A stretch of 63,041 nucleotides of DNA from a bacterium (GTDB taxonomy: Bacteria > Patescibacteriota > Saccharimonadia > Saccharimonadales > Saccharimonadaceae), in the NCBI GenBank assembly GCA_963626095.1, contig CAVFVK010000001.1, positions 1 to 63,041 on the forward strand. Direction: 5' to 3'. Every line of letters starts with the position of its first letter. Position 1 is the stretch's first letter. Of the stretch, positions 1 to 63,041 are shown in pieces. A program made the position numbers and the translations under genes. The notes beneath the pieces were generated by a model. It searched no databases and had not been told where the DNA came from. It saw only the letters and a program-made list of their open reading frames with translations.

Positions 1-260
1 ATATAAATGCGTAAAACATTTTTCTTTTTATACGATAAACAATATCATGTTATTGCATCAAAAATATGAAGAACATAGTCTAAAAGTATTGTAAAAGTAG
101 CAGGATATGTAATTTTGTATTTAGTAGGTATTACCACTTGTAAGTTAACGTATATGATGGTTTTTATTTGTCCCAATTTAACCTTATATTTAAAGTTTTT
201 TAAGAGATTGGTTAAATCTTTAATAGGTTTTAGATTATCAATTACTTTAAATCCAAGTAT

Positions 261-295
261 GAAAAAGTCCTCCTTTCTAGAAAGAGGACTTTTTC
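261..295. terminator. Inverted repeat, probable intrinsic terminator
   Basis: GAAAAAGTCCTC...GAGGACTTTTTC, 12-bp stem with A/T tails. Confidence 0.6.
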
Positions 296-352
296 AAGGT
301 TTTATATAAAATAAAAACTTACGAACAGTTAAGTTCGCAAGTCAATTTTAAA

Positions 353-428
353 TGGAGCCGATGGCAGGGATCGAACCTGTGACCTGCTCGTTACGAATGA
401 GCTGCTCTACCAACTGAGCTACATCGGC
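353..428 (-). tRNA. tRNA-Thr(CGT)
   Basis: Reverse complement GCCGATG...CATCGGCTCCA folds as a cloverleaf; anticodon loop TT-CGT-AA; T-loop TTCGATC; CCA end. Confidence 0.95.
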
Positions 429-495
429 ACCATCTTTATTATAACACACTTTTTCTTGCTAGCATACAGAATGTGATATAATTAAGTCAAGGAGG

Positions 496-1107
496 ATGAA
501 AATGACAAAAAATCCAAAAGCGGAAATTATTAAACACGGGGTCGACGAGGCTAGTGGGGCTCTGAAGCGCAACGCCTGGAGCGCGATTATTGAATCTCTC
601 GCGACGATTATTCTCGGTATTCTTTTGATTGCTTGGCAAAACGCCGTAGTCCAAGTCATCGGCTACGTCGCCGGCACAATTTTAATCATCAAAGGTGCCT
701 ACCAAATCATTAATTATTTTGTCGTCAAGGGTCAAAACAATATTTTTAACAACAACCTGCTCGGCGGCGTCATTTCGCTCCTTATCGGTATCGCCTTTTT
801 CTTTATCGGCGAGCAAATCTTCGACGTCTTCCGTATTATTATGGGCATTTGGATGATTTACGAAGCTCTCGTCCGCATGAACACCTCGATCAAACTTCAC
901 ACAGTCGGCATAAAAGCCTGGAGCTACGTCTTAATTCTTGCTCTTATGATGTTGGTTCTTGGTGTTTTTGTCACTTTCTACCAAGGCGCAGTAGTCACTC
1001 TCATCGGCTGGATGATGATTCTGACCGGTATTATTGGCATTGTAGGCGACGCAATGTTTATTCAATACGTTAATAAAGTAGCGGATTTTATCACCGACAA
1101 AAAATAA
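496..1107 (+). CDS. HdeD/DUF308-like membrane protein
   Basis: 203 aa, about 6 hydrophobic segments in two repeats; SD AAGGAGG upstream. Confidence 0.7.
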   Translation: MKMTKNPKAEIIKHGVDEASGALKRNAWSAIIESLATIILGILLIAWQNAVVQVIGYVAGTILIIKGAYQIINYFVVKGQNNIFNNNLLGGVISLLIGIAFFFIGEQIFDVFRIIMGIWMIYEALVRMNTSIKLHTVGIKAWSYVLILALMMLVLGVFVTFYQGAVVTLIGWMMILTGIIGIVGDAMFIQYVNKVADFITDKK

Positions 1108-1110
1108 CTC

Positions 1111-1473
1111 ATGAGTAATTTTAAAGAAACCTTCCTGAAGATTTTTCATACCGAACGCAGCTCGTTCGTTCTGATGATTTTTAATTTGGTTTTTTCACTC
1201 GCTCTAATTATCTTTTCAATCATTAGCCTTAATCCAAACGCCTCAGTGGTCAAAATCGGCTATGGCGACATCGGTGGTTATCGTGATGGTTCCTGGCAGG
1301 ATTTACTGGCTTTTCCGCTCCTGGCTTTAATTTTTGGCGTATTTCATAATTTTCTCGCTCTCCGCATTTTTGAAAAACGCGGTTCGGGCATGGCTAAGTT
1401 CTTTTTGTTTATCACCACGATGCTAATTGCGGGAACTTTCTTAGTCTTAATCCGCACGCTCGGGGAAGGTTAA
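1111..1473 (+). CDS. Hypothetical membrane protein (3 TM)
   Basis: 120 aa, tightly packed between neighbours, three hydrophobic segments. Confidence 0.7.
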   Translation: MSNFKETFLKIFHTERSSFVLMIFNLVFSLALIIFSIISLNPNASVVKIGYGDIGGYRDGSWQDLLAFPLLALIFGVFHNFLALRIFEKRGSGMAKFFLFITTMLIAGTFLVLIRTLGEG

Positions 1474-1474
1474 T

Positions 1475-3106
1475 ATGCGTACGCGCCAAAATCTCGAAAT
1501 TCCGCAAGGCAAACGCACCCCGCTCTACCGTTTTCTCGAAATCCTGCCCGGGGCGATTTCCTATGGCGCAATTATTTTGCTCTTTTTGCTTTCCTGGATT
1601 GAACCCATGGTGGGCGCGATTTATCTATTCATTCTTATTGCCGCGACTTTGGTCAAAGCCGTCGCTGTCGCCTATCGCACGATTCAAGGTTACGAAATCA
1701 TTAAGCGTGCCGGTCGGGTCGATTGGGCGAAACGTCTTAGTGACCTTGAAGCTCCGCACGATTCATTTGAACGCCTGCGCGACGACGATAATAATAGCTA
1801 TCATTTTGTCGAACATGTCGAAAACTTAAAAATGATGGCTGCCATGGAAAGCGAATATCCAAAACCGTCCGAAGTCTACCACGTCGTAATTATGACCGCC
1901 TACGACGAAGGCTTAGAAACGCTTGATCCCTCAGTCGAAGCCGTCAAAAATACCACTTTTCCCAACGAACGGATTATTTTTGTTCTGGCTTATGAGGCTC
2001 GGGGTGGGGAAACAATCGAAAATAACGCCAAAGTTTTGGCCGAAAAATACCACGGCGTGTTTCGAGACTTTTTACTCATTAAACACCCCGCCGACTTACC
2101 AAACGAAGTTATCGGCAAGGGTCCGAATCTAACCTACGCCGGCGAACAAGTCGCAAAATACGTAAAAGCACAAAATCTCCCAGTCGAAAATATCATTGTT
2201 ACCTCGCTGGATAGCGACAATCGTATGGCACCGAAATACCTCGACTCTGTCGCCTACGAGTTCATCACTCACCCTAATCGCCAACGTCTCAGCTATCAAC
2301 CGGTCGCTCTATTTATGAACAATATTTGGGACGCCCCCGCGCCTTCTCGTGTCATCGCGACCTCGAACTCCTTTTTCAATGTAATCTCGACCATGCGCCC
2401 GCATTCTCTGCGCAACTTCGCCTCTCACTCACAACCTCTTCAAGCTCTCGAAGCCATGCATTTCTGGAGCAAACGCACCATCGTCGAAGACGGTCATCAA
2501 TATTGGCGCAGTCTCTTTTTCTTCCATGGCGACTACGCGGTATTGCCCATTCGTATTCCGATTTATCAAGACGCGGTCATCGACGAAACTTTTTGGAAAA
2601 CCATCAAAGCCCAGTTCGTCCAAGTTCGGCGCTGGTATTACGGCGCTTCCGACGTAGCCTATGTTGGCACACGCTTGTTCGTCCCTAGATCCGATCGCGT
2701 CGTCCCGTTCTGGCAACTTTTCCCGAAGTTTCTGCGCCTGCTCGACGGGCATATCACGCTTGCCATTCTCGCACCCATCGTTGCTTTTGGTGGTTGGGTG
2801 CCAATGATTATGAACGTCTCGTCTCACGAAATGATTGCTTATAGCCTGCCGAGCATCGTCGGCGTGGTAGAAACCTTCGCCTCTATCGGTCTTATCGTCT
2901 CGGTACTAGTTTCTTTCAAAATCCTCCCCGAACGCCCCGCCAAATACAGAAAAGGGAAGAACATCTCTATGATTATCCAGTGGGTCTTAATGCCAATCAC
3001 CTCGATTTTGTATCAATCCGTCGCCGCTTTTTATTCTCAAACCCGTCTCATGCTCGGCAAATATATGGAAAAATTTGACGTTACCAAAAAAGTCGTCAAA
3101 AAGTAG
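1475..3106 (+). CDS. Membrane-bound glycosyltransferase family 2
   Basis: DSD (DxD), VED and QVRRW (QxxRW) motifs; N- and C-terminal TM helices. Confidence 0.85.
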   Translation: MRTRQNLEIPQGKRTPLYRFLEILPGAISYGAIILLFLLSWIEPMVGAIYLFILIAATLVKAVAVAYRTIQGYEIIKRAGRVDWAKRLSDLEAPHDSFERLRDDDNNSYHFVEHVENLKMMAAMESEYPKPSEVYHVVIMTAYDEGLETLDPSVEAVKNTTFPNERIIFVLAYEARGGETIENNAKVLAEKYHGVFRDFLLIKHPADLPNEVIGKGPNLTYAGEQVAKYVKAQNLPVENIIVTSLDSDNRMAPKYLDSVAYEFITHPNRQRLSYQPVALFMNNIWDAPAPSRVIATSNSFFNVISTMRPHSLRNFASHSQPLQALEAMHFWSKRTIVEDGHQYWRSLFFFHGDYAVLPIRIPIYQDAVIDETFWKTIKAQFVQVRRWYYGASDVAYVGTRLFVPRSDRVVPFWQLFPKFLRLLDGHITLAILAPIVAFGGWVPMIMNVSSHEMIAYSLPSIVGVVETFASIGLIVSVLVSFKILPERPAKYRKGKNISMIIQWVLMPITSILYQSVAAFYSQTRLMLGKYMEKFDVTKKVVKK

Positions 3107-3180
3107 TTCTGCCTTACTTTTTGCCTCGTCTCGTTCTCATATTGCCTCATTTCGCATTATCTCCGCAATACAATTCTGCT

Positions 3181-3846
3181 CTAACTCAACTTTTTCCCAG
3201 TCCCACCCCGAATTCTCAGCGCCTGGCAAACTCCTCTCACCGCCTCATCATAACTATCATAAATCTTTAAATTCGCTCCGAGTACATTTTTTATTTCCGC
3301 CTTCACGTCCTCGAGTTGCGCGCACCCCAGCACAATCTCCCCCGGCCAAAACTGTCGTTTCTTCGAAAAATCTTCCAAAGTATTTCGGATTTCAGCTTCG
3401 GTCAGCTCGCCATCATCAATTTTGCTCGGCCAACTGTCTAGGCATAAAGTTTTTGTTCGGCGTCTCACTCGCAATAAAAAATGGCAATAATTTATTGTTC
3501 GTCTCACAGCCGTCGTCGTCATTATGAGTACGTCGCGTTTAATAAAACTATCCGGCTTTTTCAAATTCAATCCAATAAATTTTTGTCGCCTATATTTTCT
3601 CCGGAAATACCTTAGGCTCGTCATCGTTAGCAGATGATTGGCCAAAACTATCAAATCAGCCTTGCCAATATACGGTTTCAGCGCTATCTCCGTCACCCTA
3701 CGCGCCCGCCGCGGATTTTTCAAAATCTCGTCCGCATGTCGCCAGTCGATCACTCGAATAATTTCGAGTACCGGCAGGTCTTCCTGTAGTCGGTCGGCGA
3801 AAAACTCGCCTCCATATCCCCCATCGAACACCACAACTTTTAGCAT
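3181..3846 (-). CDS. Glutamate racemase-like protein, degenerate active site
   Basis: VVVFDGGYGG resembles MurI FDSGxGG; VLGCAQ resembles LGCTH; start moved to MLKVV. Confidence 0.6.
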   Translation of the reverse strand: MLKVVVFDGGYGGEFFADRLQEDLPVLEIIRVIDWRHADEILKNPRRARRVTEIALKPYIGKADLIVLANHLLTMTSLRYFRRKYRRQKFIGLNLKKPDSFIKRDVLIMTTTAVRRTINYCHFLLRVRRRTKTLCLDSWPSKIDDGELTEAEIRNTLEDFSKKRQFWPGEIVLGCAQLEDVKAEIKNVLGANLKIYDSYDEAVRGVCQALRIRGGTGKKLS

Positions 3847-4132
3847 TTTTATTGCCTCATTTTTCCTTTCTCCTCCATGCCGAGATTGTATCATGTTTTT
3901 TCGGTCTTCAAATTTTGGACTTGCAAAAAATGGGACATTTGTCTCATTTTTTGCGATTCTGCCGGTAGCTAACAGGGGTGAAAAAATCCGTAAAAAAGTA
4001 TTCTAAAAATCATTCAAATTTTATAAAAAACTCCGCAAAAATTCGAAATCTGCCAGCCCTCCCCGACCATCATTTAAAAAACATCAAAATTCTCTCACCC
4101 GAATTATTCGCCGTGTGATATAATATTTCTAT

Positions 4133-4209
4133 GGGTTGTTAGCTCAGTTGGCTAGAGCACCTCGTTTACACCGAGGGGGTCGGGGGTTCGAATCCCTCAC
4201 AACCCACCA
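4133..4209 (+). tRNA. tRNA-Val(TAC)
   Basis: GGGTTGT...ACAACCCACCA cloverleaf; CCTCG-TT-TAC-AC-CGAGG anticodon arm. Confidence 0.95.
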
Positions 4210-4214
4210 TTACT

Positions 4215-5141
4215 ATGCAAGTCGAACTCACACAATTTTACGAACGCCTTGGCGCCATCGCCCTGATTTTAATCCTGGGGTTTTTTCTTGGCAAATTCAA
4301 ACTCATCAGCCAAAAAACCAATACCGAGCTCACCAATTTACTCCTCACCGTCTTTATGCCTGCGGCGCTCTTTACCGCCTTTCCCGCCACTTATGACGAA
4401 GCTCTGGAAGGCCTCTTTTTTGCCGGTCTTGCTGCCGGTTTTCTGGTAATGTTCATCTTGATTGTTGTTGCCAAAATCATCTACCATCCCAAAATTTTCA
4501 AAGGCGATCTGTCCTACGAAGCTCAGTTCGCCCTGATTTTCAACAACGCCACTTTTCTCGGCTATCCTATCGTCTCCAGTACTTTCGGCGCCGGCGGAAT
4601 TCTCGCCTATTGTGGCTTTATTATTGCCTTTAACATCGCACTTTTTTCCTACGGCATCTGGCTATTCGAACGCAAAATCACCCCCAAACTGCTCCGCAGC
4701 GTTATCTTGAACCCCAACATTCTCGCCGTCCTCATCGGCATGGTATTATTTTTACTCAATCTCCGCCTACCGAGCTTTATAAGTGATGCCGTCGGCTACG
4801 TCGGCGCCGCCACCACTCCGCTTTCACTAATCTGTATCGGTTTTATGCTCTCTCAAGCGCGTTTGTTGCAAGTCTTGAAAAAATGGCAGCTCCTAGTCGC
4901 CTCAGCCGTCCAACTCGTCCTCGGCCCACTCATTGCTTGGGGCGCACTCTCGCTACTCAACTTTCCGTCCGAAGTGGTCCAAGTCTGCACCCTAATCCAA
5001 GCTCTCCCCACCGCGACTTCGCTCGGTCTCTTTGCCGTCAAATACGGTGGCAATCCCACCGAAGCCTCCGAATTCGTCACCATTTCCACCATTCTTTCAG
5101 TCATCACAATGCCCCTCATGATTTTACTATTACTGGGCTAG
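4215..5141 (+). CDS. AEC family (auxin efflux carrier-like) transporter
   Basis: 308 aa, about 10 TM; NATFLGYP, NPNILA and ALPTA motifs. Confidence 0.85.
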   Translation: MQVELTQFYERLGAIALILILGFFLGKFKLISQKTNTELTNLLLTVFMPAALFTAFPATYDEALEGLFFAGLAAGFLVMFILIVVAKIIYHPKIFKGDLSYEAQFALIFNNATFLGYPIVSSTFGAGGILAYCGFIIAFNIALFSYGIWLFERKITPKLLRSVILNPNILAVLIGMVLFLLNLRLPSFISDAVGYVGAATTPLSLICIGFMLSQARLLQVLKKWQLLVASAVQLVLGPLIAWGALSLLNFPSEVVQVCTLIQALPTATSLGLFAVKYGGNPTEASEFVTISTILSVITMPLMILLLLG

Positions 5142-5175
5142 TGTGGTATAATAAACTGTAGAAAAGGGAAACAAT

Positions 5176-6921
5176 ATGAACGATTTAGAAAAAATGCGGC
5201 ACACTTTGAGCCACGTCCTCGCCGCGGCGGTGCAAGAACTATACAAAGATGTTAAATTCGGTATCGGACCGGCGGTCGACAACGGCTTTTATTACGATAT
5301 CGACTTTGGTGATGTCAAAATTTCCGACGCCGATTTGAACAAAATCGAGAAAAAAATGCGTGGTATTATTGCCCGCAAACTCAAAATGGTAAAGCGCGTT
5401 GTCGATAAAACCGAAGCCTTGAATTGGGCGCGCGACCACGGTCAAACTTACAAAATCGAACTAATTAAAGAACTCCCCGAAGATGCCGAAATCTCTTTTT
5501 ACGACCTCGGCGACTTGTTTACTGACCTCTGTAAAGGTCCGCATGTAGACGACCTGTCTCAAATCGGCGCATTTAAACTTACTCGTATCGCCGGCGCCTA
5601 TTGGCGAGGTGACGAAAAACGCGAAATGCTCACTCGAATCTACGGGGTCGCCTTTGCTACCGAAGAAGAACTCACTTCGTACCTTGAGCGCCAAGCCGAA
5701 GCCAAAGCTCGCGACCACCGCAAACTCGGCAAAGAACTCGATCTATTCTGTTTTTCGGACTTGGTTGGCGCCGGTTTGCCTTTGTTTACTCCGCGTGGCA
5801 CCGAGCTTCGCGAACTAATGGCAAATTATTCACTTTCTCTCCGAGGCCGCGAAGGCTTCAAAAAAGTCTGGACTCCTCATATCACCAAAACCGACCTCTA
5901 CAAAACTTCTGGTCACTATGCAAAATTCGGCGACGAACTATTTATGGTTCATTCCCAAGTCAACGGGGAAGAATTCGCCATGAAACCGATGAACTGCCCG
6001 CATCACGCCCAGATTTTTGCTTCGCGTCCGCGCACTTATCGCGAAATGCCAGTGCGCTATATGGAAGCGACGACCGATTATCGCGACGAAAAAACCGGCG
6101 AACTTGGCGGGCTTTCGCGCGTCCGTTCCTTGACGCAGGACGACTCACACGTTTTCTGTATGAATAGCCAAATCAAAGACGAAGTCAAGCGTCTTGTCGG
6201 CATCGTTAAAGAACTTTATACTACCGTCGGCATGCAGAAACTTCGCGCCCGACTCTCTTATCGTTCCAACGAAGACAAATATCTCGGCGATAAAGCCCTC
6301 TGGACTATGGCGCAAGATCAAATCAAACAAGCTGCCATCGACAACGGACTCGAATACTTTGAAGCCGAAGGCGAAGCCGCCTTCTACGGTCCCAAAATCG
6401 ACTTCATGGCCGAAGACGCTCTTGGTCGCGAGCATCAACTTGCCACCATCCAGCTCGATTTTGTCCAGCCGGAACGTTTTGGCCTCGAATTCACGAATTC
6501 CAAGGGCGAAAAAGAACGTCCGGTCATGATTCACCACGCCACTTTGGGTTCAATCGAACGATTCTTGTCGGTCTTTATCGAACACACCGGCGGTTGGTTC
6601 CCATTTTGGTGTGCGCCAGAACAAGTCCGCATCATCACCGTAAACGACGCCGTTTCTGATTATGTCGCAAAAATCACCGAAGTTTTAAGTTCTATCATTC
6701 TCGAAAAACCCTTAAGGCACAACGAACTACGGTTCACGGTCGACGACGCTTCCGATTCGCTAGGCAAAAAAATCAAACGCGCCACTTCGATGAAGATTCC
6801 AGTCCTGCTGATTGTCGGTCCCAAAGATGCCGAAGAAAAAGTCGTCTCCGTCCGCCTGAAAGACAGCGAAGAAAAAGTCAACCTCTCCGACCTCGCCGAC
6901 TTTCTACGGGGATTAAAATGA
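5176..6921 (+). CDS. thrS: Threonine--tRNA ligase
   Basis: RHTLSH, DLCKGPH, DHRKLG, KPMNCP, AFYGPKID, GSIERF motifs. Confidence 0.97.
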   Translation: MNDLEKMRHTLSHVLAAAVQELYKDVKFGIGPAVDNGFYYDIDFGDVKISDADLNKIEKKMRGIIARKLKMVKRVVDKTEALNWARDHGQTYKIELIKELPEDAEISFYDLGDLFTDLCKGPHVDDLSQIGAFKLTRIAGAYWRGDEKREMLTRIYGVAFATEEELTSYLERQAEAKARDHRKLGKELDLFCFSDLVGAGLPLFTPRGTELRELMANYSLSLRGREGFKKVWTPHITKTDLYKTSGHYAKFGDELFMVHSQVNGEEFAMKPMNCPHHAQIFASRPRTYREMPVRYMEATTDYRDEKTGELGGLSRVRSLTQDDSHVFCMNSQIKDEVKRLVGIVKELYTTVGMQKLRARLSYRSNEDKYLGDKALWTMAQDQIKQAAIDNGLEYFEAEGEAAFYGPKIDFMAEDALGREHQLATIQLDFVQPERFGLEFTNSKGEKERPVMIHHATLGSIERFLSVFIEHTGGWFPFWCAPEQVRIITVNDAVSDYVAKITEVLSSIILEKPLRHNELRFTVDDASDSLGKKIKRATSMKIPVLLIVGPKDAEEKVVSVRLKDSEEKVNLSDLADFLRGLK

Positions 6922-7736
6922 ATCTAGCCCTTGGAGGGGCGGGCAAAACCAGTTCAAACCAGCTAACATCCCATCGTAATCCGACGGTTGTGATTTTAGG
7001 TCCAACTGGCTCGGGCAAAACCGGCGTAGCTATCGAAATCGCAAAAACTCTCGGCGGGGAAGTTATCTCCGCCGATTCACGCGCCATTTTTAGAGGCATG
7101 GATATCGGCACTGCCAAGCCCACCAAGGACGAAATGCAAGGCGTCCCCCACTTCGGGTTAGATTTAGTAGATCCTGGCGAAAGATTCACCGTTGCGGACT
7201 GGAAAACCTATGCCGAGAATAAAATCGCCGAGATTAAAGCGCGTTCAAAATTGCCGATGGTGGTTGGCGGGACTGGTTTATATATCGATGCATTAATTTA
7301 TGACTATCATTTCAAAGGACCGACCGGTCATAAAATCGGCGATATTGAACAAAAAAGTTGTTCAGACAGAACAGGGGTGAAAGGCGATTTTTTGCTCATT
7401 GGCGTCAAAACCGAACCAGAGGTCCTGCGCGCCCGTTTGAAGGCTCGTATCGACCAAATGTTCTGTGACGCCCTTTTTGATGAGGTCAAGAGCCTAGTAA
7501 GACAATACGATTGGCAAACCCAGGCCATGAAAAGTAATATTTATATGTATGCGTATAAATATTTAACCGGCGAGCTAACATTAGTTGAAGCCAAAGAACA
7601 ATGTTTTTACGAAGATTGGCATCTAGCTAAACGTCAACTCACTTGGTTTAAGCGAAATCCGGAAATAATTTGGCTTCCTCTCGACAAAATTTACTCATTT
7701 GTGCTAAAATATATACAAGATGAGCAAAATTGCTAA
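6918..7736 (+). CDS. miaA: tRNA dimethylallyltransferase (short form)
   Basis: GPTGSGKT, ISADS, DIGTAKP, VGGTGLY, AKRQLTWF motifs. Confidence 0.93.
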   Translation: MNLALGGAGKTSSNQLTSHRNPTVVILGPTGSGKTGVAIEIAKTLGGEVISADSRAIFRGMDIGTAKPTKDEMQGVPHFGLDLVDPGERFTVADWKTYAENKIAEIKARSKLPMVVGGTGLYIDALIYDYHFKGPTGHKIGDIEQKSCSDRTGVKGDFLLIGVKTEPEVLRARLKARIDQMFCDALFDEVKSLVRQYDWQTQAMKSNIYMYAYKYLTGELTLVEAKEQCFYEDWHLAKRQLTWFKRNPEIIWLPLDKIYSFVLKYIQDEQNC

Positions 7737-8325
7737 CACTCCTACAGAAAAATTATTCGGCTCGAAAACTCGGGCTAAGCTCCTACAACTATTTTTTGAA
7801 AATCCTGAAAAAAGTTTTTATGTTCGTGAAATGACTCGCGTTATTGACGAGCAAATCAATTCCGTGCGTCGTGAGCTTTTAAATCTCGAAAGCATCGGTA
7901 TTATCAAAAACGAAACTTTTGACAACAAAATCTATTACTCAGCCAACACCAAACATCCTTTCACTCGTCCACTTTCCGAAATTTTCTCAAAAAAGAATAG
8001 TTCAACCGTCAAGCCCGAAGAAATCAAAACCAACACCTGGGACGAATACATCCGCCCGGTCAAAAGCTATCTTAAAGGGCTTATCGTCACCAATCGTCTG
8101 CCCGGCCAAGAAGGTCTCGACCTTCTAATTATCGGTAACGACCGCACCAAAAAACTCACCCGCTGGGCGGAGGTTGTCGAGAAAAAACTTGGCAAACCGA
8201 TTAACTACGCCATCATGTCGGCCGACGATTTTACCTATCGCAAAAACGTCAAAGACCGTTTCGTCGCCGAAATTCTAGAAATGGAAATCACCGAAATCAT
8301 CGATCCGGAAAATATAATAAAATAA
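7720..8325 (+). CDS. Winged-HTH protein with C-terminal nucleotidyltransferase-like region
   Basis: LFGSKTRAKLL...FYVREMTR...NSVRREL, a wHTH pattern common in CPR. Confidence 0.7.
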   Translation: MSKIANTPTEKLFGSKTRAKLLQLFFENPEKSFYVREMTRVIDEQINSVRRELLNLESIGIIKNETFDNKIYYSANTKHPFTRPLSEIFSKKNSSTVKPEEIKTNTWDEYIRPVKSYLKGLIVTNRLPGQEGLDLLIIGNDRTKKLTRWAEVVEKKLGKPINYAIMSADDFTYRKNVKDRFVAEILEMEITEIIDPENIIK

Positions 8326-8333
8326 GGAGGAAT

Positions 8334-8780
8334 ATGTTCGAAATCGAAAGCAAAAACCAGGACGAAATCACTATCATCACCAAAAAAACCACGATAAAAT
8401 TCAATATCGCCAACTTTTTCATTGACGCCGGCCTCGCCGTCGGTAAAATCACCGGCCCAGGCGAGTTCGAAATCGGCGACGCTAGCATCCGTGGTATCGC
8501 CACCGAAAGCAACAAAACCATCTACGACGTCGAAGTCGGTGGCATTCACGTCGGCATTATCGGAGGTATCGAAGAAAACCTCGATGACCTCGTCGCTGAT
8601 ATTCTCTGCACTTCCTCCGTCCGCGCCATCCGCGAAATCGAGCCTAAGCTCATCGTAGCTATGGGTAACGTCGATGCCATGGTTACCGACCTAAAACTCA
8701 CCGCCAGGACCGAGAAAAAGCTCAAAGTCAAAAATCTCGACAGTCTCCCTGCCACTAAAGAAGTAGTGGTATTAAACTAA
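8334..8780 (+). CDS. Truncated metallo-beta-lactamase-fold-like protein
   Basis: ITGPGEFEIG and IREIEPKLIVAM resemble CPR MBL-fold proteins; no HxHxDH; SD AAGGAGG. Confidence 0.5.
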   Translation: MFEIESKNQDEITIITKKTTIKFNIANFFIDAGLAVGKITGPGEFEIGDASIRGIATESNKTIYDVEVGGIHVGIIGGIEENLDDLVADILCTSSVRAIREIEPKLIVAMGNVDAMVTDLKLTARTEKKLKVKNLDSLPATKEVVVLN

Positions 8781-9442
8781 TGAGTTTTAACCTCTTAAAC
8801 ACCATTATTGTTTTGCTGATTATCCTTGGCTCGGTCATTTTGCATGAGCTCGCCCACGGCGTGGTCGCCTATTTTCTGGGCGACGATACTGCCAAAAACG
8901 CCGGTCGGTTGACTTTAAACCCCCTAAAACACATCGACCCTTACATGTCGATTCTCGTTCCGGTGATTTTATATCTCTTGAACGCTCCAGTTTTTGGTGG
9001 CGCCAAGCCTGTGCCGGTTAATTATCGTAATCTAAAAGGGAAAGAATGGGGCATGGCCTTGGTAGCCTTCGCGGGTCCGTTTACCAATTTTTTACTCGCG
9101 CTGGTCGCTTTTTTACTCGGGCACGCCTTTAATTTAATCGGCTATCAGCCCGGCAGCGGTCTTTATTTTGTCGCAAACTCCATTCCAGCTTTCATTTTTG
9201 CCGAACTCGTCATGATCAATCTCGGCTTTATGCTTTTTAACCTCATTCCTGTTCCGCCCCTAGACGGCTCGCGTATTCTCTACGCCATCTCGCCTGATTT
9301 TTTCCGCGAAATTTTGAGCAATCTCGAGCGCTACGGCGTCATCGTTGTCTATGTTTTAATCCTACTTTTCGGGCAAGTCCTCTCTAGCCTGATGCTAAAC
9401 GGCATGGATGCAATTTTGCAATTCTTCAATTTTTTGGTATAA
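8780..9442 (+). CDS. Site-2 protease (M50) family
   Basis: HELAH, AGPFTN and NLIPVPPLDG motifs. Confidence 0.92.
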   Translation: MSFNLLNTIIVLLIILGSVILHELAHGVVAYFLGDDTAKNAGRLTLNPLKHIDPYMSILVPVILYLLNAPVFGGAKPVPVNYRNLKGKEWGMALVAFAGPFTNFLLALVAFLLGHAFNLIGYQPGSGLYFVANSIPAFIFAELVMINLGFMLFNLIPVPPLDGSRILYAISPDFFREILSNLERYGVIVVYVLILLFGQVLSSLMLNGMDAILQFFNFLV

Positions 9443-9449
9443 TTAAAGT

Positions 9450-9581
9450 AGCCTCGTCGGCAACATGATTTTCCTGAATAATCATGTTCTAGGGATTTCG
9501 TGGCTTACGACCGTGGTCGTATCGCATAAGATTTTACCCACCTTGTATATATTACGGGGAAAACAGGCTAACGGGGCTTTT
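9450..9581 (+). ncRNA. Candidate 6S-like rod-shaped RNA
   Basis: TGGTATAAT at 9435-9443; 5' GCCTCGTCGGC pairs with 3' GCTAACGGGGC; apical TACGAC/GTCGTA stem; ends in TTTT. Confidence 0.5.
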
Positions 9582-9594
9582 AAGATTGGTGGGC

Positions 9595-10434
9595 ATGAAA
9601 CAAAGAATTCGTACAGTCGCAATTGTCAGAAACGAGGATGGAGTCCTCGTCTTAAAACGTAGCCGTGGTCGTTCCGAGGCTCCGGTTTTTTGGGAACTTC
9701 CGACCGGTAAAATCAAATTCGGTGAACAACCCGAAGAAGCCATGGTCCGCTCCCTCGCCGAATACACGGGTCTCACCGCGCAGTCGATTAAATTAAAAGA
9801 CGTTATCACTTTTCTCGCGCCCGAAGGCGCCAGCCAAATCAGTAATTTATATATAGTTTACGAAGTCACAATCGACGCGGAGGCAAAACCCACCCCCTAC
9901 GACCGCTACAATGCCTACAAATTTACCAAAGATTTCAGCAATCTAAGACTCAATGAAACCACCGCCACCGTACTCGAAATCGAAAACGGCAAAGCTCCCA
10001 TCGGCCGCATCTCCGCCAGAGGCACTGCCAATGGAGTTGTTATTAACGTCGACGGCGCTTCGCGGGGCAACCCCGGCCTGTCAGGTATCGGCTACTGTAT
10101 TCAAGATGGTCATCGCGTGGTCGAGCGGGGCGGGGAATTTATTGGTTTTGCCACCTCTCGTCTAGCCGAATATCTCGCCATGCGCAAAGGTGTCGAGCGC
10201 GCGCTAGAGTTAAATTATAAAACCGTGCGTTTTGTTTCCGATAGCCTGATGGTTGTCAACCAACTTAACGGCATTTTTACCATCAAAAATCAAGATATTC
10301 TCCCCATCTATCGCGATATCGAACAAAAATTAGATCAGTTTGATGCGGTTTCATTCACCCACGTTCCGCGCTCCGAGAATACCATTGCCGATTCCGAAGC
10401 TAACGCCGCTATCGACAAAATCCTCCAAAAGTGA
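9595..10434 (+). CDS. NUDIX-like domain fused to RNase HI
   Basis: WELPTG...RSLAEYTGL (degenerate Nudix box); DGASRGNPG, AEY, SDS, ADSEAN supply the RNase H D-E-D-D residues. Confidence 0.85.
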   Translation: MKQRIRTVAIVRNEDGVLVLKRSRGRSEAPVFWELPTGKIKFGEQPEEAMVRSLAEYTGLTAQSIKLKDVITFLAPEGASQISNLYIVYEVTIDAEAKPTPYDRYNAYKFTKDFSNLRLNETTATVLEIENGKAPIGRISARGTANGVVINVDGASRGNPGLSGIGYCIQDGHRVVERGGEFIGFATSRLAEYLAMRKGVERALELNYKTVRFVSDSLMVVNQLNGIFTIKNQDILPIYRDIEQKLDQFDAVSFTHVPRSENTIADSEANAAIDKILQK

Positions 10435-10446
10435 TACAATAGTTAG

Positions 10447-10779
10447 GAGCCTGAAAAGACGACCGCTTTATTTAAAGAGGAAAGTCCGGGCAACATAGAG
10501 CAGGGTAGTCGCTAACAGCGACCGTCCGTAAGGATAGGGAAAGTACCACAGAAACAATACCGCCGGCTCGTCCGGTAAGGGTGAAAAGAGTGGGGTAAGA
10601 GCCCACAGCGCGCGGTAGCGATACAGTGCGGAGGCAAACCCTACCTGTTGCAAGGAGTGCTAGATAGCCTGGCTCGGGCATGCACGTTTACCGCTAGAGC
10701 GTTATAGCAATGTAGCGCCAAGATAGATGGTCGTCGGCTACTTTTAAAGTAGTCACAGAACCCGGCTTATAGATGGCTC
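10447..10779 (+). ncRNA. rnpB: RNase P RNA
   Basis: GAGGAAAGTCCGGGC and ACAGAACCCGGCTTA conserved blocks; GAGCC/GGCTC P1 helix. Confidence 0.97.
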
Positions 10780-10782
10780 ATC

Positions 10783-10809
10783 AAAAAACCGACTTCTAGT
10801 CGGTTTTTT
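10783..10809. terminator. Bidirectional intrinsic terminator (rnpB / rpmB)
   Basis: AAAAAACCGACT-TCT-AGTCGGTTTTTT. Confidence 0.85.
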
Positions 10810-10827
10810 GATAGGGTTTAAACGGAC

Positions 10828-11046
10828 TTATTTTTTAGCAGTTTTAGCCTTTGGGCTCTCAATCAAGCCTTTTTTCTTCAAAGTTCTCAGTGCCGAAGTC
10901 GAAACGTTGCATTTAATTTTCTGTCCGTTAATCACCAACGTTCGCTTAGAAACATTTGGTTTAAACACTTTGCGGGTGTGTCGTTGCGAGAACGAAACAT
11001 TATGCCCGTACATTTTGCCTTTTCCAGTAATTTCGCAAGTTGCCAT
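10828..11046 (-). CDS. rpmB: 50S ribosomal protein L28
   Basis: CEITGK...GHNVSFSQRHTRKVFKPN. Confidence 0.95.
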   Translation of the reverse strand: MATCEITGKGKMYGHNVSFSQRHTRKVFKPNVSKRTLVINGQKIKCNVSTSALRTLKKKGLIESPKAKTAKK

Positions 11047-11047
11047 C

Positions 11048-11395
11048 TTATTTCTCCTTCACCGTATTAACGATTTGTTTAAACGCTTCCGGATTATTTA
11101 CTGCGAGCTCAGCCAAGACCTTGCGATCCAGGTTAATACCTTTTTTCTTCATGCCAGCAATCAGTTGCGAGTAGGAAAGCCCAAGTTCTCGCGAAGCGTT
11201 ATTGATACGCGTAATCCACAGCGACCGCAAATCGCGTTTCTTATTTCGGCGGTCCCGGTAGCTATACGAAAGAGCTTTAATTACGCCTTGTTTGCCAAGC
11301 CGGTAGCTTCGGCGGCGGTAATGTTGCATACCTTTCGTTTTGTTCAACATTTTTTTGTGCTTTGCGTGCGCTGCTACACCTCTTTTAATTCTCAT
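11048..11395 (-). CDS. rplT: 50S ribosomal protein L20
   Basis: [31 protein letters not shown]. Confidence 0.97.
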
Positions 11396-11396
11396 A

Positions 11397-11591
11397 CTAA
11401 ACTCCTAAAGCCCGTTTAACGTTTTTCTTGATTTTACCATTCACCCCCGCCGCAGTTTTAATGTTGCGTTTCCTGGCTTTAGATTTTTTGGCAAGGATAT
11501 GGTTGCCAAATGCCCGCTCCCGAACTAATTTACCCGAGCCGGTAATTTTAATCCGCTTCGCGGTTCCTTTATGCGTCTTCATTTTCGGCAT
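11397..11591 (-). CDS. rpmI: 50S ribosomal protein L35
   Basis: [21 protein letters not shown]. Confidence 0.97.
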
Positions 11592-11727
11592 AAACTTTCC
11601 TTTCGTTAAATTTGTTATTCATTTAGGCATTTGGTTTAAAATGCCTAATTTCCGGTTGCCAGTAACCTGTTTTTGTCAAAATTACAACAACCATAAAGTA
11701 CCATCAGTTGGCCGTGGAAGTAGGAAA

Positions 11728-12246
11728 TTACTTCTTCCGAACCTGGACTGATAAATTTCGTCCGCTCAGTTGCGGTTTGCCCTCGATAACAGCATTGTCG
11801 CCGAGCAATTCGGTGATTTTGTCGAGCAGTTGAAAACCGATTTCTTTGTGCGCCATTTCGCGCCCCTTAAAGACAATCATAATCTTTACTCGGTCGCCAT
11901 CTTCGAGAAACTCTCGCATTTTACGGACTTTAATGTTAAGGTCGTTTTCGGAGATTTTTAGACCAACTTTCATCTGTTTCAGCTCGGACTGTTTTTCACG
12001 AGCTTTCTTCCGATTTTTGGCCTCTTCCTTCATCTTTTGGTATTGATATTTGCCCCAATCGATGATTTTTACGACCGGAGGATTAGCATTGGCGGCAATT
12101 TCCACCAAATCTACTCCCTGTTCCTTCGCCAGAAGTTGCGCTTCGCGACTCGACATAATGCCCAGTTGCTCACCGCTAGAACCGATTACGCGAACTTGCT
12201 CATAACGAATTTCTCCGTTTAATCTAGTTCGTGATTGCTTTTTGAT
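11728..12246 (-). CDS. infC: Translation initiation factor IF-3 (non-AUG ATC start)
   Basis: DLVEIA, PPVVKIIDWGK, FKGREM; frame is open 30 codons upstream (RLNGEIRYEQVRVI) to ATC preceded by SD AGAAAGGA. Confidence 0.92.
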   Translation of the reverse strand: MKKQSRTRLNGEIRYEQVRVIGSSGEQLGIMSSREAQLLAKEQGVDLVEIAANANPPVVKIIDWGKYQYQKMKEEAKNRKKAREKQSELKQMKVGLKISENDLNIKVRKMREFLEDGDRVKIMIVFKGREMAHKEIGFQLLDKITELLGDNAVIEGKPQLSGRNLSVQVRKK

Positions 12247-12337
12247 AGTAGTCCTTTCTTCTCTTGAATTAACCTGAAAGTATTATACCAAATTTGAAAG
12301 AAAAAAACAAGGCTTTTGTCTTCGATATAACTAATTT

Positions 12338-13846
12338 TTATCTTCGGCGATAACTCAGCGCTTCCGCTAGATGCTCCGGCTTGATTTCAGCAGAGTTTTC
12401 GAGGTCGGCTATCGTCTGCGCTACCTTAATGGTCTTAAAATATGCTCGTGCCGACAGCCCTAGTCGCTCCGACGCGTCGGCGAGCAGTGTCTTGGTTTTT
12501 TCTGGTAACTTAATTTTCTGCGAGATTTCAAAACTCGACAGGGAACTATTAAACACGCCATCTCGTCCATATCGTTCGCATTGACGTGCTATTGCCTCTG
12601 TTATATTATTTTTTACAACATCATGTTCCTGCCTTCCCGCCGGCATTTCTTTGAGTAAATCCGTATTTTCGACCCTTTCGACTGTTACACTCATGTCAAT
12701 TCGGTCAAACAGTGGTCCCGACAACTTTTTCTGATAATTTTGAATTTGTATCTCGGTGCATTTGCACTCATGTGTCGGGTCCCCCAGATAACCACAAGGA
12801 CAGGGGTTCATTGTCGCTACCAACATAAAATCTGCCGGATACACCGTTTTGCGATTCGCCCTCGAAATTGCAATCTTTTTGTCCTCTAGCGGTTGTCGAA
12901 GCGCCTCGAGCACCGACCTCGGAAATTCCGGAATTTCGTCTAGAAACAATACCCCACGATGTGCCAGCGAAATCTCCCCTGGTCCCGTCGCGCCTCCGAT
13001 AATCGAAGTTGCCGAAGCGGTATGGTGTGGACTCCGAAAAGGTCGCCTAACTACCGCCTCCCCAGTAGTTAGCCCCGCAATCGAATACAGTTTTGTAATA
13101 TCAATCATCTCGTCAGGGGTCAAATCCGGCAACAAATTTGCCGCTGCCTTCGCCAGTAGAGTTTTGCCTGCCCCTGGCGGTCCGGAAACCAAAATATTAT
13201 GATGCCCAGCCACCGCAATCGCCATCGCCCGTTTAGCCAATTTTTGCCCCCGCACATGGTCGAAAATCGCCTCAGAAACGTCTTTTTTGCCACTTTCTGG
13301 CTGTTTTAACCCCGCACTAGCATTAGGCAGGTCTATTTGCTTTTTTAGCGCCAAAAACAGCTCTTTTAACGTCGTCACTCCATAAATTTCAATCCCCGAA
13401 ATCAGCATTGCTTGGGGTAAATTTTGTAGCGGCACATAAATTTCCGCTCGCCCCGCCTTTTTCGCTGCTTCTACGATATTGATAATCCCCCGCACCGGTT
13501 TTACCTCGCCATCCAGCGACAGCTCTCCCGCAAAAGTCTTGCCCCGAATATCGCTCGCTAGCATTTGTCCCGATAAAACCAATACTGACAGCGCAATTGC
13601 GAGATCCAAATACGCTCCATCCTTCGGCAAATCCGCCGGCGCTAGGTTAATAGTCACTTTTTTATCAGGGAACGAAAAACCCGAATTTACGACCGCGCTC
13701 CGCACGCGCTCTTTCGCCTCGTTCACGGTTTTATTGGCCATGCCCACGATATTAAACGCCGGCAAACCGCGGTTCATATCCCCCTCCACCTCAACCAGTT
13801 TCCCCTCAAAGCCATACGGCACAATTGAATATATTTTTGAAATCAT
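12338..13846 (-). CDS. comM: ComM/YifB Mg-chelatase-like AAA+ ATPase
   Basis: NLAPADLPK, GPPGAGKT, PFRSPHH, FLDEIPEF, MNPCPCG. Confidence 0.93.
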   Translation of the reverse strand: MISKIYSIVPYGFEGKLVEVEGDMNRGLPAFNIVGMANKTVNEAKERVRSAVVNSGFSFPDKKVTINLAPADLPKDGAYLDLAIALSVLVLSGQMLASDIRGKTFAGELSLDGEVKPVRGIINIVEAAKKAGRAEIYVPLQNLPQAMLISGIEIYGVTTLKELFLALKKQIDLPNASAGLKQPESGKKDVSEAIFDHVRGQKLAKRAMAIAVAGHHNILVSGPPGAGKTLLAKAAANLLPDLTPDEMIDITKLYSIAGLTTGEAVVRRPFRSPHHTASATSIIGGATGPGEISLAHRGVLFLDEIPEFPRSVLEALRQPLEDKKIAISRANRKTVYPADFMLVATMNPCPCGYLGDPTHECKCTEIQIQNYQKKLSGPLFDRIDMSVTVERVENTDLLKEMPAGRQEHDVVKNNITEAIARQCERYGRDGVFNSSLSSFEISQKIKLPEKTKTLLADASERLGLSARAYFKTIKVAQTIADLENSAEIKPEHLAEALSYRRR

Positions 13847-14040
13847 GCCCCTTATCTAGCACGGAGGTTTCAAAAAATCAACCCCCCACCTTGTTTTTGT
13901 GTTATCAAACATAAGCCACACCGAGCGTCACCAAGTGTGTCGGAAATACTCAAAATTGCTATAAATGAGGCATATTTTTACTCACCCTTTTGCCTGTGGA
14001 AAACTCACAAAAATTATACAAAAATTGTTCAAAAAATATA

Positions 14041-14069
14041 TTGACACAAGCACTTTTACACGATATAAT
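14041..14069 (+). promoter_or_regulatory. Consensus sigma70 promoter
   Basis: TTGACA-17-TATAAT. Confidence 0.85.
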
Positions 14070-14075
14070 AGGGGT

Positions 14076-14185
14076 AGCTTCTGAATAAAAAAATTATTCA
14101 AGAAGCCAAACATAAAAATTTAGCCAAAATAACTCCACACTCTACAATAAGACCGGTTTTCCTCGCAGTTACCGGTCTTATTCTA
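14076..14185 (+). ncRNA. Candidate sRNA A
   Basis: Own perfect promoter; 5' hairpin 14077-14106; 3' hairpin 14146-14182; no ORF. Confidence 0.55.
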
Positions 14186-14224
14186 TTGTCAAAAAAATAT
14201 TTTTATGGTAAAATCAAAGCAGTT

Positions 14225-14580
14225 GGGGCTGACAAAGCTTAGACGGGATATTAACAGCTGATGAGGCGTGTCGATTAAATACCGTAAGTATTGAATAAGT
14301 GCTAAAAACACGAAAACTGCGCATGTTGCATACATGCCAGCATTTGCCTAAATAATTCTAGGCTGGTTCGCGTTTGAGATTCCGTAGGACGCGGATTATC
14401 ATATTACGGGATTAAGGCCATTAACGTGGCGTTTAGTGGCTCAAAAACCTAGCCTGCGCGACTATTAGTTTCGTTTTCTGCAGCTAGTAGTATTTGCTAA
14501 GTCGAAACAGAAAACTATGCACGTAGAATCACAGCCAGGTGATATTTCGGACCCGGAGGCAGTATCCGGCAGCTCCACCA
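14225..14580 (+). ncRNA. ssrA: tmRNA; tag (A)AKNTKTAHVAYMPAFA* at 14301-14351
   Basis: 5' GGGGCTG, 3' CAGCTCCACCA with G3:U pair; tag ends in AFA; promoter TTGTCA-17-TAAAAT at 14186-14214. Confidence 0.95.
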
Positions 14581-14681
14581 ATTATCGAATTCACAAAGAC
14601 CACAGTAGAACCGCAAATGCCGTGGGACAACCGCTGAGGCTGTACCATTCGAACCACAATAGAACCGCAGGGGCTGTATCT

Positions 14682-14839
14682 AAACCATAAAATTACGATT
14701 TCGAAGCATGTAAAATTCCCCAGAGAAAAAATCCCACTCCCCGGATTAAAAACTGGATAGTCCCAGTTTTTAATCCGACGGGAGGGGGATTTTTGAACGT
14801 GGCGGAATTTTATCGCTGAGAAATGTAATTTTATGGTTT
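14682..14839. repeat. Long imperfect palindrome
   Basis: AAACCATAAAATTAC/GTAATTTTATGGTTT, AAAAATCCC/GGGATTTTT and CGGATTAAAAACTGG/CCAGTTTTTAATCCG stems. Confidence 0.85.
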
Positions 14840-14943
14840 TTTAGTATATGCCTTATTTACACAAATAACTACCAAACCGAGCTAAAACAAACCATGCCAT
14901 TCCATAATAAAAAACGTCTTCGAAATGCCGGCTTGAGCCAAAC

Positions 14944-15068
14944 GTTGTAAAAAATACAACAAAATGAATAAAAAAGTAGAACAGGGAAGAAATAGCGTAG
15001 TTGTTGTAAAAAATACCTCAATAAACTTGAACAAATCTATTGCTTTTTCGTAAGCAATATGCTATCAT
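14944..15068 (+). promoter_or_regulatory. Two operator-like sites plus promoter
   Basis: GTTGTA-AAAAA-TACAAC (14944-14960), degenerate copy 15003-15019; TTGCTT-17-TATCAT (15040-15068). Confidence 0.55.
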
Positions 15069-15117
15069 TAGGACAGTCGAGATGACTAAAACAAACACTA
15101 AAAACAAAAGGAGCAAA

Positions 15118-15177
15118 ATGCCACGAACCCGACCAAATATCAAGGCAAAAACCAGTAATCAGGCTAGACCAATTTAG
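15118..15177 (+). CDS. Putative 19-aa peptide MPRTRPNIKAKTSNQARPI
   Basis: AAAAGGAG-CAAA-ATG downstream of a promoter. Confidence 0.4.
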   Translation: MPRTRPNIKAKTSNQARPI

Positions 15178-15517
15178 CGAGCGAACAGGTAATTTCTAGC
15201 CATAGATTACAAATAGGAATTACCTCAAGCTCCGCTAAAAAGATATCAAATCTCCGGATATCTAAAAAGCGTCGAGCGCGTAGCCAAATCTTTCATTAGC
15301 ACCTTCTTAAAAAAATAAAACAGAATGAAAGGAAACGGTTGCAAGGACAATGCTTCACTAATCGTGAAGCGGTCAAACGGAAAGGCGGACCGAAGCTCTG
15401 GTCAATAGTAAGTTTTAAAGCGCCGGATAGCTCATCCGCCTCTTCCCATATAAAACCTCACACCAAAACGAGAGATAAAACTTGGGGGTTACCACAGACC
15501 ATGGTATAATCATAAGT

Positions 15518-15871
15518 ATGAAGCAAAAACGTATCATCGGCTTTACTACTGGCATAGGACTCGCAGCCTTATTTCTTATGCTCAGCTTCACATCCCCGAC
15601 GGAAATCGGTCCGTTCGGTGTTTTATTATTTTTTACAACACTTTATGTGTCTTTTTTTGGCATTATGACGCTTTTGCTTCAAGCTTTTAAACGCCTAGCC
15701 TTCAAGCAGGAAATATTAAGACGTAAAGACTATCTTTATTCCGCCGTACTGGCTTTTGGTCCGATTATGCTCCTCATGGCGCGCTCTTTTGGCGCGGTCA
15801 ACCTCTGGACCGGGGCTCTCATTATCGCTTTTCTCGCTTTGGCAGAATTTTTGGTTTATAAGCGAATTTAA
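15518..15871 (+). CDS. Hypothetical 4-TM membrane protein
   Basis: Hydrophobic ORF; TGGTATAAT 7 nt before ATG. Confidence 0.75.
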   Translation: MKQKRIIGFTTGIGLAALFLMLSFTSPTEIGPFGVLLFFTTLYVSFFGIMTLLLQAFKRLAFKQEILRRKDYLYSAVLAFGPIMLLMARSFGAVNLWTGALIIAFLALAEFLVYKRI

Positions 15872-15907
15872 TCTACTAAAAATTCCAAAATATGCTAAAA
15901 TAAGCAT

Positions 15908-16546
15908 ATGAATTATGGTCAAACATCCTCTGATCAAACAACTGATTTGAACTCTGATTTTGAGCTCGATAATTTTAATCTCAACACTAATGAATGGGGT
16001 ATTTCCACCCCTGAACAGAGCCGACGTACCCTTGGCAGTAGCGCCATTAATCACGCCTCAGAAACCACCATCGAAACAACCGCCCCCACTAGAGCAAACG
16101 ACGACCTAGCGCCGCATTCATCCGACTTTGCCTCAGCAACCTATGAAACTCCAGCCCGCCAAAATTCCTATGAAAACACCCCGGCTCTCGGTCAAATCAC
16201 CCCTAATTTTCCGCCCGGCTATCAACCTCCCCTAGAAACCTCTACGTCTCCTCAAATCACTACAACCACTCACTCTGGTCTGTTAGAAATCGCTCAAAAA
16301 GCCCACAATGATCAAAGTCTCAGCCTCAGCGACGCAAAAACTATCGATTCTGCCATTGCCGACCTCGGTCATAGCAGCGATATCGACACTTTTTACGAGC
16401 AAATTCGCGCCGACGCCGACAGCTTCGCTCATTCCGAAAACCACGCCGACAGCCTCGCCCCTTCCAAAGACCATGCCGACACTAAGTATAACGGCGCAAA
16501 CACCAACTCTCGCACCCTCATCAACCCCACGGAGGGGAAGCAATAA
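15908..16546 (+). CDS. Hypothetical Ser/Thr/Pro-rich protein
   Basis: 212 aa; TAATG overlap with the next gene. Confidence 0.7.
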   Translation: MNYGQTSSDQTTDLNSDFELDNFNLNTNEWGISTPEQSRRTLGSSAINHASETTIETTAPTRANDDLAPHSSDFASATYETPARQNSYENTPALGQITPNFPPGYQPPLETSTSPQITTTTHSGLLEIAQKAHNDQSLSLSDAKTIDSAIADLGHSSDIDTFYEQIRADADSFAHSENHADSLAPSKDHADTKYNGANTNSRTLINPTEGKQ

Positions 16547-19077
16547 TGTCTACTTGGGTGGTCATCTTAATTATTGTCGTTGCCGTCATTTTGCTCGGTA
16601 CCCTACTTTTTGGTTCCCGTATCAGTAAACTCAGAAAATCCAAAAAATACGAAAGTGGTCTCAAGATGAAATCACTCCTTATTCACCTCCCTCCGACCAC
16701 CGATGATATTGACTCCGGCTCAAGAGACAAGCGCGACGTTACACTGGAAGCCGTCTCTAAAGCCCAGGTCATGTATTCCATCCTCTCCTCGGTCAAAGCC
16801 AAAGATGATTTTAAGTCTAAACTTTACGGTCAACCCCATTTTTCCTTCGAGATCATCGCGAAGGACGGTTTTACCAAATACTACGCTATTGTTCCCGAAA
16901 AATACGTCGAAACCGTAAAACAAGCCATCCAATCCGCCTACCCCACCGCTAGACTGGAAGAAAAACGCGAAGACAATATTTTCAGGGGTGGCGGCGGTGT
17001 TAACGCTGTGGCTGGCGCGGAATTAACTTTGAACAAAGATTATTATTTGCCAATTGCGACCTACGAAGACACCAAGCGTGACGCCCAAATGGCCCTGCTT
17101 AACGCCATGGCGAACGTTGGGCAAAACGAAGGCGTCGCTGTTCAAATTCTTTTCCGCCCTGCACAAAAAAATTGGTCAGACCAATCCAAAGAACATATCG
17201 AAAATATTCAAAAAGGCAAAAAAACTAAAACCGTCGGGGCAGGAATTGGCGAAATCGCCATGGATATTCTAAAAGCCCCCTGGGAAGTCCCCAAAGAGCA
17301 CGAAAAAAGCGAAGAAACCATTATTTCGAGCATCAAACAAGACGAAATCTCCGCTGTGGCCGCTAAAATGCGTTTTCCGGCCTTCGAGACCCTGATTCGG
17401 GTGGTAGCCAGCTCCGCCTCGAATGCCCGCTCAGAGGCGCTCCTAGGAGGCGTAGTTAGCTCATTTTCGCAATTTAACGCCCCCACGCTCAACGGTTTTA
17501 AAATTAACACCATGAAAGACATGAAAAAACTTGCCGTCGACTACACTTTTCGGGCATTCCCAGTCCGCACCCGCACTAACATTTTAAACTCCGTCGAGCT
17601 CGCCTCTATTTTTCACCTGCCCGAACAGAGTGCTATTCCGAATTCCAGCGTCGAACGCCAGCTCGCCAAACAGGTCGACGGTCCCGCTCGCCTGGCCACC
17701 GAAGGTGTTCTGCTAGGCACCAACGAGTTTCGCGGCACTAAAAAAGCCATCTATCTCGACGACAACAACCGTCGCCGCCATATGTACGTTATCGGGCAAA
17801 CCGGTATGGGTAAATCCGTCTTTCTCGAGAATATCGCCTTTCAGGACATGTGCGACGGCCGCGGATTTGCCTTTATCGACCCCCATGGCGACGCTGTCGA
17901 GGCGATTTTAAAGCGTGTCCCCGAGGAACGTATCGACGACGTCATCTATTTTGACCCCTCCGATATCGAGCATCCAGTCGGTATGAATATGTTTGAATAC
18001 ACCTCCGAAGACCAAAAGGATTTCATCGTCCAAGAGGGAATTAGCATGCTTCAATCTCTGTTTGATCCCAATAACCAAGGCTTTTTCGGTCCCCGTGGTC
18101 AGCACATGTTTAGAAACGCCGCCCTGCTTTTAATGTCCGACCCCGCCGGCGCCACTTTCATCGACATTCCTCAATGTTTCACCGACCCCGAATTCGTCAA
18201 GTCAAAATTAAAATACGTCACCGACAAAGCCGTCTACGACTACTGGACTAAAGAATTTCCACAATCTTTAAAATCCAGCGAATCCGGCGACGTCATTACT
18301 TGGTTCTCGAGCAAATGGGGGCCGTTCATCGCCAACACCATCATGCGAAACACCCTCGGTCAGGTCAAATCCGGCTTCAACATTCGCGAAATCATGGACA
18401 ACAAAAAGATTTTCCTCGTCAACCTCTCCAAGGGTAAACTCGGCGATATCAATTCCAACCTGCTCGGTATGATTTTCGTCATGAAATTCCAGCAAGCCGC
18501 CATGTCTCGCCAGGACATCCCCGAACACGACCGTAAGGACTTCTGTCTCTATGTGGACGAATTCCAGAACTTCGCCACCGATAGTTTCGAATCTATCCTC
18601 TCTGAAGCCCGTAAATATCGCTTAAATCTCATCGTCGCCAACCAATTCATGACCCAGCTCACTGATAAAATCCGAGAAGCCCTGCTCGGTAACGTCGGTA
18701 CGATTATCTGTGGTCGCGTAGGTGTCACCGATGCCGATCTTATGGTCAAAGCCTTCACCCCGACCTTTACCGCCGAAGATTTAACCAAAACCCCGAATTT
18801 CGCCGCCGTCGCCAAAGTCATGATGTTTGATATGCCCTCCGCGCCGTTTACGATCTCCTTGCCACCTCCGATGGGCGAGCCCAATAAGGAACTCATGGAA
18901 ACTCTTAAAATCTATTCCGCCACCAAATTCGCCAAAACTCGCTCTGAAGTCGAAAAAGAAATCAACGACCGCTGGTCCGCTTATCAAAAAACGCCAGAAC
19001 CGCCCGTAGAAGCCCCTAAAACGCCTCGCAAGTCCGAAGGTGGGTTCCTAGACGGCTGGATAAACAAAAGCGCTTAG
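16546..19077 (+). CDS. VirD4/TraG coupling-protein-like (HerA/FtsK superfamily) ATPase
   Basis: N-terminal TM; Walker A GQTGMGKS; IDPHGD; Walker B LYVDEFQNF; SEARKY. Confidence 0.85.
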   Translation: MSTWVVILIIVVAVILLGTLLFGSRISKLRKSKKYESGLKMKSLLIHLPPTTDDIDSGSRDKRDVTLEAVSKAQVMYSILSSVKAKDDFKSKLYGQPHFSFEIIAKDGFTKYYAIVPEKYVETVKQAIQSAYPTARLEEKREDNIFRGGGGVNAVAGAELTLNKDYYLPIATYEDTKRDAQMALLNAMANVGQNEGVAVQILFRPAQKNWSDQSKEHIENIQKGKKTKTVGAGIGEIAMDILKAPWEVPKEHEKSEETIISSIKQDEISAVAAKMRFPAFETLIRVVASSASNARSEALLGGVVSSFSQFNAPTLNGFKINTMKDMKKLAVDYTFRAFPVRTRTNILNSVELASIFHLPEQSAIPNSSVERQLAKQVDGPARLATEGVLLGTNEFRGTKKAIYLDDNNRRRHMYVIGQTGMGKSVFLENIAFQDMCDGRGFAFIDPHGDAVEAILKRVPEERIDDVIYFDPSDIEHPVGMNMFEYTSEDQKDFIVQEGISMLQSLFDPNNQGFFGPRGQHMFRNAALLLMSDPAGATFIDIPQCFTDPEFVKSKLKYVTDKAVYDYWTKEFPQSLKSSESGDVITWFSSKWGPFIANTIMRNTLGQVKSGFNIREIMDNKKIFLVNLSKGKLGDINSNLLGMIFVMKFQQAAMSRQDIPEHDRKDFCLYVDEFQNFATDSFESILSEARKYRLNLIVANQFMTQLTDKIREALLGNVGTIICGRVGVTDADLMVKAFTPTFTAEDLTKTPNFAAVAKVMMFDMPSAPFTISLPPPMGEPNKELMETLKIYSATKFAKTRSEVEKEINDRWSAYQKTPEPPVEAPKTPRKSEGGFLDGWINKSA

Positions 19078-19139
19078 GGCTTGATATTTTGCGTCCTACG
19101 GTGTATAATAGATACGTAAAATAAAGATGAGGTATTTTA

Positions 19140-21125
19140 ATGACTGGAAAAGCTGAAGCATATGATTCATCCGAAATTCGCGTTCTCGAGGGGCTAGAGC
19201 CGGTTCGTCTCCGCCCGGGGATGTATATCGGTTCGACTGGTTATGACGGTCTGCACCATTTGATTAAAGAAATCGCCGATAACGCCATCGACGAAGCCAT
19301 TGCCGGGTTCGCCAACAAGGTAAAAATTACCATTTTGAAAGACGGTGGGGTCTGCGTCGACGATAACGGACGCGGTATCCCTGTCGATATCCACCCTAAA
19401 ACCGGCAAATCCACCCTAGAAACCGTCCTCACGGTCTTACACGCCGGCGGTAAATTCGGCGACGGTGGCTACAAGGTCTCCTCTGGTCTTCACGGGGTCG
19501 GTTCTTCGGTCGTAAACGCCCTTTCTACCCACATGATTGCCGAGGTCTACCGAGAAGGGAAGACCCACCACATCGAATTCGACACCGGTAAACCCACCAT
19601 GGACCTAAAAATCACCAAAGGCGCGCCTCGCGAACACGGCTCATCGATCACTTTTTACCCTGATCCAACGATTTTTAAAGAAACCACGACCTTTGATTTT
19701 AGTTGGGTTTCTTCTTATGCTCGCCACCAAGCTTATCTGACTAAGGGTATTTTAATTGCCGTCGCTGACGAACGCACCGGTGAGCACGAATCTTTCTACT
19801 TCGAAGGCGGTATTAAAAGCTACGTCAAGCGCCTTAATAACGGTAAAGAAGTTCTCTCTGACGACATTTTCTATGTCGATCGCCAAGTTGACGAAACAGG
19901 GGTCGAAATCGCTTTCCAATATAACGACAGCTACGCCGAAACCCTGAAACCTTTCGCTAACAACGTTCTTACCCCTGACGGTGGGATGCACGTAGTCGGT
20001 TTTCGCACGGGACTTACTCGGACAGTTAATGATTACGCCCGTAAAAGTGGTCTGCTCAAAGAAAAAGAGGACAACCTAACCGGCGACGACATTAAAGAAG
20101 GTCTTACCGCTGTAATTTTAGTTAAACTCCCGAACCCTCAGTTCGAGGGTCAGACCAAAAACAAACTCGGCAACCCCGAAGTTCGTGGCATTGTCGACAA
20201 AGTCATGACCGAATATTTCGGCTACTATCTCGAAGAAAATCCAGCCATTGCCAAAAAAATCGTCTCTAAAGCCACCCTGGCCGCCCGCGCCCGTAAAGCC
20301 GCCCGCGCCGCTAGGGATAATGTCATCCGAAAAGGTGCTTTCGAGGGGCTCAATCTGCCCTCCAAACTCGCCGACTGTTCTTCTCGTAACCGCGAAGATT
20401 GCGAACTATTCATCGTCGAGGGTAATTCCGCAGCCGGTTCTGCCAAAGAGGGTCGTAATCCCCAAATCCAGGCTATTTTACCCCTAAGAGGTAAGGTTTT
20501 AAACACCGAGCGCGCTCGTCTTGACAAGATGCTCGCTAACCAAGAGCTAGTCTCCCTGATTAAGGGTCTTGGCGTTGGTATTGGCGACCAATTCAATATC
20601 GACGGCCTAAGATACGACAAAATCATCTTCATGACCGATGCCGATGTCGACGGTCTTCATATCGCGACACTGCTTATGACTTTCTTCTTCCGCTACATGC
20701 CTCAAGTTATCGAACAGGGTCACGTTTACCTTGCTAAACCACCCTTGTTTGGGCTCATCAAAGGCACCGGTAGCGCCCGTAAAATCGACTATCTGTACGA
20801 CGAAACCGCGCTCGAGAACAAATTATCCGAAAAAATCGCCGAAAAACGCAAAAACGGCACCAAAATCGACGAAAATCAAGAACGTTTCAAGCAGGCCGGC
20901 TACACTGCCCAACAGCGGTTTAAAGGTCTCGGTGAAATGGACGCCAAACAACTCTGGGAGACCACTATGGACCCCGAAAATCGTATTCTAGTTCAGGTTC
21001 ATATCGATGACGCTGAAAAAGCTGACGCAGTATTCACGAAATTAATGGGAGACCAGGTCGATCTCCGCAAAAACTTCATTCAGGCTGGCGCTGCATCTGT
21101 TAACCTTGATGATTTGGACTTTTAA
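19140..21125 (+). CDS. gyrB: DNA gyrase subunit B
   Basis: LEGLEPVRLRPGMYIG, GLHGVG, PLRGK, DADVDG, RFKGLGEM. Confidence 0.95.
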   Translation: MTGKAEAYDSSEIRVLEGLEPVRLRPGMYIGSTGYDGLHHLIKEIADNAIDEAIAGFANKVKITILKDGGVCVDDNGRGIPVDIHPKTGKSTLETVLTVLHAGGKFGDGGYKVSSGLHGVGSSVVNALSTHMIAEVYREGKTHHIEFDTGKPTMDLKITKGAPREHGSSITFYPDPTIFKETTTFDFSWVSSYARHQAYLTKGILIAVADERTGEHESFYFEGGIKSYVKRLNNGKEVLSDDIFYVDRQVDETGVEIAFQYNDSYAETLKPFANNVLTPDGGMHVVGFRTGLTRTVNDYARKSGLLKEKEDNLTGDDIKEGLTAVILVKLPNPQFEGQTKNKLGNPEVRGIVDKVMTEYFGYYLEENPAIAKKIVSKATLAARARKAARAARDNVIRKGAFEGLNLPSKLADCSSRNREDCELFIVEGNSAAGSAKEGRNPQIQAILPLRGKVLNTERARLDKMLANQELVSLIKGLGVGIGDQFNIDGLRYDKIIFMTDADVDGLHIATLLMTFFFRYMPQVIEQGHVYLAKPPLFGLIKGTGSARKIDYLYDETALENKLSEKIAEKRKNGTKIDENQERFKQAGYTAQQRFKGLGEMDAKQLWETTMDPENRILVQVHIDDAEKADAVFTKLMGDQVDLRKNFIQAGAASVNLDDLDF

Positions 21126-21134
21126 GGAGAAAAT

Positions 21135-23648
21135 ATGGAAAAAGACGAAAATCTAAACAACCCAACCGACGAAACCGTCGTCAAAGGTATCGAAAAACGT
21201 GGTGTCGAAAACACCATGGAAGAATATTTCCTCAAATATTCTATGTCGGTCATTGTCGACCGTGCGCTTCCCGATGTGCGTGATGGTTTGAAGCCGGTCA
21301 ACCGCCGTATCTTATACACCATGAACAAAAACGGCTGGAAGGCTCCGCACGCGACTGTAAAGTCTGCACGTATCGTCGGTGATGTCATGGGTAAATACCA
21401 CCCGCACGGCGACTCTTCGATTTATATGGCGATGGTCAATCTTGCTCAGCCTTGGAAAATGCGTTATACCCTCATCGAGGGGCAGGGTAACTTCGGTTCG
21501 ATGGACGGTGATGAGCCGGCGGCCTACCGTTATACCGAGGCTCGCATGGACAAAGTCGGTGCTGAACTTTTGACTGACATCGAAAAAGACACCGTTGATT
21601 TTCGTGATAACTTCGACGGCACCGAGCAAGAACCGGTGGTTTTGCCAGCTGCTTTGCCAAACATTCTCTTGAACGGCCAAATGGGCATCGCTGTCGGTAT
21701 GGCGACCAATATTCCGCCGCACAACCTTGGCGAACTTGTCGACGCCACCGTCGCTCAAATCGATAACCCTGAGATCACACTCGACGGCCTGATGAAATAC
21801 GTTAAAGGTCCCGATTTCCCGACCGGTGCCGAAGTCTACGGCGGTGCGCCGATGAAACAAGCTTATGCCACCGGTAAAGGCTCAGTTGTCATTCGTGCCG
21901 TCGCTAATATCGAGGAACGCGCTAAGGGTCGTTATAGTATCGTTGTCACCGAAGTTCCTTATGGTATGAGCAAAGAAGGCTTCATTGAAAAAGTTCGTGA
22001 ACTAGTGATGAATAAAAAACTTGATCACATTGCCGACGCTCGCGACGAGTCTGCTCGAGGTAAAATCCGCATTGTGGTTGAGCTGAAAAAAGACGCTTTC
22101 CCGAAGAAGATTTTGAACCAACTCTACAAAATGACCGGTCTCCAGACCTCTTTCCATTACAATATGTTGGCGCTCGTCGACGGTATTCAGCCTCGTATTC
22201 TGGGTCTCAAAGAAATTCTAGGCGAATTCATCAAACACCGCCAAAAAGTAGTGCGCCGGCGCACCGAATTTGACCTCCGCAAAGCCAAAGAACGCGCTCA
22301 TATCCTCGAGGGGTTAAAAATCGCGCTTGACAATATCGACGAAGTCATTAAAGTCATTCGCGCCTCTTATGATGATGCCGACAAACAACTCATGGCGCGG
22401 TTCGGGCTTTCCGAAATCCAGGCCAACGCTATCCTGCAGATGCAACTACGCCGGCTCCAAGGTCTCGAACGTAGCAAAATCGAAGAAGAATTAAAACAGT
22501 TGCAAGAACTCATCAAAAAACTCGAAGCCATTCTGGCAGACGAAAACGAGATTTTGCGCGTGATCAAAGAGGAGCTTCTCGCCCTCAAAGAAAAATACGG
22601 CGACGAACGACGCTCCAAGATCATTAATCACGAAGCCGACAAGTTCTCCGAGGAGGAACTAATCCCCGAAGAAGAAAGCGTCATTCTTCTGACTTCCGAA
22701 AATTACATGAAACGCGTCCCCCAGACCGATTTCAGAAAGCAAAACCGTGGCGGCAAAGGCAAACGCGGCATGACCACCAAAGAAGAAGACGTCATCGCTC
22801 AAATTCTCACCGCCAATTCGCACGATTTTCTCCTCTTTTTCACCAACCAAGGTCGTTTATTCCGGATGAAGGCTTACGAAGTTCCGCAGGCTTCTCTAAC
22901 CGCCAAAGGCACCGCCGCGGTGAATATGCTCAACATGCATCCAGATGAAAAAATCACCGCCATTATTAAACAGGGCGACGCCGGCGCCGACGGCTACCTC
23001 TTTATGGCGACCAAAAAGGGAACGATCAAGAAAACCGCCATCAAAGATTTCTACAATGTGCGTTCCAACGGTCTCATCGCGATTAAGCTGGCTGACGGTG
23101 ACGAACTCAAATGGGTCCAAGAAACTACTGGCGAAAACGATATCGTAGTCAGTACCTCCGCCGGTCAAGCTACCCGCTTCAACGAAAAAGAAGTACGCGT
23201 CATGGGACGCTCAGCAATGGGCGTTCGCGGCATGCGTCTCCGCCCGAAAGACGAAATTGTCGGCATGGACGTGATTACCGATCCGAAACAAAAGCTCCTT
23301 GCCGTGTCGGCTAATGGTTACGGCAAAGCCACACTGGTGGCTAACTTCCCGCCACATCGTCGTGGTGGTGTCGGTATCAAAGTCGCGACCGTCACCGATA
23401 AAACCGGTCCTATCGTCGCCGTGCATACTCTCGACCCGCTCGCTAAAGAGGTGATTATGATGTCTACTAAGGGTCAAGCCATTCGCGTTGCCATGAAAGA
23501 AATCCCGACTCTCGGTCGCGCTACCCAAGGCGTCCGCATTATGAAGATGAGCGACGGCGATACTGTGGCTTCTATCGGCATCGTATTGCCCGAAGAAGAC
23601 GATTCTGAGGCGGAAACTACCGCCCAGGAAGCCGAAAAAACTGCTTAA
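21135..23648 (+). CDS. gyrA: DNA gyrase subunit A
   Basis: YHPHGD, AAYRYTE (catalytic Tyr), GyrA-box QNRGGKG. Confidence 0.96.
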   Translation: MEKDENLNNPTDETVVKGIEKRGVENTMEEYFLKYSMSVIVDRALPDVRDGLKPVNRRILYTMNKNGWKAPHATVKSARIVGDVMGKYHPHGDSSIYMAMVNLAQPWKMRYTLIEGQGNFGSMDGDEPAAYRYTEARMDKVGAELLTDIEKDTVDFRDNFDGTEQEPVVLPAALPNILLNGQMGIAVGMATNIPPHNLGELVDATVAQIDNPEITLDGLMKYVKGPDFPTGAEVYGGAPMKQAYATGKGSVVIRAVANIEERAKGRYSIVVTEVPYGMSKEGFIEKVRELVMNKKLDHIADARDESARGKIRIVVELKKDAFPKKILNQLYKMTGLQTSFHYNMLALVDGIQPRILGLKEILGEFIKHRQKVVRRRTEFDLRKAKERAHILEGLKIALDNIDEVIKVIRASYDDADKQLMARFGLSEIQANAILQMQLRRLQGLERSKIEEELKQLQELIKKLEAILADENEILRVIKEELLALKEKYGDERRSKIINHEADKFSEEELIPEEESVILLTSENYMKRVPQTDFRKQNRGGKGKRGMTTKEEDVIAQILTANSHDFLLFFTNQGRLFRMKAYEVPQASLTAKGTAAVNMLNMHPDEKITAIIKQGDAGADGYLFMATKKGTIKKTAIKDFYNVRSNGLIAIKLADGDELKWVQETTGENDIVVSTSAGQATRFNEKEVRVMGRSAMGVRGMRLRPKDEIVGMDVITDPKQKLLAVSANGYGKATLVANFPPHRRGGVGIKVATVTDKTGPIVAVHTLDPLAKEVIMMSTKGQAIRVAMKEIPTLGRATQGVRIMKMSDGDTVASIGIVLPEEDDSEAETTAQEAEKTA

Positions 23649-23773
23649 GAAACATAAGCGACTCCCAAAAATTACAGAGGTCAAAACGCTCAAGATAGGT
23701 TTTTAAGACTTTCCGGGTTGCAAAATCCGTAAGCTCGTGTATATACTCCCTCAAACTAACTTGAAAGGAGTAT

Positions 23774-25099
23774 ATGAAAAAACCTTTATCTCTATCAATT
23801 TTAAGCGCCTTTTGGCTCGTCGGGAGTTTGGTCCCGAATTTCGCCTCGGCCGCCTCGAGCGACACCTATTGGACGCTCGAAGAAATGCAAAAATTAAACA
23901 CCGAGGTTATGGCCGAGATTAAAACCGCCTGTGCTGACACCGAAGATTTTATGTGTGCGGATTCGTATCTCTGGCGTAAGGCCAGTAGCGACCCGGCTTA
24001 CAGTGCGCTAATGAACTACCGCGCCTATAACGTCATGATTTCCGCGGCTAATCCCGAACGTCAGACGCTGAAATTGTATTATGACCTTCAGTCGCTTCCG
24101 ACCTGGGAAACTTCGGATCCAACTCTGTCCGACCTCTATGTCGCTCAGTTCGAAGAAGGACATTTTGAAGGCGGTTTCTATCTATTTCTTGAACGGGGCG
24201 AGGAGGCACCGTATACTAATATTCTACTCAACAAACGCAAATCCGTTGACGATAGCGATTGGCTCCCCTTCTATACCGAAGTCGAGTTTGATGTGCCGGG
24301 GCTGTCTGCGAGCGCCGATATGAGCTCGATATTGATGCTATTTTATCGCACCGTCTCGAACATCTCCTATTCTTTCGACTTTCCTCTCGAGAGCTGTCTC
24401 ACTTCGCCGGATTATCAACCGGGCATGGAATGTCGCGCTGTTTTTAGCGCTTCACGAAGGTTCTATTTACCGTTTGCCGTAGAAACCGAGGCCGAAGTTG
24501 AGACCGAAGTTGAGGTCGAACCGGAAGTTGAGCCAGAAATTACGCCCGAGGTCGAACAAGAAACCGAGCCAGAAGAATCAGAGACTAAGCCAGAGATTGA
24601 ACAAGAAGTCGAGACCGAACCCGAGGTCGAGCCTGAGCCGGAGCAATCCGACTTAGAACCCGGCAATACAGACGATGTAGAAAACGCCGAAACTACTGAT
24701 TCCAGCGCGTCTAAAATTACCGAAAAAACAGAGGTAGAACGCGCGGCAACGCCTTCCGACATTACGGCTGCCGCTACAAAAACTACGACCTCGACCCCGC
24801 TCGCGACCTCTGCTACAGTTGCGACATCGGCTCCACAAGCTGATACACTAGCCGACACAAACCAACCCGCTCTTGCATCCGACACTACGACTGACGCATC
24901 CTCGCAGTCCGACGCCACGGCCGACGTTTCTCAGCCGTCGCAAACCGCCACCGACCTCCCTCGACTTGGTGGCAACTGCGAGCAGGGAAGTACTTTTCCG
25001 TGGTGGTTTATTATGCTAGTGCTGGCCTGCGATGCTGTAATTATGTGGTTTTTCTGGCCAAAACGCGAAAAAACACAAAAAAATACAAAAAAGTCCTAA
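23774..25099 (+). CDS. Surface protein with signal peptide, Glu/Pro- and Thr/Ala-rich stalk, C-terminal anchor
   Basis: Signal peptide ending ASA; EPEVE repeats; LPRLG then TM then KREK...KKS tail. Confidence 0.8.
   Translation: MKKPLSLSILSAFWLVGSLVPNFASAASSDTYWTLEEMQKLNTEVMAEIKTACADTEDFMCADSYLWRKASSDPAYSALMNYRAYNVMISAANPERQTLKLYYDLQSLPTWETSDPTLSDLYVAQFEEGHFEGGFYLFLERGEEAPYTNILLNKRKSVDDSDWLPFYTEVEFDVPGLSASADMSSILMLFYRTVSNISYSFDFPLESCLTSPDYQPGMECRAVFSASRRFYLPFAVETEAEVETEVEVEPEVEPEITPEVEQETEPEESETKPEIEQEVETEPEVEPEPEQSDLEPGNTDDVENAETTDSSASKITEKTEVERAATPSDITAAATKTTTSTPLATSATVATSAPQADTLADTNQPALASDTTTDASSQSDATADVSQPSQTATDLPRLGGNCEQGSTFPWWFIMLVLACDAVIMWFFWPKREKTQKNTKKS
24705..24746 (+). repeat. 42-bp coding repeat, copy 1
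   Basis: 39/42 identical to the copy in topA (60188-60229, minus). Confidence 0.85.
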
Positions 25100-25106
25100 A
25101 AACCTG

Positions 25107-25135
25107 TTGACAACTCCCGCAGCTTTTGATAAAAT
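25107..25135 (+). promoter_or_regulatory. 16S rRNA promoter
   Basis: TTGACA-17-TAAAAT with upstream A-tracts. Confidence 0.85.
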
Positions 25136-25251
25136 AAGAACAGTCTGAAGCTGCGAGAGTTATTTTACCAGTCTTTGGAAATAGTTTAACAATTTAGTTG
25201 TGCAATTAATCATCGTCAGTTTTACTTTATGAGTTTGAACAAACTTATACT

Positions 25252-26787
<1,536 letters not shown>

Positions 26788-26948
26788 TTGAGAAGGAATT
26801 GATGCGCTTGATTTTCACCAGAAAAACAAGTAGCTAGGTCGGTTACGGTTGTGTTAAAAAGCTTATAATACAACAATTCTATTTATAGACGTAACATTTA
26901 AGCTAAACTAACTGCCGATGAATTGCACAACTAAGTTGTTAACAAACA

Positions 26949-26974
26949 AAAAACTGCCCGAAACGGCAGTTTTT
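26949..26974 (+). terminator. Intrinsic terminator after 16S
   Basis: AAAAACTGCC-CGAAAC-GGCAGTTTTT. Confidence 0.85.
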
Positions 26975-27001
26975 GGTATAATAAGGCAAAGGAGACATTT
27001 T

Positions 27002-27307
27002 ATGCCTAAAAACAAAGAAACCAACAACAAAAATTTCATCCCTGGCACCAACCCGACTTGGGGTTACGAAGTACCAGACGGTTACACCAATTCTATGGTC
27101 GACAAAAAAGGCCGCGTCGTCGACACGGGTTGGAATTTTGACGAAAAAGACGACGACTGGGGCGGGGAACTGACCGACGAAGAGCGGGCTACTTTTGAGT
27201 CGTTCAAAAATATCGCCGACGACTGCCCTTTCGACCCCGAAGTCGCAAGAGAGCTCGCCAAGCAAGCCGACGAGCGCAACGCCCACCACGGCGAGAACGA
27301 AGCTTAA
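27002..27307 (+). CDS. Hypothetical acidic protein
   Basis: SD AAGGAG; own TGGTATAAT; 101 aa. Confidence 0.7.
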   Translation: MPKNKETNNKNFIPGTNPTWGYEVPDGYTNSMVDKKGRVVDTGWNFDEKDDDWGGELTDEERATFESFKNIADDCPFDPEVARELAKQADERNAHHGENEA

Positions 27308-27360
27308 ACAAATACAACGCTCGCACCACTTCCTCGGGGTTTATGTTATAATAGACTGAT

Positions 27361-27885
27361 ATGGAAGACTCCCGCAATTTGATTGATGCCTACAAAGGTT
27401 TGACCAACGAACAAGTTTTTGATGCGCTGAGCAAAACTCGCATCTCGCTCGAAATCGCCATCGAAAACCTTGAGCACGATTTTAATATCGGCTCGATTGT
27501 TCGCACCGCCAACTCTTTTAATGTCGAAAAGGTCCATATCATCGGCAAGAAAAAATATAATCGGCGTGGCGCAATGTGCACGGATAAATATCTCGAAATT
27601 GTTCATCACACGACCGTCACGGATTTTCTCGCAAGCCAAAGCAACCGCGAGCTAGTCGCCATCGAAAACAACGTTAAGGACACTAAGCCTCTGCACGACA
27701 AAAAATTCACGCCAAACACCACCTTGATCTTTGGCTCGGAAGGGAACGGACTTTCCGAAGAATTATTAAACCACGTTCACGACTGTCGATTTATCGAAAG
27801 CTTCGGCTCGACCCGCTCCGTCAATGTTGGAGTTGCCGCCGGCATCGCCATGTACGAGTATGTGCGCCAAATTGTCCTAGTATAG
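27361..27885 (+). CDS. TrmH/SpoU (SPOUT) RNA methyltransferase
   Basis: FNIGSIVRTA, LIFGSEGNGLS, SVNVGVAAGIAMYE. Confidence 0.92.
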   Translation: MEDSRNLIDAYKGLTNEQVFDALSKTRISLEIAIENLEHDFNIGSIVRTANSFNVEKVHIIGKKKYNRRGAMCTDKYLEIVHHTTVTDFLASQSNRELVAIENNVKDTKPLHDKKFTPNTTLIFGSEGNGLSEELLNHVHDCRFIESFGSTRSVNVGVAAGIAMYEYVRQIVLV

Positions 27886-27980
27886 TCAACGCCGCCCCCA
27901 AGCTCTAAAATCCCAAATCCCCGCATTTTCGCTATAAATCCTTTACTTTTTCCATCTTTTTTGGTAAAATAACATAACAA

Positions 27981-28057
27981 GGGGCAATAGCTCAGCTGAT
28001 TAGAGCGCTGCCTTTGCAAGGCAGAGGTCCTGGGTTTGAATCCCAGTTGCTCCACCA
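27981..28057 (+). tRNA. tRNA-Ala(TGC)
   Basis: Cloverleaf with G3:U70; anticodon TGC; atypical D-loop GA and T-loop TTTGAAT. Confidence 0.92.
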
Positions 28058-28113
28058 TAAACACTTCGCACAAGGCCTAGCCTTAGCAAACCTTGCGCCG
28101 TTCCTTATAACTT

Positions 28114-28190
28114 GGGGATATAGCTCAGCTGGTTAGAGCGCGTCACTGATAATGACGAGGTCTGTGGTTCAAGTCCACATATCCCCACCA
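28114..28190 (+). tRNA. tRNA-Ile(GAT)
   Basis: CGTCA-CT-GAT-AA-TGACG anticodon arm; CCA end. Confidence 0.95.
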
Positions 28191-28204
28191 CTTTAAGCTT
28201 CTAG

Positions 28205-28228
28205 AAACACTCTTCGGGGTGTTTTTTT
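28205..28228 (+). terminator. Intrinsic terminator after tRNAs
   Basis: AAACACTC-TTCG-GGGTGTTT-TTTT. Confidence 0.8.
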
Positions 28229-28232
28229 GACC

Positions 28233-28317
28233 AAAAAGAAAACCGCCTATTTCTAAGCGGCTTTCTTCAGGTCATACATTAGGTTAAACAGCCTCGCAGT
28301 TGGTACTGTTTAAACTA
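28233..28317 (-). ncRNA. Candidate sRNA B
   Basis: Minus-strand TTGACA-17-TAAAAT (28351-28323); hairpin TTAAACAGT/GCTGTTTAA; terminator AAGAAAGCCGC/GCGGTTTTCTT-TTT. Confidence 0.6.
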
Positions 28318-28440
28318 CCTCTATTTTATCTCACCATATGCATATTGTCAATAGCTTTTTTCCACAATTTGTGCAAAACTTTTACAAAAAGTGTTCGGGA
28401 AAATTAAAAATATTAAAACACATTTTTTAGAATTAGCATA

Positions 28441-28469
28441 TTGACAAAACTAAAGCAGTATGCTATAAT
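28441..28469 (+). promoter_or_regulatory. Consensus sigma70 promoter
   Basis: TTGACA-17-TATAAT. Confidence 0.85.
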
Positions 28470-28511
28470 TGAAGCATAACAATATTTTTGGTGGGCAGAA
28501 CAGGAGTTATA

Positions 28512-28712
28512 ATGGCAGGTACTAAAGCGGGCGGCATGAAAGCTGCTGCTACCAACAAAGCTAAATACGGCAAAGAGTTTTACGCTCAAATCGGCAAAAA
28601 AGGCGGCCAAAATGGTCATACTGGCGGTTTCGCAGCTAACCCAGAGTTAGCACGCATCGCTGGTGCTAAAGGCGGTCGAATTTCTCGCCGCGGGCCAGCG
28701 AAAAAGGCTTAA
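28512..28712 (+). CDS. KGG-repeat general stress protein
   Basis: IGKKGG...AGAKGG repeats; SD CAGGAG. Confidence 0.85.
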   Translation: MAGTKAGGMKAAATNKAKYGKEFYAQIGKKGGQNGHTGGFAANPELARIAGAKGGRISRRGPAKKA

Positions 28713-28819
28713 TCTACGCCCGAAACAGAATTAAACACGATTCGTTTCAGAAAAAAACGCGCTACAAAAGGCGTGTTTTTTTGAACAAAAGTATTTCTTT
28801 AGTAGAACAAAAATACAAA

Positions 28820-29350
28820 CTAGATATTTTCGCACCGCGGACAATGATACCCGCCCCCCGGCGTCTCGTAGCGCGTCAGTCCACACTTTGGGCAACGCGA
28901 TTTTTGATGCACCCAATCTCGGTAACTGTCCAGCTCGGTCTCCATCAACTCGTCGTCAAATTCTACTCCGTACAAAGAGGCGAATTCGCGAGCCTTTTCC
29001 CACGCCGCCACCTCCATTTTTAGACGTTCGACATTGGTTTTAAAATGCCGGTGTCCCAGCGTCGCATGACCTAACTCATGGAGCAACAACAGCTTCCACT
29101 CTCTTATATCTAAGCGCCTCTTGACGGTTTTATCCGAAGTCTCTTTAGCAATCTGGGGCGACTTTTCGTCAGCTACTGCCACTAAATCATCGCCAAATGG
29201 CTCCACTACAATCGTCCTTGGCGACCGAAAGGCAAATTTTTGCCCCTGAACAAACCGTAAATCCGGAAAATCCGTCTTTAGACATTCCAAAAAATCCCCC
29301 GCCTCGGTCGTTCTGGCACCCACTCCCTTGCTAGAAGGGCAGGGAATCAT
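28820..29350 (-). CDS. HExxH metallopeptidase-like protein with C-terminal zinc ribbon
   Basis: LLHELGH...EVAAW; CPKC...CPRC. Confidence 0.7.
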   Translation of the reverse strand: MIPCPSSKGVGARTTEAGDFLECLKTDFPDLRFVQGQKFAFRSPRTIVVEPFGDDLVAVADEKSPQIAKETSDKTVKRRLDIREWKLLLLHELGHATLGHRHFKTNVERLKMEVAAWEKAREFASLYGVEFDDELMETELDSYRDWVHQKSRCPKCGLTRYETPGGGYHCPRCENI

Positions 29351-30132
29351 TTATCTCCTTGCCCTTGTGACTTTTGCTTCGCCAAGATATAGCAACCATA
29401 AATCACCGACTCGGTCGGGCGCTTCGGCCGGCGATATTTTACCCCTGATATTTCTGGAAGATATTGTGCATAAAGCTTAAAAATTTTACCTAGCGGCCCG
29501 CCTAGCACGATATTGTCTGGCTGGCACTCTGAAACGACATCTCTTAGCCCTAGCGCCACCCGCTTAGCCACATCCTGCATCGCTGCCTTTTTTCGCAAAC
29601 TCGTCGCTTGGTCTATGTGGTAAAACTTTTCTAGCGCACTCGCCGCCGCAATGTCTTCCCATTCAGCAATCTTTCCGTTGAACCAATATTTTTTATGCCC
29701 AGGCTCAAAACTACTAGACTGAGGCAAAATCCGGTTTTTCTCTACGATCCCGCCCCCAATTCCTGTCGAAAAGGTTAAAAACACCGTCCTGCCCGCCAGC
29801 CGATACCCCTCAAACAATGCCCCCAAATTGCCATCATTTTCCACCCAAACTGGACAATTGAATAAATTTTTTATTGGGGTCAAAATATTAAAATCGCCCC
29901 AAGCACGGTTCCCGAGCCGGACTGTATAATTTTTTTGTACAACTCCCGGCACCGCCACTGCTACCGCCAAAATCTTCCGTTTTCTAAAGCCCTCCAGCAC
30001 TCCCAAAAGATCACGCAGAAAAGTCTTATCACCTTGTGCCGTCTTAAATTTTACCCGCTTCACAATCCGCCCCCGCCTAGAAAACAGCGCCACTAAAGTT
30101 TTGGTTCCTCCGATATCAATCCCAAGATACAT
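29347..30132 (-). CDS. ROK family kinase-like protein
   Basis: GIDIGGTK, VENDGN, STGIGGG, EPGH. Confidence 0.9.
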   Translation of the reverse strand: MYLGIDIGGTKTLVALFSRRGRIVKRVKFKTAQGDKTFLRDLLGVLEGFRKRKILAVAVAVPGVVQKNYTVRLGNRAWGDFNILTPIKNLFNCPVWVENDGNLGALFEGYRLAGRTVFLTFSTGIGGGIVEKNRILPQSSSFEPGHKKYWFNGKIAEWEDIAAASALEKFYHIDQATSLRKKAAMQDVAKRVALGLRDVVSECQPDNIVLGGPLGKIFKLYAQYLPEISGVKYRRPKRPTESVIYGCYILAKQKSQGQGDK

Positions 30133-30172
30133 ATCTTGATTATATCATATAAATTTGATATAATAATCAGTA

Positions 30173-30291
30173 TTCGGGTCCATTCAAAAATTCCGACCGA
30201 ACCGTCAAATAGAGTTAGTAAAAATCACAAAAACCTCTATTGATCCGCGAAACGGGGAACAAATCCGTCGGAACTCCTGAATGGATCTGAA
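30173..30291 (+). promoter_or_regulatory. Structured rpsA 5' leader
   Basis: TTCGGGTCCATTCA/TGAATGGATCTGAA and TTCCGAC/GTCGGAA stems ending next to the SD. Confidence 0.6.
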
Positions 30292-30310
30292 GGAAGGAAT
30301 AAATTTAATC

Positions 30311-31378
30311 ATGGCAACAGCCAAAAAATATACTATGGACGAGCTTCTCGCCGAAAATACGGAAGCCGCCAAAAAAATCATCACCGGCGATACTATTAAA
30401 GGCACGGTGTTATCTGTTAAAAAACACGAGATTCTCGTGGACCTTGGGGCGCAAGGTATCGGGCTAGTTCCGCGACGCGAAGTTTCGTTTGCGCGCACGC
30501 TAGAGGTCGGCAACGAAGTTACCGCTTCGGTCGTCGACGCCGAGATGAAAGACGGTTATGTCTTGCTTTCGCTTCGCAAAGCCGTCAAAGACAAAGGTTG
30601 GGATGAAATCCAAGCCAAACTCGACAACAGCGAAATCGTCGAGGTTACGCCGTCCGACGCTAACCGAGGCGGTCTATTGGTCGAATACGAAGGTATCCGC
30701 GGTTTTATGCCAGTTTCGCAACTTTCCGCCGAGCACTATCCTCGAGTTGGTAGCGCCGACAAAGACGAAATTTTGCAACGCCTGAATTCTCTCGTCGGTA
30801 AACCGATCAAAGCTCGCATTTTGGACGCTAACAAGAAAGAAAACAAGCTGATTTTCTCTGAAAAAGAAGCTATCAAAGACGGTTTAGCAGAGCGCTTTTC
30901 AAAACTCAACGTTGGCGACACGATCAAAGGCGTTGTCACTGGCGTGGTCGATTTCGGCGTCTTTGTCAATGTTGACGGTATTGAGGGGCTAATTCACATC
31001 TCAGAGATCTCTTGGGAACGTGTTAATAACCCATCTGACTATGTCAAGGTTGGCGACAATATCGAAGCCAAAATCATTGCCATTGACAAGGAACGCCTCT
31101 CGCTCTCGATGAAGCAATTAGTCGAAGACCCGTGGATTTCCGAAGTCGAAGGCTTGAAAAAAGGCTCGAAAGTCGAAGGTACCATCACTCGGATTACCCC
31201 GTTCGGTGCTTTTGTCCAAATCAGCCCAGCCGTAGAAGCTTTAGTTCACGTCTCGGAACTTGGCGAAGGTTCAGATGTCAATCCTGAAAAAATCTTCACT
31301 TTGAACGAACGCAAGAACTTCAAAGTGCTGGACATTGATAAAGAAGGACGCAAAATCTCCCTCTCTATCACCAAATAA
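30311..31378 (+). CDS. rpsA: 30S ribosomal protein S1 (4 S1 domains)
   Basis: GFMPVSQL, DFGVFV, GLIHISEISW, PFGAFV. Confidence 0.93.
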   Translation: MATAKKYTMDELLAENTEAAKKIITGDTIKGTVLSVKKHEILVDLGAQGIGLVPRREVSFARTLEVGNEVTASVVDAEMKDGYVLLSLRKAVKDKGWDEIQAKLDNSEIVEVTPSDANRGGLLVEYEGIRGFMPVSQLSAEHYPRVGSADKDEILQRLNSLVGKPIKARILDANKKENKLIFSEKEAIKDGLAERFSKLNVGDTIKGVVTGVVDFGVFVNVDGIEGLIHISEISWERVNNPSDYVKVGDNIEAKIIAIDKERLSLSMKQLVEDPWISEVEGLKKGSKVEGTITRITPFGAFVQISPAVEALVHVSELGEGSDVNPEKIFTLNERKNFKVLDIDKEGRKISLSITK

Positions 31379-31383
31379 TGCAA

Positions 31384-31405
31384 AAATAGCCCTTCGGGGC
31401 TATTT
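31384..31405 (+). terminator. Intrinsic terminator after rpsA
   Basis: AAATAGCCC-TTCG-GGGCTATTT. Confidence 0.8.
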
Positions 31406-31424
31406 CTATGGTATAATTAAGCTT

Positions 31425-33143
31425 ATGAAAAAGAAAACTACCCCTGAAAAACCGTGGTATGAATACTACGAGAGCGAAGGTTTGTCTACACAATTAGAGT
31501 TTCCGGATTGTTCGATGGTGGACATGGTGATGCAATCGGCTGAAAAATGGCCCGATAACACCGCCTATGTCTATTATGGCCACAAAGTAACATACAAAAA
31601 TTTCGTCAAAAAAATCGAAAAAACCGCTCGCGCCCTCAAAAATTACGGTGTCAAAGAAGGCGACCGCGTAACGATTTGTATGCCCAACACCCCAGAGGGT
31701 ATTACCATGGTTTATGCCGTCAATATGGTCGGCGCTATCTGCAACATGGTACATCCACTATCTTCCGAAAAAGAACTCGAATATTACATCAAAATCGCCG
31801 ATTCCAAATATGTATTGGTTATCGACGCCGTTTTTGACAAAATCTACAAACTCCGCGACGTTGCTCAACTAGAGCGAATTATCGTAGTTCGCCCCTCGGA
31901 CGGGCTTGGTTTTCTCAAGAAAAAGCTCTATTCCGCGGTTCACGTCAAAAAAGTGCGCCTGCCATCAAACGACAGCCGAGTCGTCCTCTGGGAAGATTTT
32001 ATCGCCAACAGCTTCTTCTATCAGGGAAATTATCACGAAGAACGTGGCGGTGCAGACCCAGCAGTAATTATGTACTCTGGCGGCACCACTGGCGCCCCAA
32101 AAGCTGTTATGTTGTCTAACCTCAACATCAACGCCGAATCCCTTTGCGACGGCACCGTCATTCGCCAAATCACCCCTGGCGCGACTGTTCTCTCGATTCT
32201 GCCTCTGTTCCATTGCTTCGGTCTCGGCGTCTGCATTCATACGCCTCTTTGTCGAGGCATGGGCTGTATCTTGATTCCGGCCTTTTCACACAAACAATTT
32301 GCCGAAATCATCAAGAAAAATGAGCCCAATTTCATCGTTGGCGTCCCGACACTATTCGAGGCACTAATCAACACCAAATTAAAACCAGGCGATCTCTCCT
32401 CTGTTACGGCAGTCATTTGCGGTGGCGACGCCCTAACTCAGACCCTGCGCGACAAAGTCAACGAATTCCTGTCCGAACACGGCTCTAGCGCTAAAATCCG
32501 TGTCGGTTATGGTCTCACCGAAGGTTCTGGCGCAGTCTGTTTGTCTCCTGAAAATTCATTCAAGGATGGCATTATTGGCGCGCCTCTCCCCGGTACAGAC
32601 TTCAAAATCGTCAAAAACGACACCTTTAAAGAGCTTCCGGTCGGCGCAAGCGGAGAAATTTGCATCTCTGGTCCGCTAGTGATGATGGGCTATCTCGGCG
32701 ACGATGCCGAAACTGCTCAGACTCTCCGTGTCCACGAAGACGGCAAGCTTTGGCTCCACACCGGTGATATTGGTTATCTCGGCGACGACGGTTTGATTTA
32801 CTTCGCTCAACGCCTCAAACGCATCATTATCTCGAGTGGCTACAATATCTACCCTACGCACCTCGAGTCCATCATCAACTCCCACGAAGGCGTCCTCACC
32901 TCGACAGTCATCGGCATTGATCACCCCTATAAAGGACAAGTCCCGAAGGCATTCGTCGTCCTTAAAACCGGCTACAAGGCTAGCAAAAAAGTCGAACGCG
33001 AAATCCGCGGCCTGCTCGAACGCAACGTCCCGATTTACGCTCTCCCTGTCGCCTATGAATTCCGCGACAAGCTCCCACAAACCAAGGTCGGCAAAGTCGC
33101 CTTCCGCGAACTAGAAAAAGAAGAACAAGCCAAAAATAACTAA
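31425..33143 (+). CDS. Acyl-CoA synthetase / long-chain fatty acid--CoA ligase family
   Basis: YSGGTTGAPK, GYGLTE, HTGDIG, LPQTKVGKV. Confidence 0.88.
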   Translation: MKKKTTPEKPWYEYYESEGLSTQLEFPDCSMVDMVMQSAEKWPDNTAYVYYGHKVTYKNFVKKIEKTARALKNYGVKEGDRVTICMPNTPEGITMVYAVNMVGAICNMVHPLSSEKELEYYIKIADSKYVLVIDAVFDKIYKLRDVAQLERIIVVRPSDGLGFLKKKLYSAVHVKKVRLPSNDSRVVLWEDFIANSFFYQGNYHEERGGADPAVIMYSGGTTGAPKAVMLSNLNINAESLCDGTVIRQITPGATVLSILPLFHCFGLGVCIHTPLCRGMGCILIPAFSHKQFAEIIKKNEPNFIVGVPTLFEALINTKLKPGDLSSVTAVICGGDALTQTLRDKVNEFLSEHGSSAKIRVGYGLTEGSGAVCLSPENSFKDGIIGAPLPGTDFKIVKNDTFKELPVGASGEICISGPLVMMGYLGDDAETAQTLRVHEDGKLWLHTGDIGYLGDDGLIYFAQRLKRIIISSGYNIYPTHLESIINSHEGVLTSTVIGIDHPYKGQVPKAFVVLKTGYKASKKVEREIRGLLERNVPIYALPVAYEFRDKLPQTKVGKVAFRELEKEEQAKNN

Positions 33144-33224
33144 TTTTTTGCAAACTACTACCTTAAACGCGCTGATTTTAGAATTTTTGTGCCAAAAATA
33201 GCAAAAACTCCTAGGATGCTAATC

Positions 33225-34428
33225 CTATCGCCACCGATAATAATTCAGTCTCACTCGTAAACGCAATTTTACCGATTTTTTTGCCAAAAATCGGTTTTTC
33301 CGCCACTCAGGGAAGTATTGTTGCAACATTTTTCGTGCTTGCGAAAATCCTACTCGCCCCTCGCGAAATGCTCCAAAATCTTTTGCCGAATCAATCAATA
33401 AGTTCCAGATGAAAAACCATTCCAGTTCATCATGGAATTCATTCACTGCCGACGCCCCGAGCGATTTTTCACGCGACATCTCTGGCGTTGCCATTTGCGT
33501 AGTTGCGTCTGTCGGTACCTGTTCAAATCTCTGATATAGTCCCTCCAGCGCCGGAAAAATATCAAAAATATGCGGATTAAACTCGGATTTGTGCAGTACC
33601 GACCCCGCATTTTGATAATAAAGATATAACGGCTCGTCTACGCTCGCGAAACGATCAGTATACAAAATCAGGGAAGAAATCAACTCCATATCTTCGTGAA
33701 TTATCCCCTCACGAAAAGAAAAACCGTGCTCTTGCCACCATGCTCGCCGAATCAAAAATTGCCACGGTCCCGCCCCATAACGCACAAACCTACTCTTAAA
33801 ATCCGGCTCATCCGCCCGCACTGCCGAAAGATAATCTCGGTGCCCGTCGGCATAAATCCGCTCCGCTCCCATCATCACTAAATCCGCCACTTCTAGGGCT
33901 ATTTTTTTACCCACATCCGCTCTAGCGTTCGGCTCCGCGCTCTTATTCGCCCCTGTTTCGACTTGACACCTAGCTCCACGAGCCTCGGCAATCAATTTTG
34001 CAATCGCCTTTTCCGTAATTGCATCATCCGCATCAATAAACCACACAAACTCCCCGCGCGCCTTCGCAAAACCAAAATTTCGCGCCGCGCTCGCCCCTGT
34101 TTTTTTCACACGAAAAAACCTTTAATTTTACGTTAACGCCAGCTTTTTTCAGAGCTTCTGCCTCTTTTCGCCACTTATCTGCCACTAGGAGCGTCTTGTC
34201 CCCCGAACCGTTGTCTATGACCAGTATTTCTGAAACCACCCTGGTAGCGCCCGTGAGACCCCGAGTATCCACGATATCTCCAGCACCCCCAGCCTCCCTA
34301 GCCCCCTCAGAGCCACCACTAGTCAAAGACACAGCTCCAAGCACCGATTTTAGGCACCTGCCCAAATATTTTTCTGCATTAAAAGCTGGAATTATAATCG
34401 AAAGGTCTATTTTGCGCTCGCTATCCAT
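33225..34428 (-). pseudogene. Glycosyltransferase family 2 split by a one-base frameshift in an A7 run
   Basis: LSIIIPAFNAEKYL and VIDNGS in one frame; GASAARN, FIDADD and HED in another; join at 34100-34106. Confidence 0.8.
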
Positions 34429-34442
34429 GATATAATCATACC

Positions 34443-34928
34443 ATGTTTATAAAAATCCTTATCGTTTTTCTCATTTCCATGGTGCCCTTAATCGAACTTC
34501 GGGGCGCTATCCCTGTCGCCGTCGCCATGAATCTCGGCCTGCCCGAATGGCTCATCCTTCTCGTCGCCATTATCGGTAATATTGTGCCCGTGCCTTTTAT
34601 CTATCTATTTGCTCGCAAAATCCTCGAATGGGGAAGCAAATGCAAACTAAAAACTTTCCAAAAGTTCTGCAATTTTTGCCTCAAAAGGGGTCAAAAAGGC
34701 GGTGAAAAGTTATTAAAAAACACCCGTGGCGGCGTTTTCTGGGCATTATTTGTCTTTGTCGCTATCCCGCTCCCCGGCACCGGCGCCTGGACCGGCGCTT
34801 TGGCGGCTAGCATTCTAAATCTCGACTTCAAGAAAGCCGTGCTCGCTATCTCCGCCGGCGTCGTCGTGGCGGGTCTCATCATGCTCCTCGCCTCGCTCGG
34901 ATTATTCAATGGTATTCTCGGCATCTAA
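34443..34928 (+). CDS. Small multi-drug export (COG2426-like) membrane protein
   Basis: SMVPLIELRGAIP and FVAIPLPGTGAWTG. Confidence 0.88.
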   Translation: MFIKILIVFLISMVPLIELRGAIPVAVAMNLGLPEWLILLVAIIGNIVPVPFIYLFARKILEWGSKCKLKTFQKFCNFCLKRGQKGGEKLLKNTRGGVFWALFVFVAIPLPGTGAWTGALAASILNLDFKKAVLAISAGVVVAGLIMLLASLGLFNGILGI

Positions 34929-35041
34929 TATTTTCCGAGCCGAGCAACCTCTAGCGCCCTCTGTCTAAAACCCACTAACCCACAACTCCCCAGAAATGAA
35001 AATGGCCGCCCGAAAGGCGACCATATGATGAAAAATGGAAG

Positions 35042-35605
35042 CTATCCGTTGGCGCTAGCGCCAACCTCAGTACCGAAAAATGTCTCAGCATCGATGAGTT
35101 CAACGTTGAAAGTCCATTCGATAACTAAAATCTTAGCTATCAAGAGAGCAATTCGCCGTCTTTGACAATAATCATAAAGTCTTATAATCGGTAGCGCAAC
35201 ACCAATCGCAATTAGCGACCCTAAGACTAGACCCGTCATCGCCATTAGTATCATAATCAATATGCCTCGGTTCCCAGCTCTCCAAGCCAAAACCGGAAAC
35301 AACACCGCCCCGCCAATCTCCATGACCATGAGAAACACAAACGTCCATAGGACGATTGCGCATTCGCCGTCGTCATTTAGATTTTGGCGCAGTTCGTAGA
35401 GCATTCCGACTTGGTCGACTTCTTCTAGCCCATCAGCCCGTTTTATAAGATGTCGCTTTCTTGCCCTAGTGGAGTTCAATAGCTCGTCCTGGGCATTTAC
35501 CGCAATCTTATCAAGCCAATTTCGCTCTTTTGCCGTCAGCGTGCGCTCGCCGAACTTCAGATACCTGTAATACTGAGCCCCCAACTCTCCGAAATAAGCA
35601 TCCAC
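35042..35605 (-). CDS. Hypothetical 2-TM protein
   Basis: SD AAGGAGG 7 nt before GTG; followed by hairpin 35002-35024. Confidence 0.6.
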   Translation of the reverse strand: MDAYFGELGAQYYRYLKFGERTLTAKERNWLDKIAVNAQDELLNSTRARKRHLIKRADGLEEVDQVGMLYELRQNLNDDGECAIVLWTFVFLMVMEIGGAVLFPVLAWRAGNRGILIMILMAMTGLVLGSLIAIGVALPIIRLYDYCQRRRIALLIAKILVIEWTFNVELIDAETFFGTEVGASANG

Positions 35606-35792
35606 ATTCACCCCTCCTTTCATTGTAAAGTGCACTTGTGTCCAACCACCTCTCTATTATAACAGATACGGGAAAATTTCTCAAGATGTCGCCTCTAGCT
35701 CTGCTAGATTTCTTAAGTCCCACCCCCCAATTTTGTCACCAGCCTCAAAACCCCTCTTCTCCAGAGAGTGATAGGTATGCTATAATATAACT

Positions 35793-36431
35793 ATGAAAGC
35801 CATTCTGTTTGACTTTGACGGTGTACTCGCCGACAGCGAAGAGTTGTACGACGCGGTCGAGAACGAACTCTTTGCAAAACTGGTACCGGGTTGGCAACGC
35901 GATTTTTCTGAGGAAATTATCGGTCTAGACCCGCACAGCACGTTTTTGTTGCTAAAAAATAAACACGCTCTAAATATTTCTGAGGACGAGTTTCGTCACG
36001 AATATGACAAGAATTTCCCGATGGTTTACAATGCCGCACAATTAACCAGGCAGGCGCTAGCAATGCTAAACTATGGCGCTACACACGATGTGCGTATGAG
36101 TATTGTCTCCTCGACCCCTAGCGAACATATCGTGCAATTTTTACAGAAAAACCATATTCGACATTTTATCGAGGAAGTTTTCTCCTCAGCCGACTTAAAA
36201 ATTCCCAGCAAACCCGCTCCCGACCCCTATAATTTTGCTGTCAAAAAACTAAACTTGGACAAAAGTTCCACCATCGTCGTCGAAGACTCGTTTGCCGGCA
36301 CTTCCGCTGCCCGCGCCGCCGGTCTGTTCACCGTCGGCTACAATACTGTTAATCCCGCATGTCCTTGCAATCTGCGTTTAACCGACAATGACAATGTCGC
36401 CACCGTTTTCGCTCAAACCCCTCAGAGCTAA
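35793..36431 (+). CDS. HAD family phosphatase
   Basis: FDFDGVL, KPAPD, VVEDS. Confidence 0.92.
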   Translation: MKAILFDFDGVLADSEELYDAVENELFAKLVPGWQRDFSEEIIGLDPHSTFLLLKNKHALNISEDEFRHEYDKNFPMVYNAAQLTRQALAMLNYGATHDVRMSIVSSTPSEHIVQFLQKNHIRHFIEEVFSSADLKIPSKPAPDPYNFAVKKLNLDKSSTIVVEDSFAGTSAARAAGLFTVGYNTVNPACPCNLRLTDNDNVATVFAQTPQS

Positions 36432-36460
36432 CGTCCACTAGTATTCTAAAATCGTCTAAA

Positions 36461-36670
36461 TGGCTCCCCCGGCCAGACTCGCACCGAAGGTCCGACGTCT
36501 GCCCCTTTTTGACGTTTTTTCATAAAAAAATGGCTCCCCCGGCCAGACTCGCACCGAAGGTCCGACGTCTGCCCCTTTTTGACGTTTTTTCATAAAAAAA
36601 TGGCTCCCCCGGCCAGACTCGCACCGAAGGTCCGACGTCTGCCCCTTTTTGACGTTTTTTCATAAAAAAA
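36461..36670. repeat. Three identical 70-bp tandem units, each carrying the 3' 21 nt of tRNA-Asn
   Basis: Units start at 36461, 36531 and 36601; TGGCTCCCCCGGCCAGACTCG is shared with the tRNA end at 36671. Confidence 0.95.
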
Positions 36671-36745
36671 TGGCTCCCCCGGCCAGACTCGAACTGGCAA
36701 CCTCGAAGTTAACAGCTTCTTGCTCCACCATTGAGCTACAGGGGA
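36671..36745 (-). tRNA. tRNA-Asn(GTT)
   Basis: TCCCCTG...CGGGGGAGCCA; anticodon loop CT-GTT-AA. Confidence 0.95.
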
Positions 36746-36859
36746 ATAACCAAATTTTCCACCGCACTAGTGTGCGATATATCTATTATAGCATATTTTT
36801 TAAAAATGTGATAAAATTAAAGGAGTTATATTATTTTTTAGCGCAGAAAGGGGCTTTTC

Positions 36860-38626
36860 GTGGAAGAAAAAACTATACAGATCGCTGGTTCTATTACTGT
36901 TGACGAGCTCTCGCAGGCGCTCGGCCTTTCGGTGACCGAACTAATCGGCACGCTGTTCAAAAACGGCATTGTTGCGACGATTAACCAACGCCTAGATTTT
37001 GAGACCGCAAGCATTATTATCGACGAGTTGGGGCTAGAAAACGTCAAACTTGAGCGCAAAAACACCTCGACCAAAACTTCGCATCTTCATCGCGAGCTTT
37101 CCGACCACGCCACCGAGCGTCCGCCAGTCGTCGCCGTGATGGGTCATGTTGACCACGGCAAAACCACCCTTCTCGACACTCTCCTCAACAAAAAGACCGT
37201 TGAGGGCGAAGCCGGCGGTATCACTCAACATATTTCCGCCTATCAGCTAAACCACGACGGCCGGTTGATCACTTTTCTCGACACCCCTGGCCACGAAGCT
37301 TTTGCCGCTATTCGCCAGCACGGTGCCATGTTGACCGATATCGTCGTTATCGTGGTCGCCGCCGATGACGGCGTCAAACCCCAGACTGTCGAGGCGATCA
37401 ATTTTGCCAAAACCGCTAACGCCAAAATCATCGTCGCAATCAATAAAATCGATCGCGAAGGCGCCGATATCGACCGCACCAAAGCCGACCTATCTAACCA
37501 TGGTCTTCAACCCGAAGAATGGGGTGGCGATATCACCATGGTCCCAATTTCCGCCAAAATGAACCAAAACCTCGACCAACTACTCGACATGATTTTGCTG
37601 ACTGCCGATATCGAAGAACTCAAAGCCGACACCGATATCCCGTCCGAGGGGCTTGTGATCGAATCACATATGGAAACCGGCAAAGGCTCGGTTGTTAACT
37701 TGCTCGTCACTGGCGGAGAACTTAAAACCGGCGAATTTATCGTTGCCGGCTCAACTTACGGCAAAATTCGCACTATGCTAGACTGGAAAGGTAAGCCCAA
37801 GGGCAAAGCTACTCCGTCCACCCCTGTCACGGTGACCGGTTTCAAAGAACTTCCGAACTTCGGTGACCGCTTTATCGAAGTCAAAGACGAAAAAACCGCT
37901 CGCAAAATGGCGCTTCTTAATGCTCAGGCCGCTGCCGACGAGTCCGCTTCCGCCAACGTCACCTCGACCGACCTGCTCCGCATGATGAATGTCGCCGACA
38001 ACTCCAAAATTTTCAACGTTATCGTCAAAGGCGACGTGCTCGGCTCTGTCACCTCTGTTGTGGATAGCCTTAAACTTATCGACACCGGTGGCGAAATCAC
38101 CTTAAATATTGTTCATACTGGCGTTGGCGATATCAACGAAAACGATATCTACATGGCAGCCGGCGGCAATACCGTGATTTACGGTTTCAATGTCAATGTC
38201 CCGATCAACATCTCTAAAATGGCCGCTCGCGATGGCGTCCCTGTGCGGATTTACCGAGTGATTTACGAACTTATCGACGACGTCAAGCATGAAATGGAGC
38301 AACTCCTAGACGCCGAAATTATCGAAGAGGACAAGGGCGAGATGAAGGTCCTCGGTGTCTTCCGCACCGAAAAAACCAGCATCATCGCCGGTGGGGAAGT
38401 TCTAAAAGGCGATGTCCGGGCCGACTATTTGGCGCGTGTTGTGCGCGACAAGCAATATATCGGCGAAGTCAAAGTCGTCAGCGTTCAAAAAGAAAAAATG
38501 GCTGTCGACAATCTTGCCGCCGGCGAAACCGGTGGTCTCGCCCTCTCGACCGAACACAAAATCGAACTCCAAATCGGCGATCGTCTCAAATTCTTCACCC
38601 GCGAAACCAAAGCCAAAAAACTCTAG
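36860..38626 (+). CDS. infB: Translation initiation factor IF-2
   Basis: [23 protein letters not shown]. Confidence 0.96.
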
Positions 38627-38741
38627 CCACCTCAGTAAAAGTGTACATAAAGTATACATATTCGCTAATACGTATACCTCACACACAGAACAGCCCCACT
38701 GGCAGAAATAATGTGTTATAATAACCACAAGGAGTATCAAC

Positions 38742-39035
38742 ATGAATTTTGACGAAAAGTTTTTACAAGAAATGGGGCTTCAGGCGATGCCAGAGGGCGA
38801 AAAGCAGAAATTTTTAGATTACATTCAAGAAGAGCTCGAAGTCCGCATCGGCGAACGCATTTCTCGGGGCTTGACCGAAGCGCAACTTAACGAATTCGAC
38901 CAAATCATTGACCAAACCGAGACCAGAAAATGGCTCGAGCAAAATCGCCCCGATTACCGCGAAATCGTCACTCGCACTATCGAAGAAATGAAATCCGAAA
39001 TCCGTGCCAACCGCGCCCGCCTCGTCGGCGCTTAG
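38742..39035 (+). CDS. Conserved CPR helical protein (DUF5663-like)
   Basis: SD AAGGAG; ELEVRIG...WLEQNRPDY. Confidence 0.6.
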   Translation: MNFDEKFLQEMGLQAMPEGEKQKFLDYIQEELEVRIGERISRGLTEAQLNEFDQIIDQTETRKWLEQNRPDYREIVTRTIEEMKSEIRANRARLVGA

Positions 39036-39856
39036 CCTTGCTTCCCGTATCCATTTACAAAACTCTTCGCGTCCATCGCCTTGCGCCCCTCGGGCTGTAA
39101 TCTGTCAATCACTAAATTTTGCCCATCCACGCACAGCAAAGAAAGCACCGCCGTCTCACCCACCTTCGCTATATGCGCCTCTAAAACGATACAGGAAACG
39201 CCAAAAAACGCATATTTCGCTTTCGGAAAGCCGGAAAAAGCCACAATTTTACGCAAAGTTTTCTCCGCCGTATCTGTTTCTGGCGCAAGAAGCGACATCG
39301 TTTTATCCAATTTTCCACAAAAAGTCGCGCGCGCCTCATCCTGAGGCTTAGGCTCCGGCAAATCACAAAGATGCCGAACCACCCACTCCGCCCCTGTTTC
39401 CGCAAGAGCCGTATAAACCGCATTTTTCTCCGGCACTATCCCCGAAATTAGCTCCGAACCCGTCGCTTTTTCAATTTCCGCCCCTGTTAAAGTCTTCTGA
39501 AAATAAACCGGCCCCGCGTCCATCGCCTTTGCGAGTTTTATCACCGACACCGAAAACTCCGTCGCCCCGTCCAAAATCGCACTCTCAATCGGCGACGCCC
39601 CCCGATACTCCGGCAACAGGGAAGGGTGAATGTTCAAAATCCCCTCCGGCTCAAAAACCTCCAAAACCGAGCTAGGAATTAGCACCCCAAACGACGCCAG
39701 CACCCCTATCGCCGCCGGTTTTTCTCTCTTCAATTCCACTGCACGCGCTAAATCCTCTCGCGTCCGCGCGCGAAAAATCACTTGGCACTCTCGCTCCAAG
39801 ACTGCTAATGCTTTTTCCGCTAGCAGTCCATTCCCGAAGAAGATTGCCTCTGTCAT
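39032..39856 (-). CDS. fmt: Methionyl-tRNA formyltransferase
   Basis: LNIHPSLLPEYRGASPI, MDAGP, LQPEGRKAM; ATGA overlap with def. Confidence 0.92.
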   Translation of the reverse strand: MTEAIFFGNGLLAEKALAVLERECQVIFRARTREDLARAVELKREKPAAIGVLASFGVLIPSSVLEVFEPEGILNIHPSLLPEYRGASPIESAILDGATEFSVSVIKLAKAMDAGPVYFQKTLTGAEIEKATGSELISGIVPEKNAVYTALAETGAEWVVRHLCDLPEPKPQDEARATFCGKLDKTMSLLAPETDTAEKTLRKIVAFSGFPKAKYAFFGVSCIVLEAHIAKVGETAVLSLLCVDGQNLVIDRLQPEGRKAMDAKSFVNGYGKQG

Positions 39857-40425
39857 TCTTCTCCCCACAACTCCGTGTTCTCCAAAATCTCACTCTCAAA
39901 ATCCACCGGCAAAAGCTCCCCCTTGTCATCCATCCGATAAAACGCATCTTTCTCATTTTTAATATGGTCAATAAACAAAACCCCATCCAAATGATCAATT
40001 TCGTGTAGCAACGTCCGCGCCAGCTCCCCCGACGCCTTAATCCGCACCTCTGTCCCGTCTTCGAGTTTCGCCTTTACTTTTACTTTCGAAGCTCGTGGTA
40101 CCTTGCCATAAATCGCCGGCACCGACAAGCACCCCTCAAAATCGCGGATAACTTTGCCGTCCGCCCGAATTACCTCGGGATTAATCAACGCCGTAAAAGT
40201 CCCGTTTTTCTTGTCTTCCATATCATCGCGAATGATAATAATCCGCTTATTCACCCCAATTTGAGGCGCCGCCATCGCCGCCGACAGCTCGAACGGATGC
40301 TCTTTTTCCCAGTCCAGTGACAATTTTCGCATCGCTTCAATCACCTTCAAAATCTCCTCGTCAATGACGCGCACTTTCTCAGACACTTCCCGTAGCCTCG
40401 GGTCAGGGGTGGTGATAATTTTCAT
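39853..40425 (-). CDS. def: Peptide deformylase
   Basis: AAPQIG, EGCLS, HEIDHLDG. Confidence 0.96.
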   Translation of the reverse strand: MKIITTPDPRLREVSEKVRVIDEEILKVIEAMRKLSLDWEKEHPFELSAAMAAPQIGVNKRIIIIRDDMEDKKNGTFTALINPEVIRADGKVIRDFEGCLSVPAIYGKVPRASKVKVKAKLEDGTEVRIKASGELARTLLHEIDHLDGVLFIDHIKNEKDAFYRMDDKGELLPVDFESEILENTELWGEE

Positions 40426-40507
40426 ATCTTGATTATACCACAAAATTCAATAAAGAGATACCGGCTCCAAAAACCGAACATCATAACTCGAGAACCCCAA
40501 AACTACC

Positions 40508-42601
40508 CTACAACAAGCTCGGCGGGTCCAGCGACACCTTAAAATTTTTATCTAGCCCATCGCAAATCTGCGTTAGTTTTGCCCGCGACCGCGTCCGTAC
40601 TACCAGTTGCCACGTAAATCCTCGCGCCGTTCGCTCGTGGAACGCCGGCTGGGGCGGGGAAACCTTCAGCTCCGGGTCCGAACTTAATTTTCGCACCAAT
40701 TCCCGCACTTTTCGCACCACCACCGCCTCTGTTTTCATCGTGATTTCGAGTTTCATCACGAACCGAAACGGCGGAAATCCCGCTTTCTGTCGCCGCTGAA
40801 TTTCATATTGATAAAACCCCTGATAATCACCCTGTGCCGCAAACCTCAGCACCGGGTGTTCCGGCCGAAAAGTCTGGATTAGCACTTCCGCCGTCTCTAA
40901 ATGCCCCCGTCCAACTCGCCCTATTACTTGAGTTAATAACTGAAAAGTTCGTTCCTCGGCCGAAAAATCCGGCAACGCCATCCCCGCATCCGCCTGTACC
41001 ACCCCAACAGTTGCAAGCTTCGGTAGGTCCAGCCCCTTGGCCACCACCTGCGTCCCGATTAAAATATCCACCTCACCATCTCTCACCTCTGTAAACATCG
41101 CCTCTAGTCCCTCACCTTTTTTATTATCCGCGTCAAATCGTTGCACCCGCGCCTTCGGGAACAATTTTTTCATCTCCGTCTCTAGTAGCTTCGTCCCAAA
41201 CCCCTTATGCATAATCCCCGGATGCCCACATTTCGGACAGCTCGTCGGCACATTCATCTCGAATCCACAAGTATGACACCGCAAAGTATAACTATCCGTG
41301 TGCAAAGTCAGCGGCAAAAAACAATGCGGGCAAAGAAGTTCCTCGCCACACTTTTCACAAATCGTCAGCGGCGCCGACCCCCGTCGGTTATGAAAAATCA
41401 GCGTTTGCCGCCCCTGTTCCAGATTTTGCTGAATTTTATCAAGCAAACTATCACAAAAATACCGATTTTTCCGAAAATCAGCCCGCTCTTTAAAATCCAC
41501 AATTTTCACTTCCGCCGCCCGCGCCTCTTGCTTAGCTTTTTGAGTCAGCTCCACCACCGACCCCTGTCTAGACGCCAAATAATAGTCCTCGATACTGGGC
41601 GTCGCCGACCCGAGAACACAGTCAATTTTCAGTTCCCTTGCCATCGCACTCGCCACTCGCACCGCCGAATATTTAGGGGTGTTTTCTTGGTAATAACTCG
41701 TCTCATGCTCCTCGTCAATAATAATCAGCCCCAAATTCGCAAGCGGTGCAAACAACGCCGACCTCGGCCCTAGCACGATTTTTGGTTCCTCGGACAACAG
41801 GAGGGAATTAAAAATCAGATGTCGCTCCGCCTCAGTCTGTTTTGAGTGAATTAACACCACATTTTCTCCAAACACCCGCCGAAACACCTGCACCAATTGT
41901 CCCGTCAAAGCGATCTCCGGCACCAAAACGACAGTCGATTTTTGCCGTCTAGACGCGTCTAGCGCCATTTTAAGGTAGATGTTCGTTTTACCACTACCAG
42001 TAACGCCAAACAGCAGTTTCGTCGCACTACGGGCCTGCTGGAGGCCTTTCAGGGCATTTTTTTGGGCAATATTAAGTGGAATATCGGCCTTTGATTTATC
42101 ATGGACGGGTGGTATCGCCGGAGGGGACAATTGAACTAGGGTAGAATGCTTGTGGACATTCCGAGCGGGCGACGTCTGTGGAAGGGTTCCCACGAAGCTC
42201 GCAGGAGCGTTAGCTCCGAGAGGACGTCGTGGGAGGGAAACAGACGGCAGGACCCGCTCGGCATTAATTCCGAACATTTGTTCGGTTTTTGCTCCGCGCC
42301 TCTGTTTCTCGACCCCTTTGGGCAAAATCAACCCCACCCCCGCCCCACTCGGCACACAATAATATTCGTGAATAAATTTCACCGCCACAAGCAGCTGCCT
42401 CGGCAACGGCTTTGAATACAAAATTTTCGCAATCGGCTTAGTCTCAAAATCCGGTTGAGCAACTTTTTTCACTACCACCCCCGGCACAGTCCGTCGCCCT
42501 ACCGGCACCAACACCACCGTCCCTGGTGCCAACACTTCAGTTCCTAGTCCAGCATACGTCAACGCTTCCATTCGCCCCTCCGGTATCACCTCATAATACA
42601 T
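40508..42601 (-). CDS. priA: Primosomal protein N'
   Basis: GVTGSGKT, DEEH, four CxxC pairs, QVIGRVGR; start MYYEV. Confidence 0.95.
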   Translation of the reverse strand: MYYEVIPEGRMEALTYAGLGTEVLAPGTVVLVPVGRRTVPGVVVKKVAQPDFETKPIAKILYSKPLPRQLLVAVKFIHEYYCVPSGAGVGLILPKGVEKQRRGAKTEQMFGINAERVLPSVSLPRRPLGANAPASFVGTLPQTSPARNVHKHSTLVQLSPPAIPPVHDKSKADIPLNIAQKNALKGLQQARSATKLLFGVTGSGKTNIYLKMALDASRRQKSTVVLVPEIALTGQLVQVFRRVFGENVVLIHSKQTEAERHLIFNSLLLSEEPKIVLGPRSALFAPLANLGLIIIDEEHETSYYQENTPKYSAVRVASAMARELKIDCVLGSATPSIEDYYLASRQGSVVELTQKAKQEARAAEVKIVDFKERADFRKNRYFCDSLLDKIQQNLEQGRQTLIFHNRRGSAPLTICEKCGEELLCPHCFLPLTLHTDSYTLRCHTCGFEMNVPTSCPKCGHPGIMHKGFGTKLLETEMKKLFPKARVQRFDADNKKGEGLEAMFTEVRDGEVDILIGTQVVAKGLDLPKLATVGVVQADAGMALPDFSAEERTFQLLTQVIGRVGRGHLETAEVLIQTFRPEHPVLRFAAQGDYQGFYQYEIQRRQKAGFPPFRFVMKLEITMKTEAVVVRKVRELVRKLSSDPELKVSPPQPAFHERTARGFTWQLVVRTRSRAKLTQICDGLDKNFKVSLDPPSLL
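42161..42261. repeat. Long imperfect palindrome inside the priA reading frame
   Basis: CCGAGCGGG/CCCGCTCGG, CGTCTGT/ACAGACG, TCCCACGA/TCGTGGGA, GGAGC/GCTCC nested stems. Confidence 0.85.
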
Positions 42602-42713
42602 GCTCTCATTATAGCACGTTTTCGCTATCTCAACCCCCGCGCCCCAAACCGTTGTAAAAATTACCCCAAATCCCACAATCCGTGCTATAATAAGAGAAGT
42701 TAAGTGAGGTAAT

Positions 42714-43004
42714 ATGCTAGACATTTTCGTTACATCAAGGGTGCGTCGCAAAATTATCGTCGTTTTTGCCAAATATCCCGATTTCAAAACCCACGTCCGC
42801 GGGCTGGCAAAGCTCATCAAAGAGGACCCTGGCAACATCCAAAGAGAACTAAACCGCATGGTGGACGGCAAATTTCTCCTTGTCACCAAAAAAGGCAAAA
42901 CCAAAATCTACCAAACCAACAAACAATTCCCAATCCTAAAAGAGCTCCAAAGTATCGTCATTAAGAGTCAAAAAAAGAACAAACCCAGCAAAACTATCGG
43001 CTAA
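42714..43004 (+). CDS. Small winged-HTH protein
   Basis: SRVRRKI...HVRGLAK...GNIQREL; resembles the N-terminus of 7720-8325. Confidence 0.75.
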   Translation: MLDIFVTSRVRRKIIVVFAKYPDFKTHVRGLAKLIKEDPGNIQRELNRMVDGKFLLVTKKGKTKIYQTNKQFPILKELQSIVIKSQKKNKPSKTIG

Positions 43005-43028
43005 ACACACAAATAACAGGGAAACAAA

Positions 43029-44648
43029 ATGAACAAAATTTTTACTCAGCTCATTAAAAAACGCGGTCTCACCCCCGACTTTTTGGAACCAAAATACGAA
43101 AATCTCACCGACCCCTTCGAGCTCCCTGACATGGAAAAAGCCGTCGCCCGCATTAAAACCGCCATTAAAAACTCCGAAAAAATCCTCATTTACGGCGATT
43201 ACGACGTGGACGGCGTTACCGCTAGTACTGTCATGGAACAAACTCTAAAATTCGCCGGCGTTAAACCCGAAAATATCAACATTATGCTCCCCGACCGTTT
43301 CGCTGACGGCTATGGTATGAGTCCACGTCTCATCACCCGTGCTAAAGATACCAACACCACCCTCGTCATCACCGTCGACTGTGGCTCACGCAACCACGCT
43401 ATCGTTGAAGAGCTAAACACGCTCAAAATCGACAGTATAATCACCGATCACCACGAAACCGAAGATACTCTCCCTGATGCTATTGCGATTTTAAACCCCA
43501 AACGGCGCGACGCCCCCTGTGAAAAACTAAACAATTTGGCTGGCGTCGGCGTAGCGTTTAAACTCGCCGAAGCACTCGTCAAAGCAGGTCTCATCAAAAA
43601 CGGTCTAGAAAAATGGTTGCTCGATCTCGTCCTCATCGGTACCATTTGCGACAGCATGACCCTAACCGGCGAAAACCGCATTCTCTGTTATTTCGGCATG
43701 AAAGTCCTAGCCAAAACTCGTCGCCCCGGTCTCCTAGAAATCTGCAAAATAGCCAAGGTTAAGGAAATCAATTCCGAAACTATCGGTTTTGGTATCGGCC
43801 CGCGCCTTAACGCTGCCGGTCGCCTCAAAACCGCCGAAATTGCACTCAACCTCTTACGCACCAGCTCCCACGCAGAAGCAGCCAAACTAGCCAAAAAAGT
43901 CGAAGATTTAAATCGTGAGCGCAAAACCGCCCAAGACCAAGCCATGCAAGAGATAGAACAACACGAACCTGGCGAAAAAACCTCGGTGATTATCGAAACC
44001 GGTCCTTGGCACGAGGGCGTAATCGGCGTCGTAGCTGGGCGTTTGGTCGAGAAATACCACAAGCCCGCATTTGTCCTAACCGAAGTTTCTAACGGTATTT
44101 ATAAGGGGTCGGGACGCAGTTTTGGCGACTTTAATCTCGCCGAGGCTTTGAATTATGCCAAAGAAGCCATCATTAGCGGTGGTGGTCATGCCGGCGCAGC
44201 CGGAGTTAAAGTCGCAGAGAAAGACCTCTACGCTTTTCGTGAAAAAATCAACGCCTATTACGACAGTCTAAATCTCAAAAACCAAGCCAAATATCTCAAA
44301 TTCACCCCAGATTTAGCCCTTAGTGACCTCGCCGACATCGACCTCGACCTCATCACCGAGCTTAGCACCCTTGAGCCTTTCGGGCAAGGGAACGAAGAGC
44401 CAATTTTTCTGCTCGAAGACTTCAAAATCAACCAAGTTATCCTGCTCGGTGCCAACAAAAACCACCTCCGCATCGATTTTGCCGATAATGAAGGCCGAAC
44501 CATTAAAACCATCGCCTTTTTCGCCCCCGAAAACTGGCTCAAACTCACCTCTGACGACCACGTCTCGGCACTCATCAAATTAGTCAAAAACGAGTTCGCC
44601 GGCATCCAGACCGCCGAAGCTCGCATTGTCGACCTTTCTGTGTTATAA
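43029..44648 (+). CDS. recJ: ssDNA exonuclease RecJ
   Basis: GDYDVDG, TVDCG, TDHH, PRLNAAGRL, GGHAGAAG. Confidence 0.95.
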   Translation: MNKIFTQLIKKRGLTPDFLEPKYENLTDPFELPDMEKAVARIKTAIKNSEKILIYGDYDVDGVTASTVMEQTLKFAGVKPENINIMLPDRFADGYGMSPRLITRAKDTNTTLVITVDCGSRNHAIVEELNTLKIDSIITDHHETEDTLPDAIAILNPKRRDAPCEKLNNLAGVGVAFKLAEALVKAGLIKNGLEKWLLDLVLIGTICDSMTLTGENRILCYFGMKVLAKTRRPGLLEICKIAKVKEINSETIGFGIGPRLNAAGRLKTAEIALNLLRTSSHAEAAKLAKKVEDLNRERKTAQDQAMQEIEQHEPGEKTSVIIETGPWHEGVIGVVAGRLVEKYHKPAFVLTEVSNGIYKGSGRSFGDFNLAEALNYAKEAIISGGGHAGAAGVKVAEKDLYAFREKINAYYDSLNLKNQAKYLKFTPDLALSDLADIDLDLITELSTLEPFGQGNEEPIFLLEDFKINQVILLGANKNHLRIDFADNEGRTIKTIAFFAPENWLKLTSDDHVSALIKLVKNEFAGIQTAEARIVDLSVL

Positions 44649-44655
44649 TATAGCC

Positions 44656-45186
44656 ATGAAAAAAGTTATTTTGAAGGCTAAATTAAAAAGTCGCGATAGT
44701 TTTGAGGACAAACTTTCCGATATCGACCTAGATTTTTCCGCAATTTATTGGCAACACGACCGAGTCTACGTCCCTAAAAACTACCAACCGCACGCCAATT
44801 TTCCGCGTCTTGTCATGCGCACCGAAATCAAAGCCGTCGACAGACCCGCGAAATACTACTTTATTCTAAAACGCCACATCGAAGATTCCGGTGTCGACAT
44901 TGTCGAAACCACCGAGGTTAAAGATTACGAAAAACTGGTAAACATTATTATGCAACTTGGGTTTAAGCTGATGAAAGAAGTCTCTCGCCGTCGCCAAACA
45001 TTGATCATGGGCGAGGGAACTAAAATCCACCTCGACAAAATCGACGCCCTCCCCGGCTATTACGCCAAAATCGAATCCGAACTCGGCCCAGACGACTCCG
45101 TCGTCGAAGCCAGAACCGACCTCGAAAAAACTTTCGAAACCCTTGGCGAAGCCAACTTCGTTAAAGACGCCTACTTTGAATTGTAG
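44656..45186 (+). CDS. CYTH (class IV adenylate cyclase-like) domain protein
   Basis: QHDRVY, LVMR, ETTEVKD, IHLDKID, C-terminal YFEL. Confidence 0.7.
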   Translation: MKKVILKAKLKSRDSFEDKLSDIDLDFSAIYWQHDRVYVPKNYQPHANFPRLVMRTEIKAVDRPAKYYFILKRHIEDSGVDIVETTEVKDYEKLVNIIMQLGFKLMKEVSRRRQTLIMGEGTKIHLDKIDALPGYYAKIESELGPDDSVVEARTDLEKTFETLGEANFVKDAYFEL

Positions 45187-45262
45187 CTCTCTCATCAAAA
45201 GCGCTTATTTTTGAACTATAAAGCTCTTTTTGGTTGCATAAAAAGGCTGAAAATTTGGGATA

Positions 45263-46237
45263 TTACCCTCTAGGTGGCTCTCCATCCGGCTCACCGAGCA
45301 ACTTTTTCGACTTAATCTCGTATCGTCGCCCATTTACCGGCGAAACATAATAATCTTCGTTCAACAAATTTACAAACATGGTTAAATCTTTATCATCCAT
45401 AATAATAATCGACCCATCATCGTCCGTCATCAGCTCTAGTTGCATCTCATCCGCATAATCCAACAATTTTTCTTGGGGCATCTCCTCGGCAATGTCCATC
45501 GCCTGCACTTTTTTCAAAATCGGCTTTTTGTCAGCGAGCAAAGCGTCCAGCGTCAGCCCCTCCGCAAATGACAATTTATATTTTTCACACAATTCCTTCG
45601 CTTTCGCCTCAGCAATCACCTGCGACTTGTAATCGTATTGAAACAAATTCTCGAATTTCGCCTGATTAAACACGATAATCGTCTTGTCCACAATCGCCAC
45701 TTGGTTGTCTTCCGGCATTTTTAGCGCAATTTCCGCCGAAAACGGTTCAAAACTCTCGCCATTAATCTCCCAAGACGTCGCACCCTTAAGCGCCGACGAC
45801 GCTGGCAGTAGTTTCGCGATATAAAAAGTTTTCGTCCCGTCCTCGCCGCCCGGATAGGTAAACTTCGCAATAATCCCCTTCACCTTCTTAAAATCGTACT
45901 CATTTTCCGAAAAATAATCAATGTCTTTATACTCATTTTCAATCAAATGAATCAAAGTCTCCGCCCGCCCGACTTTCGACAGGGAAGTTTTATAAATCAC
46001 CTTTTCCTCACCGTCCGCCTTCTCATATTCTCGGCATTCCAACCCCTTTTCCGCCTCCTCGTTCACAAAATTCGCCGCCTCTTGCATAAACATCGCCTTC
46101 ACCGCCCCTGTCAGCTTGTCCGAATACTTAATCTTAAATGGTGTATAGTTTTTATTAAATAAAAACAACTCCGCGGAAACATTATTTTTTACCTCGTCAA
46201 TCTCGTTCGCCCAGAGAAACACATCAAATTCTTCCAT
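45263..46237 (-). CDS. Acidic protein, possibly DUF4868 (Kiwa KwaB-like)
   Basis: 324 aa; FENLFQY and FVNLLNEDY resemble DUF4868 as recalled, not searched. Confidence 0.5.
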   Translation of the reverse strand: MEEFDVFLWANEIDEVKNNVSAELFLFNKNYTPFKIKYSDKLTGAVKAMFMQEAANFVNEEAEKGLECREYEKADGEEKVIYKTSLSKVGRAETLIHLIENEYKDIDYFSENEYDFKKVKGIIAKFTYPGGEDGTKTFYIAKLLPASSALKGATSWEINGESFEPFSAEIALKMPEDNQVAIVDKTIIVFNQAKFENLFQYDYKSQVIAEAKAKELCEKYKLSFAEGLTLDALLADKKPILKKVQAMDIAEEMPQEKLLDYADEMQLELMTDDDGSIIIMDDKDLTMFVNLLNEDYYVSPVNGRRYEIKSKKLLGEPDGEPPRG

Positions 46238-46288
46238 TTTTACCTCTCTTATCTTTTACCCATTATACCACATCCTATGCAGTATTTT

Positions 46289-46366
46289 GCAATCAGAAAT
46301 GCCTTTTGAGGACCGTAAGCTTGGCCGAACGGCCTTGAGTGTGTCCGAAAAAGGCATTTTGATTGC
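46289..46366. repeat. Imperfect palindrome
   Basis: GCAATCA/TGATTGC, AAATGCCTTTT/AAAAGGCATTT, GGCC-GAAC-GGCC. Confidence 0.75.
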
Positions 46367-46539
46367 CCTACGGGCTATTCTTCAAGTGTTCGGTTATTAA
46401 ACCACATTTTCGGCAATTTTCAACGCGCTTTGTTCGGTAAATTAACAGGGAAGTTTTCCACAATTGTTGAAAACTAAAAAGTACAAAAAAGTCCAAAAAA
46501 GCTCTTGCTAAAATTTAAAAAATATCATAAACTAATGTT

Positions 46540-46820
46540 AAGCGAATACAACAACAAAAACGCGAAACAAAAGCACATTAACAAAGTTTGAGACCGACCA
46601 ACTAGGAGCTTTGGCGCGCATTAAAACTTAAGCGAGATGCGACAAAACAATCGCGCGCACCTTCCTCAAAACACACCTCCCAATAAAAACTCTATGGTCT
46701 ATCACACAATAAGTCTCTCAACGGCTACGATCAAGCATCGTGGTGGCTCTATTGTGCTAAACAAAAAATAAAGCAAACACAAACCCGCCTCAGTTTCTAG
46801 TTGAACGGTCTCAAACGAAC
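46540..46820 (+). ncRNA. Candidate structured RNA upstream of rsmH
   Basis: TTGCTA-17-TAAACT promoter; closing stems GTTTGAGACCG/CGGTCTCAAAC and CAACTAG/CTAGTTG. Confidence 0.5.
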
Positions 46821-46842
46821 AAAAACAGTGTATAATATACAC

Positions 46843-47718
46843 ATGGAGAAACTACATATCCCAGTGTTATTATCAGAAGTCCTAGCGGGGCTCGAACCAA
46901 AACCCGGCGAAAGTTATCTTGACTTAACCGCAGGTTATGGTGGGCACGCTAGCGAAATTTTGGCTGTGACACAGAATTATAAAGATTCTTGTCTGGTTGA
47001 TCGCGACGAATTTGCTATTGAATATTTGAAACAGCATTTTCCGTCCGCAATCAGCCTGAAACATACGGATTTTTATAGTGCAGTGCTGCAACTTTTCGAG
47101 TGTGGAGCGACTTTTGATTTAATTCTCGCGGATTTTGGAGTTTCTTCTCCGCAACTAGACATGGCCGAGCGTGGCTTTTCGTTCAAAAACGACGCCCCTC
47201 TGGACATGCGGATGGATCGCAGGCAGGGAAGAACCGCCGCCGACATCATCAACAAAGCTAGCGAACGGGAACTAGCCGAAATTTTCATTAACTTCGGCGA
47301 AGAAAAGCCCGGACGCGCCAAGATGTTGGCTCGCGAAATCGTTCATCACCGCCCGCTAAACACCACTAGCGAACTCGCGGATTTAATCAAATCCAAATCT
47401 CGCTATTCACACATCCATCCCGCCACCAAGGTCTTCCAAGCGGTCCGCATCGCAGTCAACAACGAGCTCGGCGAAATCGAACAGACTCTCCCCTTGCTCC
47501 CCAAACTGCTAAATAAAAACGGCCGACTCGGAATCATTACCTTCCACAGTCTAGAAGACCGGTTAGTCAAGGACTACTTCAAAGCGGCCACCAGCCTCGG
47601 CGAAGAATCCCCCTTGGAACTAATCAACAAAAAGCCTATCGTTGCGGAGAGTGAGGAGTTAGTTATCAACCCGCGATCGCGCAGCGCTAAATTGCGCCTG
47701 GCTCGGAAGCGGAATTGA
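46843..47718 (+). CDS. rsmH: 16S rRNA m4C1402 methyltransferase
   Basis: HIPVLL, GYGGHA, DFGVSSPQLD, PLDMRMD, TFHSLEDR, NPRSRSAKLR. Confidence 0.96.
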   Translation: MEKLHIPVLLSEVLAGLEPKPGESYLDLTAGYGGHASEILAVTQNYKDSCLVDRDEFAIEYLKQHFPSAISLKHTDFYSAVLQLFECGATFDLILADFGVSSPQLDMAERGFSFKNDAPLDMRMDRRQGRTAADIINKASERELAEIFINFGEEKPGRAKMLAREIVHHRPLNTTSELADLIKSKSRYSHIHPATKVFQAVRIAVNNELGEIEQTLPLLPKLLNKNGRLGIITFHSLEDRLVKDYFKAATSLGEESPLELINKKPIVAESEELVINPRSRSAKLRLARKRN

Positions 47719-47754
47719 TAAAAATAAAAACATAAAACAAAAAAAGGAGGCAAA

Positions 47755-47820
47755 ATGCCAAAACAAATCGTAGTTGCGAACAAATCCCGCAAGCAAATCG
47801 TGAAAGTTCATTTCCGCTAG
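47755..47820 (+). CDS. Putative 21-aa peptide MPKQIVVANKSRKQIVKVHFR
   Basis: Strong SD AAAGGAGG-CAAA-ATG. Confidence 0.45.
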   Translation: MPKQIVVANKSRKQIVKVHFR

Positions 47821-47828
47821 GGAGGAGA

Positions 47829-48079
47829 GCTACCGAACATTGCGATTCGAGAGCACTTGCGACAACGGGAGCAAACTTCGAAGCGAGCCCTGTAACGACA
47901 GGCGCGAGCGAGAAGGCTCGAGAATGCAATGTGCGGTAGCACCACGTCAAACGAACTTTACAAACACATGGGCTGATAAAGCCTACCAACAAGAGTTTTC
48001 ACAGAGAGTGTGAAGTGTATGACCTTCCCGGAACGACCCCGATTAGTCACTTATAGCTCTGCTAATCGGCGGTCTCCGG
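47829..48079 (+). other. Structured non-coding segment between rsmH and ftsL
   Basis: GCTACCG/CGGTAGC, CATTGC/GCAATG, TCGAG/CTCGA (47829-47940); CCGATTAG/CTAATCGG hairpin. Confidence 0.6.
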
Positions 48080-48157
48080 ACTAAGTTAAAAAACTAAGTC
48101 AAAAAGGTCAAAAATCAAAAAAATAAAAACAAACAACCAGCGAGGAAAAATAAAAAA

Positions 48158-48508
48158 ATGTTCAATCAAACTTACACCACCCGGCGTGGTGCCACGATTA
48201 CCACGAGCTTCGCGCGCAATCGCAACACCGTTCGCCATACCCGCCGTAGTCTCGGCTCAATCTCTCAAATCGTCATTGTCGGCATGCTGACTTTAGTTTT
48301 TGGTCTGATTTACGTCGCCGAAGGCACCAAGGCTACCAGTTTTGATTACGAACTTTCCTCTGTCGAATCTGAAATTACTGAAATGACCGCCGAAAAAGAA
48401 GATTTAGCGGTCGAGAAAGCGCGTCTAACCTCTGTCGCCACCGCCAAAACCAGTACTGTCGCGGCCGCCATGGAGGATGCCACGGTATCTGGCTATGCAA
48501 CGGAATAA
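48158..48508 (+). CDS. FtsL-like cell division protein
   Basis: Single TM plus coiled coil, between rsmH and ftsI. Confidence 0.7.
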   Translation: MFNQTYTTRRGATITTSFARNRNTVRHTRRSLGSISQIVIVGMLTLVFGLIYVAEGTKATSFDYELSSVESEITEMTAEKEDLAVEKARLTSVATAKTSTVAAAMEDATVSGYATE

Positions 48509-50294
48509 TCTTTCCGCCACCCCTGTAGAACACTCGCATCAGCGACTCAAATTTTTGCATCTCGCCATTCTGGCTCTGCTCGGAATTATCATTATCCGAC
48601 TTTTTTTCATTCAAATCATCGAACACGATTCTTGGGTCGCCAAGGCTGACGACCAACACACCTTACTCGAAACCATCACCGCCAAGCGCGGCGAGATTTA
48701 CATGATGGATCACGGCGAAGCCGTCCCAGTGGTATTAAATCAAACCACTTATCAGGTCGTTATCGACCCCACCATCACCAAAAAAGAAGACATCGAAACC
48801 GTAGTTAAAGATTTTGTCAAAGATTACACCGTGGTCGACCTCGACAACATTTATAGCATCGAGGGCCTGCGCTATGCCGTGGTCGCCAAAAACGTCCCCC
48901 GAACCATCGCCGAACAAATCGCCGACTCCGGTATCTCTGCCATCTGGCTCAAAAAGACCAACCAACGCGTCTATCCCGAAGGTACGCTCGCCTCGGGTTT
49001 GCTCGGGTTCGTGAATGCCGACGGACTAGGTCAATACGGCGTCGAAGGCTCACTTAATAAACAACTCGCCGGCAAAGACGGTCTGGTCAAATCCACTGCC
49101 GACGTGAACAAAGTAGCCCTTTCTATCGGCGACGACAACGTCAAAATCCCAGCCGAGGATGGCGACAATATCGTCCTTTCTATCGACCGTGGTCTCGAGC
49201 AGGGCGTCGAAGAACTCGCCGCCGCGGCCATTGAGCAAACCGCCGCCACTAACGCTAGCGTGCTAATCATGAATCCTAACACCGGGGAAGTTATCAGCAT
49301 GGCAAACCTCCCGAACTACGACCCTGCCAACTACGGCAATGTCGTCGACGCCTCGGCCTACACCAACTACACCACCGAAGTCCCCTACGAGCCGGCTTCA
49401 ATCTGTAAAACCTTCACCTTTTCCGCAGCTTTAAACGAAAATGTCATGACTGCCGACACCACTTATTTCAACGAACACTACACCGTCGTGGACGGCTGGA
49501 AAATCCAAAACGCCGAACAGCGTAGCTCGCTCTACGGCACCATTACTATGAAACGAGCCCTGTACTGGTCTCTAAACACCGGTTCCATCCAAGCTCTGCG
49601 CCTGCTCGGCGGTAGTACTACCGAAATCACTCAGCAAGGTCGCGAAAAACTCTACGATTATTATTACAACAAATTCCGCCTCGGCCAAGCCACCGGTATC
49701 GAACTCATCGAAGCCGTGGGTTATATCGAAGACCCGAACGAGGGCTGGGGTCGCAATTCCACCTACGCCAACATGACTTTCGGCCAGAACCTCGGTATCA
49801 CCATGATTCAAACCGCCACGGCCTTTTCCGCAGTTGTAAACGGCGGTTATTGGCGTACTCCAACCGTGGTCAAAGGCACTCTCGAAAACGGCAAAATCGT
49901 GGAACCCAGCGCGTCCGAAATTGCCGAAAAAACAGGGGTAGAACGGGTCGAAACCAAAATCCTCTCCGACGAGACTTCCGCCGCGATGCGCGACATGCTA
50001 ATCTATAACCGCGATTACAAAGCCAAATACGGCATCGACCGCGCCGGCTACGCCATTGGTGGTAAATCCGGCACCGCTCAAGTTGTGGTCGACGGTGCCT
50101 ATGACGATACTTTTGCTAATCTAGTCGGATCTTATATTGGCTTTGTCGGGCCAAGTGGGGAGTTGCCAAAATACGTAATAATGGTTAAAATGTGGGGAGA
50201 GGGGCAAGGCGTTGGCTCGGGCGATGCCATGAATCTCTTCGATAAGCTGTCTAACTACTTAATCGATTATCTAAAAATTAAACCAGGAGCATAA
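48495..50294 (+). CDS. ftsI: Class B penicillin-binding protein (FtsI)
   Basis: KRGEI, RVYPEG; SxxK (SICK), SxN (SLN), KSG motifs. Confidence 0.88.
   Translation: MQRNNLSATPVEHSHQRLKFLHLAILALLGIIIIRLFFIQIIEHDSWVAKADDQHTLLETITAKRGEIYMMDHGEAVPVVLNQTTYQVVIDPTITKKEDIETVVKDFVKDYTVVDLDNIYSIEGLRYAVVAKNVPRTIAEQIADSGISAIWLKKTNQRVYPEGTLASGLLGFVNADGLGQYGVEGSLNKQLAGKDGLVKSTADVNKVALSIGDDNVKIPAEDGDNIVLSIDRGLEQGVEELAAAAIEQTAATNASVLIMNPNTGEVISMANLPNYDPANYGNVVDASAYTNYTTEVPYEPASICKTFTFSAALNENVMTADTTYFNEHYTVVDGWKIQNAEQRSSLYGTITMKRALYWSLNTGSIQALRLLGGSTTEITQQGREKLYDYYYNKFRLGQATGIELIEAVGYIEDPNEGWGRNSTYANMTFGQNLGITMIQTATAFSAVVNGGYWRTPTVVKGTLENGKIVEPSASEIAEKTGVERVETKILSDETSAAMRDMLIYNRDYKAKYGIDRAGYAIGGKSGTAQVVVDGAYDDTFANLVGSYIGFVGPSGELPKYVIMVKMWGEGQGVGSGDAMNLFDKLSNYLIDYLKIKPGA
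49909..49945 (+). repeat. 42-bp coding repeat, copy 2
   Basis: 36/37 identical to the topA copy. Confidence 0.85.
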
Positions 50295-50295
50295 T

Positions 50296-51321
50296 ATGGC
50301 AACAATCGGCGACGAAATCTTTCACGGACTTATTCTAGCCCTCGCGGGGTTCCTCTTTTCGATGGCTTTAACCCCGTTTTATACCCATTTCGCCTACAAA
50401 TATAAATTTTGGAAACAGCAAAAAACCACCACGGTCGACGGCAAAGATTTACCCATCATGCGCAAACTCCACGCCCACAAATTCAAGCACGTATTTCCGA
50501 CCATGGCGGGGCTTATCGGCGTCGTTTCGGTCACCATGGTTACCTGGATTTTCAACCTTGACCGCGGGCAGACTTGGCTTCCGCTCACGGGTTTTCTCGG
50601 CGGTGCTTTAGTCGGAGTCATTGACGACGTGATCAATATTTTCGGCTCGGGTCGGGGCGCGGCCGGACTTCGTGGCCCGACTAAGTTTTTCCTCATCACC
50701 GTGGTTGGGCTAGCGTTAGGTTGGTTTTTCGCGGTCAAACTCGGTTGGACAGCCATTTTAGTGCCGTTTTTAGGCGATGTCGAGGTCGGCGTCGTCGGCA
50801 TGATTTTGATTTTTGCCTTCGCCGTGGTCGCAACTTCGAACGCCGTGAATATTTCTGACGGTCTCGACGGCCTCTCTGGCGGTCTCGCCATGATGGCCTA
50901 CGGCGCTTACGGCGTCATTGCGCTGTTCCAGGGTAACATTTTGCTCTTTGGTTTTTGTCTTACGGTCGTCGGTTGGCTTTTAAGCTACATCTGGTTCAAC
51001 GTTCCGCCCGCCCGGTTCATGATGGGCGACACCGGCTCATTTGCCCTCGGCGCCGGACTTGGCGTAGTCTCGATGATGACCGATTCCTTCTTGCTATTGC
51101 CGATTATTGGCCTACCTTTCGTCATTGAGGCTGGCTCTAGTCTGCTCCAACTCTTCTGGAAAAAAGTTTTCCACAAAAAACTGTTCATTTCCGCGCCTCT
51201 GCATCATCATCTCGAAGCCATCGGCTGGGGCGAAGCCAAAATCGTGATGCGGTTTTGGATTGTCGCCGGCGTCTGCGCAATTGTTGGCGTCTTTCTTGCC
51301 ACTACTGGGGGTGCCATTTAA
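50296..51321 (+). CDS. mraY: Phospho-MurNAc-pentapeptide transferase
   Basis: PTMAG, NAVNISDGLDGL, MGDTGS, APLHHH. Confidence 0.95.
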   Translation: MATIGDEIFHGLILALAGFLFSMALTPFYTHFAYKYKFWKQQKTTTVDGKDLPIMRKLHAHKFKHVFPTMAGLIGVVSVTMVTWIFNLDRGQTWLPLTGFLGGALVGVIDDVINIFGSGRGAAGLRGPTKFFLITVVGLALGWFFAVKLGWTAILVPFLGDVEVGVVGMILIFAFAVVATSNAVNISDGLDGLSGGLAMMAYGAYGVIALFQGNILLFGFCLTVVGWLLSYIWFNVPPARFMMGDTGSFALGAGLGVVSMMTDSFLLLPIIGLPFVIEAGSSLLQLFWKKVFHKKLFISAPLHHHLEAIGWGEAKIVMRFWIVAGVCAIVGVFLATTGGAI

Positions 51322-52551
51322 ATGTCCATTCGCAAGCACAAATCCGATCTCGTGATTTTGTTCGCGACACTAGTACTGATGGCTATCGGTCTGATCGTCA
51401 TCTATGCCATCGGCCCGATGCGTGCCAACGTTTTGAACAGCACTTACGGCACGAATTATGCCTCCAATTTCTTTTTCCTCGGTCAACTGCGCTCGGTCGG
51501 GCTGGCACTAGTGGCTTTTTTCCTAGCCTTTAAATGTATTCCCGCTAAATATCTCAAAAAATATGCCAAAATCATTATGATTGTAGCCTTAGCCCTCCAA
51601 GGCATGCTTTGGATTCTCGCGCTTGCCCAGTCCGATTTCGCCAAATGCGAACTCGGTGAGTGTCGGTGGTTTAATTTTGGTTTCGCCAGCTTCCAGCCCG
51701 CCGAATTTTTAAAACTTGCCATGGTCATCTACCTCGCCGATTTCCTCACCCGAAAAAGGGAAGCAGGCAAAATTGGTGATTTTAAAGAGTTTTGGCTGCC
51801 TCTCGCCATCGTTTGCGGTCTTTCGCTATTTCTCGTGGTTGTCGCCCAGGGCGACCTCGGTTCGGGCGTCTCGCTTATCGCTATTATTCTCGGCATGTTA
51901 TTTATCTCTGGCGTCTCGACTAAACAATTTCTTATTCTCCTCGCGCTTATCGTCGGTGGTGTCGGCGTCTTATCTACAACCGGCCACCGCGCCGAACGTG
52001 TCGACGCTTGGCTCACCACTCTGACCGGCGGCGAAAGTTCCGATTCTACCTATCATGTCGAAAATGCCATGCTCGCCATCGGCGTGGGTGGATTTTTCGG
52101 TGTTGGCATCGGCAATTCCGTCCAAGCAACCGGTTACCTCCCTGAATCTATCAACGACTCCGTCTTTGCAATCATGGGCGAAACTTTCGGTTTTGTGGGC
52201 CTGTGCCTTATTATCGCCATTTTCGCCGCTCTGCTTCTTCGCATGCTGAGAGTCGCCGACCACACTCCCGATACCGAAAATCGCTTGCTGGTCATCGGCG
52301 TATTTTCGTGGGTTGCGGTGCAGACCGTGGTTAACATTATGGCCATGACTTCGCTTGTGCCAGTTACAGGGGTTACGCTCCCACTCCTCTCTTATGGTGG
52401 CACCAGTATGATATTTGTTGCTTTTGCTTTAGGTCTAGTTTTGCAACTTTCGTGTTATACTAGTAGAGAGGTTAATGTAAAAAATGAAAATATTAGTAGT
52501 CGGGGGCGGCTCGGGGGGACACATCACGCCAGCCGTCGCCGTAGTTCGTGA
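51322..52551 (+). CDS. ftsW: SEDS protein FtsW/RodA
   Basis: FQPAEFLK, GYLPE, LPLLSYGGTS; dcw position. Confidence 0.88.
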   Translation: MSIRKHKSDLVILFATLVLMAIGLIVIYAIGPMRANVLNSTYGTNYASNFFFLGQLRSVGLALVAFFLAFKCIPAKYLKKYAKIIMIVALALQGMLWILALAQSDFAKCELGECRWFNFGFASFQPAEFLKLAMVIYLADFLTRKREAGKIGDFKEFWLPLAIVCGLSLFLVVVAQGDLGSGVSLIAIILGMLFISGVSTKQFLILLALIVGGVGVLSTTGHRAERVDAWLTTLTGGESSDSTYHVENAMLAIGVGGFFGVGIGNSVQATGYLPESINDSVFAIMGETFGFVGLCLIIAIFAALLLRMLRVADHTPDTENRLLVIGVFSWVAVQTVVNIMAMTSLVPVTGVTLPLLSYGGTSMIFVAFALGLVLQLSCYTSREVNVKNENISSRGRLGGTHHASRRRSS

Positions 52552-53710
52552 AATCTTAAAAGAAAAACCCCGCGCCGAGGTCGAATTTTGGACCGACCCC
52601 AAATATTACAAAAACGTCACCAAACTCACCACCGAAATCGGTGTCGCTTGGGGCGAGGAAGTTCGTCGTCGCAAAACCACCTACATCCGCGTTCGTCGTC
52701 TGCCCGCCGGCAAATTCCACCGCTACGCCAACTGGCATTTTAAGGACTACTTCGAGCATCTCGACATCACGCTAAAAGACCTGATTTTCGGCAATATTTG
52801 TGGATTTTTGGGCTTTCTCACGGGTCTTCTCACCAGTTTTTGGCGTCTTTGCCCTCGTCGCAACCGACCAAATGTCATTTTCTTAAAAGGCGGCTACGTT
52901 TGTCTGCCGGTCGGCCTCGTTGCCCGTCTCTTTAAAATCCCTTATATTATTCACGAATCTGACGCTGTCGCGGGGCTAGCCAACCGTATTTTGATGAAAA
53001 AAGCCAAAAAAGTCGCTTTCGGCACCCCCATCCCCGAAGTTATGCAAGAAAATCACCCTAATTACGTCTGGACTGGCATTCCGGTCGGACCAGAATTTCG
53101 CGCCGTTACTCCAGCCCGCCAAACTTCTTTAAAACGTGCTTTTTCGTTCAACCCAGAACGCCCGCTGGTCGTCATCACTGGTGGTTCCCAAGGCTCCGAA
53201 AACTTAAATGAAGCCACTCGCGCCATTTTGCTCGAACTGTTAAAATTCACCTCTGTCGGCTTAGTGGCGGGGCGCAAACACTACGAAGATATGATTGATC
53301 TCAAAAAATACGAAAATTGGGAACATACCGAGCTAGAATCCAACTTCCGTCTCTGGGAATTTAACACCACCATGAACGAACTCATGGGCGCAGCCGATGT
53401 GGTTGTCTCTCGGGCGGGCGCCACCACCATCGCCGAAATGGCAGCTCTTAAAAAAGCGGTCATTCTAGTACCGTTTGAGCGTCTACCTGGCGGTCATCAA
53501 CAAAAAAATGCCGAACGCTTAAAAACTGCCGACGCCGCCGTGGTCGTGAGCGATGTCGACATGGTCGCCGACCCGACCAAACTTCTCGAGGAAATCCGCC
53601 ACCTAGTCCGCTCTCCGCGCCTGCGCGCTGATATGGCCGATCGCCTTCATGGCGAGGCTAGGGCCGATGCCGCAAAACGCCTTGCCGAAATTATCCTCGA
53701 GGAAGCCTAA
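52484..53710 (+). CDS. murG: MurG glycosyltransferase
   Basis: GGGSGGHITP, GGYV, HES, GGSQGS, SRAGATT, HQQKNA. Confidence 0.94.
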   Translation: MKILVVGGGSGGHITPAVAVVREILKEKPRAEVEFWTDPKYYKNVTKLTTEIGVAWGEEVRRRKTTYIRVRRLPAGKFHRYANWHFKDYFEHLDITLKDLIFGNICGFLGFLTGLLTSFWRLCPRRNRPNVIFLKGGYVCLPVGLVARLFKIPYIIHESDAVAGLANRILMKKAKKVAFGTPIPEVMQENHPNYVWTGIPVGPEFRAVTPARQTSLKRAFSFNPERPLVVITGGSQGSENLNEATRAILLELLKFTSVGLVAGRKHYEDMIDLKKYENWEHTELESNFRLWEFNTTMNELMGAADVVVSRAGATTIAEMAALKKAVILVPFERLPGGHQQKNAERLKTADAAVVVSDVDMVADPTKLLEEIRHLVRSPRLRADMADRLHGEARADAAKRLAEIILEEA

Positions 53711-53711
53711 T

Positions 53712-54359
53712 ATGGTTTTTAAGAAAAAATCCCTAAAAAACTCCCCTCAAATCGCGCCCGAACCCCCCAAACCGCCCGAACTAGCCCGTCGGCGCGAAAA
53801 TCGCAATTCTACCTTCAAAATGGGGCGCACCATCGGCGAAAAACGCGAAAAACTCGAAACTAAAAACGAACGCAACCTTGCCAGAAAACAAGACAAAAAA
53901 CGTCAGGCTCGTCGTTTATGGCTAACTATCTTGGGTTTTGTCGCCCTTATCGCATTGTTGATTTTTCTGGCCTTTTTCTTCGTTGGTAGCGGTGAACCAA
54001 TGCCGATTAACACCGCCGACAACGCCACCTCTGCCGAGCCAACAATCGAAATCATCGACGAAGACGCCTCTGCCGGCGGCAAAATCACCAACCGCATGAC
54101 CTCCTATATCGCGCAAGCCGAACAAGACTTCCGCGACCTCGGTTACACCCCTGTAAAAGCCGTCATCCCCACCGGCTCTGTTCGCGAGGTCGATTTCTAC
54201 ATCGACGGCTACACCGGCTTTATCAAGACCACCATCGACCGCGACACCGCCGTTTCGGTCGAAGACGCCGACCGCATGCTCCGCTACCTAACAGGGCAGG
54301 GAACAACCGACTTCACCTATATCGACGTCCGCCTCCCCGGCAAAGCTTACTGGAAATAA
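53712..54359 (+). CDS. FtsQ/DivIB-like bitopic protein (short)
   Basis: Basic N-terminus, single TM, C-terminal YIDVR. Confidence 0.6.
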   Translation: MVFKKKSLKNSPQIAPEPPKPPELARRRENRNSTFKMGRTIGEKREKLETKNERNLARKQDKKRQARRLWLTILGFVALIALLIFLAFFFVGSGEPMPINTADNATSAEPTIEIIDEDASAGGKITNRMTSYIAQAEQDFRDLGYTPVKAVIPTGSVREVDFYIDGYTGFIKTTIDRDTAVSVEDADRMLRYLTGQGTTDFTYIDVRLPGKAYWK

Positions 54360-54601
54360 TCCTCTTCGGGACCGTTTACCAAGAGGGATTCAGAAGCTAG
54401 GGAATTAAGTTCGGTTTTTGTTCGGGGAAAGAAAAAGTAGGGTTTTAAAGAAACGGGGAAATACAGCCCTCGCTAGCTCGCCAAGAGAAAAATACGAAGT
54501 GGGGAAACAAAATGGGGAAAAAGTCAAATCCGCAAAACTGACCGTGGGCAGTCACGAATTGACCGCAGGCGGCTCAAGATGGCTACGGGTGAACCGCTTG
54601 G

Positions 54602-54745
54602 GGCTAGACCAAAGAACGTTTCGCCAGCCTAAGAAAAATCCGAGGAGTTTAGTCAAGACGAGCACGGGAAAGTCCCCGGCGCAGTCCTGATTAAATGACG
54701 AGGATTTTTCCTAGCGCGCCAGCGAAAGAGTTCTTGGGGCTAGCC
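54602..54745. repeat. Long imperfect palindrome
   Basis: GGCTAG/CTAGCC, AAGAAC/GTTCTT, GAAAAATCC/GGATTTTTC, TTTAGTCA/TGATTAAA. Confidence 0.8.
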
Positions 54746-55076
54746 ACTAGTGGACGACTATGTCATCTAGGTCACCTATAGGTCGTTTTTTACGAACCGG
54801 CTGTGGGACAACGGACCGCGAGCTTCCTTTACAAACAGGCTGCAGGACAACCAACTAACCATCTTTTGAATTTACCTGCAATGTCGTAAAATATGTATTG
54901 TACGACATTAAACCTAACTAAAATTGTCGACCCAACAATCGTCCAAAAAACCGCCCAAAACCCACTAGCCCACCAAAACTTTGATTTTTGTTCCCCCACG
55001 ACCGTCAAAATCCAATTTGTCTCCGATTTTATCATTTTGATTTTGGCGACCGCTCAGTCGTCGATCGCCAACCCAC

Positions 55077-58000
55077 CTAATGCCGAATTGTCAAAAATCC
55101 GTCCACCGAATTGTCTTTTTCAGCGTAATCCCCAGGGTCTTTGACCGGTTTTTCCAGGGGTAGGGCAGTATGAGACGGCCGGATTTCCACGGTCGATTTT
55201 TCCTGATATTCCACCTCTGGGCGAACAGGGGAAGAAGCGCCCGCTTTTTTAGGGGCTTCAGGAGAAACATTCTTTCCCTGTTTTTCCCCTGTTGATTTTT
55301 CGGAGGCAACTTTGTTGGCGTTCTTTTTAGCCTTTTTGGCTGTTTTCGTTCCCTTTTTGGACGTGTTTTTAGTTGCGAACCCCGCGTTTTTGACTACAAA
55401 CTTTGTCTCGGTAGCCGTGGAACTCGCGCTTGTAGTCGTGGAACCAGCATTTTTGCCTGCAGGCCTAGCATTTTTTGCCGTAGAACCCACGTAAATGACC
55501 TTAGGAGCCTCGCCAGCCTTAGATTCGACTAACTTAGCCAAATCTTTTAACCCTAGGCTCTCACGGCCTTCTGCGGCGTTTGGGCTTATGTTTTGACGTC
55601 GGAATTCGGCCTGAGGCGTCTCGTCGATCACGAGTTTGGGTTCCTGCCGCCCAGAATCGGCTAATTCCCTCTTATATTTCTCTGATTGCTCGATAGTTTC
55701 ACGAATTTCTTGCTCCACCTCTAACCGCGGCCGGGCAAAATATTCTCGCGAATGTGCCACGATAGCGTCAAAATTATCCATCGGCGAAGAGGGAAGCGAC
55801 AGAGTCGTCGCCGAAAACGCCGGCACTTTTTCCCCACCGATAATCATCGAAATCACGAAGTGGCGGTTATTGAGCTGGATAATATCGCCCTCACTAAAGG
55901 TCGGCTCAAACTGCTTCACCAACACCGGTGCGTCCTCTGGCGAAACTCGGAACGAAATCGTCGTCCCTACGTTGCCAAACACCGCATCGCGAACATTATC
56001 AGTCATCTGGGCGACGTATTGGTTGGCTACAGTCAAATTCAGCCCATATTTCCGCGCTTCCGACAGAATCACCGCGAACGAATCTGTCGCAAAGTTTTGA
56101 AACTCATCCACATAGAGGTAGAACGGTCGCCTATCAGCCACATTCGGGATGTCTGACCGGCTCATCGCCGCAAGCTGGACCTTAGTCACAATAAACGCCC
56201 CAAGAATCGCCGCGTTGTCTTCCCCAATCAGCCCTTTAGACAAGTTTACCACTAAAATCTTCCCCTCATCCATAATTTTTCGAATATCAAACGACGATTT
56301 CGGCTGACCGATGATATTGCGAATAATCGGATTGGCAGTAAACGCCCCCACCTTGTTTAACACCGGCGCGATAGACTCATTCACTTGTTTATCATTCCAT
56401 TGCCCAAACTCGTGCTTCCAAAACTGCAGCACCGTCACATCCGAACAATAATCCAGCGTCTCTTTACGAAAATCCTTATCTGTTAGCAGTCTTGAAATAT
56501 CAAGCAAAGTCGCCTCTGGTCTGTCCAATAGAGCCAGCAAAGTATATCGCAAAATATGCTCAAGCCTCGGCCCCCACGAGTCGCCGAACATCCGTTTTAG
56601 CACCCCAATCACTTCCGAACAAACGTTCGGTTTTTTCGCCGGATCGGTCACTTCTAAGGGGTTAAACGCCACCGGAAAAGCCGTATCGGCCGGATTAAAA
56701 TACACCACGTCCTTAATGCGCGACTCTGGCACAAATCGCAGGTTATCAATCGCAAAATCCCCGTGCGGATCTACAATGCAATACCCCTGATTGTAAAAAA
56801 TGTCCGAGAGTGCCAAAAGTTCCAAAAGCCCGCTCTTCCCCGCCCCAGTTTGCCCAATCACATAAACGTGGCGCGACCGGTCTCGTCGGAGTAGCCCAAA
56901 CTGGTGATTAATTCCTCGAAAATTCGTCAACCCAAACGCTGAAATGTCTTTATCGTGCGATGCCACCCCTGTTATCACCGGCAATTTCGCCGGCGGTTCC
57001 GCCGTTTTCGAGGTCGCCCAAACGATATTTGGCGTCTCCACCGAAGTGTGAGGCAGGTGGTACACCGAAGCCAGCTCCGAAATATTCAAAATAAAGCCAC
57101 GATTAGTAAACTGACGCATTTTATAAGCATCAAGGTCAGCCGGGTTAAAAGTTCCGCCTAGTTGCCGAAAACCGTTTAGATTTGTCGAATTATACTGCTT
57201 AAACGTCCCCACCAACGCCTGCATATTCAGTTTAGCGTCGGTCTGGTCTTTGCCAAGATACACCAACCGAATTTTTACCTCGTATCCCAGTTTGGTCGCC
57301 TTTTCTTCGGCTTTAGCAATCTGGGTTTTCGCCCGTTCGGAAAGCTCAACTTTCACTTCCGACCCAGTTCCCCCGGCCGGCGGCCGAAACAGCGCCCCGA
57401 GCGCCTCCACGATCCAAGTCCAATCAATCCCCACCCCGTTAAACAAAGATTTACGCCCAGATTTAATCCGTTTTACCCACTTATCAGTGGTATTTTTGTG
57501 CCAATCATCCGGAATCGGGCGCGCCAAAATCTGAATCCACATTTCCTCCGAATTTTCAGCGTTCAACTTCGCCAGCGTCCCTGTAATCCCCGCTAGCGGG
57601 TCCACCTCGAACGTATCAAAAGTTTTAATCGGCAGCACCTCGTTTTCGGTCAGAGTCAGCTCGCTCATATAGGTCACCGGATATTCACCCCGCTTATCAG
57701 CATAATCCTCGTTCATCTTGTAAATCTGCACCGTCGGATATTGAGCATAAATCTGCCCCTCGACAAAACTCTGTAAAATTTTCGGCACCCAAACATAAAA
57801 CCGAATCTGCCCCGCCGTCGAAACAATTTCAAACGACAAATGTTCCTGTATTCCGCCAGAGTTTTTCAGTTCCTGTTTGTCGCGCAAAATCCCGTGGAGC
57901 GACGCGAACATCTGCTCCGCCGCCAGCTCTTTTTTGTCGTTTTCGCGCGGAATTTCGAGCATCAGCAGCACCGAATCGACGTTTAACACCTTCAAATTGT

Positions 58001-58097
58001 TTAGCTTGCGATAATTTCGATAGGTTAAAAACGCCAGCACCCCCACCACTGGAATCCAAAATATCGGCATTAAAATAAAATGTATGACGCTTTCCAT
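55077..58097 (-). CDS. VirD4/TraG coupling-protein-like ATPase, paralog of 16546-19077
   Basis: N-terminal TM; GQTGAGKS; DPHGD; LYVDEFQNFATDSF; low-complexity C-terminal tail. Confidence 0.85.
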   Translation of the reverse strand: MESVIHFILMPIFWIPVVGVLAFLTYRNYRKLNNLKVLNVDSVLLMLEIPRENDKKELAAEQMFASLHGILRDKQELKNSGGIQEHLSFEIVSTAGQIRFYVWVPKILQSFVEGQIYAQYPTVQIYKMNEDYADKRGEYPVTYMSELTLTENEVLPIKTFDTFEVDPLAGITGTLAKLNAENSEEMWIQILARPIPDDWHKNTTDKWVKRIKSGRKSLFNGVGIDWTWIVEALGALFRPPAGGTGSEVKVELSERAKTQIAKAEEKATKLGYEVKIRLVYLGKDQTDAKLNMQALVGTFKQYNSTNLNGFRQLGGTFNPADLDAYKMRQFTNRGFILNISELASVYHLPHTSVETPNIVWATSKTAEPPAKLPVITGVASHDKDISAFGLTNFRGINHQFGLLRRDRSRHVYVIGQTGAGKSGLLELLALSDIFYNQGYCIVDPHGDFAIDNLRFVPESRIKDVVYFNPADTAFPVAFNPLEVTDPAKKPNVCSEVIGVLKRMFGDSWGPRLEHILRYTLLALLDRPEATLLDISRLLTDKDFRKETLDYCSDVTVLQFWKHEFGQWNDKQVNESIAPVLNKVGAFTANPIIRNIIGQPKSSFDIRKIMDEGKILVVNLSKGLIGEDNAAILGAFIVTKVQLAAMSRSDIPNVADRRPFYLYVDEFQNFATDSFAVILSEARKYGLNLTVANQYVAQMTDNVRDAVFGNVGTTISFRVSPEDAPVLVKQFEPTFSEGDIIQLNNRHFVISMIIGGEKVPAFSATTLSLPSSPMDNFDAIVAHSREYFARPRLEVEQEIRETIEQSEKYKRELADSGRQEPKLVIDETPQAEFRRQNISPNAAEGRESLGLKDLAKLVESKAGEAPKVIYVGSTAKNARPAGKNAGSTTTSASSTATETKFVVKNAGFATKNTSKKGTKTAKKAKKNANKVASEKSTGEKQGKNVSPEAPKKAGASSPVRPEVEYQEKSTVEIRPSHTALPLEKPVKDPGDYAEKDNSVDGFLTIRH

Positions 58098-58120
58098 ACA
58101 GCTATTATAACATAAAAAAT

Positions 58121-59149
58121 CTAAGCCAACGTATAAGAGTTTTTATCGACTTTCTTGAAGTAATCTTTGTTCTGGAGATTGAGCAAAATCGTGGTTTCTT
58201 TGACTTTGCGCACTTTCAAGACTTGTTTCACGATTTCTTCGCGAGTCAAAGGTCCGCCCGCTTTCTCTAACACCGACTTGATAATCTCCGAAATCGTCCC
58301 CTTCTTATATCCCCAGGTCGAGAGCGCATAGATTCCCCGCCCAATCAGCACAAACCGCGCGTCTTTGATTAGTTCATTGTGAATCGCCTGCACGGTCACA
58401 TTTTTACGCTTAAAATTCGACTCTTTAATCTCTTTGGCAATGTCCGAAAAATGCATCGGTTCTTTTTTGACTTCCAAAATCACAAAAATCTTATCGCGGA
58501 TATTTTTCGGGTTTACAGACGGCCATTTAGCCAGTCCCCACATCCCATTTAAGGTTGCAAGCAACTTAGAAATTGACGCCACGGCTTTTATATGGCTAGG
58601 GTGTTCATAATTTAGCTTTTCGTCAAGTTCCTCTAGCGAAATCGGCTTTTTATTCTCGCGCACGACTTTTACAATCTCGTCCACACGTTCGCGGATTTTT
58701 TTGCTATCCCCGTATTCGGCAATCCCCACCGCGACATTATAGCGGTCATTTTCCTCGACAATAGTCAAATTTTTCGAAAAAGTCGCGATAAAATAGATGC
58801 CGGCCCTTTCGGACGCGGTAGTTTCTCGACCGTAAATCTTGTCGGCGAGGTCGCCCAGTTTCGAAACCCGCCCAGTTTCGGTTAAATTGCGGATTAAAAT
58901 CTTTTCAGCGGCGGCAAGTTCTGGAATTTGTCCTTCTTCGGCACAAATCTGCAGCCGGATTAAAATTGCCTTCTCCAGTTGTCGCACTCGTTCCCTGGTG
59001 ATCGACAGCATTTCGCCAATCTGTTCCAGAGTTTCTTTATTGCCTTTAAGACCAAACCTGCGGGAAATAATTTCCTTCTCGCGTTCTTGTTCAATAATTT
59101 TTAAACTGCCCGAGATTGCATTTTTGAGGATTTCCGCATTTTGGTCCAT
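58121..59149 (-). CDS. Sigma70 region-4 HTH protein with C-terminal HARE-HTH/RNAP-delta-like domains
   Basis: TLEQIGEMLSITRERVRQLE; PMHFSDIA...VQAIHNELIKDARFVLIGRG. Confidence 0.8.
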   Translation of the reverse strand: MDQNAEILKNAISGSLKIIEQEREKEIISRRFGLKGNKETLEQIGEMLSITRERVRQLEKAILIRLQICAEEGQIPELAAAEKILIRNLTETGRVSKLGDLADKIYGRETTASERAGIYFIATFSKNLTIVEENDRYNVAVGIAEYGDSKKIRERVDEIVKVVRENKKPISLEELDEKLNYEHPSHIKAVASISKLLATLNGMWGLAKWPSVNPKNIRDKIFVILEVKKEPMHFSDIAKEIKESNFKRKNVTVQAIHNELIKDARFVLIGRGIYALSTWGYKKGTISEIIKSVLEKAGGPLTREEIVKQVLKVRKVKETTILLNLQNKDYFKKVDKNSYTLA

Positions 59150-59333
59150 CAAGACTCTCCTTATTCCACCCCAGTTAATAATATCAATTCATACTATAAT
59201 ATCATAGATTTTCACTAATGTCAACTATGAAATTATTGTTTTTCTATTATTATTGTATCACATTTTTTACAAAGTTCGAAAAAAATTATACAAAGCATAA
59301 CTTGTTTGCGCGCTGTATCAAAACACTAAGGAG

Positions 59334-61790
59334 CTATTTTTTGCTCGCTGTCTTTTTCGTGGCAGTTTTAGCTGTTGTTTTAGTAGCGCCTCTCCCCCGC
59401 ACTCCTCGCCGCGCCGTTTTCGGCTTATTTTTCAACATTTCAAGCGCCATTTCCAGCGTAATCGTCTTCGGGTCGGTCTCTTTCGGAATCTTCACATTAT
59501 TGCGTCGCCCCGGCCCCTTCACATATGGCCCATATGCTCCGTTAATAATCTGCACCTCGCCAAAATCCGCAATCATCGAGTCAATCTTCTTTTGGTACAG
59601 AGGTAATGCCTCCTCGAGCGTCACCGTATAAGGGTCCAAATCTTTCATCGGCACATTATACTTCCCGCCCTTTAGATACGGTCCAAACGGCCCGTTCGCC
59701 GCAATCAGCTCCGTCCCGTCCGGCGCTTTTCCCAGCGACCGAGGTAGCGCCGGCAAGTCCAACTGCGCCAGCGCCTGTTCTAAACTTACCGTTTTTACCG
59801 ATTTTCGCTTTGGTAACGGCGCAAACCGCGGTTTTTCGCCCGATTCCTTCTCGTTATCACCTAACTGAATAAATCCGCCAGTTTTCCCGACCTTGGCATA
59901 AATCGGCTTGCCAGTTTTAGGGTCATGCCCAAGCAAGCGCGCGTTATTATATCGCTCCACCCCGTTAGCAATCAGCACGGTATCGTGAAACGGTCCATAA
60001 AAATCCCTAAGCATTTTGACCCGCTCCAATTTCGCGTCCGCGACCAAATCCAAGTCTTTCTCGATATTTGCCGTAAACTTATAATCCACGATGTTTTTGA
60101 AATTATCAGTCAAAAACCCAGCCACAAGTTCCCCAGTTGGAGTCGGGACGAGCTTGCCTTTGTTCGCGCCAAATTTTTCTTTCACCACCGCGCGTTCTAC
60201 CTCTGTTTTTTCGGCAATTTCGGACGCGCCTAAATTCGCATTCTTGGCGCCATTTTCGCTCGAACTTACGCCCCCCGCATTGCTCACCACGCTAGAACTA
60301 GCGCCTTCCGCCCCAATCTTAATCGTCGTTTTCGCAACTTTCGCATTCGCCATCTGGGTCGCTACTGTCCGCGCCCAAATCAACTGATACAACCGCCTTT
60401 CGTAATCATTCTTCCCCGCACTCGTTGTCTCTATATGGGTCGGACGAATCGCCTCGTGCGCCTCTTGCGCGTTTGCGTCTTTGGTCTTAAATGTACGCAC
60501 CTTGAGATAATTTTTGCCAAAATGTTGCTCAATATACCCCGCAATCGCCGCCACCGCTTGCGACGACAAATTCAAGGAGTCAGTTCTGTGATAGGTGATC
60601 AGCCCCGCTTGATACAGCCCTTGCGCCGCGCTCATTGTCGTCCGCGACGAAAAACCGAGCTTCGAGTTAGCCTCAATCTGAAGCGCCGCTGTTGTAAACG
60701 GCACCGGATTTGCTTTCGCGCCCTCTTTTTCCTCTACTTCTAGCACCACAAACCGGTCTCGCGCCAATTTTTCCAAAAGTTCTCGTGCCGATTTCTCATC
60801 CGCCGGTGCCTCGCCTTCAAGCGTTGCCAGAAAGTCCTTCGCGCCCTCTTTTTCCACATTTCCGGCCCTAAACTCGACTACTTCTCTTTCCTCCCCCTCA
60901 GATTCGCCCTTCTCGACATACCCCCGCGCCTGAATCGCGGTCATAATTGACGCATAAGTGGACGGCCGTCCAATCCCCAGCTCTTCCAATTTCTTCACTA
61001 GCGACCCCTCGGTGTATCTCGCAGGCGGTTTGGCAAAATTCTGCTTCGCCACTAGCCCCTCGAGTTTCACCAAGTCCCCTGTTACCACTTTTGGCAGGTC
61101 CAAATCCTTGCTTTTGCCATAGATTTTCAAAAATCCATCAAACACCACCACTTCCCCCTTAGCCACAAACACCGCCTCGGGATTTTTCACGGTTCCGACC
61201 TGCTCCCCCATCGCCAAAAATTTCCCGCTCACCTTAAAATCAGATTTCGACTCAAATTTTTCAATACTTTTTTCTCGCTCCACAATCAGCCGTAGCGCCG
61301 GACTCTGGACTCGCCCCGCCGACACCGCCCCTGGGACTTTCCGCCGCACAATATCCGACAAATCGTACCCCACCAACATATCTAGCGTCTGTCGCGCCTG
61401 TTGGCTCGCCACCATATCCATATCTACCGTCCGCGGATTTTTGATCGCGTTCTCGAGCGCCGGCTTGGTAATTTCGTGAAAAGTAATCCGCGCCGTATCT
61501 TTCGGTAAGTTCAGCACCTCGCATAAGTGCCACGAAATCGACTCCCCTTCGCGGTCCTCATCCGTCGCGAGCCAAATCCGCTCCGCGTCTTTCGCCGCCT
61601 TTTTCAGCTCCGAAATAATCTGTTTATGCCCTGGGTCAATCTCATAAGTCACATCAAAAGTAGTTTTATTAACTTTTGTATCTTTTCGAATATGCCCAAC
61701 CGACGCCAGCACCCGAAAATCCGCCCCCAGATACTTCTCGATCGTTTTCGCCTTCGCCGGGCTCTCCACAATTACCAAATTTTTCGCCAT
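59334..61790 (-). CDS. topA: DNA topoisomerase IA, internally permuted
   Basis: IVESPAK, DEDREGE, AGRVQS, GIGRPSTY, ITYHRTD (Tyr at 60591-60593), AHEAIRPT. Confidence 0.95.
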   Translation of the reverse strand: MAKNLVIVESPAKAKTIEKYLGADFRVLASVGHIRKDTKVNKTTFDVTYEIDPGHKQIISELKKAAKDAERIWLATDEDREGESISWHLCEVLNLPKDTARITFHEITKPALENAIKNPRTVDMDMVASQQARQTLDMLVGYDLSDIVRRKVPGAVSAGRVQSPALRLIVEREKSIEKFESKSDFKVSGKFLAMGEQVGTVKNPEAVFVAKGEVVVFDGFLKIYGKSKDLDLPKVVTGDLVKLEGLVAKQNFAKPPARYTEGSLVKKLEELGIGRPSTYASIMTAIQARGYVEKGESEGEEREVVEFRAGNVEKEGAKDFLATLEGEAPADEKSARELLEKLARDRFVVLEVEEKEGAKANPVPFTTAALQIEANSKLGFSSRTTMSAAQGLYQAGLITYHRTDSLNLSSQAVAAIAGYIEQHFGKNYLKVRTFKTKDANAQEAHEAIRPTHIETTSAGKNDYERRLYQLIWARTVATQMANAKVAKTTIKIGAEGASSSVVSNAGGVSSSENGAKNANLGASEIAEKTEVERAVVKEKFGANKGKLVPTPTGELVAGFLTDNFKNIVDYKFTANIEKDLDLVADAKLERVKMLRDFYGPFHDTVLIANGVERYNNARLLGHDPKTGKPIYAKVGKTGGFIQLGDNEKESGEKPRFAPLPKRKSVKTVSLEQALAQLDLPALPRSLGKAPDGTELIAANGPFGPYLKGGKYNVPMKDLDPYTVTLEEALPLYQKKIDSMIADFGEVQIINGAYGPYVKGPGRRNNVKIPKETDPKTITLEMALEMLKNKPKTARRGVRGRGATKTTAKTATKKTASKK
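60188..60229 (-). repeat. 42-bp coding repeat, copy 3
   Basis: GCGCGTCCGAAATTGCCGAAAAAACAGAGGTAGAACGCGCGG. Confidence 0.85.
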
Positions 61791-61849
61791 ATATATAATC
61801 ATACCACACCCGTCAAGCATAACCGTGAAAACCGTATAATTTCCCCACA

Positions 61850-62159
61850 AAAATAGCCTCAGGTAAGGGTGGGCATCACCTGAGGCTGTTTTGGCCCTCC
61901 AACGCTTCTCACTATACCGGGAGAGACCCCGGAAGCGCGACCCACCTCACACAAATTGGGGCCCGCCGGTTAGAGGGATTGCTAAGCCTTCGAAAGATTC
62001 CTTTCAAAGTGGAGGTAATACTTATAAGACTTAAAACCGTAAAGAAATTTTAAGCCCGAAAGGGTTTCAAAAGCTCGCAATTTCTGCTATACTAGAAGTA
62101 GTATAGCTGAAATTATAACTTATTTAGGTGCGGTGTGGCACACTTTTTGTGTACCAACT
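61850..62159 (-). ncRNA. Candidate ~310-nt structured RNA
   Basis: TTGACA-17-TATAAT (62194-62166, minus); six or more hairpins; terminator AGCCTCAGGT/ACCTGAGGCT-ATTTTT. Confidence 0.6.
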
Positions 62160-62187
62160 GTCTTAATTATAGCACGGGAGAAATAAA

Positions 62188-63041
62188 ATGTCAACACTTT
62201 TTTCACACTTTTTTACAAAAATCAACCAAATTCGACCTCTGGAAGCCGATTTTACAGAGGTGTTAGATAGTATTGCGCTTAAGCCTAAAACATTGTATTT
62301 TCGTGGTAAAATGCCAGAAAATGTGGTTAAAGCTGGTAAATCTGTCCGTCCTCTAGCGGTAGCAATTGTTGGTTCTCGCCACAACACCCGTTACGGCGAG
62401 GAAATTGCCCGCGATTTGGCTTTTCGCCTTGCTAAAAAACAGGTCATTATCGTGTCGGGTCTGGCTTACGGGATTGATAGCATTGGTCACCGAGGTTGCC
62501 TAGAAGCTGGTGGAACGACGGTTGCGGTGCTTGGTAACCCAATCGACAAAATCCAGCCTAGCTACCACACCTCTCTCGCCGCCGAAATTGTTAAGCAGGG
62601 TGGCGCGATCATCTCGGAATACCCGCCGGCCGACTCTAGGGAGCCTCTAGCTCCAGGAGAGTTTTTGGACGAACGCGGACGCAGGAAAATCTGTTTTAAA
62701 AGCTCATTTCTCTATCGTAACCGGTTAATCTCGGCGCTCTCGGATATTGTCGTCGTGGTCGAGGCGGGCGAGCGGTCCGGGTCGCTCAATACCGCCACGC
62801 ACGCCCTTGCCCAGGGCAAAACCGTGTTTGCCGTCCCTGGCAACATCACTAACCCCTATTCTCAAGGGTGCAACAAACTCCTCCAACAAGGCGCCTTGGT
62901 TTACACCGGTCCGGACGATGTCCTGCGCGAGCTTTTCCCCGAGGATTTCCTCAAAAAATCCGCCGCAAAGACAAGAGCACTCACCGGCGACACCGAACTC
63001 GAAACCGCCATCCTTACCGCCATTCACCAGGGCGTGCGCTC
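62188..63041 (+). CDS. dprA: DNA-processing protein DprA (runs off the window end)
   Basis: Manual translation: AIVGSR, IVSGLAYGID, FLYRNRLIS, VEAGERSGSLNTA, AVPG. Confidence 0.93.
   Translation, partial: MSTLFSHFFTKINQIRPLEADFTEVLDSIALKPKTLYFRGKMPENVVKAGKSVRPLAVAIVGSRHNTRYGEEIARDLAFRLAKKQVIIVSGLAYGIDSIGHRGCLEAGGTTVAVLGNPIDKIQPSYHTSLAAEIVKQGGAIISEYPPADSREPLAPGEFLDERGRRKICFKSSFLYRNRLISALSDIVVVVEAGERSGSLNTATHALAQGKTVFAVPGNITNPYSQGCNKLLQQGALVYTGPDDVLRELFPEDFLKKSAAKTRALTGDTELETAILTAIHQGVR

Follow-up and report, generated by a model that had tools for sequence, protein, structure and literature searches.

Saccharibacteria are epibionts of other bacteria with strongly reduced genomes, and in the literature searched no regulatory small RNA of this group was found described. 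The window analysed here, a stretch of 63,041 nucleotides from a member of this group, carries two small RNA genes, RNA A and RNA B, that lie 14 kb apart and share complementary loops with a longest perfect match of 10 bases. The question is whether these two RNAs form a pair of their own or belong to a wider system. The evidence favours a wider network of control by RNA pairing over a private pair: RNA A would regulate by base-pairing through a seed in its loop, and RNA B, together with a third small RNA, RNA C, would act as target-mimic sponges; we give this reading a probability of about 50%. The features of both loci are collected in Table 1.

Table 1. Features of the RNA A and RNA B loci in the window
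Feature	Position	Strand	Remark
TGTGGAAAA upstream of A promoter	13995..14003	+	37 nt from −35; kept in genus
Sigma-70-type promoter of RNA A	14041..14069	+	TTGACA-17-TATAAT; 12/12
RNA A, order-wide small RNA gene	14076..14185	+	ends inferred from promoter and terminator
RNA A 5′ domain: A-rich-loop hairpin, then A/C-rich run	14077..14118	+	order-wide high conservation
RNA A linker	14131..14145	+	single-stranded, C/A-rich; ACUCCAC, anti-Shine-Dalgarno-like
RNA A 3′ hairpin, terminator in this family	14146..14185	+	loop holds CUCGCA seed at 14162–14167
tmRNA neighbour, separate from RNA A	14186..14580	+	own promoter 14186–14214; tmRNA 14225–14580
CTGCGAG at 16S rRNA leader start	25151..25157	+	possible partner site; poorly conserved
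RNA B, family-level small RNA gene	28233..28317	−	candidate sponge
RNA B intrinsic terminator	28233..28268	−	tail-to-tail with tRNA-Ala/tRNA-Ile
Conserved single-stranded UAUGACCU of RNA B	28269..28276	−	ahead of terminator
RNA B 5′ hairpin	28284..28314	−	invariant CUGCGAG (28299–28293) in loop
Promoter of RNA B	28323..28351	−	TTGACA-17-TAAAAT; 11/12; kept in genus and two sister genera
Second TGTGGAAAA, upstream of B promoter	28358..28366	−	6 nt from −35
Small KGG-repeat protein gene, divergent neighbour of RNA B	28515..28712	+	synteny anchor; PF10685, E 7.5e-10

Both candidates proposed by the sequence-only reading are conserved structured RNA genes, with fold z-scores of −6.09 (A) and −5.33 (B). 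They stand alone, each with its own predicted promoter and terminator, and are kept in relatives. A general terminator scan missed both terminators because of its loop and stem limits; a separate script called both. Rfam 15 at the gathering threshold—the check that had been suggested—gave nothing over either RNA (6S, SRP, CsrB, and RsaE included), and the best subthreshold matches (E 1.2 and 0.55) belong to unrelated families. RNA A folds into two hairpins, and its 5′ domain is a candidate protein-binding part. The linker is near-invariant within the genus and shortened or absent in other families. The motif CCTCGCAGTT (14161–14170) sits within the 13-nt loop of the 3′ hairpin, and its CUCG fits, as a match of sequence only, the YUNR U-turn pattern as defined in PMC6562991.

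RNA A is present in 135 of the 151 genomes of the order, mostly in single copy, and is syntenic with smpB, tmRNA, and comM in the loci read; in other relatives, the tmRNA gene lies in the opposite orientation or farther away. A phylum-wide search yielded 10/151, namely seven in the order and three weak ones, with one A-like 3′ end. A viral scan gave four matches, none of which is an RNA A gene. The conservation of the seed was judged on 114 metagenome homologues selected by the 5′ domain alone, so that the loop played no part in their choice: the core CUCGCA occurs in 112 of them across 42 different stems, and 113 of the 114 have a promoter-like site upstream. Within the genus, the stems covary, with 8/20 pairs changed on both sides and 93% paired, against 34–53% when slid. 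The exceptions are family f24, where in two genomes the word is gone from the loop and one copy stands just downstream, and genome G162, whose RNA A is without the loop word. In small shares of four RNA runs, the tmRNA of relatives was covered deeply, and one contig of one run lay over the 3′ half of RNA A at a low depth of about 2.6, which does not count as evidence of transcription.

RNA B was found at 3/30 loci of the wider order, all of one family. The KGG-repeat gene is found at all 30 B loci. CUGCGAG is kept in 26 of the 29 informative genus loci with a varying stem, and in the 5′ hairpin, 6/10 stem pairs changed on both sides among 23 sequences with an unchanged loop core; by itself, this hairpin is weak (z −0.93). 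In two sister genera, the motif has shifted to the terminator loop. A count of LexA boxes upstream of RNA B gave no clean site, and target scans with the RNA A linker and with UAUGACCU returned generic G/U-rich matches only.

The reverse complementarity of the two 10-nt loops is confirmed as a sequence match. The A motif lies entirely in its loop, and 9/10 nt of the B motif fall within the loop when the centroid structure is taken, with predicted unpaired probabilities of 0.91 and 0.74, respectively. By number, the 10-mer is within chance: the window has exactly two copies, and so does the whole 661-kb genome, for an order-5 Markov expectation of 1.05, and one-mismatch matches amount to 5 versus 3.7 in shuffles. 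The match stands above chance because both loops are conserved inside varying stems. Among 25 genomes examined, both RNAs were read in 21, and all 21 keep 7–10 contiguous complementary loop bases; 13 keep the full 10. No partner seed was seen to change in step with that of A, both cores being invariant, and this invariance leaves the suggested loop–loop covariation test without variation to score. Perfect matches in 13/21 genomes, together with similar promoter regions, are what a private A–B pair of a toxin–antitoxin-like or copy-control-like kind would show. However, RNA C matches A as well as B does, A is order-wide whereas B is family-level, and neither RNA holds an ORF of at least 20 amino acids wholly inside it on its own strand; the narrow pair is therefore very improbable. 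A trans kissing-loop regulator with its sponge remains the best-supported reading, since the loops match in all 21 genomes and both motifs are predicted unpaired, but B is not its exclusive partner: RNA C and mRNA sites share the word.

The word upstream of both promoters, TGTGGAAAA, is indeed present at each of them; with 34 copies genome-wide, however, it is not specific to the pair. Its other strand matches the DnaA-box consensus TTWTNCACA; DnaA binding is putative. A related proposal is that TGCGAG/CTCGCA itself is a double-stranded DNA site, which either a transcription factor would occupy just behind promoters or extruded cruciforms would present. A single mechanism would then cover both orientations and the absent covariation, and in the own genome, the word lies at most 60 nt downstream of 4/101 intergenic promoters, always on the sense strand. 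Against this, the word sits in the loops of RNA-covarying stems, G–U pairs favour the predicted strands, and the word shifts between hairpins in orthologous RNAs; its position is also about 90 nt from the start in A and at the 3′ end of a gene in D (see below). The DNA-site alternative is hence less likely than RNA pairing and, in our estimate, quite improbable. A pattern of promoter plus TGCGAG, with hand counts of about 140 matches and, for its reversed form as control, about 75, was discarded, as the control was not promoter-shaped.

The complement of the seed is found in further elements. RNA C lies upstream of rpoB and carries UGCGAG in 24/25, with 8–11 bases complementary to A in 20 genomes; it has two alternative folds, its motif is often paired (0.59 unpaired), and in genome G020, it reads CUGCGAA with RNA A unchanged. 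Element D, an mRNA terminator loop at the 3′ end of a gene, carries the word in 10/30. The gene orfX, coding for a conserved OB-fold protein, has UGCGAG at its ribosome-binding site in 75/76 within the genus (predicted unpaired 0.84), and this leader is the best-kept mRNA site for the word; across the order, it is found in 10/29 and in CUCGCAA genomes in 4/29, and in genome G332, the leader reads CGCGAG with RNA A unchanged. Loop-only duplex energies with A are −17.1 (B), −17.6 (D), −14.2 (C), and −12.6 kcal/mol (orfX). In sister genera, the rpoB start carries the word in 3/9. Across 645 upstream windows, TGCGAG turns up in 17, more than any other of the 120 permutations of its letters (mean 4.8), and a single gene accounts for 7 of these; in the own genome, it is not enriched upstream of genes (5/578, mean 4.1).

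Several candidate sites were rejected. The 16S leader as a conserved partner falls with 1/30 order genomes having the word. As a general target, groES had in its favour 23 CIRCE-type promoter matches (hand count; groES confirmed downstream in five), but it has the word in 2/28 of a sample consisting mostly of earlier non-hits, both times within a CIRCE-like arm. A “tsf terminator” resembling A belongs to the convergent gene, on whose strand it folds better in 8/10. A tally of the seventh seed position suggested covariation (C before TGCGAG with CUCGCAG, T with CUCGCAA; 17:5 versus 3:24), with sites picked by eye, gene classes unlike between the groups, and kin that are not independent; the test on orfX alone did not repeat it, giving C 2, T 4, and A 7 in CUCGCAG genomes and C 1 and T 3 in CUCGCAA genomes, without a matching trend.

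At the loci tested, neither B nor C was seen in most A-bearing genomes of the order, and the orfX leaders there are mostly without the word. The scarcity of B and C would suit RNA A as a housekeeping RNA or a titrator of protein, with the CUCGCA loop as a binding site for a protein or for the ribosome; UGCGAG would then be a separate signal and the complementarity secondary or accidental. The near-invariance of the 5′ domain fits as well, as do the long A/C-rich tail after read-through in 102/112 homologues and the occasional repetition of the loop—a second CUCGCA copy, mostly in a terminator loop, in 12/112, with one motif hairpin in the remaining 100. Such a role does not account for the exact complement being kept in exposed positions by B, C, D, and the orfX leader, which are unrelated to one another and all belong to a single genus; we regard it as rather unlikely.

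The protein OrfX is encoded in 147 of the 151 genomes of the order and is labelled “L7/L12” in the Atlas, which is a mislabel. It has neither a sequence relative in the PDB nor a Pfam family. Its model (pLDDT 83) features a helix and two OB/cold-shock-like barrels, with structural matches to RNase R (Z 8.4, rmsd 2.2 over 58 residues) and the Rho RNA-binding domain (Z 6.5); OrfX is a candidate RNA-binding factor as judged by the model. CsrA/RsmA proteins read GGA, and CsrB/RsmZ are their decoys. In an analogous protein-decoy system, an RNA-binding protein, plausibly OrfX, would read UGCGAG in loops and at ribosome-binding sites, that of its own leader among them, B and C would be decoys, and A at most a masking antisense RNA. 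The barrels, the near-ubiquity of OrfX, and its own leader as the best-kept mRNA site speak for this; motifs that stay fixed without covarying would fit recognition by a protein; and CsrA was not found in the five genomes tested (0/5; controls gave a signal in 3/14), which leaves the role open to another protein. It does not explain, however, the exact complement preserved in the loop of an RNA found throughout the order; B has a single motif; and the fold match of OrfX is middling (best Foldseek E 1.1e-3) and does not indicate specificity. We consider the protein-decoy system unlikely, yet worth keeping in mind.

In the preferred reading, RNA A would be a small regulatory RNA that acts in trans across the Saccharibacteria order, with a 6–7-base CUCGCA seed in a hairpin loop that would pair by a loop–loop kiss with RNAs exposing UGCGAG. 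In its mRNA targets, the word would lie in the leader or overlap the Shine-Dalgarno sequence; the candidates are orfX, in sister genera also rpoB, and sporadically rpsB, groES, and the 16S leader. Pairing there may block initiation or change decay. RNA B and RNA C (before rpoB) would be stand-alone mimics added by the gut-associated family, titrating A. Transcription, binding, and the direction and sign of control are what we infer from sequence, covariation-based structure, conservation, complementarity, and predicted accessibility. A bolder version, which we hold to be doubtful, is a Patescibacteria-specific particle of A and OrfX: OrfX would be the missing RNA chaperone, and A a global switch on the core machinery of expression (RNA polymerase, ribosome, chaperones, and OrfX) for off-host shutdown, with lineage-specific sponges such as B and C waking the epibiont.

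An RNA that roughly nine in ten of the order's genomes have kept, and that comes with a defined seed, candidate targets, and sponges, offers a direct handle on post-transcriptional control in these bacteria, and OrfX is flagged as a mislabelled protein and candidate RNA-binding factor. Oral Saccharibacteria have been cultured and are genetically tractable, which makes the model testable.

Like Csr/Rsm, the system places a single short word both at ribosome-binding sites and within the loops of small RNAs; it differs in the word itself (UGCGAG, not GGA), in the absence of CsrA from the genomes tested, and in the presence of an RNA with the exact complement.

Fremin and Bhatt 2021 (PMC8040213) list HMP2_4405, a 38-nt candidate structure of Ca. 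Saccharimonas that lies no more than 5 kb from smpB and may correspond to one of the hairpins of A; the table row gives no function, partner, or full-length RNA. The Cuckoo RNA family of alphaproteobacteria (PMC4615179) resembles A in its fixed loop motif, variable stems, and lineage-dependent number of motif hairpins, whereas its motif CCUCCUCCC occupies 2–4 adjacent hairpins and A usually has one CUCGCA hairpin after an unlike 5′ domain. The kissing antisense systems hok/Sok and bsrG/SR4 (PMC6562991) share the loop–loop first contact and the YUNR match of the CUCG loop; their RNAs are encoded in cis by overlapping opposite-strand genes, match over long stretches, and involve a toxin or replication gene, whereas the partners of A lie apart and match over 7–11 bases only. 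The system also shares features with seed sRNAs and their sponges: A and B have their own predicted promoter and terminator and, as judged by predicted structures, exposed complementary seeds, and the seed site also occurs at mRNA starts. In Bacillus subtilis, RosA sponges RoxS via complementary single-stranded seeds (PMC8216469). RoxS/RsaE–RosA likewise combines a conserved sRNA bearing a short C-rich seed, a stand-alone and less widely conserved RNA with exposed complementary G-rich stretches, and seed sites on mRNA starts. It differs by phylum and has no sequence or Rfam relation to A–B, whose pairing is predicted; the seed of A is CUCGCA instead of a C-run, and B presents one site, in a hairpin loop.

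The window is contig C1 of a genome that comprises 661 kb at 47% GC and whose nearest named relatives are Candidatus Nanosyncoccus, within the Saccharibacteria. Genus, family f1 and order are used here as grouped by the genome tool. All features listed by the sequence-only reading are present: RNA A features a perfect promoter and two hairpins (fold z −6.09) with the 10-mer inside a 13-nt loop, and RNA B features an 11/12 promoter, a 5' hairpin and a terminator (fold z −5.33). By their conservation alone, A and B are very probably real non-coding RNA genes. The suggested Rfam scan gives no match for either. RNA runs yield a single low-depth contig over A, which is not taken as showing transcription. 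The 10-mer occurs twice in the window and twice in the genome against an expectation of 1.05—a count that, taken alone, is near chance. A is not the leader of the neighboring tmRNA because the latter has its own promoter and is inverted or distant in relatives. This tmRNA matches Rfam with 96 bits and is missed by ARAGORN.

Locations of the features discussed (G, genome, with G000 carrying the window; C plus number, contig; L, locus)
Feature	Location	Remarks
RNA A	window 14076–14185 (+)	
RNA B	window 28317–28233 (minus)	
RNA C	G000:C4:26985–26895	before rpoB; promoter-to-terminator RNA
D		terminator loop of surface-protein gene adjoining tsf or rpmE; UGCGAG in 10/30 loci
orfX	G000:C5:11055–11582	L172; 172 aa; Atlas label 'L7/L12'
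tmRNA	window 14225–14580	
Leader complementary to B	G000:C4:3034–3120	
Gene 3' end resembling A	L351:1540–1610 (G216)	outside the order
16S region	window 25252–28190	
16S-start duplicates		G087, G041, G047, G058, G156, G177; loci include L289, L311
Tandem repeats	window 36480–36670; G000:C23:5670–5900	about 70–75 bases, beside tRNA gene ends
Hairpin RNA candidate	G000:C9:1650–1590 (L173)	about 50 nt, GC-rich, promoter to U-tract

In the genus, CCTCGCAGT is read in all 29 usable loci covering A's loop (of 30 loci, one is truncated). The stems of A covary: 93% of cells are paired across 26 sequences, compared with 34–53% when slid, and both sides are changed in 8/20 pairs. A first model matches in 13/151 order genomes, and the model rebuilt from these 13 reaches 135/151, nearly all single copy (rough E-values up to 0.01, one unpublished genome included); a phylum draw of 151 genomes gives only three weak matches outside the order. 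CUCGCA lies in or just 3' of the hairpin in 64 of the 65 order loci inspected and is missing in one; in genomes G059 and G123, the word is gone from the loop and one copy lies just downstream. A metagenome scan with the 5' domain only yields at least 120 stretches, 114 of them distinct. Among the distinct stretches listed, 113/114 carry a promoter-like site and 112/114 carry CUCGCA, within 42 different stems; an A/C-rich tail follows by readthrough in 102 of the homologues listed, and 12 have the word a second time, mostly in the loop of the final terminator. Hence, A is present order-wide, and both its 5' domain and its loop word are fixed. Family f37 has a second A-like locus (L234, G132:C3; L277, G169:C1) that features an A/C-rich linker and a terminator whose loop contains CUCGCA but lacks the 5' hairpin. 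One gene 3' end outside the order resembles A's 3' half: it has ACUCCAC and a terminator with CUCGCA in its loop.

All 30 B loci adjoin the KGG-protein gene. The promoter-proximal hairpin with CUGCGAG is found in 26/30, one locus being cut by a contig end; B is absent from 3/30, and in one of these the word lies instead in the leader of the KGG gene. Both sides of the B stem are changed in 6/10 pairs, and the loop core is invariant. Across the order, the word occurs on B's strand in 3/30 loci, all of family f1, and two sister genera carry it in the terminator loop. The KGG-protein gene leaders (L363–L392) share an order-wide motif, GAGGGT with a nearby CCC/CCUC partner, which is likely a cis-regulatory hairpin.

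Scanning the own genome reveals further exposed sites. RNA C keeps CUGCGAG in 24/25 genus loci, is the second-best match of the B profile in the own genome (E 0.014) and folds two competing ways (9 local, 14 distal). It carries an invariant ACUGCGAG, a second conserved word GUUGAGAG and often CGUUG in the terminator loop (L061, L064–L088). Among 25 genomes examined, A is complementary to B over 7–10 bases in 21 and to C over 8–11 bases in 20. The pairing of A with B is, therefore, highly improbable as a private one, since C matches A too. The rpsB-tsf block and rpmE occur in two arrangements in the genus (rpsB-tsf / rpmE-frr locus, L094–L123), and D therefore lies after tsf or after rpmE. In the orfX leader, UGCGAG lies in a hairpin loop over the Shine-Dalgarno sequence in 75/76 genus loci (80 loci, 4 too short) and in 10/29 across the order. 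At the rpoB start, the word is found in 3/9, namely the three sister-genus genomes. Scattered sites in the rpsB, groES, dnaK and 16S leaders were rejected as conserved partners, as conservation did not hold up. Another small RNA candidate near dprA/topA (L159, G046; L165, G182) carries UGCGAG in its first hairpin loop, has downstream blocks in common between the two loci and has no match in the own genome. One further leader has short complements to B's loop and to B's UAUGACC stretch in parallel order.

The protein OrfX is present in 147/151 order genomes, has 1136 representatives at E 0.001 and matches no Pfam or PDB sequence. Its structure model combines one long helix with a pair of OB-type barrels (tandem OB-fold), and its closest similarity is to RNase R cold-shock domains (Z 8.4) and to the RNA-binding domain of Rho (Z 6.5); a Foldseek search with it gives nothing significant. 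As judged by this model, OrfX, whose own leader carries UGCGAG, is a candidate RNA-binding protein. That a protein reads UGCGAG appears unlikely as the explanation of the word. Many order orfX leaders without UGCGAG share a hairpin followed by GAGAG, and the hairpin's arms resemble those of the 5' hairpin of A with their order exchanged.

The shared upstream word TGTGGAAAA, which fits the DnaA-box consensus, is indeed present before both promoters, 37 nt before the −35 of A's and 6 nt before that of B's. With 34 genome copies versus 15 expected, it does not mark the A–B pair. It is retained before A within the genus, and the rest of the order lacks it in that form; it may couple both promoters to the state of replication. 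In the window, the 16S rRNA gene has no accompanying 23S and has two ORFs between it and tRNA-Ala/tRNA-Ile; its leader pairs with its trailer into a long processing stem. In several genomes, the first bases of the 16S gene are found a second time, exact or drifted, some 120 nt before the true start.

We favor, at a probability of roughly one half, that A pairs by loop kiss with UGCGAG loops of mRNAs and of the sponges B and C—the trans kissing-loop proposal widened beyond two partners. A would expose a U-turn-type seed, with CUCG fitting the YUNR pattern (PMC6562991), and this seed would kiss UGCGAG loops. On mRNAs, kissing would control initiation or decay, and B and C would titrate A as RosA titrates RoxS (PMC8216469). 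The weak point is that the loop covariation check returns invariant cores on both sides and two one-sided changes, with A unchanged in each. Two further rivals share part of the remaining probability: that A is protein-bound and the complementarity incidental, which is quite unlikely, and the DNA site already raised by the sequence-only reading, which is very unlikely. The word is more frequent in orfX leaders of genomes whose A has CUCGCAG (11/17) than of those with CUCGCAA (4/29); related genomes make these counts non-independent, and three of the leaders had been chosen because they had UGCGAG. A seventh-position seed trend from a hand tally failed in a one-gene test.

The literature searched, with few subscription papers in reach, holds no description of RNA A. 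HMP2_4405, listed by Fremin and Bhatt (PMC8040213) as a candidate of 38 nt located close to smpB in Ca. Saccharimonas, may correspond to one hairpin of A and therefore bears on its novelty. The RNA family is very probably real and apparently undescribed; its core member spans the order, and its partners are found at family level. A, a member of no listed family, would act together with B and C like a seed sRNA with its sponges.
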